64,000 nt of DNA from positions 608,001 to 672,000 of the forward strand of contig CAXXLF010000001.1 in NCBI GenBank assembly GCA_963664015.2. Reading direction: 5' to 3'. Below are positions 1 through 64,000 of the stretch, one piece after another (the stretch's first letter is position 1; every line of letters starts with the position of its first letter). Made by a program: the position numbers and the translations under genes. The DNA comes from Candidatus Binatia bacterium. Its GTDB lineage: Bacteria > Desulfobacterota > Binatia > UBA9968 > CAXXLF01. The notes beneath the pieces are model-generated. The model did not search any database. It had not been told where the DNA came from and saw only the letters and a program-made list of their open reading frames with translations.

Positions 1-644
1 ACCTATTGGACCAGCACAATGTAAAAGCGACAGTCCTCACAAGCGGATTGGTCGCTGAGCTATTCCCGGAGAGCGTGCGAGAGGTCAGAGCGCGAGGGCA
101 CGAGCTAGCCACCCACGGGTGGGACCAAGCCATGCATCCTCCCGTTTTCAAGACAAAGGATGATGAACGAAACTCGGTCATTAAATCCATTACCGCCCTC
201 GAACAGGCCACCAAAGGGCGAATCGTCGGTTACATGTCGGAGGGGCCGCGGCCGACGCCGAACACGCTGGAGATATGCGCAGAGTTAGGGTTTACCTGGA
301 CCGCCGACTATTCCGACTCGGACGTCCCGTACGTCATCGACGTAAATGGGAAAAAGATCGTGTCGGTAGACTATGTCATGCCGAATTATACTGGCAACAA
401 TCTCGGCCCACTCGGTCTGGATGCTGGCCTCAAGCAATTGAAGGAAGCGTTCGACGCTAGTTACTAGGAGTCCCAGAGGCATCCCCTGAAGTTCTGCTAC
501 GCCTGCCACGTGCACGTCAGCGGGAGACCCGGGATGAGCAAACTGCTGGATCATTTCATCGACTACGCCCTTGGGCACGATGGTGTGCGGTTTTACCCGT
601 GCATCGAAATTGCAAACTTCTGGCTCGAGCACAAAGATCCGTGA
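1..644 (+). pseudogene. Polysaccharide deacetylase/PuuE-like protein, 5'-truncated by window, in-frame TAG at 465-467
   Basis: GHELATHGW motif; reading continues past TAG as ESQRHPLKFCYACHVHVSGRPG...IANFW to TGA at 642-644. Confidence 0.8.
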
Positions 645-816
645 TAGGCCAAAGCGGCGACTTGAGATGGACTCCCCCCTTTTTTTCACCTATGCAGAGT
701 ACTCTCCAGATCCGGATTCGTAATGCATCTAGGTGAATACACCCCGATTGTCCGCGAAGGACCCTATTTCATCCGAATCTCCCGGTAAAGCTTCTCTGCG
801 TTTTTCAGGGCCCAGA

Positions 817-1984
817 TCAGCTTTTTCTGGGCCACTGGTCATGCGCGAATGTCTGGTATTCAATTCTGGGTTTGCGTATCTCTATTTCATTAACCTTGCC
901 CTTCTCCGTAACGTCCACACGGAATGTCTGGTCAGGAACTCGGGCGCTTTTAGAGTACATGATGGTCTGGCCTTCCCTGGAGAGAAACCAGTTGACAAAA
1001 AGCTTAGTGGCGTTCGGGTGCAGACGCCGATTAATTACCATGAGGTTATTGCCCGACCCGCTCCCCTGGAGGAGGGGCCGCTCCTTTATTAGCCCTCCGA
1101 TAATCCGTCCAAAGTTCTCCACGGGCAGACCCCGCTGGCCGAGCCTGTCAATGTCCCGGGTCGGCCGCGCCCGAGAAGATCGCCATGGTATACTTCCCCT
1201 GGGCTACGCCATCAGCAATCTGTCGAAAATCCACAGTGAACCTAACGCCCAGCTCCGGGCTAAATAGGCGCCGCAGGTACTTCTCCCCCAGATCCGGGTG
1301 AACCTGGACGGTGAAGTAGCTCCCAGCAGCACCGCCCGTCGTCGGCGGGAGGGCGATAATCTTGCCTGCAAACCGCTTATCCAAGAACGTCCATACGGAG
1401 TCGATCTTCATGGCCTCCTTATTTGACAATTTCTTGGTGTTGAAGCGCATGCCGATAGGCGAAAATTCGGCGTTGCCAGAGATGGCAAAAAGATACTTCT
1501 CCTCCGGATCGCTGTAGTGCTGCTTGCCGTTGTACCAAAGGGATTTGTCCACGACTTCCGGAAGGAACAAGAGCGGTTTGATAGGGTCAGCCGCGCCGTT
1601 GGCGATGATCCGTCGATTCCCGGTGGTGAATCCGACCATGAAGATGTCGACCTTGTACTTGCCGGCCCCACGCTCCGCAAGAAGCCGATCCGTCTGCCTG
1701 GTCCCGCCACCGGTGGAGACCACCGTTCGAATGCCGAACTTGTCTTCGAAGAACTTGAAGACCGGCCGGTAGTTGCGAGACGCCGAACCACCCAGTGCAG
1801 CCACCAGCTCGCCTTCCTTTTTTGCTTTGGTTATAGTTTCGTCCCACGTATCGGCTGGAGACCAACCTGTCATCGTCAGCATGAACAGAGGCGTCAACAG
1901 AAAGGCCAACAGGCCTACGAGTTTCAACTTGCCCCTTAGTTGCGTTGTTCTTACGGTGCGATTTTTTCTAAGCATCGTGCGCAT
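817..1984 (-). pseudogene. ABC transporter solute-binding protein (iron/polyamine-like class), frameshifted near 1150
   Basis: Signal peptide, AKKEGELV, C-terminal HPNATKLFVNWFLSREGQ in a second frame; paralogous to 47799-48923. Confidence 0.75.
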
Positions 1985-2271
1985 CCTCCTCGATCACTAG
2001 AAAAACTCGCCTAAAATTACTTCTGTAACAATGAATATGGCTAAAAACACGGGGTCGAGGTGTCAAGCGCGCCCTATTCCATAACAAAATGCCATCGAAC
2101 TGCCCTTTGCTCATTAGGTCGTACTGATCTGGGCAACGAGCTAACTATTCATCCCAAAAGGCGCACTAAAGCTGGGCATAGTCTTTCAAATATTGACAAC
2201 CTTTGATGGGCGGTGTTATCCATCCACTCAAACTTAGGTGCTATTGGAATTATTATCAGCGAGGAGGACCT

Positions 2272-2556
2272 ATGGCTATTCGACTCATTGTAACAGTCAA
2301 CGCGACGCCGGGGAAAGGCTCCGAATTGGCAAAGGTATATCCGGATCGTTGTGCAGATACTGAGAAGGAGCCTGGCTGTGAACACTTCGAAGCCTTCCAG
2401 AGCCTCGTGAACCCCGATAAGATCGTGCTGCTGGAACGCTGGGCCGATCAGGCAGCTTTGGACACTCATGAAAAATTGAACCGCCCTCGGGCACGGCCTG
2501 ACCTGCGGGCGGGTGGCGGTGAGGTCGAAAGGTACGAGTATTACCGAACCCGCTAG
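2272..2556 (+). CDS. Antibiotic-biosynthesis monooxygenase (ABM) family protein
   Basis: GAGGAGG RBS; EPGCEHFE...IVLLERWADQAALDTH pattern. Confidence 0.8.
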   Translation: MAIRLIVTVNATPGKGSELAKVYPDRCADTEKEPGCEHFEAFQSLVNPDKIVLLERWADQAALDTHEKLNRPRARPDLRAGGGEVERYEYYRTR

Positions 2557-2637
2557 CCCATGAAAAATAAAGTCTAAGGGTCAGGTCTGGCGGCTCGACT
2601 ACAAAAAGAAATTTCAGATAATTTGAATGGAGGAACC

Positions 2638-3777
2638 ATGGACTATACGCGTTTTGCGCACGTGAGGCTCACGCCTTTTGAGCAGTGGGTCCAATCCGAA
2701 GGGCTGCAGGTCATCACTACACACACGGTTCCCGACGTCCTGACCGTAGAGCTGGAACCCTGGAAGCGGACCGGCTGCCTGGGGGCCCTGATGGATATGA
2801 CCCACGACCCCTCGGACAACGTCATGATCAATAGCCAGGGGACCACCCGCTATCTCGTAGAGATACCGCCGGGGGGCACCTTCAAACCCGAAAGACACAT
2901 GTACGAGGAGATCTTTTACGTCGTAAAAGGAAGTGGCGCCACCGTCGTCTGGAACGAGGGCACGCCCAAACTGACCTTTGAATGGGAGCAGGACGCCGTC
3001 TTTGCCATACCCCTGAACGCGTGGCACGAGATCCACAACGGGAGCGGCACCGAGTCCGTCCGGCTCTACGCGGCCACCAACATGCCGACCCCGTTCAACC
3101 TCTACGGCAACCCCGAGTTTGTCTTCAACTGCGCAAATACCTTCAACGACCGATTCGATCCCAACGACGAGACATACTTCAGCCACAAGGCCACGAGGGT
3201 GGAGGACCGGCTTTTGCAATCGAACTTTATCCCCAGCGTGACAAAGATGGCCCTCGATGCCTGGGAGTATCGCGGGCCTGGGACCAACATGCACACCCTG
3301 ATGGCCGGCGGCCGCTTCGTATGCCATGTATCCGAGTTCCCTCCAGCATCCTACAAAAAGGGGCACGGCTTCGTGGGCGGGCAGTCCACAGGCGGTCGCA
3401 GCAGGACGGGGCTAACATCGGAAAACAGCTACCTCTTTCTCAGCGGTTACGGGTACGACCTCCAGTGGGAACCGGGAGCGAAGCCGGGCCCCGGAGTCGA
3501 GTTTAAGCGGTTCAACTTCAAAAGGGGCTCGCTGATGACAAACGGCCAGGCCGGGCATCAGCATTTTAACCCCAGCGACGAACCCGCGCGATACGTGGTC
3601 CTCCGCTACGGCAACGATCGATTCGGCCTTCGGGAAGGGCAATTGCCCCAGGGCAAGAATCCGGAGCGGTGGCGCAGGCCTCAGATCGAGTACAACGAAG
3701 AGCAGCCGGAAATCCGAGCGCTGTTCGATGAGGAGTGCCGAAAGCGCGGTGTGAAACCAAAAATGCCACCGGTATAA
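2638..3777 (+). CDS. Bicupin protein (gentisate-dioxygenase-like cupin family)
   Basis: ERHMYEEIFYVVKGSG...PLNAWHE and second cupin KKGH...HQHFN; GGAGG RBS. Confidence 0.75.
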   Translation: MDYTRFAHVRLTPFEQWVQSEGLQVITTHTVPDVLTVELEPWKRTGCLGALMDMTHDPSDNVMINSQGTTRYLVEIPPGGTFKPERHMYEEIFYVVKGSGATVVWNEGTPKLTFEWEQDAVFAIPLNAWHEIHNGSGTESVRLYAATNMPTPFNLYGNPEFVFNCANTFNDRFDPNDETYFSHKATRVEDRLLQSNFIPSVTKMALDAWEYRGPGTNMHTLMAGGRFVCHVSEFPPASYKKGHGFVGGQSTGGRSRTGLTSENSYLFLSGYGYDLQWEPGAKPGPGVEFKRFNFKRGSLMTNGQAGHQHFNPSDEPARYVVLRYGNDRFGLREGQLPQGKNPERWRRPQIEYNEEQPEIRALFDEECRKRGVKPKMPPV

Positions 3778-3808
3778 CCGCTAGGACCAATCGAGGAACC
3801 CCCTCTAA

Positions 3809-4060
3809 TCAGCAGAAACCCAGGCGGGCCCCTACCCGTCCAGTTCGCGATGGAGGAACTCGAAGCTCCGCGTATAGGACAGATTGGTCGCCGTCTTCTG
3901 AGCGGCCGGCACCTCGGCATCCGGGGTGATTTGGGTAAAGCTGTGCCCCATTCCTTACATAGCAGTGCAATTCGTAGGACTTGCCAAAACGGTTGAGTGC
4001 CTTGGTGAACGCCTCTACTTCCATGCGGGCGTCGAGTGGTCTTCCGTACCGTATTGGCAT
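3809..4060 (-). pseudogene. Dienelactone hydrolase-like C-terminal fragment
   Basis: EVEAFTKALNRFGKSYELHCY resembles DLH C-terminus; no N-terminus. Confidence 0.4.
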
Positions 4061-4431
4061 TGAAGCTTGCAGTTGATTGTCTGCAGCTCACGCACATGCG
4101 GGAAAAGGCTATGATGGTAGATGACGCCGGCTTGGAAGGCGTCGGTGCAGCCGGCGTGCCCTTCTATGGTGGGGCACTGGCCGTTGAGGATGTACCAAAT
4201 ATCAAGGCCGCTCTTGAATTGAATTTTGCAGAGAACGATAAACGGGTAAACGCCAAGTGGCCGGCTTACGAAGCCGCCCTCAAGGCAAACGGCACCAAAC
4301 ACGAGGCCCACGTATATCCCGGGACCCGTCACGGTTTCCATCACGATACCACCACTCGTTACGACGAGTCTGCCGCCAAACTCCCCTGGCAACGGACTCT
4401 CTACGACTTCAACAAAACGTTGAAGTCGTAG
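4036..4431 (+). pseudogene. Dienelactone hydrolase (YghX-like) C-terminal fragment
   Basis: VPFYG...YPGTRHGFHHDTTTRYDESAAKL; nucleophile region missing. Confidence 0.7.
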
Positions 4432-4915
4432 AATCCAGCCGGAGGAAGGGATTGGCCGAATCAGCTCGAGGCCTCAAAAACGCGGAAACTGAAACTTGGA
4501 AGAAAATCAGCACAGCCGTTGTTAAAATCTGCCACAGAGGCTATGAATCGGGTCAGGAAAAAACCTGATGAAAACGGAAAATCTCAAAATCAATCTCTCG
4601 TGGCCAGATTCCAGCATATTACTGCACAAACATCCCAAATGGGTGAAGGACGACATCAATGCCGGCCTAATCTTGTTTACCGAAAGCTCAGTGACCGTTC
4701 ACATTCCGTATAAAGCAATCGGTAGAACACCCGATACACTCCTTCACTAGCTTCTGAATTTCTTCCACCTCAGCGGTCCCTGAAATTCTTTAGGGACGGG
4801 CTCGCCCCACTCCCTCCAAAACAATGGGGCCCCTTCCTTTTGCCTGATGTCGAAGGCAAAATGCTGTATACTAGCTTCAAGAGGTTATGCGCTACTTCAA
4901 ACCTGGAGGAAAGGA

Positions 4916-5281
4916 ATGGTTGAAATTAATTTGAGCTGAGAAGTCTCAGTCTTGCATGTCCGTCCCACGGGGCCGCTCCGAAAGCAATATTTCGATGATA
5001 TCGCTCATCTCGTCGACCCATTTATTGAAGAGACCGGTGGTCTTGCCGGTCTGGTTCTGGAAGTCGTACCCTTCCCGGGCTGGGAAAACCCGGGCGCCAC
5101 AGCCCGTCATTTCTGCTTCGTCCGAGATCATCACAAATTGATCAAGAAGGTAGCCCTTCTCACAGACTTGCCCATCGGTGCAGCTGCGGAGCACATCGTA
5201 TTCCACTTCGTGGCTGCCGAGATCAAGCAGTTCCCTTCAGACGGTCTCGAAGCGGCAATGGCATGGATTGGTTCTAATTGA
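4916..5281 (+). pseudogene. STAS/SEC14 (SpoIIAA-like) protein, frameshift near start
   Basis: ATG at 4916 after GGAGG stops early; second frame FPGWEN...HFCFVRDHHKLIKKVAL. Confidence 0.7.
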
Positions 5282-5618
5282 CAACCCTGCAGGCCATTCG
5301 GTCACTAAAACCCCAGCAGGAACCACAGAGATGACCGCCCCAATCCGGTGGTGGGAGAATTGTTGCCTCAAAAGTAAGGACCACTATCGTCTAACAATTC
5401 GCGGGCTCCTGGGAGCCAACCAGGGATGCCCCCGTTCGCGCCCGCTGCCCAAGATGCGGCTTTAATCTTAACGTCTCCGTTAGTCCCGTAAAGAAAGCCA
5501 GGAAGTAAACGACTCACAGCGCCCGGGTCTTGAACCCTGGTATTGGCCAAACATATAGCCGTCAGTACTCCCCGCAGATTGACAGTGCAAGCCGAATTCG
5601 GATATTAATACTCACCTT

Positions 5619-6077
5619 ATGGAATTTGAAGGCAAAATCGATCTAGAGGTTCGCATCGAAACCGCATGGGATTTCCTGATCGATATCAACAAATTTTCAG
5701 CTTGCTTACCCGGGATCGAAGAGGTCAGGCAGATCGACGATACCACTTTCGAAGGTACGCTGGCGGCGGCCGTAGGACCTATTTCGGGAAAGTTCAACTT
5801 CCGTTCCACAATTCTTGATAGTCAACCGCCGGAGAAAATGGTGGTTCGGACCGAAGGAACCGATTCGGTCACAAAGAGCACGGTCACCGCCGATATGACG
5901 GTGGATTTGTGCAAGATCTCAGAAAAGAAGACCCAATTGAATTACAAAGCCGATGTCAAGATCAATGGCCGGCTTGCCATTCTCGGCGATATGATACTGC
6001 GGGCCACGGCGACCTTGGTTCTTCAGGAGTTCGCCAGACGTTTGAATGAAGGGCTAGCCGATCCAACCGCAGCATGA
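5619..6077 (+). CDS. CoxG/SRPBCC family protein
   Basis: AWDFLID...CLPGIEEV...VGPISGKF...GRLAILG. Confidence 0.8.
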   Translation: MEFEGKIDLEVRIETAWDFLIDINKFSACLPGIEEVRQIDDTTFEGTLAAAVGPISGKFNFRSTILDSQPPEKMVVRTEGTDSVTKSTVTADMTVDLCKISEKKTQLNYKADVKINGRLAILGDMILRATATLVLQEFARRLNEGLADPTAA

Positions 6078-6099
6078 ACACAATGAAGGGAAAGGGACC

Positions 6100-7611
6100 A
6101 TGGCGGACTCATATGATGTGATTATTGTAGGGGGCGGTTCGGCAGGCTGCGTGGCAGCGGCTCGTCTGTCGGAAGATCCCAAAAGAAAGGTTTTGTTACT
6201 CGAAGCCGGCTCGGACCCCTGGCCCTTGCCCGAGATCGTGGCCGATGCGGACAAGCAGACACGCCTGTTGCTGGAGTCGGATTTCTTACGAATGTATCCC
6301 AGCGAACGACACCTGGATAGCAGCACCTACTACGCCTTATCAGGAAAAATTATCGGCGGCGGGTCCTCGGTCAATATGATGTCCGTTCCACGCCCAATGA
6401 AGGCCGACCTGGACAATTGGGTGAAGCTAGGCAATCCGGATTGGTCCTATGAACGATGTTTGCCGGTTATGAAGCGGATCGAATCCGACCAGGACTTTCC
6501 CAACAGTCCAATCCATGGCAACAGTGGACCGCTCTACGTTAAGCGCAATTATAAATTGGCCGCCCCAACAACACCGCCAGTAGAAGCCTATCTCGCCAGC
6601 GCTTACGCCATGGGTTTACCGAAATGTCCGGACCTGAACGGTCCCGACCCTTACGGCGTATGTGAGTCCCCCTACAATATCAAAGATGGGAAACGTCAGT
6701 CGACGGTCGTAGCCTACCTCACTAGCGCACGCAGCCGGCCGAATCTGACAATCATTGCCGAGGCCCCCGCCCAATCATTGGTCTTGTCTGGGAAAAACGC
6801 AGAAGGTGTTCGCTATAAGAGAAACGGTCAGCTGCACACCGTCACCGGTGGACAGATTTTGATGACCGCTGGAGTCTATCATACTCCGCAAATTCTCATG
6901 CTCTCTGGGATAGGCCCTCAGTCAGAGCTGACAAAGCATAGCATCCCCCTCGTTCATGAAATGCCGGGCATTGGGGAGAATTACCATGATCACCCAGGGG
7001 TAGTCATGACCTTCGAGGGACCGAATCCCTTGAATACGGATTGGGTGATCCCACGCTTCCGTCTCATCATCAAAAAACACCCACTTTACGACTGTGGGAA
7101 TTTCCACATAATCATGCGCCCTTCTACGGAAATCCCAGGCCTCAAGCGCATGATGCCCGTTTCTGCATACTTACTCGAGCAACGCAATCGAGGTCGTGTT
7201 TATCTCAAGAGCAAGGACCCCGATGAATTACCCGGCGTGGACTCACAAATGCTGGAACATCCGGAGGATCTCAAGGCAATGGTCGAAGCGATGCATTTTA
7301 TTGACGATATGGTCCATATTGGCCCAGCTAAGGAATTTTACGGACCGCTCATTCAGCCCGGGCCGAGCGACGACTGGGGCAAATTCGCGCGCTCCACATA
7401 TGACAGCTATCACCATGGCGTCGGAACCTGCATGATGGGTCCGGCGTCGAACTCCATGGCGGTGGTCGACGAGAAGCTCCGGGTTCACGGAATGCAAAAC
7501 CTTTGGGTAGGGGACGCGTCGATCATGCCAGTTGTAAGCCACGCGAATACCAACCTGACTTCGATCATGATCGGTGAGCGGTTGTCGGACTTTGTCAAAG
7601 AGGAAGCTTGA
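6100..7611 (+). CDS. GMC family FAD oxidoreductase (choline dehydrogenase-like)
   Basis: GGGSAG FAD motif, GKIIGGGSSVN, YHHGVGTCMMG, ANTN. Confidence 0.9.
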   Translation: MADSYDVIIVGGGSAGCVAAARLSEDPKRKVLLLEAGSDPWPLPEIVADADKQTRLLLESDFLRMYPSERHLDSSTYYALSGKIIGGGSSVNMMSVPRPMKADLDNWVKLGNPDWSYERCLPVMKRIESDQDFPNSPIHGNSGPLYVKRNYKLAAPTTPPVEAYLASAYAMGLPKCPDLNGPDPYGVCESPYNIKDGKRQSTVVAYLTSARSRPNLTIIAEAPAQSLVLSGKNAEGVRYKRNGQLHTVTGGQILMTAGVYHTPQILMLSGIGPQSELTKHSIPLVHEMPGIGENYHDHPGVVMTFEGPNPLNTDWVIPRFRLIIKKHPLYDCGNFHIIMRPSTEIPGLKRMMPVSAYLLEQRNRGRVYLKSKDPDELPGVDSQMLEHPEDLKAMVEAMHFIDDMVHIGPAKEFYGPLIQPGPSDDWGKFARSTYDSYHHGVGTCMMGPASNSMAVVDEKLRVHGMQNLWVGDASIMPVVSHANTNLTSIMIGERLSDFVKEEA

Positions 7612-7638
7612 CCGGTCACGGGAGGATGTTGAATCTGA

Positions 7639-8882
7639 ATGATCATGGACCAAGCCCACGAACAATCAACCAACCTCCCCAGACGGCCCAACGCGACTCT
7701 ACTGGCAAGTATCGCCTTCGGCCATTCAGTCGTGCATTGGTTTACACAAGCCTTTCCCGTGCTCCTAGCCGAGATCGTCACCAGTACGGGCCTCAGCCCC
7801 CTGGCGGCGGACACGATCATGGGGGCGCGAAATATCTCCGGTGCGATTGCAAACATCCCGGTGGGGATGGCGGCGGATCGATATGCCACCCACCGGACGT
7901 ATTTCATGACCGCCAGTCTCGTGTGGCTGGGAGGAGGATTCTTCCTTATCGGCATAGCACCGAACCAAACGTGGATCATGGTTTTCGCCGTAGTCCTCGG
8001 AGTCGGAAGCGCCCTGTGGCACCCACCGGCGGTTGGGCTTCTCTCAACACGATTTCCCGCTCGGCGTGCGTCGGTCATGGCCATTCACGGGGTCGGTGCC
8101 AGCGTGGGCGACATTACCGGGCCTCTGAGTGTAGGCACCCTGTTACTTGTGGTTTCTTGGGAAAGCATCTTTCAGGCCAGTATTCTGCCTGCTCTGGTCC
8201 TCGCTGGCGCGTTCTTTGTGACCATGCGAGGCGTCAACACCGGGAATACCCGTGGACAGACCTCTTGGGCCGACTACTTCAACGCCCTGCGGCAGGCAGC
8301 GCGACACCGCCCCTAGCTGCTGTCCATATTGGCCTGTGGCACGCGAACCGCAGGACAGATCATCCTGGTGACGTTTGTCCCTATTTACGCGAGGGATCAC
8401 CTGGCTCTGGGACCGGGCTTCGCCGGCCTGTTACTCGCCCTGTTAATGGGCCTCAGCCTGATTTCGCAGCCCATACTCGGGTATATCTCCGACCGCACAA
8501 GCCGCAAAGCCACCGTCCTGCCGGCACCATAGTGCTTGTGTTACTCACCCCGCTGCTCGGATTTGCCGACAGTTTGGGGTGGCTGCTTGCCGTCGTGGGA
8601 GCTATCGGCCCTTTCTTGTTTAGCTCGGCTTTGCTTTTAAATGCCCTCGGCCTCGACATTGCCCCTCCGGAGCTTCACAGCTCAGTGACCGCAGCACAGT
8701 TCCTCACGGGCATGGGGCTTGCAAGCGCGGCACCAGTTATAGCGGGTGCGGCAGCCGCCGCAGCAGGCACCCCCACTGCGTTTTATGTAGCAACGGTGTT
8801 CTTCGCCGTGCCCCTCGCACTGGTTTTGCTCCTACCGGCAACAAAGGGCGATACGCCGACACCTCGATTTGCAGCACGGTAG
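7639..8882 (+). pseudogene. MFS transporter, TAG at 8314-8316 and frameshift near 8520
   Basis: GMAADRY and GYISDRTSRK MFS motifs spread over three ORF pieces. Confidence 0.8.
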
Positions 8883-9109
8883 AGTGCGGCGTTCACCGTA
8901 ATCCTTTTAATGCCGCCGAATTCCGTGCGACCGGGATGGATACTAGACTTTTTTGCTAGATTCTAGTTTTTCTAGATCGGTGAACGGGAAACGACCGGCT
9001 GAGTAATTTTTTGCGGTATGTTAACCGTAGAATTACAATAACTGGATCTGCTCGATTCTCTCAAAAACCCCTCAAAACAGAAAGATACTAAAAACAGGTG
9101 GTTAGAGTC

Positions 9110-9125
9110 TGGGACTCCTATTGCT
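9110..9125 (+). promoter_or_regulatory. Candidate sigma-54 -24/-12 promoter
   Basis: TGGGACTCCTATTGCT (GG-N10-GC) about 30 nt upstream of response regulator ATG. Confidence 0.5.
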
Positions 9126-9156
9126 TTATCATCTGACCATAAAGGACAGGTTCAAA

Positions 9157-9578
9157 ATGAGAAACAAAAAATCCTCATAGTAGACGACGAGCAGGATCTC
9201 TGCGACATCCTGCAGACGTATTTCAAGAATCTGGGCTACGATTGCATTTTAGCTGGAGACGGTCAAAAGGGTGTCGAATTAGCCATCTCCCAACCACCGG
9301 ATCTCATCGTGATGGACATCATGTTGCCCAGGATGAACGGTCTACAAGCGACCCGATTCATCCGCCAGCATCCCAAAACCCGCTTCACGCCAGTCCTAGC
9401 CATGACCGCAAAGGTCACCCAGCAAGACAAGAGAGATTGTTTTCAAAGTGGCTGTAACAATCATATCGGTAAGCCATTCAAGGCTAGGCAGTTGATCGCC
9501 TGTGTCGAGGAGCTTTTGGACCAGGCCAGTGAGGGCCACATGGACCACGAAGAAGATAGGGCTGCGGCTGTTGGCTGA
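9157..9578 (+). pseudogene. Single-domain response regulator (DivK/CheY-like), ATG out of frame by one A in a poly-A run
   Basis: KILIVDDE...PDLIVMDIMLP...MTA...KPF. Confidence 0.75.
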
Positions 9579-9654
9579 GTATCGCTGCCCGCCTCGACCG
9601 TATCCTCTCCTCAGTGAAGCCCGGTCCTGGAATCAGGATCTTAGGACTCTAGCC

Positions 9655-10596
9655 TCAAACCTCGCCAACCTTTAATTTCATCATTAAAAGTGCAGCGCGG
9701 CCGCCCGGGCCGAACGGATTACCCATGGTCTCCTGCATCTCGAAGTGGTTGAACCCCTCCCCGACCATGAATTCGACCGGTTTGCCCGCCGCCTTCAATA
9801 CGGCAGCGAAGTCTCGCGATTGACGCTGGAACTCGGGCGACTCGAGTGTGCCGTGGGCAATGACCAGTGGCATATTGATCCTGGCGATGTGGCGCTGGGC
9901 GCTCAGAGCCTCCTCGGTCACGTCGTCGAAATTGACGTATTTGCTTCGCTTCGAGAGCCGCACCGGCTTTAGGTCGTACATACCGCTGACTAGCAAGGCG
10001 CCCTTGATCACGTCGGCCGGCAGGCCGAAGTCCTTCTGCCAGTCGGTGATCACAACCACGCCACCAAGGTGGCCGCCTGAGGAGTGCCCCGAAAGATAGA
10101 GGCGTTTGGGATCGGCGCCGAAACTCGAGGCGCTCTTGTAAACCCAGGCTACCGCCCGGCGCACCTGATCGGCCATCGCCATGAGACTGCCGCTCGCATC
10201 CTGAACCGACACGAAATCCGGTATGACGAGATGGGCGCCGGCGGCGAGATACATTTCTGCCATATAAGCGGAGTCCTTGGCATAGCCGCCGCGCCAGCCC
10301 CCACCGTGTATGAAGATATGGATCGGAGCGTTAGGGCGATTGGATTGGTAGAGGTCAAGTTTCTCGCACTCAGACGGCCCGTAGCGGATTCGCCGGGGCT
10401 GTCCAATGCGAGTTAGCGTCCGCTCGCTTGCGAGGCGGCGGCGCTTGCTAACGTGCTCGCGATTTGGTGCCCAGCAGGCCTGATCGTAAGCGTCGTCGAG
10501 CTCCTTCTGGTCCATGTCCAGCCAGACACGAGGCCCCTTCCCCGCGGGTGGGTCCAGCCTTGCCGGTATTGCCGGTGAAGGTTCGATCTTACTCAT
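9655..10596 (-). CDS. Alpha/beta hydrolase, arylformamidase-like
   Basis: HGGGW oxyanion motif, GHSSGG nucleophile, NHFE. Confidence 0.85.
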   Translation of the reverse strand: MSKIEPSPAIPARLDPPAGKGPRVWLDMDQKELDDAYDQACWAPNREHVSKRRRLASERTLTRIGQPRRIRYGPSECEKLDLYQSNRPNAPIHIFIHGGGWRGGYAKDSAYMAEMYLAAGAHLVIPDFVSVQDASGSLMAMADQVRRAVAWVYKSASSFGADPKRLYLSGHSSGGHLGGVVVITDWQKDFGLPADVIKGALLVSGMYDLKPVRLSKRSKYVNFDDVTEEALSAQRHIARINMPLVIAHGTLESPEFQRQSRDFAAVLKAAGKPVEFMVGEGFNHFEMQETMGNPFGPGGRAALLMMKLKVGEV

Positions 10597-10668
10597 GGGC
10601 TTTTCTCCCCATAGTCGTCCAAAACCTGATTCAGGGCCCTTTGTAAAGAGTCATTCCATTTTTGTCAA

Positions 10669-10722
10669 TCATTGGTTACTCAGAGCCGGGTCGTCTTCAA
10701 CCACGAGAATTGTCTTCAGCAT
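10669..10722 (-). pseudogene. 17-codon remnant of a response regulator N-terminus
   Basis: MLKTILVVEDDPALSNQ* directly downstream of a sigma-54 motif. Confidence 0.55.
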
Positions 10723-10737
10723 TACGGGGCTGATTTA

Positions 10738-10753
10738 AGCAAAACCGGTGCCA
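10738..10753 (-). promoter_or_regulatory. Sigma-54 -24/-12 promoter
   Basis: TGGCACCGGTTTTGCT, near-perfect consensus. Confidence 0.75.
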
Positions 10754-10983
10754 AGACACAAGCGCCTATTTTTTAGGAGCTTACACGGATCCAAACGCGT
10801 ACCAAGGTGCCAGTTTAGGCCAGGTCTCCAGCAAAATTGTTCGTTCTTGTGACAATTATCGGCAGTAGAAGACCACGAAAAGGTTGGTCAATCGTAATAC
10901 AGCACGTTATCCTGGGATAAGCTTATTTCCCAAGATTTTACTGTAGCGGACGGATCCAAATTACAGGAGGTGACAAGCCCTTG

Positions 10984-11637
10984 ATGATCCGAAAAGTTGC
11001 TGTGCTCTCTTTTATCGTATAGGTGGCTCTCATTGGATCGACAACAGCCCCGCGTTTAGCCGCTCAGGTCACATCTGCCCTGCTTATCAACGTGGACAGC
11101 ACCCTCATCGTCAATGGTGAGGCAATCGGTAAGCTCGATGCGCAGGAAAGCCGTAAGATAACTGTTATTCCGGGTGACCATCTTGTGGAAGTGATTGCCA
11201 CAGCAGATCCGACCGTTCGCGTTAAAAAGGTTGTTACCCTTGAGGCTGGCAGGCAATCGTTTGTGATGCTGAAGCTGGAAGGAATCTTGAACGAGCGCCA
11301 GAAGATTAAGAAATTGAGGGATAAGCTGCTGAGTTACCTAGGCGCAGGGAGTACGGATGTGATCAATCAGTTTCCGGGAGCGATCGAACTGCACTATAAA
11401 GTGCAACGCTTTATTACGCTCGAATCAAATCCCAATGACAGGAACCGTGTATTTGGGATTTACCGCTGGGAGCCGTGGCCCGCAGAGCACGATCAAAGGA
11501 CCGATTCGGAAAGGCCAAAGTGCATTAAAACCCACCTGCTTCATCTGGACGTGAAGAATGAAAAACAGATCAAAATCAAGGCAATAGCCGGAAAGTGGAA
11601 AAGGAAAGACAACGAGGCCCGATGCTTCTTTTTTTGA
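10984..11637 (+). pseudogene. Secreted hypothetical protein with PEGA-like segment; TAG inside signal peptide at 11020-11022
   Basis: AGGAGG RBS; MIRKVAVLSFIV*VALIG...; LIVNGEAIG...PGDHLVEV. Confidence 0.5.
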
Positions 11638-11945
11638 TACTCAAGACTATCTAGGTGATTTTGAATACCTGCTCACCGATTGGCCCAATGGATTCCGCCT
11701 CGGGGAGAACCAATCGCACATCTATCACCGCTAATTCAGGCGGACACCTCGGTTGACTGCCTACCAGCGATGTAAGCCATTGAGACACCCAGGAGTTGGG
11801 TTCTCCCGAATAAGGAAGAGCAGGTCGAGTCATATGCCTTGTTTACCGACCGGGGAGATTATAAAATAATATATCTTTTGAAAGAGACAAAAAATGGGGT
11901 CAAGCCGCCTTACAGCCCCCATGGCTCTCATAATCAGAATCTGTA

Positions 11946-12326
11946 ATGAATTCCTACCGAGAACACCGTGACCGCATGAAGCGGCAGAAACGCAAAACGA
12001 CGACGCGCAAGGTGGTGCTCGTGGCTGTTGGGGGGCTCCTCCTCTTTGGAAGTCTTTTCTTATTATTCATGCCTAGCTACCTTGACGGGCAGCGCGGGAC
12101 TGTTGTCGGCTATCAGGACGACACCTCTGCAACGTCTTCCCGCCGTTATCTGGTAATTCGACTAGATGGTGGGAGTACCGTTCAAGCGAGAATCAAAAAA
12201 CACATACCCTATAAACTCGAGAATCGTGTCATGGTCAAAGAAATTACCAATCGGGTCTTTGGATATAAATGGTATGTATTCAGACAATACCTCGACGAAT
12301 CTCAAAGCCCAGCCAACACCCAGTAA
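11946..12326 (+). CDS. Hypothetical membrane-anchored protein
   Basis: Basic N-terminus plus one hydrophobic helix. Confidence 0.55.
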   Translation: MNSYREHRDRMKRQKRKTTTRKVVLVAVGGLLLFGSLFLLFMPSYLDGQRGTVVGYQDDTSATSSRRYLVIRLDGGSTVQARIKKHIPYKLENRVMVKEITNRVFGYKWYVFRQYLDESQSPANTQ

Positions 12327-12352
12327 AAGCGCCCTCCTCCCTCGCGGGTACC

Positions 12353-12694
12353 ATGAAACAGGTCATTGTTGTAAATAACGAACTAAAACTTCCCAAGGGA
12401 AAGCTCGCCTCTCAAGTGGCTCACGCAGCTGTAGCCGCGTTTCTGGAAGCGGATCAACATACCCAGAAGACCTGGGTCGCTAGCGGAATGCCTAAGGTAG
12501 TCCTTAGGGTTCATTGCGCGGAAGATTTGATGAGGCTCGTAACCCTAGCTCGAGCGCGGAAGATACCCTTTTCCTTGATCCAAGATGCGGGAAAAACAGT
12601 GGTCCCGGAGGGAACCGTGACCTGTCTGGGGCTGGGACCCGCCCACGAGCACGACTTGGACCCATTAACGGGGGATCTCAAGCTCTTGAGATGA
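12353..12694 (+). CDS. pth2: Peptidyl-tRNA hydrolase type 2
   Basis: KQVIVV...KGKLASQVAHAA...KVVL...DAGKT...GTVTCLGLGP...TGDLKLL. Confidence 0.9.
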   Translation: MKQVIVVNNELKLPKGKLASQVAHAAVAAFLEADQHTQKTWVASGMPKVVLRVHCAEDLMRLVTLARARKIPFSLIQDAGKTVVPEGTVTCLGLGPAHEHDLDPLTGDLKLLR

Positions 12695-12850
12695 GCCCTT
12701 CGCAGACCATGCCTCGGGCCGGAAACGCACATTTTTACCTCTGCAGTGACCTTGTCAACAGGTTTTCGAGGCGGTAGGATCCCGGTTCGGACCTATACAC
12801 AAATAGCCAATCCGGCCCCGTACGAAAAATCGCCAAGCAGAGGGAACTCC

Positions 12851-13273
12851 ATGAGCGAAGACAAGATACGAATCCGACATACCATGCTCCCCGTTCGCGA
12901 CCTTGACCGAACCATAGACTTCTATACCCAGCTACTCGAGATGGACGTCATGCGCTTACGTCAACAGGACGAGAACACAAGGGTGGGCTATCTGGGCTAC
13001 GGCAGCGAAGATGACGGCCCTGCCCTAGAGTTGATCGAGATCGGCGAAGGCGGAGAAATCCCTCCCTGGGCAGGCCATGTCGCGATACTGGTTCCCGACC
13101 TTTTGGGACTATGCGACCGATTAAAGGCCGGTGGAGTCCAATTCACCCAGGAGCCCAAACCATCACGGCCTGGGAGCCCGGATCTTATGGCGCACATTGT
13201 CGACCCCGACGGCTACGCCATCGAGCTCAACGAGCGGCATACTCGCACCGGTCCACCACTCAAAAAGTCATAG
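12851..13273 (+). CDS. Lactoylglutathione lyase/VOC family
   Basis: HTMLPVRDLDRTIDFY...LEL...GHVAI...DPDGYAIEL. Confidence 0.85.
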   Translation: MSEDKIRIRHTMLPVRDLDRTIDFYTQLLEMDVMRLRQQDENTRVGYLGYGSEDDGPALELIEIGEGGEIPPWAGHVAILVPDLLGLCDRLKAGGVQFTQEPKPSRPGSPDLMAHIVDPDGYAIELNERHTRTGPPLKKS

Positions 13274-13396
13274 ACCAGGAGACCGTCCAAGCGTTAAGAG
13301 CAAAGACCGGGCTTATCCTTAGATGAAAAGATTCAAACGACCCGCCGGTTACGGAGATTCCTTAGGGATATCTCTACCCACACTCCTTTTGCTAAT

Positions 13397-13849
13397 ATGA
13401 TCCTTCTTTTGATCGTTCTGTGGCTGATCTTTGCCGCCGGGATCTTTTTTGCAGAAAGGGGTGTGGTAGGATCCAGCATAACGTCCTATGGAGCAGTCTT
13501 ATACTGGGGCGTCGCCGCCTTCTCCACGGCGGGCATCGCCGACACACCTCGTTCCAACCTGTCCCAGTTGGTCGGTGGCATTTGGATTGTCATTGGCTCC
13601 CTCCTATTTTTCGGGACCATCGTCAGAACGGTTACCACTTACTTTATGCGCCCCATGCAACGCCCCGCCCAGAGGATCATTGATACGATCGAGTACAATC
13701 TCGAGCAGCTCGACGACCTCACTATCGATGAGCTGGATTTGCTCAAAGACACCGTGGACACCCTGATCGTTCATGTAGAGAGATTGAAGAAAGGTCATTC
13801 GAGGGGAAAAGCCTCCACTGTTTTATGCCCAGGGTATCGTTTTACTTGA
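13397..13849 (+). CDS. Two-TM potassium-channel-family protein with atypical filter
   Basis: TM-AERG...SYGAVLYWGVAAFSTAGIAD-TM layout; possible frameshifted start at 13323. Confidence 0.7.
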   Translation: MILLLIVLWLIFAAGIFFAERGVVGSSITSYGAVLYWGVAAFSTAGIADTPRSNLSQLVGGIWIVIGSLLFFGTIVRTVTTYFMRPMQRPAQRIIDTIEYNLEQLDDLTIDELDLLKDTVDTLIVHVERLKKGHSRGKASTVLCPGYRFT

Positions 13850-15059
13850 TATGACGGGTGGCCGGCATGGCGAAATAGATCCCGATGATGCACAGGGATC
13901 CAATCGTGCTCATGGAAGCCAGTGCCCATTGGGCGCCCCACAGCGAAGCTAGCGTTCCAATGAGCATGCTACCGACGGTCATGAGAAAATGATTCTGCTG
14001 AAAGACGGCCATCGTACGGCCGCGGAATTCGGATGGCGAGTGGGCTTGAACCACGGTTTGCACTAGAGCGTGGGAAGTGACATGAAAAAGCCCGACGAAC
14101 AGCATCAGGGCAACGGATAGTTTGAACCATGGGGACGTGGCAAAGGCGATGACACTGACACCATACAGAGTCACCCCTACCAGCATAACCATACCCCTGG
14201 GTAACCGGTCTCCAACCGTAGCAATGAGCACCGCACTGCACAGTGCACCCACTCCCATACCCGTAAGCAACAGTCCCTGCCCCGTTGATCCAACCCTCAG
14301 GATGTCTCGCGCAAAGACGGGCAAAAGAGTAATGAAGGGGGTAATGAACAGTGACGCAGCCATCAAAATTAGCAGACCCGCGCGAACATTTCGGTTTTGC
14401 CAGCTGAATTTCCAGCCCTCCATGATGCTCCGTCCAAAGGCCTCCCTTCCCGAGTGGGATTCCGAGCTTACTGCAGGGCTCTGTCCGATACGAAGCAGCC
14501 CGGTTACCAATGTCGCCATCAGGTACAGTGCGGTTTGAACGGCGAAAGCACTCCCCGTACCGAATCGGGCGATCAGCACCCCTGCCAATGCGGGCGCCGT
14601 ACTCCGGCTGACATTGAAGGCAATGGAGTTCAGGCCGATAGCGTTGGTCAAATGCTCCGGCGGTACGGCATCGGCAATCATGGCCGCCCGCGACGGGTGA
14701 TGGAACGTCTGGACGATGGCCGAACCCAGCGCCGTCACGTATACGTGCCAGGGTTGGATTAGTCCGGTGAAGATGAGAAGCGCCAAAGCGCCATACATTA
14801 GCCCGTCCAGTGAGAGGGCGACCATCATTTGCATCTTGCGACCGTAGCGGTCGGCCATCGTCCCCGCTACGGGAGACAACACAAGGATGGGTAAGGCCTG
14901 AATTCCCCGCACGAGACCTAGCTGAACCGGCGAGTTGGTCAGTTCATAGATGAGCCAGCCACGGGCCACTTGATCCATCCAGAGACCCATGGCAAGACAT
15001 ACGAACCCGGTCCAGAGCAATCGATACTCACGGAAGCGCAGCCCCTGAAAGGTTGACAA
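13842..15059 (-). CDS. MFS transporter, paralogue 1
   Basis: WMDQVARGWL, GTMADRYGRK; frame open upstream to about 15158. Confidence 0.85.
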   Translation of the reverse strand: MSTFQGLRFREYRLLWTGFVCLAMGLWMDQVARGWLIYELTNSPVQLGLVRGIQALPILVLSPVAGTMADRYGRKMQMMVALSLDGLMYGALALLIFTGLIQPWHVYVTALGSAIVQTFHHPSRAAMIADAVPPEHLTNAIGLNSIAFNVSRSTAPALAGVLIARFGTGSAFAVQTALYLMATLVTGLLRIGQSPAVSSESHSGREAFGRSIMEGWKFSWQNRNVRAGLLILMAASLFITPFITLLPVFARDILRVGSTGQGLLLTGMGVGALCSAVLIATVGDRLPRGMVMLVGVTLYGVSVIAFATSPWFKLSVALMLFVGLFHVTSHALVQTVVQAHSPSEFRGRTMAVFQQNHFLMTVGSMLIGTLASLWGAQWALASMSTIGSLCIIGIYFAMPATRHIK

Positions 15060-15342
15060 ACCCAGGAATGCGGTGACCGGATTCCAGGACCGTTGACGGG
15101 CAATGGACCCGGCCGCATCGCCCTCTGGAGATTCATTTTCATCATTCGACGAACCCAGATCAGCCTCCCCGACTGTGCATTTGAATCGTAATTCTCAAAG
15201 TGACCCAGCCCCCGTTTTAATTAATCCTCTCCGCTATAACCCGGCCAAGCGCCGCCTTCTAGCATACATCTTATTTCGCGTTTACGCGAAACGTGATGTT
15301 AAAAAGGTTTCGGATCAACAGATCGACATCCGAGGAAACATG

Positions 15343-16680
15343 CTAGCGAATGTGCCGAGCGCGGGGGAGCGTCAGCAGGATAATTAGCATCGCCAATGCG
15401 CCGCAGGCCCCCGTCAAAGTGAGGGCAACGGGGGCGCCCACGAGTGATGCGACGACACCAAGGAGCATCCCACCCACGGTGTGCAGGAAGTGGGCCTGCT
15501 GAAAGATAGCCATGGTCCGCCCGCGGAATTCAGAGGGGGCATAGGTTTGGATGACAGTCTGCACCAGCGCGTGTGAGCTAACGTGAAAAATTCCAACCAT
15601 CATCATGAGAACGACAGAGAGTTTAAACCAAGGGGAGGCCGAGAAGGCAACCACGCTCAGGCCATACATGGCAACGCCTCCCAGCATCACCATGCCCCGC
15701 GGTAATCGGTCACCGACGGAAGCAATAAGGACCGCACTGCACAGGGCTCCCACTCCCATCGCCGTCAAAAGTAACCCCTGCCCTGTGGCTCCGACTTTGA
15801 GAATATCTCGTGCGAAAATGGGCAGAAGCGTCGTGAAGGGAATGATAAAGAAGGAAGCCGACATGGTGATCAGAATCCCCGCATGGACAGTCTCATTTCT
15901 CCAGCTGAACTTCCAGCCCTCGAGAACGCTTCGGCCAAAGGCTTCCTTCTTTCCATGCCCGTGAGAGCCCCCAGGCGAATGCTCTCCAATACGAACAGGC
16001 AACGTCAAAAATGCGCCCAGAAAGAAGAGGAGCGCTTGGGCAGTATAGGAGCCGGCGGTACCGAACACGGCGATCAGCAGTCCTGCCAGTGCCGGCCCCG
16101 TGCTTCGGGAAACGTTAAAGGCGATCGAGTTGAGACCTATCGCATTGGTCAGATGACCCGCCGGTACGGTATCGGCAACCATGGCAGCACGTACCGGCGC
16201 ATGGAACGTTGTCACAACGGCATTCAATACGGCTGTCACGTACACATGCCACGGTCGAATCAAGCCGGTGATGATCAACACAGCCACAGCGGCATACAGC
16301 GTTCCATCCATTACCATGGCGACCATCAACTGCTTCTTACGGCTGTAACGATCAGCCAAGCTCCCGGCCAATGGAGACAACAAGAGAACCGGGATTGCCT
16401 GAACGCCCCGAACCAGGCCAAGTTGGACAGCAGAATTAGTCAGTTGATAGATGAGCCAACCACGGGCCACCTGATCCATCCAGATTCCCATGGCCGTTGA
16501 CGACCACCCGAACCAGAGCAGGCGGAACTGCACGAAGTGGAGCGCTTAAAAGGTTGGAAGTTGTGCAAATTTCCTTAAGGTATGCCAGTGCCGCCGAACC
16601 GGCATGGCCCCTTCGGCTTGGTTCCTCTGCGGTCTAGGGGCTTCTTTGTCAGATTGTGGTGAACCCAGTTCCGTCTCCAC
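15343..16680 (-). pseudogene. MFS transporter, paralogue 2, in-frame TAA at 16546-16548 (could restart at GTG 16533)
   Basis: PTF*ALHFVQFRLLW aligns with STFQGLRFREYRLLW of paralogue 1. Confidence 0.75.
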
Positions 16681-17000
16681 ATGCCAGCGGTCCCAGTGAT
16701 CTCTTTTTATACATGGATATGGTGGGGCGGGCTCGAATAAGATCACTTTCGTATAACACGGACGGGAGGGGAGCTGCCAGCAGGGACCGGATTGGCCCCT
16801 TTTCAGTCCCTATTGATTTTTCAGGTAAAATCGAGTGGAATGAAACCTAATTGCCGAGATACAACTCACACCAAAATGTTTAAGAAAGAATCGTCTTGAT
16901 GGTCCCGATGCACCTTGTCCGATCCTGCTCGTCTTTCCCAGGCTTTTTTTGCTGCCTGTATCCTAGCCTTAATTTTACCAAAAGGAATTAACAGATTGAG

Positions 17001-17762
17001 ATGCTTGTCCAATTAACCGATTTCTTTGCCACCCGGCAGGAGCTGCTCTGGCTTACGACCGTAGCTATTGATCTGGGCTCCGCTCTGCTCATGTACCGCT
17101 TTTTCGGCAAGATGGGACTCTACGCCTCGGTGACGCTTTCCATCCTACTGGCCAACCTGCAAGGTCCGAAGCTCATTATCATTATGGGCATGCAAACGAG
17201 CATGGGCGTGATTATCTATTCGGGGATCTATTTTGCCACCGACATGCTGAGTGAAAAATACGGCAAGCGAGAGGCCAACCGCGCCGTCATGATCGGCTTC
17301 GCCATCAGCTGTATCATCCTGGTCATGATCTCCATCAGTCTCATGTTCCAACCCTCAACGAATCCGGAAACCGAAGTCTTCTCACGCAACGTGCATGAGG
17401 CCTTCGCCACCCTGTTCAACTTCACTCCACGCTTCGTCCTGGGTTCCCTCACCGCCTACTACATCAGCCAGCACCTGGACGTATACATATTCCACGCTAT
17501 CCGCGACCGAACTGGCACACGCCACCTGTGGCTCAGGAACAATGGCTCGACCATGGTGTCGCAGGCCGTCGACACGATGATTTATTCGCTAGTGGTCTGG
17601 TGGGGCCTTGTGGAGCTACCGACAGCGATTGAACTGGGGATTTCCAAATACGTGATCAAACTGATCATCGCCCTGTTGGACACTCCCTTTATCTACTGGG
17701 GACGTCGCTGGGACACACGCGCGATCGATTGGAACAGTGAGGCAGAAGAAGACCACCCATAA
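17001..17762 (+). CDS. yhhQ: VUT family queuosine-precursor transporter (YhhQ-like)
   Basis: YFATDMLSEKYGKREA, SLTAYYISQHLDV, LWLRNNGSTMVSQAVDT, LLDTPFIY. Confidence 0.85.
   Translation: MLVQLTDFFATRQELLWLTTVAIDLGSALLMYRFFGKMGLYASVTLSILLANLQGPKLIIIMGMQTSMGVIIYSGIYFATDMLSEKYGKREANRAVMIGFAISCIILVMISISLMFQPSTNPETEVFSRNVHEAFATLFNFTPRFVLGSLTAYYISQHLDVYIFHAIRDRTGTRHLWLRNNGSTMVSQAVDTMIYSLVVWWGLVELPTAIELGISKYVIKLIIALLDTPFIYWGRRWDTRAIDWNSEAEEDHP
17628..17756 (+). repeat. Direct repeat copy 1 (3' end of yhhQ)
   Basis: ATTGAACTGGGGATTTCCAAATAC...AACAGTGAGGC recurs at 19223-19351. Confidence 0.85.
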
Positions 17763-17794
17763 ACCAAGGGACCTGGACTCGGCCGGCCAGGGGG

Positions 17795-19123
17795 CTACCG
17801 GATAGAACGCGTCTGCGGCATCGTCACAAAAATCAAAAACATGCTGAGCGTGCCCAAGACGGCCATGGACGCCATCGCCTCCTGGGCGCCCCACAGGGAA
17901 GCCAGGACCCCGATAAGCACGCTTCCCATGGTATGAATGAAGTGGCTCTGGTGATAGACGGACATGGTGCGGCCGCGGAATTCGGAAGGCGAGTAGCTTT
18001 GGATAACGGTTTGGACCAGGGCGTGGGAGCTCACGTGGAACAGGCCCACGAACATCATCAATACCATGGAGAGCTTGAACCAGGGCGAGGCCGAAAAGAC
18101 GACGACACTGAGTCCGTACATGGCCACCCCTCCTAACATGACAATGCCCCGGGGCAGTTTGTCGCCGACGGAAGCGATGAGAACCGCGCTGCAAAGGGCT
18201 CCGATGCCCATCGCCGTCAGGAGAAGCCCCTGGCCAGTGGCGCCCACATTGAGGATATCCCGGGCGAAGACCGGCAGGAGAGTCGAAAAGGGAATGATGA
18301 ACAACGAGGCAAAGCCAGTGATGACGAGACCGAGGCGGACGTTTTCGTTTCTCCAGCTGAACTTCCAACCCTCGACGATGCTCCTGCCGAAGGACCCTTT
18401 GCCGGAGGCAGGGCCGCGCCTCCCCTCGGAGGAGCGCTGCGTGGGACGGAGTTGTAAGGTAAACACGGTCGCCAGCAGGAAAAAGACGGCCTGGACGGCG
18501 TAGGAACCGCCCGTCCCAAACGTCGCGATAAGCAGGCCAGCCAGCGCCGGTCCAGTGCTCCGGCTCACGTTGAAGACGATGGAGTTAAGACCGATGGCGT
18601 TGGTCAGGTGGCTCGCCGGCACGGCATCGGCGACCATGGCGGCACGGGACGGCTGCTGGAAGGTCTGGACGATGGACTGTGTGAAGGCGGTCACGTAGAC
18701 ATGCCAGGGGAGAATTTTGCCGGTAAAGATGAACAGCGCAACGGCGGCGTACATCAACCCGTCCAGCACCTGCGCCACCAGAATCTGGGTCTTACGGTCA
18801 AAGCGGTCAGCGGTGCTTCCCGCGATAGGGGACAGCAAGAGGATGGGAATGGCCTGGACCCCGCGTACGAGGCCCAGTTGGACCTTGGAGTTGGTCAGTT
18901 CATAGATAAGCCACCCGCGGGCCACCTGATCCATCCAGGTGCCCATGGCTGTAAACATCTGCCCCAACCACAGAAGACGAAACTCACGAAAGCCGAGGGC
19001 CTCGAACATGCGAAGTCTGAGAAAGGCTTCGAAGACCCCCCAGGTCCGCAGCGGAGTTTTCTCCCCATGGGTTTCGGCCAGCGGTGGGGGGTCAGTGCGC
19101 TTTTCGAGAGTCGGTAATTCCAA
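17795..19123 (-). CDS. MFS transporter, paralogue 3
   Basis: Intact ORF closely similar to paralogues 1 and 2. Confidence 0.9.
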   Translation of the reverse strand: MELPTLEKRTDPPPLAETHGEKTPLRTWGVFEAFLRLRMFEALGFREFRLLWLGQMFTAMGTWMDQVARGWLIYELTNSKVQLGLVRGVQAIPILLLSPIAGSTADRFDRKTQILVAQVLDGLMYAAVALFIFTGKILPWHVYVTAFTQSIVQTFQQPSRAAMVADAVPASHLTNAIGLNSIVFNVSRSTGPALAGLLIATFGTGGSYAVQAVFFLLATVFTLQLRPTQRSSEGRRGPASGKGSFGRSIVEGWKFSWRNENVRLGLVITGFASLFIIPFSTLLPVFARDILNVGATGQGLLLTAMGIGALCSAVLIASVGDKLPRGIVMLGGVAMYGLSVVVFSASPWFKLSMVLMMFVGLFHVSSHALVQTVIQSYSPSEFRGRTMSVYHQSHFIHTMGSVLIGVLASLWGAQEAMASMAVLGTLSMFLIFVTMPQTRSIR

Positions 19124-19222
19124 CGAGGCCTCTATTTCAGTCGAGAGACGTTCCGGTCCGGCCTATTAAAACCACGCCACCGGACTACGATTGCTTCCCC
19201 TTATAAACACGAAGCGACGGCC

Positions 19223-19351
19223 ATTGAACTGGGGATTTCCAAATACCTGATCGAACTGATCATCGCCCTTTTGGATATTCCCTTTATCTACTGGGGACGC
19301 TGCCTGGGACACACGCGCGCTCGATTTGAACAGTGAGGCGAAGAACACCAC
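19223..19351 (+). repeat. Direct repeat copy 2 (degenerate yhhQ 3' end)
   Basis: Matches 17628-17756 with scattered substitutions and small indels. Confidence 0.85.
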
Positions 19352-19354
19352 GAC

Positions 19355-19892
19355 TGATTTCAAACAGAGGGCGGTTTTTCTTCGCCCTTCCAGTCCGGGG
19401 CATTTTCGACCTGCTCGAACATGTTTCCTAAAACTTTGGAAAAAGGGCTGTAGCGAAAAGCCATCCACTTGGCCGCCTTTCCCTTTTCATTGAAGTGTTG
19501 ATGCTCACAGCCCGGTGGGCTTCACCGGCAAAACAATGAGGTCCCACTTCTCCCAATTGACCTTCTCCCCGTCCACAACCGTGTACCCCTCGCCCTCCAG
19601 GACGAACAACTGGATACCCCCCTGGTGGCGGTGTTTTCCCGACTGACGTTTGACGTCATGGATGAAACAAGTCCAGTCGGTAGCAGCCGTATCGTTCATA
19701 CCATGATAAGAGAGATAGGACTTGGAATAAGACTGCCTGCCCCTGACGCCAAGGACGCTCGCTCCCCTTGATAACGATTTTGCCGGTCCTGGCCCGCTCC
19801 CTGGCCTCCGCGTTGAGCCTCAGAGTAGCTTCATAGTGCTCGCCCTGGTCCTTATGGGCCGGTTCCTTTTCTCTGACTCTTTCCCTTTCCAT
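19355..19892 (-). pseudogene. Cupin domain protein with two frameshifts
   Basis: SGKHRHQGG...VLEGEGYTVVDG...EHQHFN over three frames. Confidence 0.75.
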
Positions 19893-20052
19893 GTCAATTC
19901 CCTCCCCATATGCGACAGAAAACCGCGCTTATGAATACCATCCGCGTCCAGGGTCAGTCAAATTTCACCGATCCATATGCCCATCCGCCCATGTACAATG
20001 GGTGCCCGACCCGCTATACTTCAATCACTAAATAAGGCAGGACCGTGCAATA

Positions 20053-21135
20053 GTGAAGATCGCGATTATCGGGCTCCCCAACAGCGGAAAAACAACAGTT
20101 TTCAATGCCCTAACGCGTCAAACGATTGAGACTGCGGCTTTCAGTTCAGGACGGCTGGAGCCCAATCTAGCGGCCGTCAAGGTTCCCGACCCGCGACTCC
20201 AGGCCATGGCCCAGATCTACAAACCCCGTAAGGTCACGCCCGCGGAAGTTCAGTACGTGGATGTAAACGGGTTCAGGGGTGGAGATACTCACGAAAAGGA
20301 GCTGTCTCCTGAACTGCTGGGATCCATTGGGGCGGCCGATGCGCTGCTCCACGTGGTTCGTGCCTTCGAAGACGAGCGCGTGGCCCATCCCCTTGGTTCC
20401 GTCGACCCTGAACGGGATCGCGCTCAGATGGAGTTGGAATTGATCTTTTCAGATCTGATGATCATCGAACGGCGATTGGAGCGGTTGGACAAGGAAATAC
20501 GCAAGCTCTCAGGTCAGGAAAAAGAGCTTAGAGTAGCTGAGAAAGACCTCTTGGGACGGATCAAGGAATCTCTGGAACAGGAGAGACCCATCCGGGAACT
20601 CGACCTCACCCCTCAGGAGGAAAAGCTTCTGCGCGGCTATGCCCTACTGTCATTGAAACCGGTTTTGATCGTGCCCAATATTGGCGAAGACAAGATCTTG
20701 GAGCCCTGTCCGTTGAAAACGGATTCCGTTCGGAGTTCTGTTGTCCCTTTGAGCGCCAAAATCGAGGCCGAGATGGCACAGTTGAACGACGATGAGGCCG
20801 GTGAATTCATGGAAGCATTAGGAATCAAGGAACCGGCCAGGGACCGGGTTATCGCATCCTCCTATACCCTTCTGGGTCTCATGAGTTTTCTTACGGTGGG
20901 AGAGGATGAGGTACGGGCCTGGCCGATTCGGAGCGGCACCCAGGCCGTTGACGCCGCAGGGGTCATTCATTCGGACATCCAACGGGGATATATCCGCGCC
21001 GAGGTCGTGAGCTACCAGGATCTGGTTCAGGCCGGTCACATGGTGGCAGCCAAAAAACTGGGGAAGGTTAGGCTCGAGGGCAAAGAGTACCCCGTCAAAG
21101 ATGGCGATATCTGTCATTTTTTATTCAATGTTTGA
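20053..21135 (+). CDS. ychF: Redox-regulated ATPase YchF
   Basis: GLPNSGKTT, VKVPDPRL, EVRAW, AAGVIHSD, RLEGKEY. Confidence 0.92.
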   Translation: MKIAIIGLPNSGKTTVFNALTRQTIETAAFSSGRLEPNLAAVKVPDPRLQAMAQIYKPRKVTPAEVQYVDVNGFRGGDTHEKELSPELLGSIGAADALLHVVRAFEDERVAHPLGSVDPERDRAQMELELIFSDLMIIERRLERLDKEIRKLSGQEKELRVAEKDLLGRIKESLEQERPIRELDLTPQEEKLLRGYALLSLKPVLIVPNIGEDKILEPCPLKTDSVRSSVVPLSAKIEAEMAQLNDDEAGEFMEALGIKEPARDRVIASSYTLLGLMSFLTVGEDEVRAWPIRSGTQAVDAAGVIHSDIQRGYIRAEVVSYQDLVQAGHMVAAKKLGKVRLEGKEYPVKDGDICHFLFNV

Positions 21136-21173
21136 GACTAGAATCGAGTTCGTTGCTTTGAGGGAACAAAAGC

Positions 21174-22277
21174 TTGGATAATTTGGACCATTCGGATCAG
21201 CCCGCCGAGAACACCCAACAACCCGGTCGCCTGAAAAGGTTCTTCGCACGTCTGAAACCGGCGCGTTCGCAGGAATCGGAACCTTCGAAGCCACGGAAAC
21301 GCTCGCGGGGGATCCTGGTCGTGATCATCCTCTTACTCCTGGCCCTTCCGGGTCTGGGTATCTACTGGAGCAGGGAACCTGACCTCTTTGACGTCCAGGA
21401 GACGATCCAAAGGAGAGCTGCGAATTCCAACCAGAACATAGTCACAGGATTCGCGACCACCGGCACGCTGATCGAGGTGGCCGAGCGATTACTGAACAAA
21501 CCGGGCGGCTATTTGAGCAACGATATTCTCCCACCGGGAGTCCTGATGGACAACCTGCCCAATTGGGAGTTTGGCATCCTAGTACAAATACGAGATCTCG
21601 CCAGGTCGCTTCGCAACGACATGAGCCGGGCCCAGACCCAATCCCAGGCTAACCCGGATCTGGCCATAGCCGAACCCCAATTCAGTGTGAACAGCTACGC
21701 CTGGTTATTCCCTGCAGCAGAGACCGAATACCAAAAGGGGATCGAAGCCCTGGAACGGTATCTTGCCGGCGTTGCAGATACCGCAAATTCCCAAGCGCAG
21801 TTTTTCGCCCGTGCCGACAACCTTCGCAACTGGTTGAGGATTGTCGCATCACGATTGGGGAGCCTGTCCCAACGCCTGAGCGCCAGCGTAGGTCAGCAAC
21901 GCATCAATACGGACCTGGCAGGCGATGCGGAGGCCACTCAATCCACTCCCCTGGCAGACCAAGTTGAAATCAAGACCCCCTGGTTAGAGGTAGACAACGT
22001 TTTTTATGAAGCGCGGGGGACTAGTTGGGCCTTGATCCACTTCCTACGCGCAGCGGAGATAGACTTCAAGGAAGTCCTGGAAAAGAAAAACGCATTGCGC
22101 AGCGTCCAGCAAATCATTCGGGAGTTGGAAGGAACCCAGCGAACCGTCTGGAGCCCGGTTGTCCTCAACGGGTCGGATTTCGGTTTTACGGCCAACTACT
22201 CTCTCGTCATGTCCTCCTACATCGCCAGAGCGAACGCCGGGATCATCGATCTGACCAATTTACTGAGCCAGGGTTAG
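21174..22277 (+). CDS. DUF2333 family protein
   Basis: GIYWSREPD, KPGGYLSND, DNLPNWEFG, DNVFYEARG. Confidence 0.75.
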   Translation: MDNLDHSDQPAENTQQPGRLKRFFARLKPARSQESEPSKPRKRSRGILVVIILLLLALPGLGIYWSREPDLFDVQETIQRRAANSNQNIVTGFATTGTLIEVAERLLNKPGGYLSNDILPPGVLMDNLPNWEFGILVQIRDLARSLRNDMSRAQTQSQANPDLAIAEPQFSVNSYAWLFPAAETEYQKGIEALERYLAGVADTANSQAQFFARADNLRNWLRIVASRLGSLSQRLSASVGQQRINTDLAGDAEATQSTPLADQVEIKTPWLEVDNVFYEARGTSWALIHFLRAAEIDFKEVLEKKNALRSVQQIIRELEGTQRTVWSPVVLNGSDFGFTANYSLVMSSYIARANAGIIDLTNLLSQG

Positions 22278-22436
22278 GTAAGGCACGGCTACCTCTAAGT
22301 ACCAAGCCATTCCAGGAGATATTCAGTGCCCGATGTCTTATCTGGCTGCTTGGCCTGTTCAAGCTGATTGAGGCGTTCCATCGAATACACTTGCTACCGA
22401 TCTTGCTGCACATCTACTAATTAAACGACCGTAACC

Positions 22437-23177
22437 ATGGACGAGGGGCCGAAATCGAAGGATACCATCCGTAAGGAGGTTTGGCGGAACTTGAAGGAAA
22501 GCAAGGTGACCCGCTTCCCCGGCGTTAAAGGCAGAATTCCTAACTTTATCGGCGCCGAGAGCGCAGCACGCCGGCTCTGTGAGTCTCGTCTGTGGAAAAA
22601 GGCTAAGATCATCAAGATCAACCCAGACTCGCCCCAACGTGCCATCCGTCAGAAAGCCCTCGAGGAGGGAAAAACCCTTTATATGGCAGTGCCCCGATTG
22701 AGAGAGGAAAAGCCTTTCATTGAAGTGGATCCCAAAAAAGTAAAGGGATCCCCTCTTCAAGCCTCGTCCATCAAGGGGGCGGACCGCTACGGCCGCCTGG
22801 TTTCACTTCAAGAAGTCAAAAAGATCGATCTGATTGTCTGCGGTTCCGTCGCCGTCAACAAGGAAGGTGCACGAATAGGCAAAGGTGGAGGCTACTCGGA
22901 CATCGAGTACGCCATACTCCGGGAAGAGGGTAAAGTCGACGTTAAGACACCGATCATCACCACGGTTCACCGATTGCAAATCCTTAGCGAGCCGATACCT
23001 ATGACTGAGCACGACATCCCCTTGAACGCGGTGGCTACGGATACCGAATTTATTATCGTCAAGAACCGCCACCGAAAACCGACGGGAATTTATTGGCAGA
23101 GCCTGGAACCGGAAAAGATCGAGGCCATCCCCATTTTACAGTCACGGATGGGTTTCGGGAGCAAGACCGGTCAGTGA
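22437..23177 (+). CDS. 5-formyltetrahydrofolate cyclo-ligase family (MTHFSD/archaeal-like subfamily)
   Basis: GRIPNFIGAE, NPDSPQ, GSVAV...GARIGKGGGYSD.E. Confidence 0.8.
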   Translation: MDEGPKSKDTIRKEVWRNLKESKVTRFPGVKGRIPNFIGAESAARRLCESRLWKKAKIIKINPDSPQRAIRQKALEEGKTLYMAVPRLREEKPFIEVDPKKVKGSPLQASSIKGADRYGRLVSLQEVKKIDLIVCGSVAVNKEGARIGKGGGYSDIEYAILREEGKVDVKTPIITTVHRLQILSEPIPMTEHDIPLNAVATDTEFIIVKNRHRKPTGIYWQSLEPEKIEAIPILQSRMGFGSKTGQ

Positions 23178-23611
23178 AAGGAGCTCCCGTTCTTCCCTTT
23201 CTCATCGAGGAAGGGTTGCCGCCCCGTATAGCCATCCTGAATGCCATGCCAGTGGCTGATACTTTCCTCATCATAGCGCCAACACAAAAACACCGCTTCG
23301 CCTCCCATCATACAGGGAAAGTCCACCAGCCCCTCTTCGACCCCCTTGCAAACGCAGCCTATTCCGTTGATCTCTTCTACCAGCGATTCCAACTGTGCCA
23401 TGGCATCACGGACGGTCTCGTCTTTCTGGAGACGATTCAACAAGTCTGGGCTTTCGGGTTCAATACCCTCCTTACGAATGACCGTCTCGCTTTTGCTTCT
23501 CAATAGATCAAGACACTCAAAGATTCGCTTCATCAGGGGCCGCAAGGTTGGTAGCAGCCCCCTAGCCTCGGCAATCGTGAAAAGACGGGGAAAGGCCTGG
23601 TAACGACTCAT
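23171..23611 (-). CDS. DUF2203 family protein
   Basis: FTIAEARGLLP...KGVEEGLVDFP...FLCWRYDE..I.HWH...GYTGRQP. Confidence 0.8.
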   Translation of the reverse strand: MSRYQAFPRLFTIAEARGLLPTLRPLMKRIFECLDLLRSKSETVIRKEGIEPESPDLLNRLQKDETVRDAMAQLESLVEEINGIGCVCKGVEEGLVDFPCMMGGEAVFLCWRYDEESISHWHGIQDGYTGRQPFLDEKGKNGSSFH

Positions 23612-23635
23612 GATACAGGTACGCTCGCTGCCAGG

Positions 23636-24928
23636 TTAGAGACCCAGCCCCTTTTCTAATTCCTTGAGCAGGGAGATGTTGTCCGAATGACCAGTCATAC
23701 AGGCCGTGACCATACCCCGGATGGGTTTACCTAACAAATAAAAGTCCCCCACAATGTCGAGGATTTTATGACGGGCGAGTTCATTGGGATAACGCAGGTC
23801 TGTGTTGATGATCTTATCATCGTCAATCAAAATACAATTGGTGAGACGACCTCCATTGGCCAGGCCCATCTTCTCCAGCTGCTCGATATCTTTGACAAAA
23901 CCAAAGGTACGCGCCGCAGCAATCTCCTCGCGAAAGGACTCGGCGCCCGTATGAATGTATGTATGCTCCTGCATTCCTACCGGTGCCGGGTAATTGAGAA
24001 TATAGCGCACTCCAAAGGTATCCGCCGGCTCGATCGTAATCCACTCGCCCCCCTTGGCTTCTGCACGGTAAGTCTTGTCGACTACGATCTCCGACCAGGC
24101 CGCGTCCTGCTCCTCAATCCCCGCCTCTTCGATCAACCGGCAAAATTCCAACGCCGAGCCGTCCATGATTGGAATCTCGTCGTGCATTTTGACCAACAGG
24201 TTACTGATTCCGTAGGAATGCAAGGTGGCAAGAAAGTGTTCCACCGTTTTCACTATGATACCCTTGGATTGAAGCGATGTCGCGTATCCGGTGGAATGCA
24301 CGTAATGCAGGAGTGCTGGGACGGTGGCATCGGCTGAAATGCCGGTAAAGAGTATGCCACTGTTGGGCGGCAGCGGATGAAGGATCAGCCCCGTCTTCAC
24401 ACCCGAGTGAAGCCCCTGCCCGGCACCGACAACACCCTTTTTAAGCGTCTTCTGCTTTAACGTCTTCTTTGGAATTCTCTTGGACTTCGATGCCCGGGCA
24501 CGGGGTTGCCCCTTGGCTCGCGGGGCGATCTTCTTTTTGGCCGGGCTCTTCGGTGCGGGATAGTCCTCCAGCGCCCGATGCACCGTTTCCAACAAGCTGT
24601 CCAGGGAGAGGGGCTTTTCCAGGAAATCAAAGGCTCCCAGCTTCGCAGCCGCGACAGCCGTATGGATATTTCCATGACCGGAAATCATAATCACCCGCGT
24701 TTCCGGCTGCCGGTCCTTGATGTGCTTCAAGAGATCGATCCCGTCCATGTCCGGCATCCAGATGTCCAGCAGGACGAGATCGGGCCGCACTTTCCCGATA
24801 AGGTCCAACGCTCGAGCCCCCTGCTGAGCCTCCGCAACTTTGTATCCCTCATCGGTCAGGATTTCCCGTACGGTCTCGCGAATTCCACCCTCATCATCAA
24901 CCACTAAAATGGTTTTTTCTTTTTTCAT
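23636..24928 (-). CDS. lpxC: Fusion of NtrX-type receiver domain and UDP-3-O-acyl-GlcNAc deacetylase LpxC
   Basis: REC: VVDDE, LLDIWMP, ISGHG, EKP; LpxC: QKTL...GQGLHSG, TVEH, EIPIMDGSA, ARTFGF, RHKILD, GH. Confidence 0.92.
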   Translation of the reverse strand: MKKEKTILVVDDEGGIRETVREILTDEGYKVAEAQQGARALDLIGKVRPDLVLLDIWMPDMDGIDLLKHIKDRQPETRVIMISGHGNIHTAVAAAKLGAFDFLEKPLSLDSLLETVHRALEDYPAPKSPAKKKIAPRAKGQPRARASKSKRIPKKTLKQKTLKKGVVGAGQGLHSGVKTGLILHPLPPNSGILFTGISADATVPALLHYVHSTGYATSLQSKGIIVKTVEHFLATLHSYGISNLLVKMHDEIPIMDGSALEFCRLIEEAGIEEQDAAWSEIVVDKTYRAEAKGGEWITIEPADTFGVRYILNYPAPVGMQEHTYIHTGAESFREEIAAARTFGFVKDIEQLEKMGLANGGRLTNCILIDDDKIINTDLRYPNELARHKILDIVGDFYLLGKPIRGMVTACMTGHSDNISLLKELEKGLGL

Positions 24929-24983
24929 CAGTCCAAGCTTTCCGTCGCTGTGATATCAGCTATCCAGATATCTTTGGCCAAAC

Positions 24984-27230
24984 TTAGATGGCCGCACCAT
25001 GCTCCCTTTTCCTCAACTCGGCAGTTCGGGCATGATGGGAAACCGGTAATTCAATCACGAAGCGTGTCCCCTGGGGCTCGTTGGGACGAACCCGGATATA
25101 GCCCCTGTGATCCGCGATGATGGTACTCACAATGGCCAGCCCCAAACCCGTACCGTCTTGCTTGGTGGAAAAATAAGGCTCAAAGATATTTTCTCTGACC
25201 TCCGGAGAGAGGCCGCTGCCATTGTCCGCCACTTCCAGGTGAACGATTCCCAAAGAAGGGTCGTAGTTGGTGGAGATCTCAACCTGGCCGTTTTTACCGA
25301 CCACCGCTACCGCATTATCGAGAAGGTTGATCATTACCCGTTTGATCTGCTCCTGGTCCAGTTCAAGCATGGGGAGCTCCCCCCTCCTATCAAATCGGAA
25401 TTGGATTCCCTTATGGCCCTCATTGAAAAGGAAAAGGGCCTCCTGGACCAGCTCGTTGAGATCATTGGGCGCAAGCTTGGCGGCGGGAAGGCGGGCAAAA
25501 TTGGAGAACTCGTTCACCAGGATTTTGAGGCCCTCGACCTGTTTGATAATCGTCGAAGTACATTTGTCCAGAACATCCCCATCGGTTTTGAGTAAAGACT
25601 CATAACGCTTTCTCAACCGCTGGGCGGAAAGCTGAATAGGGGTGAGCGGGTTTTTGATTTCGTGTGCGATGCGACGGGCCACTTCTCGCCACGCCTCCAT
25701 CCTTTGAACCTTTTGAATCTCCGTAATGTCTTCGAGAAACATCATAGCGCCGAGGGTATTTCCCTCATCGTCTCTCAGAGTAGCGGCAGAAACGACCAGG
25801 GTCAAAACCCGATCACGCCGCGACAGCTTGATCTCCCGTTCGATACCGAAGCTTCCCTGAACCTGATCGACAATCTCCCGGAGAACACCCAATGGCTCCG
25901 ACTGGAAGGACTCGGTATAATGCTTTCCCAGTACCTGCCCCGCGTCGAGCCCCAGGAGCTGCTCACCCGCCCGATTGATGGTCGTCACCCTCCCCTGTGG
26001 GTCAATGGAAACTACCCCCGCCGTCACGTTCGCCAGTAGGGTTTCCATGTATCGCCGTCGCTGCTCCAATTCCGTGTTGATCTGTTTGAGATCACGGGTC
26101 ATCTGATTGAAAGAGTCGACCAGCATTCCGATCTCGTCGTCTCCACTGGCACCGATCTGATAATCCCAATTACCGTGGGCGACTTCGTGAGTTCCTTCTG
26201 CGAGTTTTTGAATTGGAACCGTGATGCCTTTGGCCAGGTAAAGACCAAACCAGGTCGCGGAAAAGATAATCACCAAGGTGAAGAGCATCAAGGTCAACAT
26301 GTAGGTATCCTTGATGTCCTCCTGGAAGATGGCCATATTCTTGTGCTCATCGTAAGAGCGCCGAATCTGGAGTGCCCTTTTGGTTACGCTCTTGGGAACA
26401 AAGTAATCCACAACGACCACTCCAAGGATCTTGCCATCGACGCTCTTGACCGGCACGCCGCCGCGAATGATGTCCCCTTCCCCAAAGGGTTGAGTGCGGG
26501 TCACTTCCAGTCCGCGTAACGCGCGATTGAGGAATTCGGACTCGGGTTTAATCGTGATTCCCGTTGGCACCTGGTCATTGAAAGAAGCCACGAGTGCTTT
26601 TCGCTCCGGTGAGAAGATCTCAACCGTGCCCAGATTATATTCGCGCTGCTTGGACTCGATGAAATCTTTGAGCTTCACTATTTGATCACGCTCAAAGAGC
26701 CCGGCCTCGGTGATTCGCCTGCTGAGCTGTCGGGCGTAAAAGAGCGCATTATTGGCTGCGTTCTGGTAGTAAGTCTCGCCAATCTCCACCGAGCCCCTGA
26801 GTGCGTTGCCTATTTGAGCGTCGAACCACTTATCGAACGACTTGGTGACGAACGCTCCGGCAATAAAATAGAGGAGCAACGTCGGGACCAGGGAAAGTCC
26901 GATAAAAACCACGACCAGGCGGACCCGCAGGCGCGATCCCAGGATCCCCCTTCTGCGCTCGAACAGGAGCTTGACCAGGTTACGGACGACCAGGAAGACT
27001 AGAAGAACAAGCAGGATGATGTTGATGTTGACGAGGAGGAAAAAAGCGATGTTGTTGCTGAGGGAATAATCCGTGGAGATTTCCGGGAGCAGGAGCTCGA
27101 AGAAGGCAAAGAGCAGTACCATCAGGGTGGCAATGAGCATAACCCACCCCTCGCGTTTTCTCCTTTTCACCTCCTCGTTTCGGAGGCTATCTTCTAATTC
27201 AACAGACCTGTTCGGTGAAACCATAAGCAA
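24984..27230 (-). CDS. NtrY-like membrane sensor histidine kinase (HAMP-PAS-HisKA-HATPase)
   Basis: AWREVARRIAHEIKNPLTPIQLSAQRL, NLLDNA, DNGSG, FEPYFSTK, GTGLGL. Confidence 0.9.
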   Translation of the reverse strand: MLMVSPNRSVELEDSLRNEEVKRRKREGWVMLIATLMVLLFAFFELLLPEISTDYSLSNNIAFFLLVNINIILLVLLVFLVVRNLVKLLFERRRGILGSRLRVRLVVVFIGLSLVPTLLLYFIAGAFVTKSFDKWFDAQIGNALRGSVEIGETYYQNAANNALFYARQLSRRITEAGLFERDQIVKLKDFIESKQREYNLGTVEIFSPERKALVASFNDQVPTGITIKPESEFLNRALRGLEVTRTQPFGEGDIIRGGVPVKSVDGKILGVVVVDYFVPKSVTKRALQIRRSYDEHKNMAIFQEDIKDTYMLTLMLFTLVIIFSATWFGLYLAKGITVPIQKLAEGTHEVAHGNWDYQIGASGDDEIGMLVDSFNQMTRDLKQINTELEQRRRYMETLLANVTAGVVSIDPQGRVTTINRAGEQLLGLDAGQVLGKHYTESFQSEPLGVLREIVDQVQGSFGIEREIKLSRRDRVLTLVVSAATLRDDEGNTLGAMMFLEDITEIQKVQRMEAWREVARRIAHEIKNPLTPIQLSAQRLRKRYESLLKTDGDVLDKCTSTIIKQVEGLKILVNEFSNFARLPAAKLAPNDLNELVQEALFLFNEGHKGIQFRFDRRGELPMLELDQEQIKRVMINLLDNAVAVVGKNGQVEISTNYDPSLGIVHLEVADNGSGLSPEVRENIFEPYFSTKQDGTGLGLAIVSTIIADHRGYIRVRPNEPQGTRFVIELPVSHHARTAELRKREHGAAI

Positions 27231-27265
27231 TCACACGCCAAATAACCGCGCCAGAACCTCATCCT

Positions 27266-27568
27266 CTATCGTCTGAACGAGGACAGGACATGCATTCATA
27301 GGGTGCTGATAAGCAGGCTTGTAGCCGGTAGAAAATGAAGCCTCCACGGGCTTACGCCGGTAGAATCCTTCCATTCTCCGGCGGAATCCACGGACGCACC
27401 CTCCTTTCCTACTCCGCCGAAGCAGCCGATTCGGCTGCGGAGGCGAATGACCCGAAAAGTTACCCCTTTCAATGGCCATTCCCCCGGTAGATACCCCAAC
27501 GTAAATACCACGCCCATCACGACCAATACAACGCCGATAGCGATAATGATCCGGCCGAGGAGGCTCAT
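27266..27568 (-). pseudogene. DUF2905 family protein interrupted by insertion and stop
   Basis: N-part GRIIIAIGVVLVV...GYLPG/AIERGNF; C-part HFLPATSLLISTL*...FRR. Confidence 0.55.
27336..27455. mobile_element. Short hairpin-rich insertion (IS200/IS605-derived MITE/REP-like)
   Basis: CCACGGGCTTACGCCGGTAG-type hairpin and CTCCGCCGAAGCAGCCGATTCGGCTGCGGAG palindrome splitting a gene. Confidence 0.45.
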
Positions 27569-27587
27569 TCCTTGTATAACCTTTGAA

Positions 27588-28631
27588 TTACAAAAGGTTC
27601 TGTTGCTTACCGGACTCGCCCCTTTGGTTCGCATCTTTACGGCGACCGAAATGCTTGTAGGCCAGCGCGGTTGCGACCCGTCCCCGGGGGGTACGATTCA
27701 GGTAACCGATCTGGATCAGGTAGGGCTCATAGGCGTCCTCGATGGTGTCCTTCTCTTCCCCGATAGCGGCTGCCAGAGTTTCTAAACCGACAGGCCCTCC
27801 GTCGAATTTGTCAATCAGAGTGAGCAGGATCATGGTGTCCATTTTATCCAAGCCACCGCGGTCGATCTCTAACATTGCAAGAGCGCGCTCGGTTACCTCT
27901 TGTGTAATGGTGCCATCCCCCTTGACCTGGGCGTAATCGCGAACCCTGCGCAGCAAACGATTAGCTATTCTCGGTGTGCCCCGGGAACGTCGTGCAATCT
28001 CGGCGAACCCATCAGGATTCCCCTTCGTCCCCAAGATAGCAGCCGAGCGCTGCAGGATTTGCACCAATGTCTCCGGCGCATAAAAATCGAGTCGAAAGAC
28101 AGCACCGAATCGATTGCGCAAAGCCGGAGTAAGAAGACCGGACCGGGTGGTTGCCCCTATTAATGTAAACCGCTTGAGTTCCAGCTTAATGGATCGAGCG
28201 GACGGCCCCTGGCCAATCATAATATCGACCTGATAGTCCTCCATGGCCGGATAGAGGACCTCTTCGACAATGTGGTTTAATCGATGAATTTCATCGATAA
28301 ACAGAATATCGCCTTCCTGCAGGTTGGTTAGTAGCGCAGCAAGATCTCCCGGCCGCTCCACTACCGGGCCCGAGGTCGCCTTGATGTTCACACCCATTTC
28401 TTTCGAAATAATGTAGGCCAAGGAGGTCTTACCCAGACCCGGCGGCCCATGAAAGAGGAAATGGTCTAAAACGTCCTTGCGCCCCCGGGCCGCGGCAATG
28501 GCCACCTTGAGGTTCTCCTTGACCTTTTCCTGCCCCACATATTCTTCGAAGCCACGAGGTCGGAGACCGGTCTCGAAGCTTATGTCCTCTTCCGTCGGAC
28601 GGGTAGAGATTTCGTTGGGACTCATAGTCAT
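27588..28631 (-). CDS. ruvB: Holliday junction helicase RuvB
   Basis: [42 protein letters not shown]. Confidence 0.97.
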
Positions 28632-28728
28632 CAATGATACCCCCAAACCCCGCTAGGCCCCCGCCAATCCCAGCGTACCAGCCGTATCTTGCGTACCCAG
28701 TTGATCATGTTTATCATGGGTCTCTTCA

Positions 28729-29319
28729 CTACTGACTCAGTCGGCGCAAGGTCTCTTTCAACACCTCTTCCAGATTACCATTGCCGTTCCGTACCACTTC
28801 CCGCACGACCTTATCCGACTCCATACGCCGGTAACCCAGGTTAACCAGAGCGGACACGGCATCCCGCATCAGCTGGGAACTACCATTGGCAGTGTCCATG
28901 GGCTCCGCCTCAGGCATCGCGGCCAGCTTATCTTTCAGTTCTACAATCATCCTCTCGGCAAGGCGCTTCCCCACACCAGGGACGGATACCAAACGGACCT
29001 GGTCGCCATCTATCAAGGCCCGGACCAGTTCCTGGGACGGGATCCCCGAAAGAATACCAAGTGCTAGTTTTGGTCCAATTCCATTCACCCCATTCATCAT
29101 TAAGAAGGCGCGCTTTTCTTCGTGGTCCAGGAAGCCAAAGAGCTGTAGGGCATCCTCACGCAGGTGTGTGTGGACGAATAGACTGACCGGTGCACCGACC
29201 TCTGGAAGCCGGTAAAAGACGCTCAATGAGGTAAACAGATGATAGCCTACTCCGCCAACATCTACGATCGCTTCTCCAGGCGTTTTTTCGGCAAGTGTGC
29301 CGCTTAGTTTCGCTATCAT
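28729..29319 (-). CDS. ruvA: RuvA
   Basis: DVGGVGY, HLRED, VNGIGPKLA, VPGVGKRLAERMIVELK, ALVNLGY. Confidence 0.95.
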   Translation of the reverse strand: MIAKLSGTLAEKTPGEAIVDVGGVGYHLFTSLSVFYRLPEVGAPVSLFVHTHLREDALQLFGFLDHEEKRAFLMMNGVNGIGPKLALGILSGIPSQELVRALIDGDQVRLVSVPGVGKRLAERMIVELKDKLAAMPEAEPMDTANGSSQLMRDAVSALVNLGYRRMESDKVVREVVRNGNGNLEEVLKETLRRLSQ

Positions 29320-29422
29320 CGGGTTATTCGGTACCGTTTGTCATCTATGGATGTCGGTCGCTCACTCAAACCTGAACCGGCGCAATTGGATGAGCGCCGG
29401 GAACATGCACATGTCGAAAGCC

Positions 29423-29980
29423 TTACCAGTGCCTCCGTCTAGACCGCGTTAGTGAATCCGCAGCCTTTACCTGTGAATGAAAACTATCCTGATGGAGATG
29501 GCAGATGGCCGCTGCAAGGGCGTCGGCAGCGTCGGGAGCGAGGGGGCTGGAGAGATTGAGCAACGATGCAACCATCTTTTGGACCTGCAGCTTGCTGGCG
29601 TGGCCATAACCCACGACGGCTTGTTTGATGGTGACCGAATTGTACTCTTGAACCTCCATTTGGCTTTCGGTAGCGGCCAGTAAGGCCACACCGCGGGCCT
29701 GCCCCAGTTTCAACGCGCTTTGTGCGTTTCGTGCAAAGAAAACCTTTTCCACACTGATAATCCCTGGCTGATAGCGGGAGAGAACCTCGTTGAGCCCGTG
29801 ATAGATTCGGCTCAGCCGCAGCCCCTGCGTCAGACCAGGCTGCATCGTAATAGTACCATGGGCCAGATGAAATAGAGAGGTGCCATGGAGTTCTACAATT
29901 CCCCAGCCCGTATGAATGGTACCGGGGTCGACTCCCAGAACCCGTCCCCCATTATTATCTGTCACCGGCCCGGTTCCCAA
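29423..29980 (-). CDS. ruvC: Crossover junction endonuclease RuvC
   Basis: VLGVDPG, EKVFF, LGQARG, GYGHASK.QV, DAADALA. Confidence 0.95.
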   Translation of the reverse strand: MGTGPVTDNNGGRVLGVDPGTIHTGWGIVELHGTSLFHLAHGTITMQPGLTQGLRLSRIYHGLNEVLSRYQPGIISVEKVFFARNAQSALKLGQARGVALLAATESQMEVQEYNSVTIKQAVVGYGHASKLQVQKMVASLLNLSSPLAPDAADALAAAICHLHQDSFHSQVKAADSLTRSRRRHW

Positions 29981-30003
29981 ATCGCGAACTCCTCGAGCCG
30001 TTT

Positions 30004-30750
30004 TTAACCGGCATTTTCTAAAAATTCATCAGGGATGTCGAAGCTCGCAGATACGGTCTGGACATCCTCTTGCTCTTCGAGTTCCTCGGCAAGCTTCAGC
30101 GCATGCTCTGCGTATTTGGCTTCCAGGAGCACCGTATTCTTGGGTATCATGGAGGTTTGTGCCGTGACCATGGGAACCTTCTCTTTTTCGAGGTGTGCCC
30201 TGAGTCTCTCAAAGTCTTCCGGTGGAACCATAACTTCAAAGTGGCCGTCTTCCTCACGCACGTCCTCGGCCCCGCCCTCAAGAGCTATGCTCATCAACCG
30301 TTCCTCTTCGATCTCATTAGTATTGACGGTGATCAACCCCTTATTGTCGAACATCCATGCCACACATCCATTCTCACCCAGACTGCCGCCGTATCTTGTG
30401 AACAGGCGGCGGATCTCCGATACAGTACGGTTTTTGTTGTCGGTAACTACATGGACCATCATGGCAGCACCACCGGGGCCGTACCCCTCGTAGCTAACCT
30501 CTTCATAGGCCGCGGAATCCAATCCGCCGGTTCCTTTTTTGATGGCCCGGTCGATGTTTTCCGCAGGCATGCTGGCCGCCTTGCCCGTGAGGACCGCGGT
30601 ACGCAGACGCGGGTTGGCATTGATATCCCCCCCACCCAAACGGGCAGCCACCGTAATTTCCTTGATGAGCTTGGTAAAAAGCTTGCCTCTTTTGACGTCC
30701 TTGGCAGCCTTTTTATGTTTGATTGAGCTCCATTTCGAATGGCCCGACAT
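30004..30750 (-). CDS. yebC: YebC/PmpR family protein
   Basis: MSGHSKWSSIKHKK, YEGYGPGG, TDNKNRT. Confidence 0.95.
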   Translation of the reverse strand: MSGHSKWSSIKHKKAAKDVKRGKLFTKLIKEITVAARLGGGDINANPRLRTAVLTGKAASMPAENIDRAIKKGTGGLDSAAYEEVSYEGYGPGGAAMMVHVVTDNKNRTVSEIRRLFTRYGGSLGENGCVAWMFDNKGLITVNTNEIEEERLMSIALEGGAEDVREEDGHFEVMVPPEDFERLRAHLEKEKVPMVTAQTSMIPKNTVLLEAKYAEHALKLAEELEEQEDVQTVSASFDIPDEFLENAG

Positions 30751-30909
30751 AAGGTCAATCCCCTCTTAATGGACTTGCCCCGAATCAGGGGGCACGCGGT
30801 ATGATACTTATGTTTCCTTACTTAACACAATCCTGTACGTGGGTAAATGCCCCATTTCACAGGATTTGTCTTCCACCTGAGGAAGCAATCCGCTATAATC
30901 TTTTCTACC

Positions 30910-31656
30910 ATGTTCCTGCACCTTTCTTTCAAACTTCCCAAAAAACCTCAGCAACTCCTACAGATCATACTACTGTGGTCGGTGGCTAGTTGCGCGCTGC
31001 CACCCACAGACGTACGGGTTTCAGTTCCTGGGCCATCCCAACGTAGCGTGAGCCAATTCGGCATCGCTTCCTGGTACGGTCCCGGGTTTCACGGTCAGCC
31101 CACAGCAAGCGGTATGATCTATGATCAATTCGACCTCACTGCGGCCCACCGCACGCTCCCCTTGGGAAGCCGAGTCATGGTTACGAACCTTGAAAATGGA
31201 AAATCCATAGAGGTCTCTGTCAATGACCGCGGCCCCTTTGTCGAAGGGAGGATCATTGATCTCTCCTATGCTGCGGCCGACGCCCTGGCCATGGTTGGAC
31301 CCGGCACAACACCGGTACGGATTGAACTGATTCACAACGACCCTGCTATAATTACCAGGATTCGTTCCCATTTGGACTATACCCTACAGATCGGTTCTTT
31401 TATCGACCTGGGCAACGCCGTGGAACTCAGAACGACCCTGCTAGAGAATTACCCCTGGGCCACTCCCATATCGGTGGTGCGCTTTCAAGGGACCGGTTCC
31501 ACTTACTATCGCGTTCAACTCGGGATCTTCGAGGATCGGGGCGAAGCCGAAAGACACGTCCTTCAGCTTGCCAAAGACGGGTTCCCCGCCATCATTATGG
31601 AGAACTGGGAACAGCACAACGGGGAGGAGGACCTGACTCTTGGTCACCCCTTTTGA
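30910..31656 (+). CDS. rlpA: RlpA lytic transglycosylase lipoprotein with SPOR domain
   Basis: Lipobox VASC; GIASWYG, TAAHRTLP, NDRGPF..GRIIDLS; C-terminal SPOR. Confidence 0.88.
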   Translation: MFLHLSFKLPKKPQQLLQIILLWSVASCALPPTDVRVSVPGPSQRSVSQFGIASWYGPGFHGQPTASGMIYDQFDLTAAHRTLPLGSRVMVTNLENGKSIEVSVNDRGPFVEGRIIDLSYAAADALAMVGPGTTPVRIELIHNDPAIITRIRSHLDYTLQIGSFIDLGNAVELRTTLLENYPWATPISVVRFQGTGSTYYRVQLGIFEDRGEAERHVLQLAKDGFPAIIMENWEQHNGEEDLTLGHPF

Positions 31657-32456
31657 CTCAAAAAATACTCGGCACCTTCCCCAAATACCTTTCCCTCTCC
31701 TATCAACTTGATGAGATGGGCCTCCAAGGAGCGACCGGCTACGGGAACAAGCACCGGGATAAGATCCTGGTAAATGATCTCCACCATGGAATCAATGGTA
31801 TGACGCCCGTCTTTCAAACATCCTAGGACTTGTCGTTCGCGCATCAGACGATGCTGGATATACTCTCGTATCTTTCCGTAGGGATCGTCCATATGGGGTC
31901 CATGGCCGGGAAGTAACAATTGAATTTTTAGATCCAAGAGCTTTTCAAGGGACTGCATATAGTGAGCCATGTCGCCATCTGGAGGACCGATCACCGCCGT
32001 TCCCCGGCCAAGGATATGATCCCCCGTAAAAAGGACCTCCTGGCGAGTCTCATAGAAGCAACAGTGCCCTGACTCGTGCCCCGGTGTGTGGAGCACCGTG
32101 AGCTCGCCGCCGTCGTAGGGAATCCTGTCTCCCTCACCGTATTGAAAGTCCTCTCCGCCCAGGTAACCTGCACGGGTTCGGGATATTCCCAGTTTTGCAC
32201 CACACCTCTTTTTCAGGGCTAGGGCACCCCGACAATGATCCCCGTGGATATGAGTGATAAGTATCCGTTCCACCTTCTTCGCTCCCATTGCCTCCACCTG
32301 CTCAAGGATCCCGTCAATATTTCCCGATGAGGGCAATGCCACATCAATCACAGTAGTCGCGTCTCGGCCCAAAACGTATTGGTTCGTTCCGTTGAGCGTC
32401 ATGGGACCCGGATTAGCCGCAGTGAACCAGCGAATATTATCCAATTCTTGCATCAT
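31644..32456 (-). CDS. MBL-fold metallo-hydrolase (LACTB2-like)
   Basis: NPGPMTLNGTN, THIHGDH, TPGH, GDH, PGHG. Confidence 0.88.
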   Translation of the reverse strand: MMQELDNIRWFTAANPGPMTLNGTNQYVLGRDATTVIDVALPSSGNIDGILEQVEAMGAKKVERILITHIHGDHCRGALALKKRCGAKLGISRTRAGYLGGEDFQYGEGDRIPYDGGELTVLHTPGHESGHCCFYETRQEVLFTGDHILGRGTAVIGPPDGDMAHYMQSLEKLLDLKIQLLLPGHGPHMDDPYGKIREYIQHRLMRERQVLGCLKDGRHTIDSMVEIIYQDLIPVLVPVAGRSLEAHLIKLIGEGKVFGEGAEYFLSQKG

Positions 32457-32575
32457 GATGGCTCGATATCTCCTAGGCCGTCCATTTTCGTATTTCCATT
32501 GACATTCTAACAGAAAAATCGCTATTGCATAGGGGCCCAAGCCATTACCGTTGCTATCGGAAAGGACGTTACTTT

Positions 32576-33637
32576 ATGCAGATCATCGATGCCGACGCCC
32601 ATATCATTGAGAATGAACGAACCTGGGACTACATGACCGAAGAGGAGCAGGCCTTCCGGCCGCTGGTGGTGATTCCCAAGCGGGGCGTCGTGGATAGTGC
32701 ATCGGGACTCCCCGGAGGACTCCGCAATTTCGAGGAGCTATGGGTCATCGAAGGCAGGGTCTTTTCCAAGCGATCGACCTTCGTCAGCAATGAAATGTCA
32801 GAAGGGGCTCGCGAGATCTCCGACATCGATGCACGGCTCAAACATATGGACGAACTTGGCGTGGACGTCCATGTCCTCTACCCGAGCTTGTTGGGCCCCC
32901 TCACCCGCCGCCCAGAGGTGGAACTGGCATTGCGCCGCAGTTACAACCGTTGGATCGCGGACATTTGCCGAAGGGGCAATGGAAGGCTTCGCTGGATCGC
33001 GGTCCTACCCCTGCTGACCATGGACAAGTCCATTGAAGAGCTGCGTTGGGCCAAAGAAAACGGTGCATGCGGTTTCATGATGCACGGCGTCGAAAGCGAT
33101 CGACGGCTTTCGGCCCCCTACTTTTTTCCGCTTTACGAAGAAGCCGGCGACCTGGATCTCCCGGTTTGCATTCACGCGTCATCGGGTAGCGCGGCCATGC
33201 ACGATATTTTCGGCCAGGACTCGGGATTCTCTACCTTCAAGCTTCCCATAGTCGGTGCCTTTCACGACCTCATTATGAAAGGAACACCGGCCATGTTTCC
33301 CAAAGTTCGATGGGCCTTTGTCGAGGTCAGCGCCCAGTGGATACCGTATGCGATGAACGACCTGGAGCTTCGTTTCCGTAGGCGCGGTATGCATTGGTCA
33401 GGGGCCAATCTCCTGAGGGAGAACCGCATGTACGTAGCCTGCCAGACGGCCGACGATCTACCTTTGGTTCTTCAATGCGCGGGGCCCGACAACATCGTCA
33501 TCGGATCAGACTATGGACACAATGACACCTCAGCGGAGCTGGAGGCCCTGAAAAATCTCAAAGGTAAAGGTACGGTACCGCCCGAATCCGTCGATAAGAT
33601 CCTTTACGAAAACCCCAAGCGTCTCTATGCACTATAA
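32576..33637 (+). CDS. Amidohydrolase family 2 protein
   Basis: IDADAH, HMDELGVD, CIH, GSDYGH.D. Confidence 0.85.
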   Translation: MQIIDADAHIIENERTWDYMTEEEQAFRPLVVIPKRGVVDSASGLPGGLRNFEELWVIEGRVFSKRSTFVSNEMSEGAREISDIDARLKHMDELGVDVHVLYPSLLGPLTRRPEVELALRRSYNRWIADICRRGNGRLRWIAVLPLLTMDKSIEELRWAKENGACGFMMHGVESDRRLSAPYFFPLYEEAGDLDLPVCIHASSGSAAMHDIFGQDSGFSTFKLPIVGAFHDLIMKGTPAMFPKVRWAFVEVSAQWIPYAMNDLELRFRRRGMHWSGANLLRENRMYVACQTADDLPLVLQCAGPDNIVIGSDYGHNDTSAELEALKNLKGKGTVPPESVDKILYENPKRLYAL

Positions 33638-33702
33638 CCCCGTGCGCATCAGCATAGTCTGATGGCAACCCACAATCACCAGGAAGAAAGAAGGATATTC
33701 CC

Positions 33703-34428
33703 ATGAAAGGACAGGCAGCAGTTGTAACCGGCGGTGCAAAGGGGGTCGGCCGTTACATCGCCCAGGGGTTGGCCAAGGAGGGAGTCCGGGTCGTTATTGC
33801 AGACACGGACTCCGAACCTCTGGAGCGGACCCGTAAAGAGTTAGCCGGCATGACTTCCGACGCCTTCAGTCTTCGTGTGGACGTCACAAAAGAGGACGAA
33901 GTCAAAGACTTGATGGCCCAGGCAGCCGATCGCTTCGGTCAAATCGATATCCTCGTCACCTGCGCGGGGATTGTTCCTCATTTTGCGTGGGGGGTGCCCA
34001 AGTGGCCCAGGATCCGAGATATGGACAAACCCTTTTGGGATCAGGTGATCCAGACCAACCTGGGAGGTGTTTTTCTCTGCACCAAACACGTCACTCCTTA
34101 CATGCAGAAACGCAAATCCGGTCATATCGTGAATATGCATGGCGGTGGCGGCGAGATCGGAGCCTGCGCTTACGTTGTTACGAAAGATGCCGTCCGCACC
34201 TTCACCCGTTTCGTAGCCGAAGAAGTGCGCGAGGACAACATCTGTGTTGTGTGCGTTTCACCTGGCGGTTCCGTTTCCTTCGATTATTCTCCGGAGGAAG
34301 CGCGCAAGAACGTGCGCGGGGTAGAGGCTCTGGGAAACCGCTTTATCCTGGCCGCCCAGGCGGACATGGAGTTATCGGGCAAGCTTGTTACCCTAACCAA
34401 CGGTCGCCTGACTGTGACCGACCATTAG
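33703..34428 (+). CDS. SDR family oxidoreductase, copy 1
   Basis: TGGAKGVG, YVVTK. Confidence 0.85.
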   Translation: MKGQAAVVTGGAKGVGRYIAQGLAKEGVRVVIADTDSEPLERTRKELAGMTSDAFSLRVDVTKEDEVKDLMAQAADRFGQIDILVTCAGIVPHFAWGVPKWPRIRDMDKPFWDQVIQTNLGGVFLCTKHVTPYMQKRKSGHIVNMHGGGGEIGACAYVVTKDAVRTFTRFVAEEVREDNICVVCVSPGGSVSFDYSPEEARKNVRGVEALGNRFILAAQADMELSGKLVTLTNGRLTVTDH

Positions 34429-34452
34429 ATGCTTCTTGAAAGGGAGGAAGCG

Positions 34453-35184
34453 ATGCAAGGCCAAGTAACAATAGTCACCGGCGGAGCCAAAGGTATCGGC
34501 CGCTATATTGCCCATGGATTCGCTAGAGAAGGTGCTAAGGTGGCCATTGCTGATATTGACACCGAGCCATTGGAACGGACTCGCAAGGAATTGGAAGGTA
34601 TGACCTCGAAGGTGCTAAGTGGCAAGGTCAATGTCAGGAATGAGGACGAGGTTCGAACATTTTTCGGTCAAGTAGCGAACCAACTGGGGCAGATCGATGT
34701 CCTGGTCAACTGTGCGGGATTGGTTCCTCACTTTAATTGGGGAGTACAGAAGTGGGCGGCCATTCGAGACATGGACAAGAGTTTTTGGGACAGTGTCATC
34801 GAGACAAACCTGGGAGGCACCTTCCACTGCACTAAACACGTTATTCCCTTCATGGAACAACGGAGGTCCGGCCATATTGTTAACCTTTTCGGCGGTGGAC
34901 GGGACATCGGGGCGTGTGCTTACGTTGTCTCAAAGGAGGCGATCCGCACATTTACCCGTATGGTCGCCGATGAAGTACGGGAGTCGAACATCTGCGTCGT
35001 CGCCACCGCCCCGGAGGGCGCAGTTGCCACGGAGGATGCCCCAGAGGAAGCTCGCAAGCGACTGCCAGGTCCCGAATCGCTGGGCAACCGCTTCATCTTG
35101 GCTGCCCAAGCGGGCATGGAGTTTTCAGGAAAACTGCTCACGTCTAAGGATGGCCGGCTGGCCGTGCGGACTCCCGGATCCTAG
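34453..35184 (+). CDS. SDR family oxidoreductase, copy 2
   Basis: TGGAKGIG, YVVSK; paralogue of preceding gene. Confidence 0.85.
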   Translation: MQGQVTIVTGGAKGIGRYIAHGFAREGAKVAIADIDTEPLERTRKELEGMTSKVLSGKVNVRNEDEVRTFFGQVANQLGQIDVLVNCAGLVPHFNWGVQKWAAIRDMDKSFWDSVIETNLGGTFHCTKHVIPFMEQRRSGHIVNLFGGGRDIGACAYVVSKEAIRTFTRMVADEVRESNICVVATAPEGAVATEDAPEEARKRLPGPESLGNRFILAAQAGMEFSGKLLTSKDGRLAVRTPGS

Positions 35185-35208
35185 TAACGTTAACCTCCAC
35201 TGTTCCCA

Positions 35209-36096
35209 TCAGGTCGCATTCAACTCCAAGGACTTCGCCAGATCAAGAGTACGCCGGGCTCGTTCTACAATGGGTCGGTCAATCAACTGGCCGCCAAAGG
35301 AGATGGATCCGTCGCCACGAGCTACCGCATCTTCGTAAGCTTTGATGACAGCGTTGGCATGTCGGATCTCCTCTTCCGTGGGACTAAAAACACTATTGAT
35401 CGGGTCGATCTGGGACGGATGAATCGAAGACATACCGGTAAACCCCAGTCGCCGTGACTGGCGTGCAAAGGACCACAGCCCCTCGGCGTCCTGCAGGTCC
35501 ACCCACACACCGTCAACGGCTTGCACGTGGGCCGATGCAGCGGCCACCACCATGGCCGAACGGGCGTAGAGCATATCCCTAGCCTCTCCCTCCCTAACGG
35601 TGGGAAGCCCCAACTCTCGCCCGAAGTCTTCGGCCCCAAATATCAAACCCGCAACGCGGGGGGAGCATGCTGCAATAGAGGCGGCGTTAATCAATCCTCT
35701 GGGACTCTCGATGGCAATCAGCAGTCTCACCCTGCCCCGTTCCATACCATGACGGGTCTCTTGATCCTGAATGACACTGTCCACCTTGAGCACCTCTTCA
35801 GGGGTTTCAACCTTGGGGAGAACCAGCCCATCGAGCCCCGGGAGCAGCGCCGCGCCCAAGTCGGCGTCCATACGGGCATGGCCAATGGCATTGATACGTA
35901 CGAATCGGGCAGGAGCGTTGGGGATACGCTCGCGTCCCAACGCCTCCCTGATCTGTTTTCGCGCCGTATCCTTCTCACTGGGCGCCACCCCATCTTCAAT
36001 GTCCAGCATGATCGCATCCACATTGAGTCCCAGCGCCTTATCGACCATGCGCTGCCGGTGACCCGGCACAAACATCCACGAACGATAAAGAATCAT
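35209..36096 (-). CDS. CitE-like CoA-ester lyase (citramalyl-CoA lyase-like)
   Basis: RSWMFVPG, LDIEDGV, VRIN, LPKVE, IES, FGAED, IHPSQI. Confidence 0.88.
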   Translation of the reverse strand: MILYRSWMFVPGHRQRMVDKALGLNVDAIMLDIEDGVAPSEKDTARKQIREALGRERIPNAPARFVRINAIGHARMDADLGAALLPGLDGLVLPKVETPEEVLKVDSVIQDQETRHGMERGRVRLLIAIESPRGLINAASIAACSPRVAGLIFGAEDFGRELGLPTVREGEARDMLYARSAMVVAAASAHVQAVDGVWVDLQDAEGLWSFARQSRRLGFTGMSSIHPSQIDPINSVFSPTEEEIRHANAVIKAYEDAVARGDGSISFGGQLIDRPIVERARRTLDLAKSLELNAT

Positions 36097-36261
36097 ATTA
36101 TCTCCAGTCAATGAAGTCTGACACCCGAACTGCCGCCCGGTTGACACTGTCCCCAACCGTAGGCTACGTTCAACGAAGATCGTGCTATACTATCAGTTAA
36201 AAGAATCATCTAGAATTCCCTCCAGCCCTGCTTGGACTCAAATTAAGGCCCCCCATTACAG

Positions 36262-37479
36262 ATGAAGGCAAGCACCCTCAAGCTCTGCCTCCCGGTTGCC
36301 GCGATCACCGCCCAGCAGTCTGCCACCGGGATTACAATTCCCCCATTTCTTAACGACCTCCAATATCCTGTTTCCGCCATCGGGGCCCTCATCGCCATTG
36401 CCCCCATGGTCTCCTTTTCCGCTCGCCTACCCGCCGGATTCATCTATAGAGGGGACCGGGCAAGATTCCAGATGGCAGTGGCCCTATCCCTGATCATTCT
36501 CTGTAATCTTTGCTACGGCTTTGCCGTCAGTCCCCTGTTCTTCGCCCTGGTCCACGCCCTCAATGGATTCGCCCTGGGGGCAGCGACCACCTTCTACCTG
36601 GCCTTTTTCGTAGACCGGCTTCCTCCCGACGAGGACCGTCACCATGCAATGGGTTACTATGCAGGCGCTCTGGCCATAGGCCATTCCAGTGGTGGACTTG
36701 TCGCCGGGATGATCGCTGACCGATTCGGCTATGCGAACAGTTTCAGATTTGCCGCCCTCGTCGCGTTGACCGCTCTGGCAATTCTTCCCTTTCTCAAGTC
36801 ACCTGCATCTCCCAAGACAAAGGGCGAGCTCGACCGGCCAAAGATCAGACCAACCCTCAAGCAATCTCTGCGGGCCGCTATCAACCCGCAAGTTGGGACT
36901 ATTGTAGTCGTCGCCGTTTTTCTAAACATGATCCACCAATTGCACACCGCCTTCATCCCCCTTTACAGCCTGGCCGTAGGGCTGACGTTGACCCAAGCCG
37001 GACTTATCAAAGGGACCCATGCCCTGTGCAATGCTATTACGCGTCCGCTGAGCGGGTACGTCGTGAAAGGCATCGGCGCCAAGAAGCTATCCCGAGCTGC
37101 CCTGCCGCTACAAGCGGCCACGATTATGCTGGTTCCCTTCTTTAACCATCTGGGACCTTTACTCATTATCTTCACCGTCGTCGGATTCCTGAGGGCCATC
37201 GTGCTAGTCGCCAATACCATCAGCATCATAGAAGACGTGGACGAGACCCGGGTCAGCCGGGGAGTTGCCTCGGGGGTTTATCACGCCGCAGGAGACCTGG
37301 GGGTCGTACTCGGTCCCAGCATGGGTGGGCTCATCGCCTCGTTTACAGGCATTGCCCGTCTCTTTTTCGTCGGTCCCCTTTTAATTGCCATCCTTTTTTC
37401 CATCAGCCTGTGGTGCACCCGATTTCTCGGCGCACTGGAACAACGGAGCCTCCATGCTGGGAAATCGTCCACTCAGTGA
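36262..37479 (+). CDS. MFS transporter
   Basis: Multiple hydrophobic helices, GMIADRFG. Confidence 0.8.
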   Translation: MKASTLKLCLPVAAITAQQSATGITIPPFLNDLQYPVSAIGALIAIAPMVSFSARLPAGFIYRGDRARFQMAVALSLIILCNLCYGFAVSPLFFALVHALNGFALGAATTFYLAFFVDRLPPDEDRHHAMGYYAGALAIGHSSGGLVAGMIADRFGYANSFRFAALVALTALAILPFLKSPASPKTKGELDRPKIRPTLKQSLRAAINPQVGTIVVVAVFLNMIHQLHTAFIPLYSLAVGLTLTQAGLIKGTHALCNAITRPLSGYVVKGIGAKKLSRAALPLQAATIMLVPFFNHLGPLLIIFTVVGFLRAIVLVANTISIIEDVDETRVSRGVASGVYHAAGDLGVVLGPSMGGLIASFTGIARLFFVGPLLIAILFSISLWCTRFLGALEQRSLHAGKSSTQ

Positions 37480-37499
37480 CTCCCCCCATTTACATACCA

Positions 37500-38660
37500 T
37501 CAATAGGATTTCGGCATGCCCAGAACATGTTGCCCCAAATAGGCTAGCACTAAATTGTTGCTCACCGGCGCCACGGTGAGCAGCCGGGTCTCTCGAAATT
37601 TTCGCTCCACATCGTAATCTACAGAAAACCCGTAACCGCCGTGGGTGGTCAAACAGGCGTTGGCCGCATCCCAAGCGGCCTCCGAGGCCAGCAGCTTGGC
37701 CATATTCGCCTCAGCCCCGCATTTCGCTCCCGCATCGAACTTGGTTGCCGCTTGAAACCGCACCAGGTTGGCCGCTTCGATTCGGGCGTGGGCATGAGCG
37801 ATGGGGAACTGAATCCCCTGATTGGAACCGATGGCACGACCAAAGACCTTTCGCTCCTTGGCGTAATTGGATGACCGCTCAACGAACCAGCGGCCGTCTC
37901 CGATAGCCTCCGACGCCACTAAAATCCGCTCCGCGTTCCAGCCGTCGATGATGTAACGAAACCCCATTCCCTCTTCGCCGATAAGGTTCTTGGCAGGCAC
38001 CTCGAGACCGTCGAAAAAAAGCGTACTGGTATGGTGATTGACCATCAGATCGAGGGGTTTGATATCGAGCTTCCCCTTGGCCTCACGAAGATCCACAATA
38101 AATACCGAAAGTCCACGAGTCTTGTCCTTTAACTCATTGTAGGGAGTGGTCCGGGCAAGCAGCAACATGAGATCCGAATGATCCACTCGGGAAATAAAAA
38201 TCTTTTGCCCGGTGATCCGATAATATTTCCCCTTGCGCTCCGCACGGGTCTGAATGCGCGTTGTTTCCGAACCCGCATCGGGCTCGGTGACGGCAAAGGC
38301 CTGGAGCCGTAGCTCGCCGCGGGCCACCTTGGGGAGATAACGCTGCTTTTGATCGGGACTGCCGTGTTTGAGCAGCGTACCCATGGTATACATCTGGGCA
38401 TGGCAGGCCGTGGCCGTGCCGCCCGAGCGGTTGATCTCTTCCAATATGATACTGGCCTCGGTAATGCCAAGTCCGCTGCCTCCGTATTCTTCCGGGATAA
38501 GGGCTCCAAGCCAGCCGAGCTCGGTTAATTTGCGGACGAAGGCCTCCGGGTATTCCCGTTTTCGATCTACCTCGCGCCAGTAGACATCAGGAAACTCACG
38601 GCACACCTTGCGAATCTCATCCTGGATCTGCAACTGCTCTTGGGTGAAGTTCAAGTCCAT
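37500..38660 (-). CDS. Acyl-CoA dehydrogenase
   Basis: IPEEYGGSG, TEPDAGS, GQKIFIS, R.VFGRAI, HGGYGF. Confidence 0.92.
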   Translation of the reverse strand: MDLNFTQEQLQIQDEIRKVCREFPDVYWREVDRKREYPEAFVRKLTELGWLGALIPEEYGGSGLGITEASIILEEINRSGGTATACHAQMYTMGTLLKHGSPDQKQRYLPKVARGELRLQAFAVTEPDAGSETTRIQTRAERKGKYYRITGQKIFISRVDHSDLMLLLARTTPYNELKDKTRGLSVFIVDLREAKGKLDIKPLDLMVNHHTSTLFFDGLEVPAKNLIGEEGMGFRYIIDGWNAERILVASEAIGDGRWFVERSSNYAKERKVFGRAIGSNQGIQFPIAHAHARIEAANLVRFQAATKFDAGAKCGAEANMAKLLASEAAWDAANACLTTHGGYGFSVDYDVERKFRETRLLTVAPVSNNLVLAYLGQHVLGMPKSY

Positions 38661-38792
38661 GGGCCCCTCCTAACCACGCAAACTGTAACATACCTCCCGG
38701 CGAGACAAATACAAATTTCACCCTACCGCCCACTTTGCACTTTTTCGCGGGCCTTGTATTATACAGCAAAGCTCGAGGGGAGGGTCTAAAAC

Positions 38793-39302
38793 ATGGCTAT
38801 CAAGCGCGGCTGGGAAGGCCGCTACTTTGAAGACTTTACTGTAGGTGACGTTTACCGGTGCCGCTTGGGACGAACCATATCCGAGGCGGACAATACCTGG
38901 TTTACCCTGCTCACCAACAATACCAACCAGATCCATTTCAACTCCGAGTACGCCAAAGAGACCGAGTTTGGTAAGTGCCTGGTCAACAGCGCGTTGACTT
39001 TGGCCATTGTGGCCGGGTTGGGAGTGGCGGATGTTAGCGAGAACGGGTTTGCCTTGGGATGGGATGAGATCAAGCTACCCCGGCCGGTTTTTGCCGGTGA
39101 CACGGTCTATTCGGAATCCGAAGTCCTGGAAAAACGCGAGTCCAAGTCCAAGCCCCAATGGGGGATCGTCAAGGTCCGTACACGGGGGGTCAATCAAGAC
39201 GGGAATGTCGTCATCGATTACTCGCGTTCCGTCATGGTCTGGAAGCAAGCCCACGCCCCCAAGACGGACCTGTTCCCGGAGGTGAAGAGTGAGTCAAAAT
39301 GA
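38793..39302 (+). CDS. MaoC-family (R)-hydratase (RipB/Ich-like)
   Basis: GRYFEDF.VGD, GRTISEADN.WFTLLT.N.NQIH, PVFAGDT. Confidence 0.85.
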   Translation: MAIKRGWEGRYFEDFTVGDVYRCRLGRTISEADNTWFTLLTNNTNQIHFNSEYAKETEFGKCLVNSALTLAIVAGLGVADVSENGFALGWDEIKLPRPVFAGDTVYSESEVLEKRESKSKPQWGIVKVRTRGVNQDGNVVIDYSRSVMVWKQAHAPKTDLFPEVKSESK

Positions 39303-40491
39303 GCCCGGCACCCATAGGGCGCTCGAAGGTGTCCAAGTGGTTGCCTTCGAACAGGTCCTCTCCGGCCCTTTCAGCACGCTGCTTTTAAGCGACATGGGAG
39401 CGGATGTCATAAAAATCGAAAAACCCGGCACCGGCGATCTGATTCGGCACTGGGATAGCGCCGTTCGAGGTCTTTCTTCCGGTTACGTCTGGCTCAATCG
39501 CAATAAAAAGAGTCTTACGGTCGATGCGAAGCGTGACAAAGGACAGGAGATAATTCGTCGTTTGCTGCAAAAGGCTGACGTTTTCTTTGAAAACGCCTCA
39601 CCGGGGGCGGCGGCCCGGCTCGGATTGGATTACGATACTCTTTCGGCCTTAAATCCCCGGCTCATCTACTGCTCAATTTCCGGCTATGGGCAGGACGGAC
39701 CTTACCGGGATGTGAAGGCCTACGATCTTCTGATTCAGGGGGAGGCGGGAATCATCGCGACCACAGGCTACCCGGATAAACCGGCGCGGGCGAGTCTCCC
39801 CATCGTGGATATTGCGGCGGGTATGTACGCGGCATTGGGAATCACCCTGGCCCTTTATCAGCGGGAAAAGACGGGCCGCGGGCAAGCCATTGACATTTCC
39901 ATGTTCGAGTCCATCGTTTCCTGGCTGGGCTATTTTCCACACCACTACTGGCACCGTGGCGAAGAACCCGGGCGCATCGGGATGCGCCATCCTTACGTGA
40001 CCCCTTACGGCCCTTACCTCGCCCGCGATCAGCAGTACGTGAACCTGGCGGTGGCCACGAATCAGGATTGGGAGACCCTTTGCCGCGACGTAATCGATCG
40101 CCCGGATTTCCTCTCGGACTCGCGCTTCGCGACGGTCGAGGCGAGAAGAGAAAACCGTGATGTCCTCGAAAAAACCATGGAAGAGATCTTTCTCCACCAT
40201 GACCACGACACCTGGCTCGAGCGACTCAAGAAGGCAAAGCTTCCCAACGGCGAGGTTCGAGGCATCGCACAGGTCCTCGCCCACCCCCAGATTCTCGCAC
40301 GCAAGTTCATACGCGAAGTGAATTCTCCGGTCGGATCCGTCCCCGTTATCGGTAACCCTTTACGCCTGTCCGACAGTCCAGCACGTTACGACCGAATTCC
40401 TGACCTGGGTGAGGATACAAACGCCATACTTCAACAACTCGGCTACAGCCCTTCGGACATTGACAAACTCCGCGAAGAAAAAGTGATTTAA
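39289..40491 (+). CDS. Class III CoA transferase (CaiB/BaiF)
   Basis: DMGADVIKIE, NRNKKS, SISGYGQDGPY...AYD. Confidence 0.9.
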   Translation: MSQNEPGTHRALEGVQVVAFEQVLSGPFSTLLLSDMGADVIKIEKPGTGDLIRHWDSAVRGLSSGYVWLNRNKKSLTVDAKRDKGQEIIRRLLQKADVFFENASPGAAARLGLDYDTLSALNPRLIYCSISGYGQDGPYRDVKAYDLLIQGEAGIIATTGYPDKPARASLPIVDIAAGMYAALGITLALYQREKTGRGQAIDISMFESIVSWLGYFPHHYWHRGEEPGRIGMRHPYVTPYGPYLARDQQYVNLAVATNQDWETLCRDVIDRPDFLSDSRFATVEARRENRDVLEKTMEEIFLHHDHDTWLERLKKAKLPNGEVRGIAQVLAHPQILARKFIREVNSPVGSVPVIGNPLRLSDSPARYDRIPDLGEDTNAILQQLGYSPSDIDKLREEKVI

Positions 40492-40613
40492 AATTCCGCA
40501 ACCACGCATGAGGGAAAGGGGCCCCCAAACACTATTTTTCACTCAGAACAACAACCGCAACAACTTGAAAAAACGAGTCGGGTAAAGTAGTTAGTTCATC
40601 AGAGGATCACACT

Positions 40614-43307
40614 ATGGCACAAGAAGAATTCGATAGTTTTAGCACTCGATCGACCTTGAAGGTCGGAAACCAATCGTACGAGATTTATCGCCTGGATCTC
40701 TTGGAGATGGCCGGGATTAAAGATGTCGCCCGCTTACCAGTCTCCATCCGGATCCTGCTAGAAAACCTGCTGCGCAATGAGGACGGCCGGCTGGTCAACA
40801 AAGGGGACATTGAAGCCCTAGCCCGCTGGAGTCCCACGGCCAAGCAAGACAAAGAGATCGCCTTCATGCCCGCTCGTGTCCTCTTGCAAGACTTCACCGG
40901 GGTACCGGCCATAGTGGACCTTGCCGCCATGAGGAGCGCGATGGAGCGAATGGGCGGCGATCCCGAACGCATCAACCCCCTGCAGCCGGTGGACCTGGTC
41001 ATCGACCATTCGGTACAGGTGGATCGCTTTGGCTCCCCTGAGGCCTTTCAGGCCAATGCCCGGCTGGAGCTGGAACGCAACATGGAACGCTATGCCTTTC
41101 TACGCTGGGGACAAAAGGGTTTCCGCAACTTCCGGGTCGTTCCTCCGGATACGGGTATCGTGCACCAGATCAATCTGGAGTATCTGGCACAAACCGTATT
41201 CAGCACCGAGCGGGGTGGAACGAAGCTTGCCTATCCGGACACCCTGGTGGGCACCGATTCCCATACGACGATGATCAACGGGCTCGGCGTTGTCGGTTGG
41301 GGTGTGGGCGGTATCGAGGCAGAAGCGGCTATGCTCGGACAGCCTTTGATCATGCTCATCCCACAGGTCATCGGTTTCAAACTCTACGGTCGGATGCCCG
41401 AGGGGGCAACCGCCACAGATCTGGTACTAACCTTCACCCAGATGCTGCGCAAGAAAGGCGTCGTAGAGAAGTTTGTTGAATTTTACGGCCCCGGGCTTTC
41501 CACGCTAGCCCTCGCCGACCGGGCCACCATAAGCAACATGTGCCCGGAATATGGGGCGACCATCGGCTTTTTTCCGGTCGATGACGAGACCCTGAAGTAT
41601 CTGGCCTTTACCGGCCGCGAACCCGAGCGCGTTCAACTGGTGGAAGCCTACTGCAAGGAGCAGGGCCTTTACCGCAGCGATTCCTCTCCGGATCCGGTCT
41701 TCACCGACACCATGGAGCTCGACCTGTCAACAGTAGAGCCAAGCCTGGCGGGTCCCAAGAGGCCCCAGGATCGGGTCCCTCTCAAACAGGCCAAGGAAGC
41801 GTTCGCCGAAGCCCTCCCTACTATGCTCAAGAACGGTACGCCGACCCAGTCCGTTGCGGTCAGGTCCAACGGCGATCAATTCGAACTGACCCATGGCTCC
41901 GTGGTGATCTCGGCTATCACGAGCTGCACCAACACCTCAAATCCGTCGGTAATGATTGCCGCGGGATTGCTGGCCAAGAAGGCAGTGGAACGCGGCCTTA
42001 ATTCCAAACCCTGGGTTAAAACCAGCTTGGCACCTGGGTCCAAGGTGGTGACAGACTACCTTAAAAAGAGCGGCCTGCTCACCTATCTGGAAAAGCTGGG
42101 CTTTTATCTCGTCGGCTATGGATGTACCACCTGCATTGGCAACAGTGGCCCTCTCCCCGAACCCATCGACGCGGCCATTCAAGAAGGCGATCTGGTTGCA
42201 GCTGCCGTAGTTTCCGGGAACAGAAACTTCGAGGGGCGAATCCATCCCAGGGTGCGAGCCAATTACCTGGCATCGCCACCCCTGGTCGTAGCCTATGCGC
42301 TGGCCGGTCGGATGGACTTAAATCTGACCCAAGACCCTCTGGGACAGGATTCAAACGGGAACCCAGTTTACTTGAAAGAGATCTGGCCCACACCCGGTGA
42401 GATCCAGGACGCCATACGTTCTTCCCTCAAGTCCGAAATGTTCAAACAGCAATACGGCAAGGTCTTCGAGGGAGACCAGACCTGGAAAGAGCTGCCCGTC
42501 CCCGAGGGGCTGCTATTCGGCTGGGATGCCCAATCGACTTATGTCAAAGAACCTCCCTATTTTATCAATCTTCCTGCCCAGCCGGCGGATCCGGTAGATA
42601 TCCGTGGCGCCCGCACACTTGCCTTGCTAGGAGACTCCATCACGACCGACCATATCTCACCGGCGGGCTCAATAGAAAAAGACGGACCCGCCGCCCGTTA
42701 CTTCAAGGAACATGGCGTGGAGCCCAAAGACTTTAATTCCTACGGCGCCAGACGGGGAAACGATGAGGTCATGGTCCGCGGCACATTCGCCAATGTACGT
42801 TTGAAAAACCAGCTCGCTCCAGGAACCGAAGGGGGATGGACCGTCCACCTACCGGACAAGAAGCAGATGTTCATTTACGATGCTTCCATACAGTACCAGA
42901 AGGAAGGGACTCCCTTGATCGTCATTGCGGGGAAGGAATACGGCTCGGGTTCTTCAAGAGACTGGGCGGCCAAGGGGCCACGACTCCTCGGGGTCAAGGC
43001 GGTCATTGCAGAGAGCTACGAGCGTATCCATCGCAGCAACCTGATCGGAATGGGGATCTTACCCTTGCAATTCCAATCGGGACAGAACGCTCCAAGCCTG
43101 GGTCTCACCGGATTTGAGAGCTACGAAATTACTGGAATCGCAAGTGAACTTAGAGTGAAAAAAGAGCTTTCCGTCAAATGCCGAAGTGACGACGGCAAGG
43201 TAACAGAATTTAAAGCCACCTGCCGCATCGATACGCCGGCGGAGCTGGATTATTACCGAAATGGCGGCATATTGGAGTTCGTCTTGCGACAGCTGTTAAA
43301 AACTTAG
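40614..43307 (+). CDS. acnA: Aconitate hydratase A
   Basis: [51 protein letters not shown]. Confidence 0.97.
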
Positions 43308-43332
43308 CCGGAAAGACTGCTGACCAAAGACT

Positions 43333-43374
43333 AAAAAAGAAGGGGGAGCGTTTTTCGCGCTCCCCCTTTGCTTT
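43333..43374. terminator. Bidirectional intrinsic terminator
   Basis: AAGGGGGAGCG-loop-CGCTCCCCCTT with A and T tails between convergent genes. Confidence 0.8.
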
Positions 43375-43401
43375 ACGTACCGTTATGTTAGAGGCAACAA
43401 A

Positions 43402-44196
43402 CTATACGGCAGCCGCTTTGGCTTTCGCTGCCTGGAAGACTCCCTCGAAGAACATGGCATAGAAATCCACCGATACATCGACCACGTATTGGGGTGAAAA
43501 ACCGGGTCTCAAGTCCACCATGCCGGTTTGCAGCAGGCGCTGCAGGACAGCCCGGTTAAAGTCGCCATGGGCCAAAACCCCCTCGTGTTCCTCCAGATCG
43601 GCCTCTTCATGGGTCTTAAAATAGTTCGCTTGAGCTAGGGGTAAGCCATACTTTTTTGTCAGGGCTTCCTTCCATTTGCCCGCCCAGTGACCGATAGGCT
43701 CTTCTGTCGCAACCGAGGACCACCACTCAAGAATCGTACCTTCATGAAGCAGACCCCGTTTGAATTCCAGGACCCCACGGCAATCGGCCATCATCTCACA
43801 GGCGATCATGTCTTCCTCTGAAAGCCCAAAGACCTTGCCCTGTTCCAACACCAACAGAACGTGGCCTGGAGGCTTCGGGTGGATATACTCATCGGCGATC
43901 TTCGCGCTAAAGCTCGCGAGCAGATCCGGATGTCTTTTAAAAAACCCAATGTGCTTCTGATAGGTCGATGCGATAATATTATTGACCTCAAAAACGTAGA
44001 AGGCCCAGTTTTGCCAGAATAAGCGGACACCCTCCATGGGAAGTGATCCCGATGTGATCGCGTTCATGAAATCGCCCTGGTTAATCTTCCTTTCCCAGCG
44101 CTCGTGCATATTCTCATAGAGGACATCCACGTAGGCCTTGGCCTCTTCAGCGCTCATCTTGTTACCCAGCTCCAATGCAGGCAGGGGCTTCGGCAT
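43402..44196 (-). CDS. Heme-oxygenase-like (PqqC/CADD/TenA fold) protein
   Basis: DE...GH, TEE, YFKTHEEADLEEH ligand pattern in an all-helical protein. Confidence 0.65.
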   Translation of the reverse strand: MPKPLPALELGNKMSAEEAKAYVDVLYENMHERWERKINQGDFMNAITSGSLPMEGVRLFWQNWAFYVFEVNNIIASTYQKHIGFFKRHPDLLASFSAKIADEYIHPKPPGHVLLVLEQGKVFGLSEEDMIACEMMADCRGVLEFKRGLLHEGTILEWWSSVATEEPIGHWAGKWKEALTKKYGLPLAQANYFKTHEEADLEEHEGVLAHGDFNRAVLQRLLQTGMVDLRPGFSPQYVVDVSVDFYAMFFEGVFQAAKAKAAAV

Positions 44197-44352
44197 TATA
44201 ATTACCTCCTAGAGTTGGACTTTCGCCCTCCTTCAGGGCGCTAAGAAAGATTAAAACTGGAGGCGAGTATAGGGTCCAGAAGCGCAGGTTGTCAAGCTTA
44301 CCAGTCCATCCACTCATGGGACAGACAGAGAGCAGAAAATGATGATTTGTCT

Positions 44353-45642
44353 CTATGCGGATTCCAACACGCTACTTTCGTCCTTACCATCTGCGAGCAG
44401 ATGAGAAAAGCGCAACAATAGCAACAGCCCCGGGATTGCAATTAGAGTGCAGAGCACAAAAAAACCCTTCCACCCCATGGTCTCAGCAATGAAGCCTGTG
44501 GGTGCCGAGGCCAGTACTCTTGGCACGCCCATCAATCCGCTAAGCAATGCATACTGGGTGGCGGTGAATTTTTTGTTGGTTAGGCTCGCCATAAAGGCTA
44601 CATAAGCTGAAGTCCCCATACCTCCACTTAGATTTTCAAAGGCAATCACACCGGTCAGACCCACAAGGGAGTGACCCAGATGGGCTAACAGAACAAAGCC
44701 AGCCGTGGATAGGGCCTGTAGAAAGCCAAAGAGCCAAAGAGATCGATAGATGCCTAGGGACAACATCATGAGGCCCCCTAAAACACTACCGGCGATGGTT
44801 GCCCAGAATCCAAACAGTTTAACCACAGTACCGATCTCGGTTTTTGAGAACCCGATGTCGAGATAGAACGGTATAGTCATGGCGCTCGCCATGGTATCAC
44901 CGATTTTGTAGAGCAGGATGAAGGCAAGGATCACCCATGCCCCTTTGCGTGCAAAGTATTCAGCGAAGGGGGCAATCACCGCCTCCTTCATGGATTGAGG
45001 CGTGCCCTCCGTCACACGCGGTTCGTGGGCCAGCAACGTTGTGACGATTCCAACCAGCATTCCCGCGGCCATTATCTGATAAACCCATGTGAAAGATATA
45101 TAATCGGACAGAATCAGCCCACCACTGGAGGCCACTAACATGCCTACACGGTAACCATTGACATACAGAGATGAGCCGAGCCCCAGCTCCTCATCTGTGA
45201 GATCCTCCCGACGGTAGGCGTCCACAACAATATCCTGACTGGCGCTGAAAAAGGTCACGAGAAACGCCACAAAGGCCACCATCCATGGGCTTTCCGTGGG
45301 AGAGGTAAATCCCAAACCTGAGATGGAGAACATTAATGTAATTTGAACGACCACCATCCATCCGCGCCTACGACCCAGTAGGGGGCGCCCAAAGAGTGAC
45401 AAGGTATAGCGATCTAGAACTGGCGCCCAAAGAAACTTGAGGGTATAGGGGAGCCCCACCAGGGCCATCAACCCTATGACGCTCAGATCAATCCCCTCAT
45501 CTTTCATCCAGGCTTGTAAGACTGAGATAGTTAACAACAATGGCAGGCCACAGGAAAACCCCATGAGGAGTGCCACCACCATCCGGCTACTCATCAGGAT
45601 CCTAAGGACGGAGGTGAGCGAGTTGTGCTTTACGGGATTCAT
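44353..45642 (-). CDS. ampG: Muropeptide permease AmpG
   Basis: GFSCGLP, PYTLKFLWAP, GRRRGW, SASQDIVVDAYR, TATQYALLS. Confidence 0.92.
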   Translation of the reverse strand: MNPVKHNSLTSVLRILMSSRMVVALLMGFSCGLPLLLTISVLQAWMKDEGIDLSVIGLMALVGLPYTLKFLWAPVLDRYTLSLFGRPLLGRRRGWMVVVQITLMFSISGLGFTSPTESPWMVAFVAFLVTFFSASQDIVVDAYRREDLTDEELGLGSSLYVNGYRVGMLVASSGGLILSDYISFTWVYQIMAAGMLVGIVTTLLAHEPRVTEGTPQSMKEAVIAPFAEYFARKGAWVILAFILLYKIGDTMASAMTIPFYLDIGFSKTEIGTVVKLFGFWATIAGSVLGGLMMLSLGIYRSLWLFGFLQALSTAGFVLLAHLGHSLVGLTGVIAFENLSGGMGTSAYVAFMASLTNKKFTATQYALLSGLMGVPRVLASAPTGFIAETMGWKGFFVLCTLIAIPGLLLLLRFSHLLADGKDESSVLESA

Positions 45643-45744
45643 GACTGCTATAGGACCGAAAGATTTTGCCAGAGAAGTGGAGGATGGATGGGATTTACCA
45701 CAATGGTATTAGCAGGCTTTTCTGCGGGATCCGCCGTTCGATCT

Positions 45745-46167
45745 TTACCCGAGGACTCTCTTTCTTGCCAGGTTTGGATCGCAATCAGACCCAGCGTCTT
45801 GGGTTATCAATGGGCGGAGGTATTCGGTATGGGAAAGCCATGCGCTACGAACTTCCTCCGAGACCTCATACTCCTCCAGGGTTTCCTTCAGGATCTGCAG
45901 CCTGCGCATAAACTGCCCACCCATGATGGGGTGCTTGGCATGGGCCTCTTGCAGCGACTTTCCCTTGTATTCCATATCCGCCCCAAGAAACTGCGCGGTG
46001 AGCTGAAACTCCATTTCCTTGATTCGGTCCTTGTCCGCTCCACGAAAGAAAAACCCTATCATCCGGTCGGCAAAGACCCGGTCAATAAATATATCGATAA
46101 TTTCCCTCAACTTGGCCTCTCCGCCAATTTTGTTATAGAGCGTTGTGGTCATATGCATTTTTTTCAA
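45745..46167 (-). CDS. Group I-like truncated hemoglobin
   Basis: TLYNKIGGE, RVFAD..IGFFF, LG...YKGKSL.EAH. Confidence 0.8.
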   Translation of the reverse strand: MKKMHMTTTLYNKIGGEAKLREIIDIFIDRVFADRMIGFFFRGADKDRIKEMEFQLTAQFLGADMEYKGKSLQEAHAKHPIMGGQFMRRLQILKETLEEYEVSEEVRSAWLSHTEYLRPLITQDAGSDCDPNLARKRVLG

Positions 46168-46548
46168 ATTAAAAACTTTCCTATTTCTCCGAACTTGGCG
46201 TGCTTTGCGTCTTGGCGCGAGTCATCTTTCCCCGATTAGATAATCATAGTTTCAAGTGGACAAATGCCCATTCTTAGCTGGATTGTATACCAATTACATT
46301 GGAGCGTCACTCCATTTTTTACTGGGTTGTTGCCATCTCGGCCGAACATAAAGGGTTTAAATTGCAGCTTTCCCCCGTTTGGAGTAAAATAATCTTAATT
46401 CTTTGGGAGCGTTAGCTCGACTTGGGCACCTTCGGCGGTAGGCGCGTAAGGCATCGAAAAGCAAAGTAAATATGAAGATTTGAGCCCTTCGGATGGGATG
46501 TAATAGCTCAAGCCATCCGGCAAGGATCCAACCTCCGTAGAGGAGATC

Positions 46549-46914
46549 ATGACGGCCAAGGTCCTCACCCTTTTGCCCAGCAATTCCCTCAACGACGCCA
46601 TCGCCATGATGGCAAACAACACCTTCCGACATTTCATTGTTGTGGAGCTCGACGGCCAACTTGCTGGAGTCGTTTCAGACCGTGATCTTTTACGCGCCAT
46701 GAATCACAGGCGGGACTGCGCGGACTTGAAGATCAGCGAGTTCATGACCCATGAGATAGTCACCGTCCGCAAAGAAACCGCACTTTCCGAGGCTGTGGAG
46801 CAAATCATTACGCGTCGTATCAACTGCTTACCTGTAGTCGACGACAAGAACCGGGTGTGTGGCATTGTAACCTCGACGGACCTCCTCCAGGTTCTTCAAA
46901 AACACCTCGCGTAG
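46549..46914 (+). CDS. CBS-domain pair protein
   Basis: FRHFIVV...GVVSDRDLL; INCLPVVD...GIVTSTDLL. Confidence 0.85.
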   Translation: MTAKVLTLLPSNSLNDAIAMMANNTFRHFIVVELDGQLAGVVSDRDLLRAMNHRRDCADLKISEFMTHEIVTVRKETALSEAVEQIITRRINCLPVVDDKNRVCGIVTSTDLLQVLQKHLA

Positions 46915-47025
46915 TCCTTCGCTATTTTTCTTCCAGCTTATCCGCTCTCATAGAAAACTTTAGGCTTAAGCGCCTCGAGGAAGGCTCTGAATAGACGCCC
47001 AGTCCGTTGAGGGTCTAAAAGTTTT

Positions 47026-47115
47026 TGGCGGAGGGGGCGAGATTCGAACTCGCGGACCACGCAAATGGTCGCCGGTTTTCAAGACCGGTGGTTTAAACCA
47101 CTCACCCACCCCTCC
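47026..47115 (-). tRNA. tRNA-Ser (anticodon UGA)
   Basis: GGAGGGG/CCCCTCC acceptor, CCGGT-CT-TGA-AA-ACCGG anticodon arm, long variable arm, GTTCGAATC, encoded CCA. Confidence 0.95.
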
Positions 47116-47576
47116 GTGCAATAGAAACAGCTACTAGAAGCAATACCTGCCTGTACCTTATTTTCATTTTTAAACGTATTTAAAATTCTCTGGAACGCAG
47201 CCAGTATATCACCGTCCTGCAAGTTGGTGTACCTACCGTGCATTCCGGGTACCTTATGGCCGCTCGCTACCAGGGCCACCTCCCACGGTAGGCCCGCTAC
47301 CGCCCAACGGGTAATGGCGGTGTGCCGGAAGTCGTGCCAGCGGAAGTCCTCAACCTCCGCAACAGCCAAGGCGTTCTCAAAAGCGTACCTTAAGGCGTTG
47401 CTGCTAAGGGGCAACCCCTCTTTGGTAAACACCCGGTTGACTAAATTGGGAATCCTTCGCTGCTCCGCCCTTAGCTCGTCTAATACTGCCGCCAGAGGGG
47501 GCGCTACGGCTACCGTTTGCTTGGCGCTGGTCTTACTACGACCACCATTTACCTTATGGTAATAAAGCCGCTGCAA
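47079..47576 (-). pseudogene. Tyrosine integrase, C-terminal half only
   Basis: FRWHDFRHT...SGH...RY catalytic motifs; first Arg and N-terminal domains absent. Confidence 0.85.
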
Positions 47577-47798
47577 TTAGTTTTTTGCGAAGCCTCTAAT
47601 TATAAGTCAACCTAGAGCCAGAAAGAGATTTTATGCAACGCAAAAAGGCCGCACAACAGTCTTTATCGCAGAAACCCAAATTGGCGCAAATGTGAATAGG
47701 GATATCGACCAAACCAGTAATAGCCGGTGAATCTAGGAGCTGGTGGTGTGCTCCTAAATCCGCTTCAATAAATGATGTTATAGTGCTGCATACCTTAC

Positions 47799-48923
47799 TT
47801 AATATCCGCCGAGCTCTTTCAGTAGCTTGCGGTGGTACTGTTGTGCCGCGAGACGCTCAGTAGTCTTCTTCCAGTCGTACCAGTTATTGCCCTTGGGGTC
47901 GATCCGGTCGTCTGGGCTCACGTCGTCCTTGGGGATGTCTGTTCTGAGGGAGTTGTCGCCGGTGATCCTCTGGTATAGTATCTGGCCTTCCCGGCTCAGG
48001 AACCAGTTACCGAAGTACCTTGCCGCATTGGGGTGAGGGGCCTTTGTCAAAGCCTGAAAACCCCGGCCTCCCATACCCACCTGCACACCCTCTGGGAAGG
48101 TCTTTTCCAGGGCCCTCACGGGTAGGCCGTCTCGCCTGGCAGCTCTCACCGCCCTTTGGAATCCGTAAATGCCAACGAGGAACCGCCCTTGAGCCAGCCA
48201 CTCTGCACCTGTGCGAGCGTCCGGCGCAATGACAATCTTTTGCGTGCTCCACATCTTCCGGACCCACTCCTTACCCACCATTTCGACAAGAAAACCCGCC
48301 GGACCGGTCGTGCCTGATATTCGGGGGTCTCTCGCCAGGATCTTGCCCTTCCACTTGGGATTCAGCAGGTCCTGAAAGGATTTGAAATCGTCGGGGTTCA
48401 CCCGCTTGGTGTTGTACCAGACCTGAGGGTCCGGGTCCGCCCCGTAGGCCCACTGCCGCTCTTGCTCGGGGTCGGCATACGGGAAACCATTTCCAAACCA
48501 AACACCGGGGTCCCCTACCACCTCCGGGTGGAACAGGTAATCCGGCTGCAGCTTCTCGACGGCACCGTGGGGAATGAGCAGCGTGTAGACCGACGAGGGA
48601 CCGCTCAGCCACAGGTCTGTTGTGTACCTGCCCGCTCCGCGTTCCACGAGGAGCTTCGGGATCAGTTTTCGAGAGCTACCTGTGATGATCTCCAGCTTTA
48701 TTCCAAGGATTTTCTCAAACTCTGCTCGGTGCAGGCGAAAGGCCCGCGCCTCGGACGGGCCGATCTTAAACACCACCCGGCCTTCCTTCTGCGCCGCAGC
48801 CTTCAGAGCCGCCCACTTTTCCGTGAAATTGGTCGCCTGCGCTGCTGCAGGCTGGGGAGTAGCATAAGCCACCATGAGCAACGCCGCCGTCAATACTCCA
48901 GCTAAGACAAATCTTTTGAACAT
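47799..48923 (-). CDS. Orphan ABC transporter solute-binding protein
   Basis: Signal peptide, AAQKEGRV, DLLNPKWKGKI, APHPNAA..F.NWFLSREGQ. Confidence 0.85.
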   Translation of the reverse strand: MFKRFVLAGVLTAALLMVAYATPQPAAAQATNFTEKWAALKAAAQKEGRVVFKIGPSEARAFRLHRAEFEKILGIKLEIITGSSRKLIPKLLVERGAGRYTTDLWLSGPSSVYTLLIPHGAVEKLQPDYLFHPEVVGDPGVWFGNGFPYADPEQERQWAYGADPDPQVWYNTKRVNPDDFKSFQDLLNPKWKGKILARDPRISGTTGPAGFLVEMVGKEWVRKMWSTQKIVIAPDARTGAEWLAQGRFLVGIYGFQRAVRAARRDGLPVRALEKTFPEGVQVGMGGRGFQALTKAPHPNAARYFGNWFLSREGQILYQRITGDNSLRTDIPKDDVSPDDRIDPKGNNWYDWKKTTERLAAQQYHRKLLKELGGY

Positions 48924-49081
48924 CAGTACAACCTCCTGATCGTTTTTGGTTTACCCATTCGCATCTGCTCGGTCCCTGGGAGTTAGTCCACACCAGTTAC
49001 TCTACGTCTTGCCTGGTCGAGTCTTCCTGAAATCGGGGAGGACTCTAGTACACCTTGTTGGTCGGTGTCAACCCTCATCCG

Positions 49082-49103
49082 GTTAAGACGGTTTGGTCTT
49101 AAC
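49082..49103. promoter_or_regulatory. Palindromic operator-like site upstream of the solute-binding gene promoter
   Basis: GTTAAGAC-N6-GTCTTAAC just upstream of a minus-strand TTGACA. Confidence 0.4.
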
Positions 49104-49772
49104 AACGCTTTTTGGATCGGGGTCAGTGAGTAGTGAGTAGGGTCACCAGGAGGGTCAGGTCTATGGATTGTTGTTTTTCCGAACGACAAGCTTACCACAA
49201 TCAAACATTGAAATCGGGATGGGCCTCAGCACGACCCTTTTTCCTTTTTCTAAGGTCCGACCAGAGGCCAACTCGTGACCGGTTTGCATGCATGGGCTGG
49301 ACATCTAACCCCAACTGAGTTAATAATCGCCGCATCTGGTGTTGCGGATTCCGTTCCGCGCGCCCCGTAGGGACACCCCATGCACCTCGGGGCCGGACAC
49401 TCAACCTAAAATAGTTAGGGAGGCCTTAATTGTCATTTGCCCAGAAATAGGCTGCGGGTTGATATAGGGAGATAGGCCACCGAACCCGGCAGTGTTTGTC
49501 GGCCAGAAAGATCTTGACAAGTTAAGGTAATGGATGGACATTGCGACCGATTCATGTTTGATAAGTAGAGCCGTTCTCGGAGATAAACCGACCGGCATTT
49601 GTCGCCGCCTAAAGCGGCTCACTTAATAGTTAGATTAAACTTCCCATGTTATCGGGAGTATCGTTAGGGTTGCTTTTGATAATTTCCACATTATGAATTG
49701 TTTCTATTCAATCTTAAACATACGTCTCCAATTTAGTGGGACGTTCCAATTATTTCTAGAGAGGTAAATACC

Positions 49773-50285
49773 ATGCTTTATGAACTGACGGTTATACAGT
49801 TTAGTAAAATGCTTAAAAACTTAAGTGCCATACTTGAAAAAGGAGAAATCTTCGCGGAAACAAAAAAGATTGATGTCAACATTCTGCTTAATTCACGTTT
49901 AGCAGTAGATCAATTTAATTTGACCCGCCAAATACAAATTGCGTGTGACACCGCCAAGTTGGGCGTTGCACGTTTGGCAGGCAAAGAAGATACAGCCCCA
50001 AAACACGAAAATGGTGAAGCTACTATTCCTGAGCTACAAGAGCGTATCCACTCTGTATTGGATTATTTGTCTGGCTTTACCCGCGAAGACTTTGCGATAG
50101 CTGAGATACAAAAAATCACTCAACCACGTTGGGAAGGAAAGTATCTGACTGGCCTAGAGTTTGCCATTGAGGATGCTATTCCCAATATATGCTTCCACGT
50201 TACTACCGCTTACTCAATTTTGCGTCACAACGGCGTAGAAATTGGTAAAAAAGATTACTTAGGTACCATGCCTTACAAGTCTTAA
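49773..50285 (+). CDS. DUF1993 family protein (integron cassette gene)
   Basis: LLNSRLA.DQF.L.RQIQIACD...PN..FHVTTAYSILRHNGVEIGKKDYLG. Confidence 0.85.
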   Translation: MLYELTVIQFSKMLKNLSAILEKGEIFAETKKIDVNILLNSRLAVDQFNLTRQIQIACDTAKLGVARLAGKEDTAPKHENGEATIPELQERIHSVLDYLSGFTREDFAIAEIQKITQPRWEGKYLTGLEFAIEDAIPNICFHVTTAYSILRHNGVEIGKKDYLGTMPYKS

Positions 50286-50300
50286 TTTTACTGATTTTTA

Positions 50301-50348
50301 ATCTAACAAAGCATTGCACCGGACAAGCCGGTGAACGCGGCATTACAA
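50301..50348 (+). repeat. attC-like site (short, R' degenerate)
   Basis: ATCTAAC-AAAGC-ATTGCACCGG-ACAAG-CCGGTGAAC-GCGGC-ATTA; complementary GTTAGAT at 49629-49635. Confidence 0.7.
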
Positions 50349-50363
50349 TCCCCACCAATTAAC

Positions 50364-50473
50364 ACCCCAGAACGCAATTAAACGACGCTTTAATTGAGTC
50401 TTATCAGGTCCCTTGACACAGCCCACCACCAGCGATAAAGGTCCTGGTATGGCAAGCAATAAACCCAAACCCC
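50364..50473 (+). repeat. Inverted repeat copy with palindrome A (50372-50399), TTGACA promoter and gene start
   Basis: Reverse complement of 54290-54399. Confidence 0.85.
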
Positions 50474-50683
50474 GAGGATAATCCTTCAGCCTGGATCACT
50501 AGAGATACGTGGATTTGATACGTCGGCACTGTCCAGCGAGGACTGTTTGCAAAGGATCAAATGGCTTGCCGACAAGATAGCCGAGTCTCAGCGTTTTGGA
50601 AGGCCAGCCGCGAGAAAGCCTGCCCTAATGGTTGCCCTTCTCTGCTGGTACGCATTTTCAGCTTCCATACAGGGGAGTAAGTT

Positions 50684-51124
50684 ATGGTAAATCGTATAGT
50701 TTATGGAGCCTTAGCGGGTTTTATTATATGCGCGATATCATCGTGCACAACTTACACCAAGAACGGGTATTTTGGTGGTTTCGATGAAACCCGCCTTGGA
50801 AAAGATATCTGGAGAGTAGATGCTCGGGGGAATAAGTATGCAAGTAGTGCCTTGATCGCGAATATGGTCATGTTGCGAAGTGCGGATCTTGCGACTCAAA
50901 ATGGGTTTAGTTATTTTGCATTCGCATCTGGGTCAACGGCTTCTAAGACGAGCCTTCATCATTTCGGGAAGCGTTTAACTTTCTATTCAAAACCGGAAGC
51001 AGAAAATACTGTTATTATGTTCAAGCGAAAACCCGCCGATTTTAAAGGCCTGATATACGAAGCGTCTTTTATTTGCGAAAGTCTCGGAACAAAATTGGGA
51101 GCTACGTGCGGCGAAATAAAATAG
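50684..51124 (+). CDS. Lipoprotein (CC0125/CC1285-like)
   Basis: Lipobox ISSC; GGFDETRLG...RGN...LRSADLA..NGFSYF. Confidence 0.65.
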   Translation: MVNRIVYGALAGFIICAISSCTTYTKNGYFGGFDETRLGKDIWRVDARGNKYASSALIANMVMLRSADLATQNGFSYFAFASGSTASKTSLHHFGKRLTFYSKPEAENTVIMFKRKPADFKGLIYEASFICESLGTKLGATCGEIK

Positions 51125-51244
51125 AAATAAATATCTCTGGCGCTATTCCACCTCACCCTGTGTATTCATTACGGACGCACTTACGGGCAAGGTCTTGTGC
51201 TTTTTCAAGTTGGGATGGGGTCATTCTCTTCGCAACCAAATCTC

Positions 51245-51640
51245 TCAACTCCCCCCCCCTTCATTTCCATTAGACGCAGCGATATTCCCCCACATATGGG
51301 CATAGACATAGTCCTGTAGAACACCTAGTCCCTTGCGGTACATCAGACCCAGATTGGACTGGGCCTTCGCATACCCCTGTTCGGCAGCAAGTTTATACCA
51401 CTTCACCGCAGTCTTATAGTCCTGGAGAACGCCTAGTCCCTTGTCGTACATCAAACCCAGATTGGACTGGGCAGAGGCATACCCCTGTTCGGCAAGGGGT
51501 TTCCATTCACGCAGAGCAGTTGCGTAGTCACCTTTGGCGAGAGCAGAAAGTCCCTTTTGGTAATCAGCACTCCAACTTACCCCTGTACTTCCAAGAAGCA
51601 CGACAATGGTCAGGCAGATGGTGGCGGTCAGGCGTTTCAT
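51245..51640 (-). CDS. Sel1-repeat secreted protein, C-terminally truncated
   Basis: Repeats LAEQG..AQSNLGLMY.KGLGVLQDY. Confidence 0.85.
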   Translation of the reverse strand: MKRLTATICLTIVVLLGSTGVSWSADYQKGLSALAKGDYATALREWKPLAEQGYASAQSNLGLMYDKGLGVLQDYKTAVKWYKLAAEQGYAKAQSNLGLMYRKGLGVLQDYVYAHMWGNIAASNGNEGGGS

Positions 51641-51911
51641 AGGAAACAGACTTACATAAAATGGGGGATTTGGGTAGTCAGGATGGAATTCTACTCAACA
51701 TCCTTATATATTTCTTGCGGACGCACTCACGGGCAAGTTTTATCGCTTTCCAGCAGGATGTCAAGTTGGTACCTTCTCTTGGGATTAGTGGTAACCTGTT
51801 GTTGAACCCATACACCCCTGCCTCATCAGTAGGGGGGTTCATTTATCCAGTATCGTTTAATTGGCGCATATGGTATATCGATTTCACCAATGAGACGAAT
51901 AAGGAGATAAT

Positions 51912-52301
51912 ATGAGAAATCTCACACTGGCAACACTTGCTGTTCTTGTACTCACAACTGGATGCAGTAGTATGGGACCAAATCAACAGGTGGGTTATGC
52001 AACTGGTGCTGTTGTAGGTGGACTACTAGGAAACACTATAGGTAAGGGTGATGGACGAACTGCATCTACAGCAATCGGGGCAGTCCTTGGTACGGTGGTG
52101 GGTGGTGAAGTTGGGAAATCTATGGACACCCAACGTTCCACTCATAGCACAACTGCCTCCGTTCACTCACCGTATGATGTCTGTTCTCGTTATTCTAACG
52201 AAGGTGCCAAATCCTCTTGCAAGAAAGGTGTTTCAGACAAGTTGAGAGAGGAGCAACAGAGAATGGAGAGAAATGCATATGACAGAGGTTATGGACGATA
52301 G
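51912..52301 (+). CDS. Glycine-zipper 2TM lipoprotein
   Basis: LTTGC lipobox; GAVVGGLLG..IG.G.GR...TAIGAVLG..VG; AAGGAG RBS. Confidence 0.8.
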   Translation: MRNLTLATLAVLVLTTGCSSMGPNQQVGYATGAVVGGLLGNTIGKGDGRTASTAIGAVLGTVVGGEVGKSMDTQRSTHSTTASVHSPYDVCSRYSNEGAKSSCKKGVSDKLREEQQRMERNAYDRGYGR

Positions 52302-52307
52302 AAGACC

Positions 52308-52466
52308 GTGGAAGGACTATTAGTCTTACTCTTCATTGGATGGTTGGTGTGGGAACTCCTGTCATCTCCCATCACATCTCTTGCCCCCATCGGGAAGGGA
52401 CTAGGATTATTGATTTTAGGAATGGGTGCAGTGGTGGGTATGGTGGTACTGGTGTTGACCACATAA
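52308..52466 (+). CDS. Small two-TM membrane protein (52 aa)
   Basis: GTG start 6 nt after preceding stop; two hydrophobic helices. Confidence 0.5.
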   Translation: MEGLLVLLFIGWLVWELLSSPITSLAPIGKGLGLLILGMGAVVGMVVLVLTT

Positions 52467-52974
52467 GCACCCCCCCATAAATCTCAACATCCTTTGTTCA
52501 TTTAACCAGTAGATGTACCTTAATCGTCTAGTTGGTCAACACCAGCTCCTACAGCACATTTCCGTATAGGAGGCACCCTGCCGATCAAATCTACCCCTGG
52601 TTCATCATTACCCTGAACACTCTGGCAGTCTCAGCCAACATGGCCTTGGGAAGGTGCTCCTCGTAGAGGCATCTTCTCATGGCAAAATCTGGCGAACAGG
52701 TTTCCGAACAGAAGTGACCCTGAATGAGACCTGGGCGGGTTGGATGGTTACGGGGTAGGCTAGTTGTCCTATGAACTCAGACGCCAGCATCCTAGCCTCA
52801 GTGCCTTAGGTTAAAGGGGTTGTTGCCTGCCTGGATCGTCCCTCACGAGCTGAGACCTCAGCCCTTGAGGCCCTCAGCAGGAATCTCATCACCTTCGATG
52901 GTATACCGAATACGTGGTCATGTGGAGGCCGAAACGCCTCTTCTGGTCTCACCACGACGGTGCAGAAAGGCGAA

Positions 52975-53042
52975 GACTCGATGTTCACCGCCAGATGCCA
53001 GCCGAGTAGTGGTGAGCAGTGGGATGGAGCATCCTGTTGGGT
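52975..53042 (-). repeat. Degenerate attC-like site
   Basis: ACCCAAC-AGGAT-GCTCCATCC...GGTGAAC-ATCGA-GTC right after a stop codon. Confidence 0.4.
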
Positions 53043-53044
53043 GG

Positions 53045-53440
53045 CTAATCAAGATACTTAATGACTGCGAATGTGGTAAAATTAGTACGGGCTGCCATAG
53101 AAATGGAGCCACTGGTGAGGAACCCATCTATCTGTGACTGATTGCTAAGTAGGATGACAGCATCACCACCCACTTCACGAGCCTTTTTCACAATATCGCT
53201 TCGGAACTGTGACATTGCAATCCATCCGGAGCGGCGCGCATCATCAATGATGCCGAGAATCTTGTAGCTCCGAGGAGGCTCGCCGTTAGCCCAAAACTCC
53301 ATTCCGTCAACCACCTCCTTGGTACCGCCCGTACCCTCGTAAAGGTTTTTTTAGCCTCCCAACGCCTGTACTCCGTTGTGGCACAGCCTCCAACGAGTGA
53401 CAGCACGAGGACTGAAAGGAACACGAGTATTGTTTTCATT
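53045..53440 (-). pseudogene. Lipoprotein (heavy-metal-binding/YbjQ-like fold), frameshift in A-run near 53350
   Basis: LVGGC lipobox; PPRSYKILGII...KKAREVGGDAVI in a second frame. Confidence 0.6.
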
Positions 53441-53985
53441 CTTCCCCCTCTTATGGCCAACAGGTACCTCGGACGGGCCTATGTCCCGGCCTCTGGGCTT
53501 CTTTCCCTCTAGCAAGACGGAGGTTATCAAGAGCCGTGCTGCGAAGTCAATCCCAAGTGGTTGGATGATCAAGGACAACGTGGAATCTTCTCATTCTGGC
53601 TAAGTGGACCGCTCGTATGGGTCCCACAATCCAGTGCGCAATAGCCCACACCCCATACGTCTAATGACATGAGTCCTCCCATCTAAAGGAAGGTACAGTT
53701 ATAGACGTTCAGAAGCTAGGAGTTAAGACCACAGCGACCGCTAATGTTTCGAATGACTAGGGGCCTACCCAGCCGCTGACGCCCCGTGGACCAGTTCCAA
53801 CATGAAGGATGGCCTAGGCCATATCTGATGGCCTCCACCTCCCATGGTGAAGGAGCCGTTTCATAGTGTGAAAGAAGGGACCCTACTTCGGTCATGGTAC
53901 AGGGAGGCTTGAATGAGAGGAAGTGTGACTCATAAATCGTTCATGCCCTTGGGGGGGTGTGCCCATGTGACTCCCCTGCCCTCCC

Positions 53986-54136
53986 GTGTTAACACCCCGT
54001 AAACATTTCCAGTGGGTAATGGGGCACTATGGCCTGGGTTGTGCAGAATGTGAAGAATCGAGAAACCCCAAAAACAACGGTGGGCTACAACAACCCTACC
54101 GTCTTCTCAGGTCCTTTTGCCAAACAACACATTAGG
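53986..54136 (+). repeat. Duplicated element-end sequence, copy 1
   Basis: Colinear with 58129-58279; identical TGCAGAATGTGAAGAATCGAGAAAC. Confidence 0.85.
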
Positions 54137-54315
54137 ATTTCTCGTGAAAGGTACTGTTGGGCTTGGGCATACTTGCCCTCACGAGCAGCTTTGTAAAAAA
54201 GCTGGATGATGGCTTCCGGACTATCTTGGGCTGCGGCCGAATGGCTGGAGACAACGCAGCTGGTGAGAACAAAAGATAGCACAAGCATTAGGGGTTTTGG
54301 TTGACTGCCTGCCAT
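54137..54315 (-). pseudogene. Secreted protein truncated by the duplicated element end
   Basis: Signal peptide then SPEAIIQLFYKAAREGKYAQAQQYLS, cut at repeat boundary. Confidence 0.55.
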
Positions 54316-54399
54316 AGCGGCCTTTTATCGCTGGTGTTGGGCAGTGTCAAGGGGCCTCATAAGACTCAATTAAAGCGTCGTTTAATTGCGTTCTGGGGT
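54290..54399 (-). repeat. Inverted repeat copy with palindrome B (54364-54391)
   Basis: ACTCAATTAAA-GCGTCG-TTTAATTGCGT, exact reverse complement of site A. Confidence 0.85.
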
Positions 54400-54629
54400 C
54401 AAATGCCCTAGAAACACCAATAACTACGCCCAGATAGCCATTGCCTTTCTTTTATGAAAAGGCCTACAAGCAACTGGCCAAAGTTTTACACAGCAACTGT
54501 TGACTCCCCTTTCGAGTTTTACTAGCGTTCTTCTGAAAAGATAAACACCTTGGCCTGGGCTATTTGATCCGACGATCGAGCTTCTATTTTGTGAAATCCA
54601 CTGCCAAAAAAGGCTCTCAAAAGTCGAGC

Positions 54630-54715
54630 CGAAAGAGCCGATCTCGACCTCTTCAGAAACGGCGTGCCGCCACCTATGTAGATAAGATTCTGAGAGGTGC
54701 AAAGCCCACCGACAG
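54630..54715 (+). pseudogene. Fragment of ABC substrate-binding protein C-terminus
   Basis: RRAATYVDKILRGAKPTD. Confidence 0.55.
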
Positions 54716-54776
54716 TTAGAAGAGCGCAAGACCACGGGTAAGGTCCTATTGATTCCGTAGACGAAAGGAAAACCTC

Positions 54777-54992
54777 ATGAGCGAGACGGAAGAGTTCGCA
54801 CAGTTCGATAAGATCAGTTTTGTTAAGGACTACGAGGGTGTCAGCATCCCAAGCGGCACTCGCATAACAATCAACCAAGGAACTGCAGGGTCGATAACAC
54901 AGGCGCTCGGCAATAACCTTACGATCCGCCTCGCCTCCGGTGCTCTCATATGGGTAACGAAGCGTGACAGCGCGGTACTAGCGAAGAGTTGA
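54777..54992 (+). CDS. Small protein resembling the SufT N-terminal domain
   Basis: IPSG...ITQALGNNLTI...LA pattern. Confidence 0.45.
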   Translation: MSETEEFAQFDKISFVKDYEGVSIPSGTRITINQGTAGSITQALGNNLTIRLASGALIWVTKRDSAVLAKS

Positions 54993-55093
54993 GCTATCTA
55001 ATAAGCCTAAACTAGCCGTTTCAGGCTAGATAAGACTTCTTTTAGAAACGCGTTCTTCCAGTAATCTTAGGGTTGTAGACTGAGTATTTGAAG

Positions 55094-55121
55094 ACGCAAT
55101 TAAAGCGTCGTTTAATTGCGT
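55094..55121. repeat. Palindrome C
   Basis: ACGCAATTAAA-GCGTCG-TTTAATTGCGT; perfect arms extend 55091-55124. Confidence 0.9.
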
Positions 55122-55144
55122 CTTGAGCGGGAATTAAGGTCCCT

Positions 55145-56521
55145 TTGGTGTGGAACAAGGCTAGTGCAGACTTTACGGATCCTGTCAGTCGGCTTGACGT
55201 AATTGCACGTTTTCGGATATTGTCCACCCCAAAGCAGCAATTAGGGGACAGTCCAGCTCTATCCGGCAGCCGCTTGGGTCTTCGGATGCGGTCTAGAATG
55301 TGGTCGTACGGAGAATTTGTGAGTCTCGGTAATCACGCTTCAAAAGTAATTTCCTATCATTTGCTTGTCTGTGCCGTTGCGACAAGTCTTTTGGGACCGG
55401 GCGCTGTCAGTTCGCGTGCGGCTGGTGACAACACTGAACAGGCGCAACCGACTGTAGGCCAAGAAACAGTGTCGGCGAAGGCATACCTGATTCCAGCTAA
55501 AGGCGAGGTCAACAGTCGGCTTGCGAGGCGTATTCGAAAGGGATTGGAGAATGCAACGGCGGCCAGAGCAGAGGTAGTCATTGTCGAGGTTGATACTTTC
55601 GGCGGTAGCCTGGAGGCAGCCGTCAAGATACGGGATGCGCTTTTGAATGCGGATTTGCGCACTATCGCTTTCGTCAATAAGCGCGCCATCTCCGCTGGTG
55701 CGCTGATATCCCTGGCAGCCCACGACATAGTCATGACTCCCGGCGCCACGATTGGGGCAGCTACCCCGATGCGATTCACTGCAGAGGGCCCAAAACCGCT
55801 AGGGGAAAAGGCGATCAGCTACTTCCGAAAAGAGATGAAGGCAACTGCGGAGAGCCGGGATCATCCCACCGCGCTAGCGGAAGCTATGGTGGATCTTGAC
55901 GTGGTCATACCCGGAGTGATAGAGAAGGGTAAGCTGCTAACGCTAACTACTCAGGAGGCGTTGGCCCTCAAGCTGGCAGCGGCCCAAAATGACGATCTCG
56001 AACAGCTCCTACAGACCTACGGGCTTGAACTGATTACAAAGGATCGATCCGCGCAACGTTGGGATGTGCGGAGCTGGTTCAAGCAATTTCGCACGTGGCA
56101 CGTTTGGCTCATATTGGGCCTCGTCTTGGCGGTGGCAGAGATCTTCGTCTCCGGATTCTTTCTCCTCTGGTTCGCAGTGGGGGCGCTCCTGGCTTCTTTG
56201 TTGGCCTGGCTGCAGGTGCCACAGGCGGTTCAGATCGGCACCTTTCTCGTCAGCTCGTTTCTCTTGCTCGTGTTTTCGCGCACGGTGTTGCGAAGTGTTC
56301 TGTTCCGAAGCCAATCAAACATCGCCACAAACATTGAGGCCTTGAAAGGCCGCAACGGGATCGTATTCAAGACCATCGGGGGGGGCCTCAAGCCCGGCTC
56401 GGTGAAAATAGGGGGTGAGATGTGGTCTGCTGTCTGTGCGGACGACATGGAAATCACTGAGGGATTCAAAATCGAAGTGCTTGAGATCGTTGGGAACAAA
56501 GTGAAAGTTAAACTACTTTAG
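55145..56521 (+). CDS. NfeD family membrane protease (ClpP-like domain, TM, OB-fold); true start likely later
   Basis: DTFGG, AISAGALI, TIGAATP, EK, KLLTLT..EA; C-terminal G.VKIGGEMWSA. Confidence 0.85.
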   Translation: MVWNKASADFTDPVSRLDVIARFRILSTPKQQLGDSPALSGSRLGLRMRSRMWSYGEFVSLGNHASKVISYHLLVCAVATSLLGPGAVSSRAAGDNTEQAQPTVGQETVSAKAYLIPAKGEVNSRLARRIRKGLENATAARAEVVIVEVDTFGGSLEAAVKIRDALLNADLRTIAFVNKRAISAGALISLAAHDIVMTPGATIGAATPMRFTAEGPKPLGEKAISYFRKEMKATAESRDHPTALAEAMVDLDVVIPGVIEKGKLLTLTTQEALALKLAAAQNDDLEQLLQTYGLELITKDRSAQRWDVRSWFKQFRTWHVWLILGLVLAVAEIFVSGFFLLWFAVGALLASLLAWLQVPQAVQIGTFLVSSFLLLVFSRTVLRSVLFRSQSNIATNIEALKGRNGIVFKTIGGGLKPGSVKIGGEMWSAVCADDMEITEGFKIEVLEIVGNKVKVKLL

Positions 56522-56530
56522 GAGGGTGCT

Positions 56531-57493
56531 ATGGACATAACAAGTGGATGGATTGTCGGTATTATGATCATTGCGGGTCTGATTACGGCCGCCAAAGGCG
56601 TCATGATCGTTGAGCAAGCCTCGGTTAAGATGGTGGAACGGTTGGGAAAGTTCCACAAAATAGCCCGCAGTGGCATCAACTTCATCTGGCCGTTCTTAGA
56701 CAAGATTCGACCGTTTATGATGCAGCAGCAGTTGTTCAGCAAAGTGGACCTGCGCGAACAGGTAATGGATTTTCCGCCCAGCCCCGTAATTACCCGTGAC
56801 AACGTCACCATGGAAGTAGACGCTGTACTGTATTACCAGATCACTGATCCGGTGAAAGCGGTCTACGAGATTGTAGACCTGGGAAATGCCATCGTTCAGC
56901 TCACAGTCACCTCCTTGCGCAACGTCATGGGTGAACTGGCGTTGGATGAAACCCTAACCTCCCGGGAGACGGTGAACTCCAGGCTGCGCGATGTGCTCGA
57001 TGAGGCTACCGACAAATGGGGTGTCAAAGTAAACCGCGTCGAATTGAAAAACATCGAGCCACCCAAGGAGATTCAGGATGCCATGGCCAAACAGATGAAG
57101 GCGGAGCGCGAACGCCGCGCTGTGGTTACCGAGGCGGAAGGAACAAAAACGTCGGCCGTCTTGGAAGCGGAGGGCCAGCGTGAAGCTGCCATCGCCAGAG
57201 CCGAAGGAAAGAAACGCTCGACAATCTTGGAAGCTGAAGGAATAGCACAAGCGCGGCTAGCAATTGCCGAGGCGGAAGCAGGAGCGCTCAAACGTGTGCG
57301 TGAGGGGCTTAACGACGCAAATCCCGCGAACTACCTGATTGCCCTGAAGTACCTCGAGTCGCTAGAGAAGATTTCCGCTGGGCAGGCGACCAAGATCTTC
57401 CTGCCCTTCGAGGCGAGCGGGATTCTGAGCTCATTAGGAGGTATCCGCGAGATGCTCAGAACCGAGGAAGTGTCGCCAGCGAAGAGTGAGTAG
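56531..57493 (+). CDS. SPFH/band 7 protein (QmcA-like)
   Basis: VERLGKF, VITRDNV..VDAV, WGVKVNRVELK, QMKAERERRA. Confidence 0.92.
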   Translation: MDITSGWIVGIMIIAGLITAAKGVMIVEQASVKMVERLGKFHKIARSGINFIWPFLDKIRPFMMQQQLFSKVDLREQVMDFPPSPVITRDNVTMEVDAVLYYQITDPVKAVYEIVDLGNAIVQLTVTSLRNVMGELALDETLTSRETVNSRLRDVLDEATDKWGVKVNRVELKNIEPPKEIQDAMAKQMKAERERRAVVTEAEGTKTSAVLEAEGQREAAIARAEGKKRSTILEAEGIAQARLAIAEAEAGALKRVREGLNDANPANYLIALKYLESLEKISAGQATKIFLPFEASGILSSLGGIREMLRTEEVSPAKSE

Positions 57494-57544
57494 CAAATTT
57501 ACCAATCGCCTCGTTCGAACTCGTTCGCCCATCAGTTTCTAAAG

Positions 57545-57667
57545 AATGAAAAAGGCGCTGGTCCTACTTCATTAGAGGAGTTGTACGAAACAGATACTCT
57601 TATCTGCTCCAGGTGCCAGGAAGAGATGCGGATTATCAGTTTTATTGGCCAGCCCGAAGTCATTATT
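57545..57667 (+). mobile_element. IS91-family transposase C-terminal remnant
   Basis: RWSYFI...YETDTLICSRCQEEMRIISFIGQPEVI, matching the W..L..V.E.DPL.C..C...MRII.FI pattern. Confidence 0.6.
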
Positions 57668-57676
57668 CACGCCAGG

Positions 57677-57704
57677 ACGCAATTCAGTAGCTCTTTAATT
57701 GCGT
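57677..57704. repeat. Palindrome D (variant)
   Basis: ACGCAATTCAG-TAGCTC-TTTAATTGCGT; outer arms extend 57671-57710. Confidence 0.8.
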
Positions 57705-58128
57705 CCTGGCACTCCAACGCTTCGCGAACCCAAGCCCAGAGCGGATTCCAGCCTACCTAGAATTGACATTTAATGAGTCTGGTTTGGGGCAGCTTAGATG
57801 GGCAGTAAATGATTAGCGGCCTAATAGCTTTGACTAAGCTAAAAAAAATATAGAAATTTTTGCCTTTCACCCCTAGAGAAGTAAATAGGGGGCATGTTGG
57901 CCAGATTTAAATGCCTGATTCTTGGGGGGCTCGGGGGCGACGGTGCCGGCTGGCGGTAGGCACCCTAATCCTTTTTCCGAATAACGGCCCAAGGGGATCC
58001 TAGATGCAACCCTGAAGCTCCCTGCAGCCTCCCGATTGACGGGGCTGGCACCCAAGTGCCTTGACCTGTGGGACGGCCTGGGGTTTCTTCCAATCCCGGC
58101 AATCGCGAACGCCTGTTACCCGATCCCT

Positions 58129-58279
58129 GTGTTAACACCTCGTTAACATTTTCGCCTAAAAATGGGGGTTCCTGAGTTTGCACCTGCAGAATGTGAAGAA
58201 TCGAGAAACATGAACAAAGACGGCGGGCTACCTCTAACCTACAATCTTCTTAGGTCCCTTTGCCAAGTCACGCATTAGG
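58129..58279 (+). repeat. Duplicated element-end sequence, copy 2, abutting att
   Basis: Tandem GTTAACA repeats (arm-site-like); ends at tRNA fragment. Confidence 0.85.
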
Positions 58280-58319
58280 TTTTCAAGACCGGTGGGTTAA
58301 ACCACTCACCCACCCCTCC
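58278..58319 (-). repeat. att site: 5' half of tRNA-Ser
   Basis: 41/42 identical to 47074-47115. Confidence 0.92.
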
Positions 58320-58343
58320 TGCTTATTTCAGGTAAGTACTTGA

Positions 58344-58372
58344 AGATTAACATACTGATCCCCGGCGGCCAA
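58344..58372 (-). promoter_or_regulatory. Probable original tRNA-Ser sigma-70 promoter
   Basis: TTGGCC-N17-TAATCT with TG extension, about 25 nt upstream of the tRNA 5' fragment. Confidence 0.55.
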
Positions 58373-58378
58373 CGAATT

Positions 58379-58690
58379 CTATTTTCGATCTCCTAGCCGA
58401 TCCTCGTCTACCTTGAGCCGACAATCCTCGACAATCTCTTTGGGGATCATCCTGAACGCAATGACGATTAACGCAGGGACGATGATGAGGTCGTCTAGCT
58501 GGCCGAGGACCGGTATGAAATCGGGGATGAGGTCAAAGGGCAGTAATGCATACCCTACGGCAAGGCCGAGAAGCCATTTTGCCAACTTCGGTGTGCGGTG
58601 ATCTTTGAGGATTACTTGGTAGATCCTGATCTCTTTCTTTAGACTTTCTCCGAAGAACCGTAATTGATTAATACTTTTACACCAGCCCAT
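58379..58690 (-). CDS. DUF1232 (YkvA) family protein
   Basis: YALLPFDLIPDFIPVLGQLDD. Confidence 0.88.
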   Translation of the reverse strand: MGWCKSINQLRFFGESLKKEIRIYQVILKDHRTPKLAKWLLGLAVGYALLPFDLIPDFIPVLGQLDDLIIVPALIVIAFRMIPKEIVEDCRLKVDEDRLGDRK

Positions 58691-58793
58691 GGGTTATTGA
58701 TGTACTCCAACACCGATGCTAACAAGCGTCTTCCGCCCCACTGATAATCCGTTGGCGGTTCAACTCCTGTCTATCCGATATGATTGAGAAGGT

Positions 58794-59690
58794 CTATTGA
58801 ACGCGGATGAGTTTCTTGGGGGAGGTCTTACCTTTGATCGCTCTCGCCCTACGGACAAGCGACTCGGTTTCTTCATATTTCCCCTGAAGGGAATAGAGCA
58901 CCGCAATGCTACTCAGGCTCCCGCCCACGGCGGGATGCTTGGAGCCATATGCATCCTCTCTGATCTTGAGTGCCTGCTCGAGCAGGGGGAGGGCTTGGTC
59001 GTATTTATGTTGAACAAAGTAGACCCTTGCCAGGCTGTTGAGACAGGTGGCAACATATGGGTGTTCCGCGCCCATGTTTTTCCTTGCGATCCCCAAGACC
59101 CTCTTGTAAACGGGCTCGGCCTCGGCATACTTCCTCTGGGTTGAATAGAGGTTGACCAGGTTGTTGAGGCTGACACTCACGTGGGGATGCGAGGAGCCGA
59201 GCGACGTTTCCACAATGGCAAGGGCCCTCTTATAGAACGGCTCGGCCACCTCATATTTAGCCTGGGTCTTATAGAGCAGGCCCAGACTGTTCAGGTTCTC
59301 GCCCACAGCGGGATGGTCCGGCCCGAGTGCCTTCTCACGGATCACCAGGGCGCGTTTGAACAGGGACTCGGCTTCATTGTATTCGCCCTGCACTCGGTAC
59401 ACATCGCCTAAATCATTCAGGTTTGTAGCTACGTCCGGGTGATAAGTCCCAAGGTTTCTTTCGCTGAGCGCCAGGGAACGATTGAAAAGCGGCAGGGCCT
59501 TTCCATATTCACCCTTGATGTAAAAGGATCTGGCCTCGGAATTGAGAATTTTGGCCTCATACAACCCGGAGACCGAAGGCCGGTCGAGCTCGCCGGGAGC
59601 CGCATTCGCCGAAGGACTGCCTGCGAGCGCAATGGCGATACAGAGATATCCCAGGATTAAAATTTTTGTATAATTAACTTTGCCACTTAT
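58794..59690 (-). CDS. Secreted TPR protein (kinesin-light-chain-type repeats); start codon uncertain
   Basis: Repeats HP.VA..LN.L..LY..QG.Y.EAEPL.KRAL.I.E; signal-like segment upstream of 59564 lacks an in-frame ATG (ATA at 59690). Confidence 0.8.
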   Translation of the reverse strand: MSGKVNYTKILILGYLCIAIALAGSPSANAAPGELDRPSVSGLYEAKILNSEARSFYIKGEYGKALPLFNRSLALSERNLGTYHPDVATNLNDLGDVYRVQGEYNEAESLFKRALVIREKALGPDHPAVGENLNSLGLLYKTQAKYEVAEPFYKRALAIVETSLGSSHPHVSVSLNNLVNLYSTQRKYAEAEPVYKRVLGIARKNMGAEHPYVATCLNSLARVYFVQHKYDQALPLLEQALKIREDAYGSKHPAVGGSLSSIAVLYSLQGKYEETESLVRRARAIKGKTSPKKLIRVQ

Positions 59691-59942
59691 ACCTTAAAAT
59701 ATTAGATGCAGACTCACACTTTTAATGCCCATTTTGTTACCCATTTAAGGGTCCCGGACCGCAGGAGCCTGAATCACAATTTCTGTATATTTTTTGTTAA
59801 CTTCCAGTCCGGACTTCTAGTAAACTAGAGGGAGCATGTCAATAGGGGGTACTGAAGGGGTAAATGGGCAGATTCAAAGTGTCGTAGCTAGCACTATTTC
59901 GAATCACCCAACCTGAAAAAGCGTGAACCTTTGGAGGAGAAG

Positions 59943-60494
59943 ATGGCAAATAAGCAAAACCTGATTTTAACCGCGGTCGGACCGGACAGGATTGGTCTAG
60001 TGAAGCATATTTCCGCGTTCATCGTTCAGCATGGCTGCAATATCGAAGACAGCAAGATGGCAGTTTTCTGCGGAGAGTTTGCCCTGATCATTCTGATCTC
60101 CGGGGCAACCGAAGATCTTTCGAAGATCGATCGTGAGACTCGAGAATTAGCGGACCGAACGGGCCTAAGTATTTCGGTGAAGACACCTTCCGGCACACGC
60201 CCCGCAGCGGCCTCTCTTCCATACAGGTTGACCGCATCGCTCATGGACCATCCGGGAGTAGTGTACAAGCTAAGCGGTATCCTGAGTCAATTGGGGATCA
60301 ACATAGAATCCATGGAGACTCAGACCTATGCAGCTCCGGTCACTGGCACCCCCATATTTCGGCTGGAAGCGATAGTCTCGGTTCCGGCAACGGTGAATAT
60401 CAATGCGTTAAAGAGCCGGTTCGACGAGGTTGAGAGAGAGGAAAACATCGATATCGAGCTTTCCCTAGCAACAGGTTTCGGGAGGTCCGACTAG
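59943..60494 (+). CDS. GcvR-like tandem ACT-domain protein
   Basis: LTAVGPDRIGLV...GCNIEDSKM; DHPGVV...INIESM. Confidence 0.85.
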   Translation: MANKQNLILTAVGPDRIGLVKHISAFIVQHGCNIEDSKMAVFCGEFALIILISGATEDLSKIDRETRELADRTGLSISVKTPSGTRPAAASLPYRLTASLMDHPGVVYKLSGILSQLGINIESMETQTYAAPVTGTPIFRLEAIVSVPATVNINALKSRFDEVEREENIDIELSLATGFGRSD

Positions 60495-60514
60495 AGGAAG
60501 GGGCCTCGGACCGA

Positions 60515-61831
<1,317 letters not shown>

Positions 61832-61979
61832 TCAACGCATAGTTAATCGTGATTCGTATAATCGCTAAAGTCAAATCGAGACCCATCCCATTGCCGACAC
61901 CGAATGTCAATCCGGCAAAATCGCAGGAATCCGAATGCTGAGGTGACTTGCTGCGTGTCAACCATTAACGGATCAACGA

Positions 61980-62294
61980 TTAACTAAATTCAAACGCGTT
62001 CTCGATATGCTCCACCACCGGGTCTCCCCCTGCATAGGAGATGCCGATAACATCGAACCGGGCATCCCGATCGTGGAGACGCTTCTGACTGAGAAAATAG
62101 AGGGCCGCTTTTTTTGATCTGGCGCTGCTTCGGGTCTTGACCTCGACGAAGACCTTGCGGTCCAAGGCGATGAGGTCCAATTTCCCAAGAGGGCAGCGAT
62201 AATTACGCTCGATAAGGGAGAACCCCTTTTTCTTGAGATAAAGCTCCGCGATCCCTTCCCCTTCTCGCCCAAGGATCTGCTTCCGGTTTTCCAT
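61980..62294 (-). pseudogene. yraN: YraN family protein with apparent internal deletions
   Basis: G..GE..A..YL..KG..LIERNYR, FVEVKTR, RFDVI; central segment shorter than expected. Confidence 0.7.
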
Positions 62295-62299
62295 AACCC

Positions 62300-63097
62300 T
62301 TACGGATCCGTCAAGAGGGAACGAAAAAGGGGCTGCTGGTCGGTGGTCTTTCGTTCCGTGAATTCTCTGACAGGCTTGAAACTTTTGCGATGAATGGGAG
62401 AGGGTCCAAAATCCCGAATTGCACGTAGGTGCAAGGCGGAACCGTAGCCCTTGTGGCCGGCAAACCCGTACTCGGGATAGCAGCGGTCGTAGTCGGTCAT
62501 CAACCGGTCGCGCTCCACTTTGGCGAGGATAGACGCGGCAGCGATAGAAAGACAGAGCCTGTCCCCGTGTTTTACCGTCCTTTGATACGGGACACTGTTG
62601 TTGGTGTATGGCGGGTTTGGATGGATCGGGGCGACACTAACCCCATCTCGACGACTGGAATCATTGACCGAAGCATTTATAAGATATGATTGGGGAATCC
62701 CATAGATACCATCAATCAACAGATAGTCGGGTTTCAATTCCAATAGATGCACAGAGCGCGCCATGGCCAGGAGGCTGGCCTGCAGAATATTGATACGGTC
62801 GATCTCCTCCGGATCGGCGGAACCGATTCCCCAGCCTAGGGCGTGTTCCTTGATCCAGGGGATCAGAGCTTCGCGCTTTTTTGGGCTCAGAAGTTTTGAG
62901 TCCGTAATCTCCGGGTGGACCAATCCCCGTGGGAAAACCACGGCAGCGGCCATGACAGGTCCGGCCAGCGGTCCCCTTCCCACTTCGTCCAAGCCGGCTA
63001 CATGTTTATAGCCGAGGACAAAGCCCTCTTCCTCCCATTTTTTGGGATTTACTGGCAATGCCAACTCTTCCGAATCTCCAACCCGGCGAACTTTCAT
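62300..63097 (-). CDS. rnhB: Ribonuclease HII with internal insertion
   Basis: GLDEVGRGPLAGPV, DSKLL, LIDG, SIAAASILAKV.RD, HKGY, HRKSF. Confidence 0.95.
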   Translation of the reverse strand: MKVRRVGDSEELALPVNPKKWEEEGFVLGYKHVAGLDEVGRGPLAGPVMAAAVVFPRGLVHPEITDSKLLSPKKREALIPWIKEHALGWGIGSADPEEIDRINILQASLLAMARSVHLLELKPDYLLIDGIYGIPQSYLINASVNDSSRRDGVSVAPIHPNPPYTNNSVPYQRTVKHGDRLCLSIAAASILAKVERDRLMTDYDRCYPEYGFAGHKGYGSALHLRAIRDFGPSPIHRKSFKPVREFTERKTTDQQPLFRSLLTDP

Positions 63098-63295
63098 GGA
63101 GTTCCAAATTTATCTCAAAGGAACTGCGCCTGTAAACAAAATAATTTCGTCGCGGGGCCATCAGCAAATGAGCTATTAGCATTTAACCATACTTTTAGTT
63201 TGGAACATCAAAACCCTATCTCGATGTGAATTGTTCCATACAAGCCATTAGATAAGACTCCCCATGGAATCGTTTCCGTTTTTCTCATTTGAATG

Positions 63296-63326
63296 GCTGA
63301 GAGCTGACGGCTGATTGCTGAGAGCT
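63296..63326 (+). repeat. Heptamer tandem repeat GCTGANN
   Basis: GCTGAGA GCTGACG GCTGATT GCTGAGA GCT. Confidence 0.7.
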
Positions 63327-63374
63327 TAAATTGCTAATTTGCACTCCATTCTAAGGCTATGTTAAATACACGAC

Positions 63375-63662
63375 ATGAGCCTGACCCGGGAAGATGTAAA
63401 ACAGGTGGCGACGTTGGCACGTATGGAACTCACACCAAAAGAAGAGGAGCAACTCACCCTCCAGCTCGGCAAGGTCCTCGACTACATTGAGAGACTGAAT
63501 CAGCTGGATACGGAAAAGGTCGAACCTCTTGCCCATGTGGGAGACATCGTCAACGCCTTCCGTGAGGATCGCGTCACCAACAAGCCGGCCATTGACTCGC
63601 TGCTTAGCAATGCCCCCGACCGGGAAGACGACTTCTTCAAGGTCCCCAAGATTATTGAATGA
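63375..63662 (+). CDS. gatC: Asp/Glu-tRNA amidotransferase subunit C
   Basis: VATLARMEL...LDT..VEP...REDRV...NAP...FFKVPKIIE. Confidence 0.95.
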   Translation: MSLTREDVKQVATLARMELTPKEEEQLTLQLGKVLDYIERLNQLDTEKVEPLAHVGDIVNAFREDRVTNKPAIDSLLSNAPDREDDFFKVPKIIE

Positions 63663-63670
63663 CTCATTGA

Positions 63671-64000
63671 ATGAATCCTTACGCCCTCACCATTCACGAA
63701 CTGCAGGAGAAGCTTAAGAAGAAAGAGATCTCCTCGGTTGAATTGACCAAATCCATCCTCGATCGAATCGACGACGTCGACGAGAAGGTTCGCTCCTATA
63801 TCACCGTTTGCAAGGACAGCGCCCTGGCCGAGGCAAAAAAAGCGGACGCACAATTACGTCGCAAGGGTTCTCACTCTCCACTGTTGGGCATCCCTATCGC
63901 CTTGAAAGACATCTTCCTGACTCAAGGGATCCTCACCACCTGCGCGTCGAAAATCCTTAGCAACTTTGTACCGCCATATGACGGCACCGTCGTCAGAAAA
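63671..64000 (+). CDS. gatA: Amidotransferase subunit A, partial (runs off window)
   Basis: EISSVEL...PLLGIPIALKD...TTCASKIL.NFVPPYDGTVV. Confidence 0.95.
   Translation, partial: MNPYALTIHELQEKLKKKEISSVELTKSILDRIDDVDEKVRSYITVCKDSALAEAKKADAQLRRKGSHSPLLGIPIALKDIFLTQGILTTCASKILSNFVPPYDGTVVRK

Follow-up and report, generated by a model that had tools for sequence, protein, structure and literature searches.

A gene that encodes a response regulator receiver domain (REC) and a complete UDP-3-O-acyl-GlcNAc deacetylase (LpxC) in a single polypeptide is located directly downstream of an NtrY-like sensor histidine kinase gene in a Candidatus Binatia genome. The REC-LpxC fusion itself is confirmed, and it probably represents a two-component pair in which an LpxC enzyme is the output of the response regulator and which is derived from a sigma-54 regulator of lpxC. 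LpxC commits the cell to lipid A synthesis for the outer membrane, and our literature search found no paper describing a REC-LpxC fusion. All coordinates given here refer to the window, that is, the whole 64,000-nt stretch of DNA that was analysed.

The fusion gene lies on the minus strand (23636-24928) and encodes 430 amino acids plus the stop codon, as seen in the ORF list and with Pfam and NCBIfam. Residues 7-116 (24581..24910, minus strand) match the Pfam Response_reg profile PF00072 (E 7e-35; 120.1 bits versus a cut-off of 30.2; profile positions 1-110 of 111), and residues 159-424 (23657..24454, minus strand) match the LpxC profile PF03331 (E 8e-81; 271.9 bits versus a cut-off of 27; profile positions 1-266 of 268), while the whole protein scores 245.4 bits with the lpxC model TIGR00325 (cut-off 187.25). 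The two domains are connected by a basic Lys/Arg/Pro-rich linker (residues 121-158; 24455..24568, minus strand), which is 38 residues long and contains 14 Lys/Arg, 6 Pro and 2 Asp/Glu. The original prediction of a receiver, a Lys/Pro-rich linker and a full LpxC within one 430-aa ORF was thus borne out by Pfam and TIGR00325, including the coordinates.

The receiver contains D11/D12, D55, S83 and K105, which we take to be the acidic pocket, the phospho-acceptor Asp, the conserved Ser/Thr and the Lys of REC domains. In an alignment with Pseudomonas aeruginosa LpxC chains, the key residues of the LpxC domain (E230/H231, H387/K388/D391/D395 and H414) fall on the motifs TVEH, HKILD and GH; H231, H387 and D391 are presumably the zinc ligands, and E230 and H414 presumably catalytic. 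All of the receiver and LpxC motifs that had been named beforehand, including TVEH, HKILD and GH, are found in the protein. The fusion is shared with relatives, as the original prediction implied: it is present in 48 of the 201 sampled genomes of the phylum, 34 of which contain a short form and 14 a long form (REC-AAA+-HTH-LpxC), and the nearest protein clusters are named as Candidatus Binatia or Deltaproteobacteria MAGs. A pattern search of genome contigs matched generic LpxC genes, and none of its 80 kept loci was a fusion; one apparent case was rejected, as there the NarL-type regulator and LpxC are encoded by separate neighbouring genes.

The kinase gene (24984..27230, minus strand; 748 aa) encodes a protein with the Pfam domains NtrY_N, HAMP, PAS, HisKA and HATPase_c, all above their cut-offs, with an NtrY_N match (30 bits versus a cut-off of 23.2) that covers just profile positions 7-135 of 291. 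This match and the gap of only 55 nt between the two genes (24929..24983, minus strand) uphold the view that an NtrY-type kinase directly precedes the fusion. A scan of the gap found no promoter-like or terminator-like site, and thus the two genes would be co-transcribed. The hydropathy profile contains four hydrophobic segments (residues 30-48, 64-82, 105-123 and 312-330), and therefore residues from about 124 to 311 are predicted to be located outside the cytoplasm. From the sequence, we infer that the receiver is phosphorylated by this upstream kinase.

In 185 of the 201 genomes the kinase has a single-copy orthologue, with 39-52% identity across almost its entire length; identifying the signal of this kinase would therefore be relevant to envelope homeostasis throughout the phylum. 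It is found directly upstream of the fusion, on the same strand and with a gap of 18-97 nt, in the window and in 6 of the 27 fetched short loci, and also in 5 of the 13 long loci; the kinase-adjacent short loci include all five genomes of the window's class. In 20 of the 27 short and 8 of the 13 long loci the fusion is not located beside the kinase, in some cases on short contigs. For these non-adjacent fusions, pairing with the kinase is suggested by the presence of a single kinase copy without a regulator gene beside it, a situation checked in four genomes. Apparent kinase-REC-LpxC triple fusions in three genomes (frames of 1007-1423 aa) turned out to be out-of-frame stop-free stretches in high-GC DNA. 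A DUF2203 gene is located 25 nt downstream of the fusion in the window; it was absent beside the fusion in 20 further loci, and it was therefore excluded from the system.

The unfused relatives indicate where the fusion may have come from. In 13 of the 15 fetched loci with an unfused lpxC the gene order is lpxC, kinase, regulator. All 16 free regulators have retained Walker A, Walker B (FLDE) and the R-finger (FREDL..R), and all contain a GAFTGA-type motif (GAFTGA in 12, GSFTGA in 3, and GAFAGA in one). In 8 of the 15 unfused loci, lpxC is preceded at a distance of 30-78 nt by a sigma-54 -24/-12 motif, with 8 matches in 5,334 nt of pre-lpxC sequence versus 5 matches in 114,626 nt from other parts of these loci; in the window, no such motif was found between positions 23601 and 27700. 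On this sequence evidence, the ancestral regulator appears to have been a true sigma-54 activator and not an NtrX in the strict sense. NtrX is not known to carry the GAFTGA motif. Of the proposed NtrX-like ancestor, one part stands, since among the NCBIfam models the receiver matches NtrX best and the kinase has the domain layout of NtrY; the other part does not, since the free orthologues in the phylum carry GAFTGA. In addition, the NtrX model NF051870 scores 137.8 bits on the window protein versus a cut-off of 600 and matches only the receiver, in the absence of AAA+ and HTH parts. For the NtrYX system of R. sphaeroides, the excerpted report describes an 8.8-fold increase of lpxC mRNA and an increase of LPS upon loss of the system, an effect that its authors call indirect (PMC7240162).

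A closer counterpart has been described in Desulfovibrio. According to the excerpted sources, lpxC is the single target of DVU2934 of D. vulgaris, the cognate kinase being DVU2931 (PMC3333781), and in D. alaskensis G20 the sigma-54 activator Dde_3003, which receives its signal from the kinase Dde_3000, has lpxC with a sigma-54 site as its sole target; loss of the kinase increases lpxC expression (PMC4045070). Rajeev et al. also noted that in S. fumaroxidans lpxC is located directly upstream of the orthologous operon (PMC3333781). With these circuits, the window system shares a kinase and an NtrC-family receiver dedicated to lpxC, and its unfused relatives share the row of lpxC, kinase and GAFTGA regulator as well as the sigma-54 motif before lpxC. 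The unfused loci of the phylum thus look like the lpxC-dedicated circuit of Desulfovibrio, a likening to DVU2931/DVU2934 and Dde_3000/Dde_3003 that is based on gene order, domain make-up and published descriptions. However, the output in Desulfovibrio is transcription, whereas in the window the receiver is covalently joined to the enzyme, the AAA+ and DNA-binding parts are gone and the sigma-54 motif is missing. By its sequence, therefore, the window system would be classed as a derivative of a Desulfovibrio-type circuit and not as a member of it.

The fused forms themselves show how the derivative may have arisen. In all 20 long forms Walker A has been kept and the Asp-Glu pair of Walker B and the RxDLxxR finger have been lost. 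REC-HTH-LpxC intermediates exist beside the long forms, and clean internal deletions are seen between close pairs of fusions. The AAA+ module thus appears to have been deleted more than once, as judged from the sequences and from quick trees with SH-aLRT support. The receiver of the window shares a mean of 52% identity with the receivers of free regulators and 47-51% with other fused receivers. A separate orthologue of the long-form regulator was not found in the window genome, the two sigma-54 regulators of which share 34-35% identity with the regulator part of the long form, compared to 45% for the fusion's own receiver. The original prediction, that the fusion originated from adjacent ntrX and lpxC genes by loss of AAA+/HTH, is therefore correct in outline, given the long forms, the intermediates and the deletions, but not with respect to the adjacency, because lpxC is located upstream of the kinase and not at the 3' end of the regulator gene. 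This position argues for a fusion of the whole regulator first and deletion later. The series, from a free regulator beside its target gene via a whole-regulator fusion with lost ATPase motifs and a REC-HTH-enzyme to a REC-enzyme, is unusually complete and would be a clear case of regulation shifting from transcription onto the protein.

The best reading of these sequences is that a regulator that once activated transcription of lpxC is now joined to LpxC. In the ancestor, a sigma-54-dependent regulator and the same kinase would have stimulated transcription of the lpxC gene beside them; the regulator would then have been fused to LpxC, its AAA+ ATPase would have lost its motifs, and AAA+ and HTH would have been deleted in the lineage of the window. 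As the regulator is now attached to LpxC, phosphorylation of the receiver would control the enzyme directly, which suggests that the sensor kinase has gained direct control of LpxC. The membrane kinase, with its outward-facing domain of about 190 residues, would phosphorylate D55, and the state of the receiver would set the cellular LpxC activity, in either direction, so that an envelope signal could tune lipid A synthesis post-translationally. A more far-reaching version is that an activator has become covalently attached to the protein encoded by its own target gene, that a sigma-54 loop has thereby been turned into a phosphorylation-gated enzyme switch, that the kinase senses the periplasmic envelope or LPS, and that the relay replaces proteolysis of the E. 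coli type; we put this forward tentatively, at slightly less than even chances.

The likeliest route of control would be an intramolecular contact between receiver and LpxC, by analogy with CheB. In CheB-like autoinhibition, the catalytic domain is blocked by the receiver as long as the latter is unphosphorylated. In CheB, REC-GGDEF and REC-HD-GYP proteins, too, a flexible linker connects a receiver at the N-terminus to a catalytic domain at the C-terminus, and an enzyme takes the place of the DNA-binding output. However, the output of CheB-type regulators is a signalling enzyme, whereas that of the window system would be a biosynthetic housekeeping enzyme acting at a committed step of metabolism. 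The AlphaFold2 model of the 430-aa protein (pLDDT 89.3, pTM 0.85) is consistent with such a contact: by our estimate, and in spite of the disordered linker, a pTM of 0.85 is above the expectation for two independently placed domains, a hint that receiver and LpxC may be held in a fixed arrangement in the fusion. The model matches the LpxC structures of P. aeruginosa, A. aeolicus and E. coli in Foldseek (E about 1e-33; target-normalised TM-score 0.84-0.96). A complex prediction with LpxC (155-430) and receiver (1-124) as separate chains gave a score of 0.00 with no verdict, which is neutral with respect to binding.

Control of LpxC stability would be the main alternative route, in which the receiver controls the amount of LpxC and not its catalysis: phosphorylation would alter dimerisation or expose the linker as a degradation signal, leading to turnover that resembles the FtsH-dependent turnover of LpxC in E. 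coli but is triggered by the kinase. The LpxC level is tightly controlled, the best-known control being proteolysis in E. coli (PMC12444477), which is described as the established regulation in the excerpted sources (PMC12444477; PMC3333781). This alternative would also be in line with the linker, which is disordered in the model (pLDDT < 50 over residues 124-149), with the end of the LpxC domain shortly past H414, lacking a long C-terminal tail, and with the failure to find a LapB-type zinc-ribbon (PF18073) in the genome. However, the linkers of the short forms vary greatly in sequence and in length (18-57 residues, and 252-341 between REC and LpxC in the long forms), which argues against a conserved degradation signal, the pTM value suggests a defined interdomain arrangement, and PF18073 also matches Gram-positive control genomes, so that its absence is a weak test that says little. 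Taken together, we regard control of the amount as unlikely. It should be noted that the E. coli system works by proteolysis via separate proteins (FtsH, LapB, PbgA/YejM), whereas in the window the signalling domain is inside the enzyme; if the direct control of LpxC proposed here is true, the receiver would be a second, unrelated solution, i.e. direct signalling control of the enzyme.

The fusion might also be a neutral joining of co-regulated genes, with a constitutively active LpxC and a receiver that is a passenger or a phosphate sink for the kinase. The loss of AAA+ motifs and the repeated deletions indicate relaxed selection on parts of the protein, and a comparison of 72 fused with 16 free receivers found no position conserved specifically in the fused forms and thus no receiver-side sequence signature of a new interface with LpxC. 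However, 39 short fusions, which share as little as 32% (and up to 66%) identity with the window protein, show no variation at D12, D55, S83 and K105, and D55 has been retained in 70 of the 72 fused receivers (41 of 42 in the short forms, 25 of 26 in the long forms and all 4 of the intermediates), as it has in 16 of 16 free regulators, although a passenger would be expected to decay as AAA+ did. The receiver has been kept through every independent deletion seen, and synonymous changes predominate in a diverged strain. Neutral joining is therefore held to be quite improbable. Since E230, H231, H387, K388, D391, D395 and H414 are likewise invariant in the 39 short fusions, the claim of an intact phospho-acceptor and intact catalytic residues holds across these proteins.

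Another conceivable function of the LpxC domain would be mainly that of a sensor, which binds the lipid A precursor and signals back to the kinase or receiver, the deacetylation being left to another enzyme. Fusion LpxC domains score lower in Pfam than unfused ones of the same phylum (about 262-285 versus about 290-375 bits), and nine positions, the only ones on the LpxC side, are conserved specifically in the fusions (G180, Y239, K247, C263, E300, P314, L367, Y397 and T412), K247 being a charge reversal. However, the 72 fused sequences and the 24 unfused ones retain the zinc and catalytic residues. Moreover, 45 of the 48 fusion-bearing genomes have no PF03331 match besides the fusion, and no second, stand-alone lpxC was found in the window genome (3.51 Mb, 97% complete) either, where the fusion is the sole match. 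As LpxB was found in the same genome, the lipid A pathway requires a deacetylase, and the combination of LpxB with a sole, fused lpxC argues indirectly for an active enzyme. A sensor role would thus be very improbable.

An assembly or gene-calling artefact, in which a sequencing error has joined two genes, has nothing in its favour but the general likelihood of frameshift errors in metagenome-assembled genomes, and it is already refuted by the 48 fusion-bearing genomes, by the two-domain structure of all of the best 120 protein clusters (in a search with 7,850 scored matches) and by independent contigs that cross the junction gap-free. Positions 23100-27700 are covered without differences by one contig from each of two studies, either of which may be the source of the assembly, and a third study yielded a contig of 1641 nt that includes the entire fusion ORF and shows 24 substitutions and no gaps, which settles the initial concern about misassembly. 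In this diverged strain, 14 of the 16 listed substitutions inside the fusion ORF are synonymous, which points to purifying selection on the fusion gene.

The receiver-LpxC fusion of the original prediction and the NtrY-like sensor histidine kinase paired with it are encoded by two ORFs on the minus strand of the window, at 23636-24928 (430 aa) and 24984-27230 (748 aa), respectively, with a gap of 55 nt between the genes. Both a receiver (Pfam Response_reg, residues 7-116, E 7e-35) and a full LpxC (Pfam, residues 159-424, profile positions 1-266 of 268, E 8e-81) are contained in the single fusion ORF, and TIGR00325, the NCBIfam lpxC equivalog, matches it with 245 bits (cut-off 187); the top NCBIfam receiver match, NtrX, covers the receiver alone and reaches 138 bits against a cut-off of 600. 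The predicted Lys/Pro-rich linker is also present (residues 121-158, with 14 Lys/Arg, 6 Pro and 2 Asp/Glu). An AlphaFold2 model of the fusion has a mean pLDDT of 89.3 and a pTM of 0.85, with pLDDT below 50 at residues 124-149, and the LpxC portion of the model agrees with experimental LpxC structures at target-normalised TM-scores of 0.84-0.96. The kinase is indeed of the NtrY type, with NtrY_N (30 bits, cut-off 23.2), HAMP, PAS, HisKA and HATPase_c domains in Pfam; it has four hydrophobic segments, and residues ~124-311 would thus be extracytoplasmic. The genes ruvA and ruvB (27588-29319, minus strand) lie directly upstream of the kinase gene, and the order ruvA, ruvB, kinase, fusion is retained in two further genomes of the same class (G110 and G038; loci L017 and L024). 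The fusion gene is followed on the minus strand, after 25 nt, by a DUF2203 gene (146 aa, 23171-23611), which was seen next to the fusion in none of the 20 loci L014-L033.

A misassembly is contradicted by contigs from separate studies that run through the junction, linker included, without gaps. Two studies contributed one contig each that covers 23100-27700 with zero differences, either of which might be the source of the window. A contig of 1641 nt from a third study, in a run labelled seawater metagenome, spans 23469-25109 and hence the entire fusion ORF; it differs from the window by 24 substitutions and no gaps, and among the 16 listed that fall within the ORF, 14 are synonymous. No RNA runs holding the fusion stretch were found. 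The fusion is a genuine gene, and it is the single LpxC match in the genome (3.51 Mb, 97% complete), so that the search for a second, stand-alone lpxC was negative; LpxB was found in the same genome.

Nor is the fusion confined to one genome. Both Pfam domains are present in all of the top 120 protein clusters retrieved with it (68-100% identity), and the few names given among these best 120 are Candidatus Binatia or Deltaproteobacteria MAGs. In a survey of 201 genomes of the phylum, the window's genome included, one match spans receiver and LpxC in 30 genomes, and four further short forms (REC-LpxC; G105, G199, G070 and G031) were established on fetched loci. In 14 genomes, LpxC lies at 51-62% identity within open frames of 690-837 aa; all 13 of these loci that were fetched encode a long form of 685-743 aa with REC, Sigma54_activat, AAA_lid_14 and LpxC, in which a Fis-type HTH is weakly seen. 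Altogether, 48 of the 201 genomes carry a fusion, from 21 of 85 family codes (families counted by hand), and in 45 of these it is the lone PF03331 match, with two matches in G034, G074 and G199. When 1.84 billion cluster representatives were searched, the set grew by some 18 short and 15 long clusters (clustered at 50% identity) and by two intermediates with REC, HTH_8 and LpxC, namely P0136 (491 aa; HTH_8 25.7 bits, cut-off 22) and P0123 (505 aa; HTH_8 20.9 bits, slightly under that cut-off). PF03331 has no match in 10 of the 201 genomes, among them three members of genus g71 (family code f46) with a completeness of 99-100%; such lineages may make no lipid A, or their LpxC may be highly diverged.

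The unfused loci indicate where the parts came from. An unfused lpxC lies 5' of the kinase on the same contig and strand, at a distance of 32 nt to 3.6 kb, in at least 41 genomes (coordinates compared by hand), and the order lpxC, kinase, sigma-54 regulator was found in 13 of 15 fetched unfused loci, the regulators having receivers 48-60% identical to that of the window. The 16 free regulators examined, i.e. these 13 and three from loci without adjacent lpxC, all have the full motif set of sigma-54 activators: Walker A, a GAFTGA-type site (GAFTGA in 12, GSFTGA in three, GAFAGA in one), Walker B (FLDE), the FR(E/Q)DL..R finger and a C-terminal HTH. A -24/-12 motif of the type TGGCA-N6-TTGC precedes lpxC by 30-78 nt in 8 of the 15 unfused loci (8 in 5,334 nt versus 5 in the other 114,626 nt on the same strand); none is present in window 23601-27700. 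In the other two of the 15 loci, in G199 and G034, no regulator follows the kinase in the stretch fetched. These are two of the three genomes with a plain lpxC plus a REC-LpxC fusion elsewhere: plain lpxC is directly upstream of the kinase (L147 on G199:C232, L148 on G034:C33), with a perfect sigma-54 motif in G034, and REC-LpxC is on another contig (L045 and L030). Both genomes may thus retain an intermediate stage at which two LpxC genes coexist.

This layout resembles a published circuit of Desulfovibrio in gene order, domain composition and published description. There, lpxC is the one target of DVU2934, and in S. fumaroxidans it immediately precedes the orthologous operon (PMC3333781); in D. 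alaskensis, kinase Dde_3000 acts on the sigma-54 activator Dde_3003, the only target of which is lpxC with its sigma-54 site, and the kinase mutant shows increased lpxC expression (PMC4045070). In the reading favoured here, the window's phylum ancestrally had a kinase and a sigma-54 activator dedicated to lpxC.

According to the original prediction, the fusion arose by loss of the AAA+/HTH part between adjacent ntrX and lpxC genes. The loss is supported by the long and intermediate forms and by internal deletions; the adjacent-gene junction is not, since unfused genomes have lpxC on the 5' side of the kinase, which also argues against simple read-through. Tandem duplication of the cluster followed by deletion could have produced the fusion. 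All 20 long forms retain Walker A and have lost the Walker B Asp-Glu pair (Asp-Asp in P0126) and the RxDLxxR finger, and GAFTGA is also absent from all five long forms aligned with free regulators. Two close pairs look like clean internal deletions: P0136 residues 1-127 and 150-483 correspond to P0142 residues 1-127 (73% identity) and 395-728 (78%), with about 267 AAA+ residues missing, and P0141 residues 1-163 and 168-451 correspond to P0129 residues 1-164 (56%) and 451-734 (72%). A quick tree was built from 60 LpxC domains, and its supports are provisional; in it, a branch with 98% SH-aLRT separates all 48 fused domains from 12 unfused ones, eight of which belong to lpxC genes adjoining the orthologous kinase. 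Short forms are intermingled with long ones, and the 'short' label must have changed three times or more to fit the well-supported branches; an equally provisional tree of 92 rows gave the same picture. A whole regulator would have been joined to LpxC in one LpxC lineage. Once tethered to the enzyme, the regulator would have lost the motifs of its ATPase and DNA-binding regions, and these regions would have been deleted several times, with the phospho-receiver retained throughout; the window has one of the short forms of the series.

Across 39 aligned short fusions (32-66% identity to the window protein), D12, D55, S83 and K105 of the receiver and E230, H231, H387, K388, D391, D395 and H414 of LpxC are invariant. 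The latter align with TVEH, HKILD and GH of P. aeruginosa LpxC, the motifs of the Zn ligands and catalytic residues, which the fusion retains as predicted. D55 is retained in 41 of 42 short, 25 of 26 long and all four intermediate forms and in all 16 free regulators, and W57 in 88 of 88 receivers compared. The window receiver averages 52% identity to receivers of free regulators versus 47-51% to other fused receivers, i.e. it is as similar to free as to fused ones. Nine LpxC positions (G180, Y239, K247, C263, E300, P314, L367, Y397 and T412) are shared by at least 85% of 72 fused domains and by at most 17% of 24 unfused ones, K247 being replaced by Glu or Asp in most unfused LpxCs; they are candidates for a new interface.

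The kinase has been kept as well, an orthologue being present in 185 of the 201 genomes (39-52% identity, near full length, almost always a single match). The expected synteny with ntrY is only partly general: a same-strand kinase directly upstream of the fusion, at 18-97 nt, was found in the window, in 6 of 27 fetched short loci, with the other five genomes of its class all among them, and in 5 of 13 fetched long loci, and was not seen in the remainder, where the upstream sequence is in some cases too short for a verdict. The window's genome lacks a separate regulator orthologue; its two sigma-54 regulators have 34-35% identity to the regulator part of the long form, versus 45% for the receiver of the fusion; in the short-fusion genomes G090 and G053, the fetched DNA around the kinase has no receiver or AAA+ match. 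We take the retention of both receiver and kinase and the high whole-chain pTM to mean that phosphorylation of the receiver now probably acts on the enzyme itself, via activity or stability.

Response regulators with enzyme outputs are an established kind, and a two-component system dedicated to lpxC has been described before; new is LpxC as the covalent output of a response regulator. No description of a receiver-LpxC fusion was found in the full-text literature searched, where subscription journals are mostly absent, and a term search found 'fusion', 'fused' and 'response regulator' absent from the text of the 2025 review 'The regulation of lipid A biosynthesis' (PMC12444477).

Two further loci should be mentioned. 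In L026 (G197:C6), the REC-LpxC gene lies inside an open frame of 658 aa, the N-terminal part of which, on our impression, resembles thiamine-phosphate synthase; this could represent overlapping genes without an intervening stop or a further fusion. In a Candidatus Rokuibacteriota MAG (G204:C168, the genome of L065), an open frame of 214 aa encodes a receiver 58% identical to that of the window and follows an unfused, same-strand lpxC at a distance of about 3 kb, which suggests that the association of receiver and lpxC may extend beyond the window's phylum.
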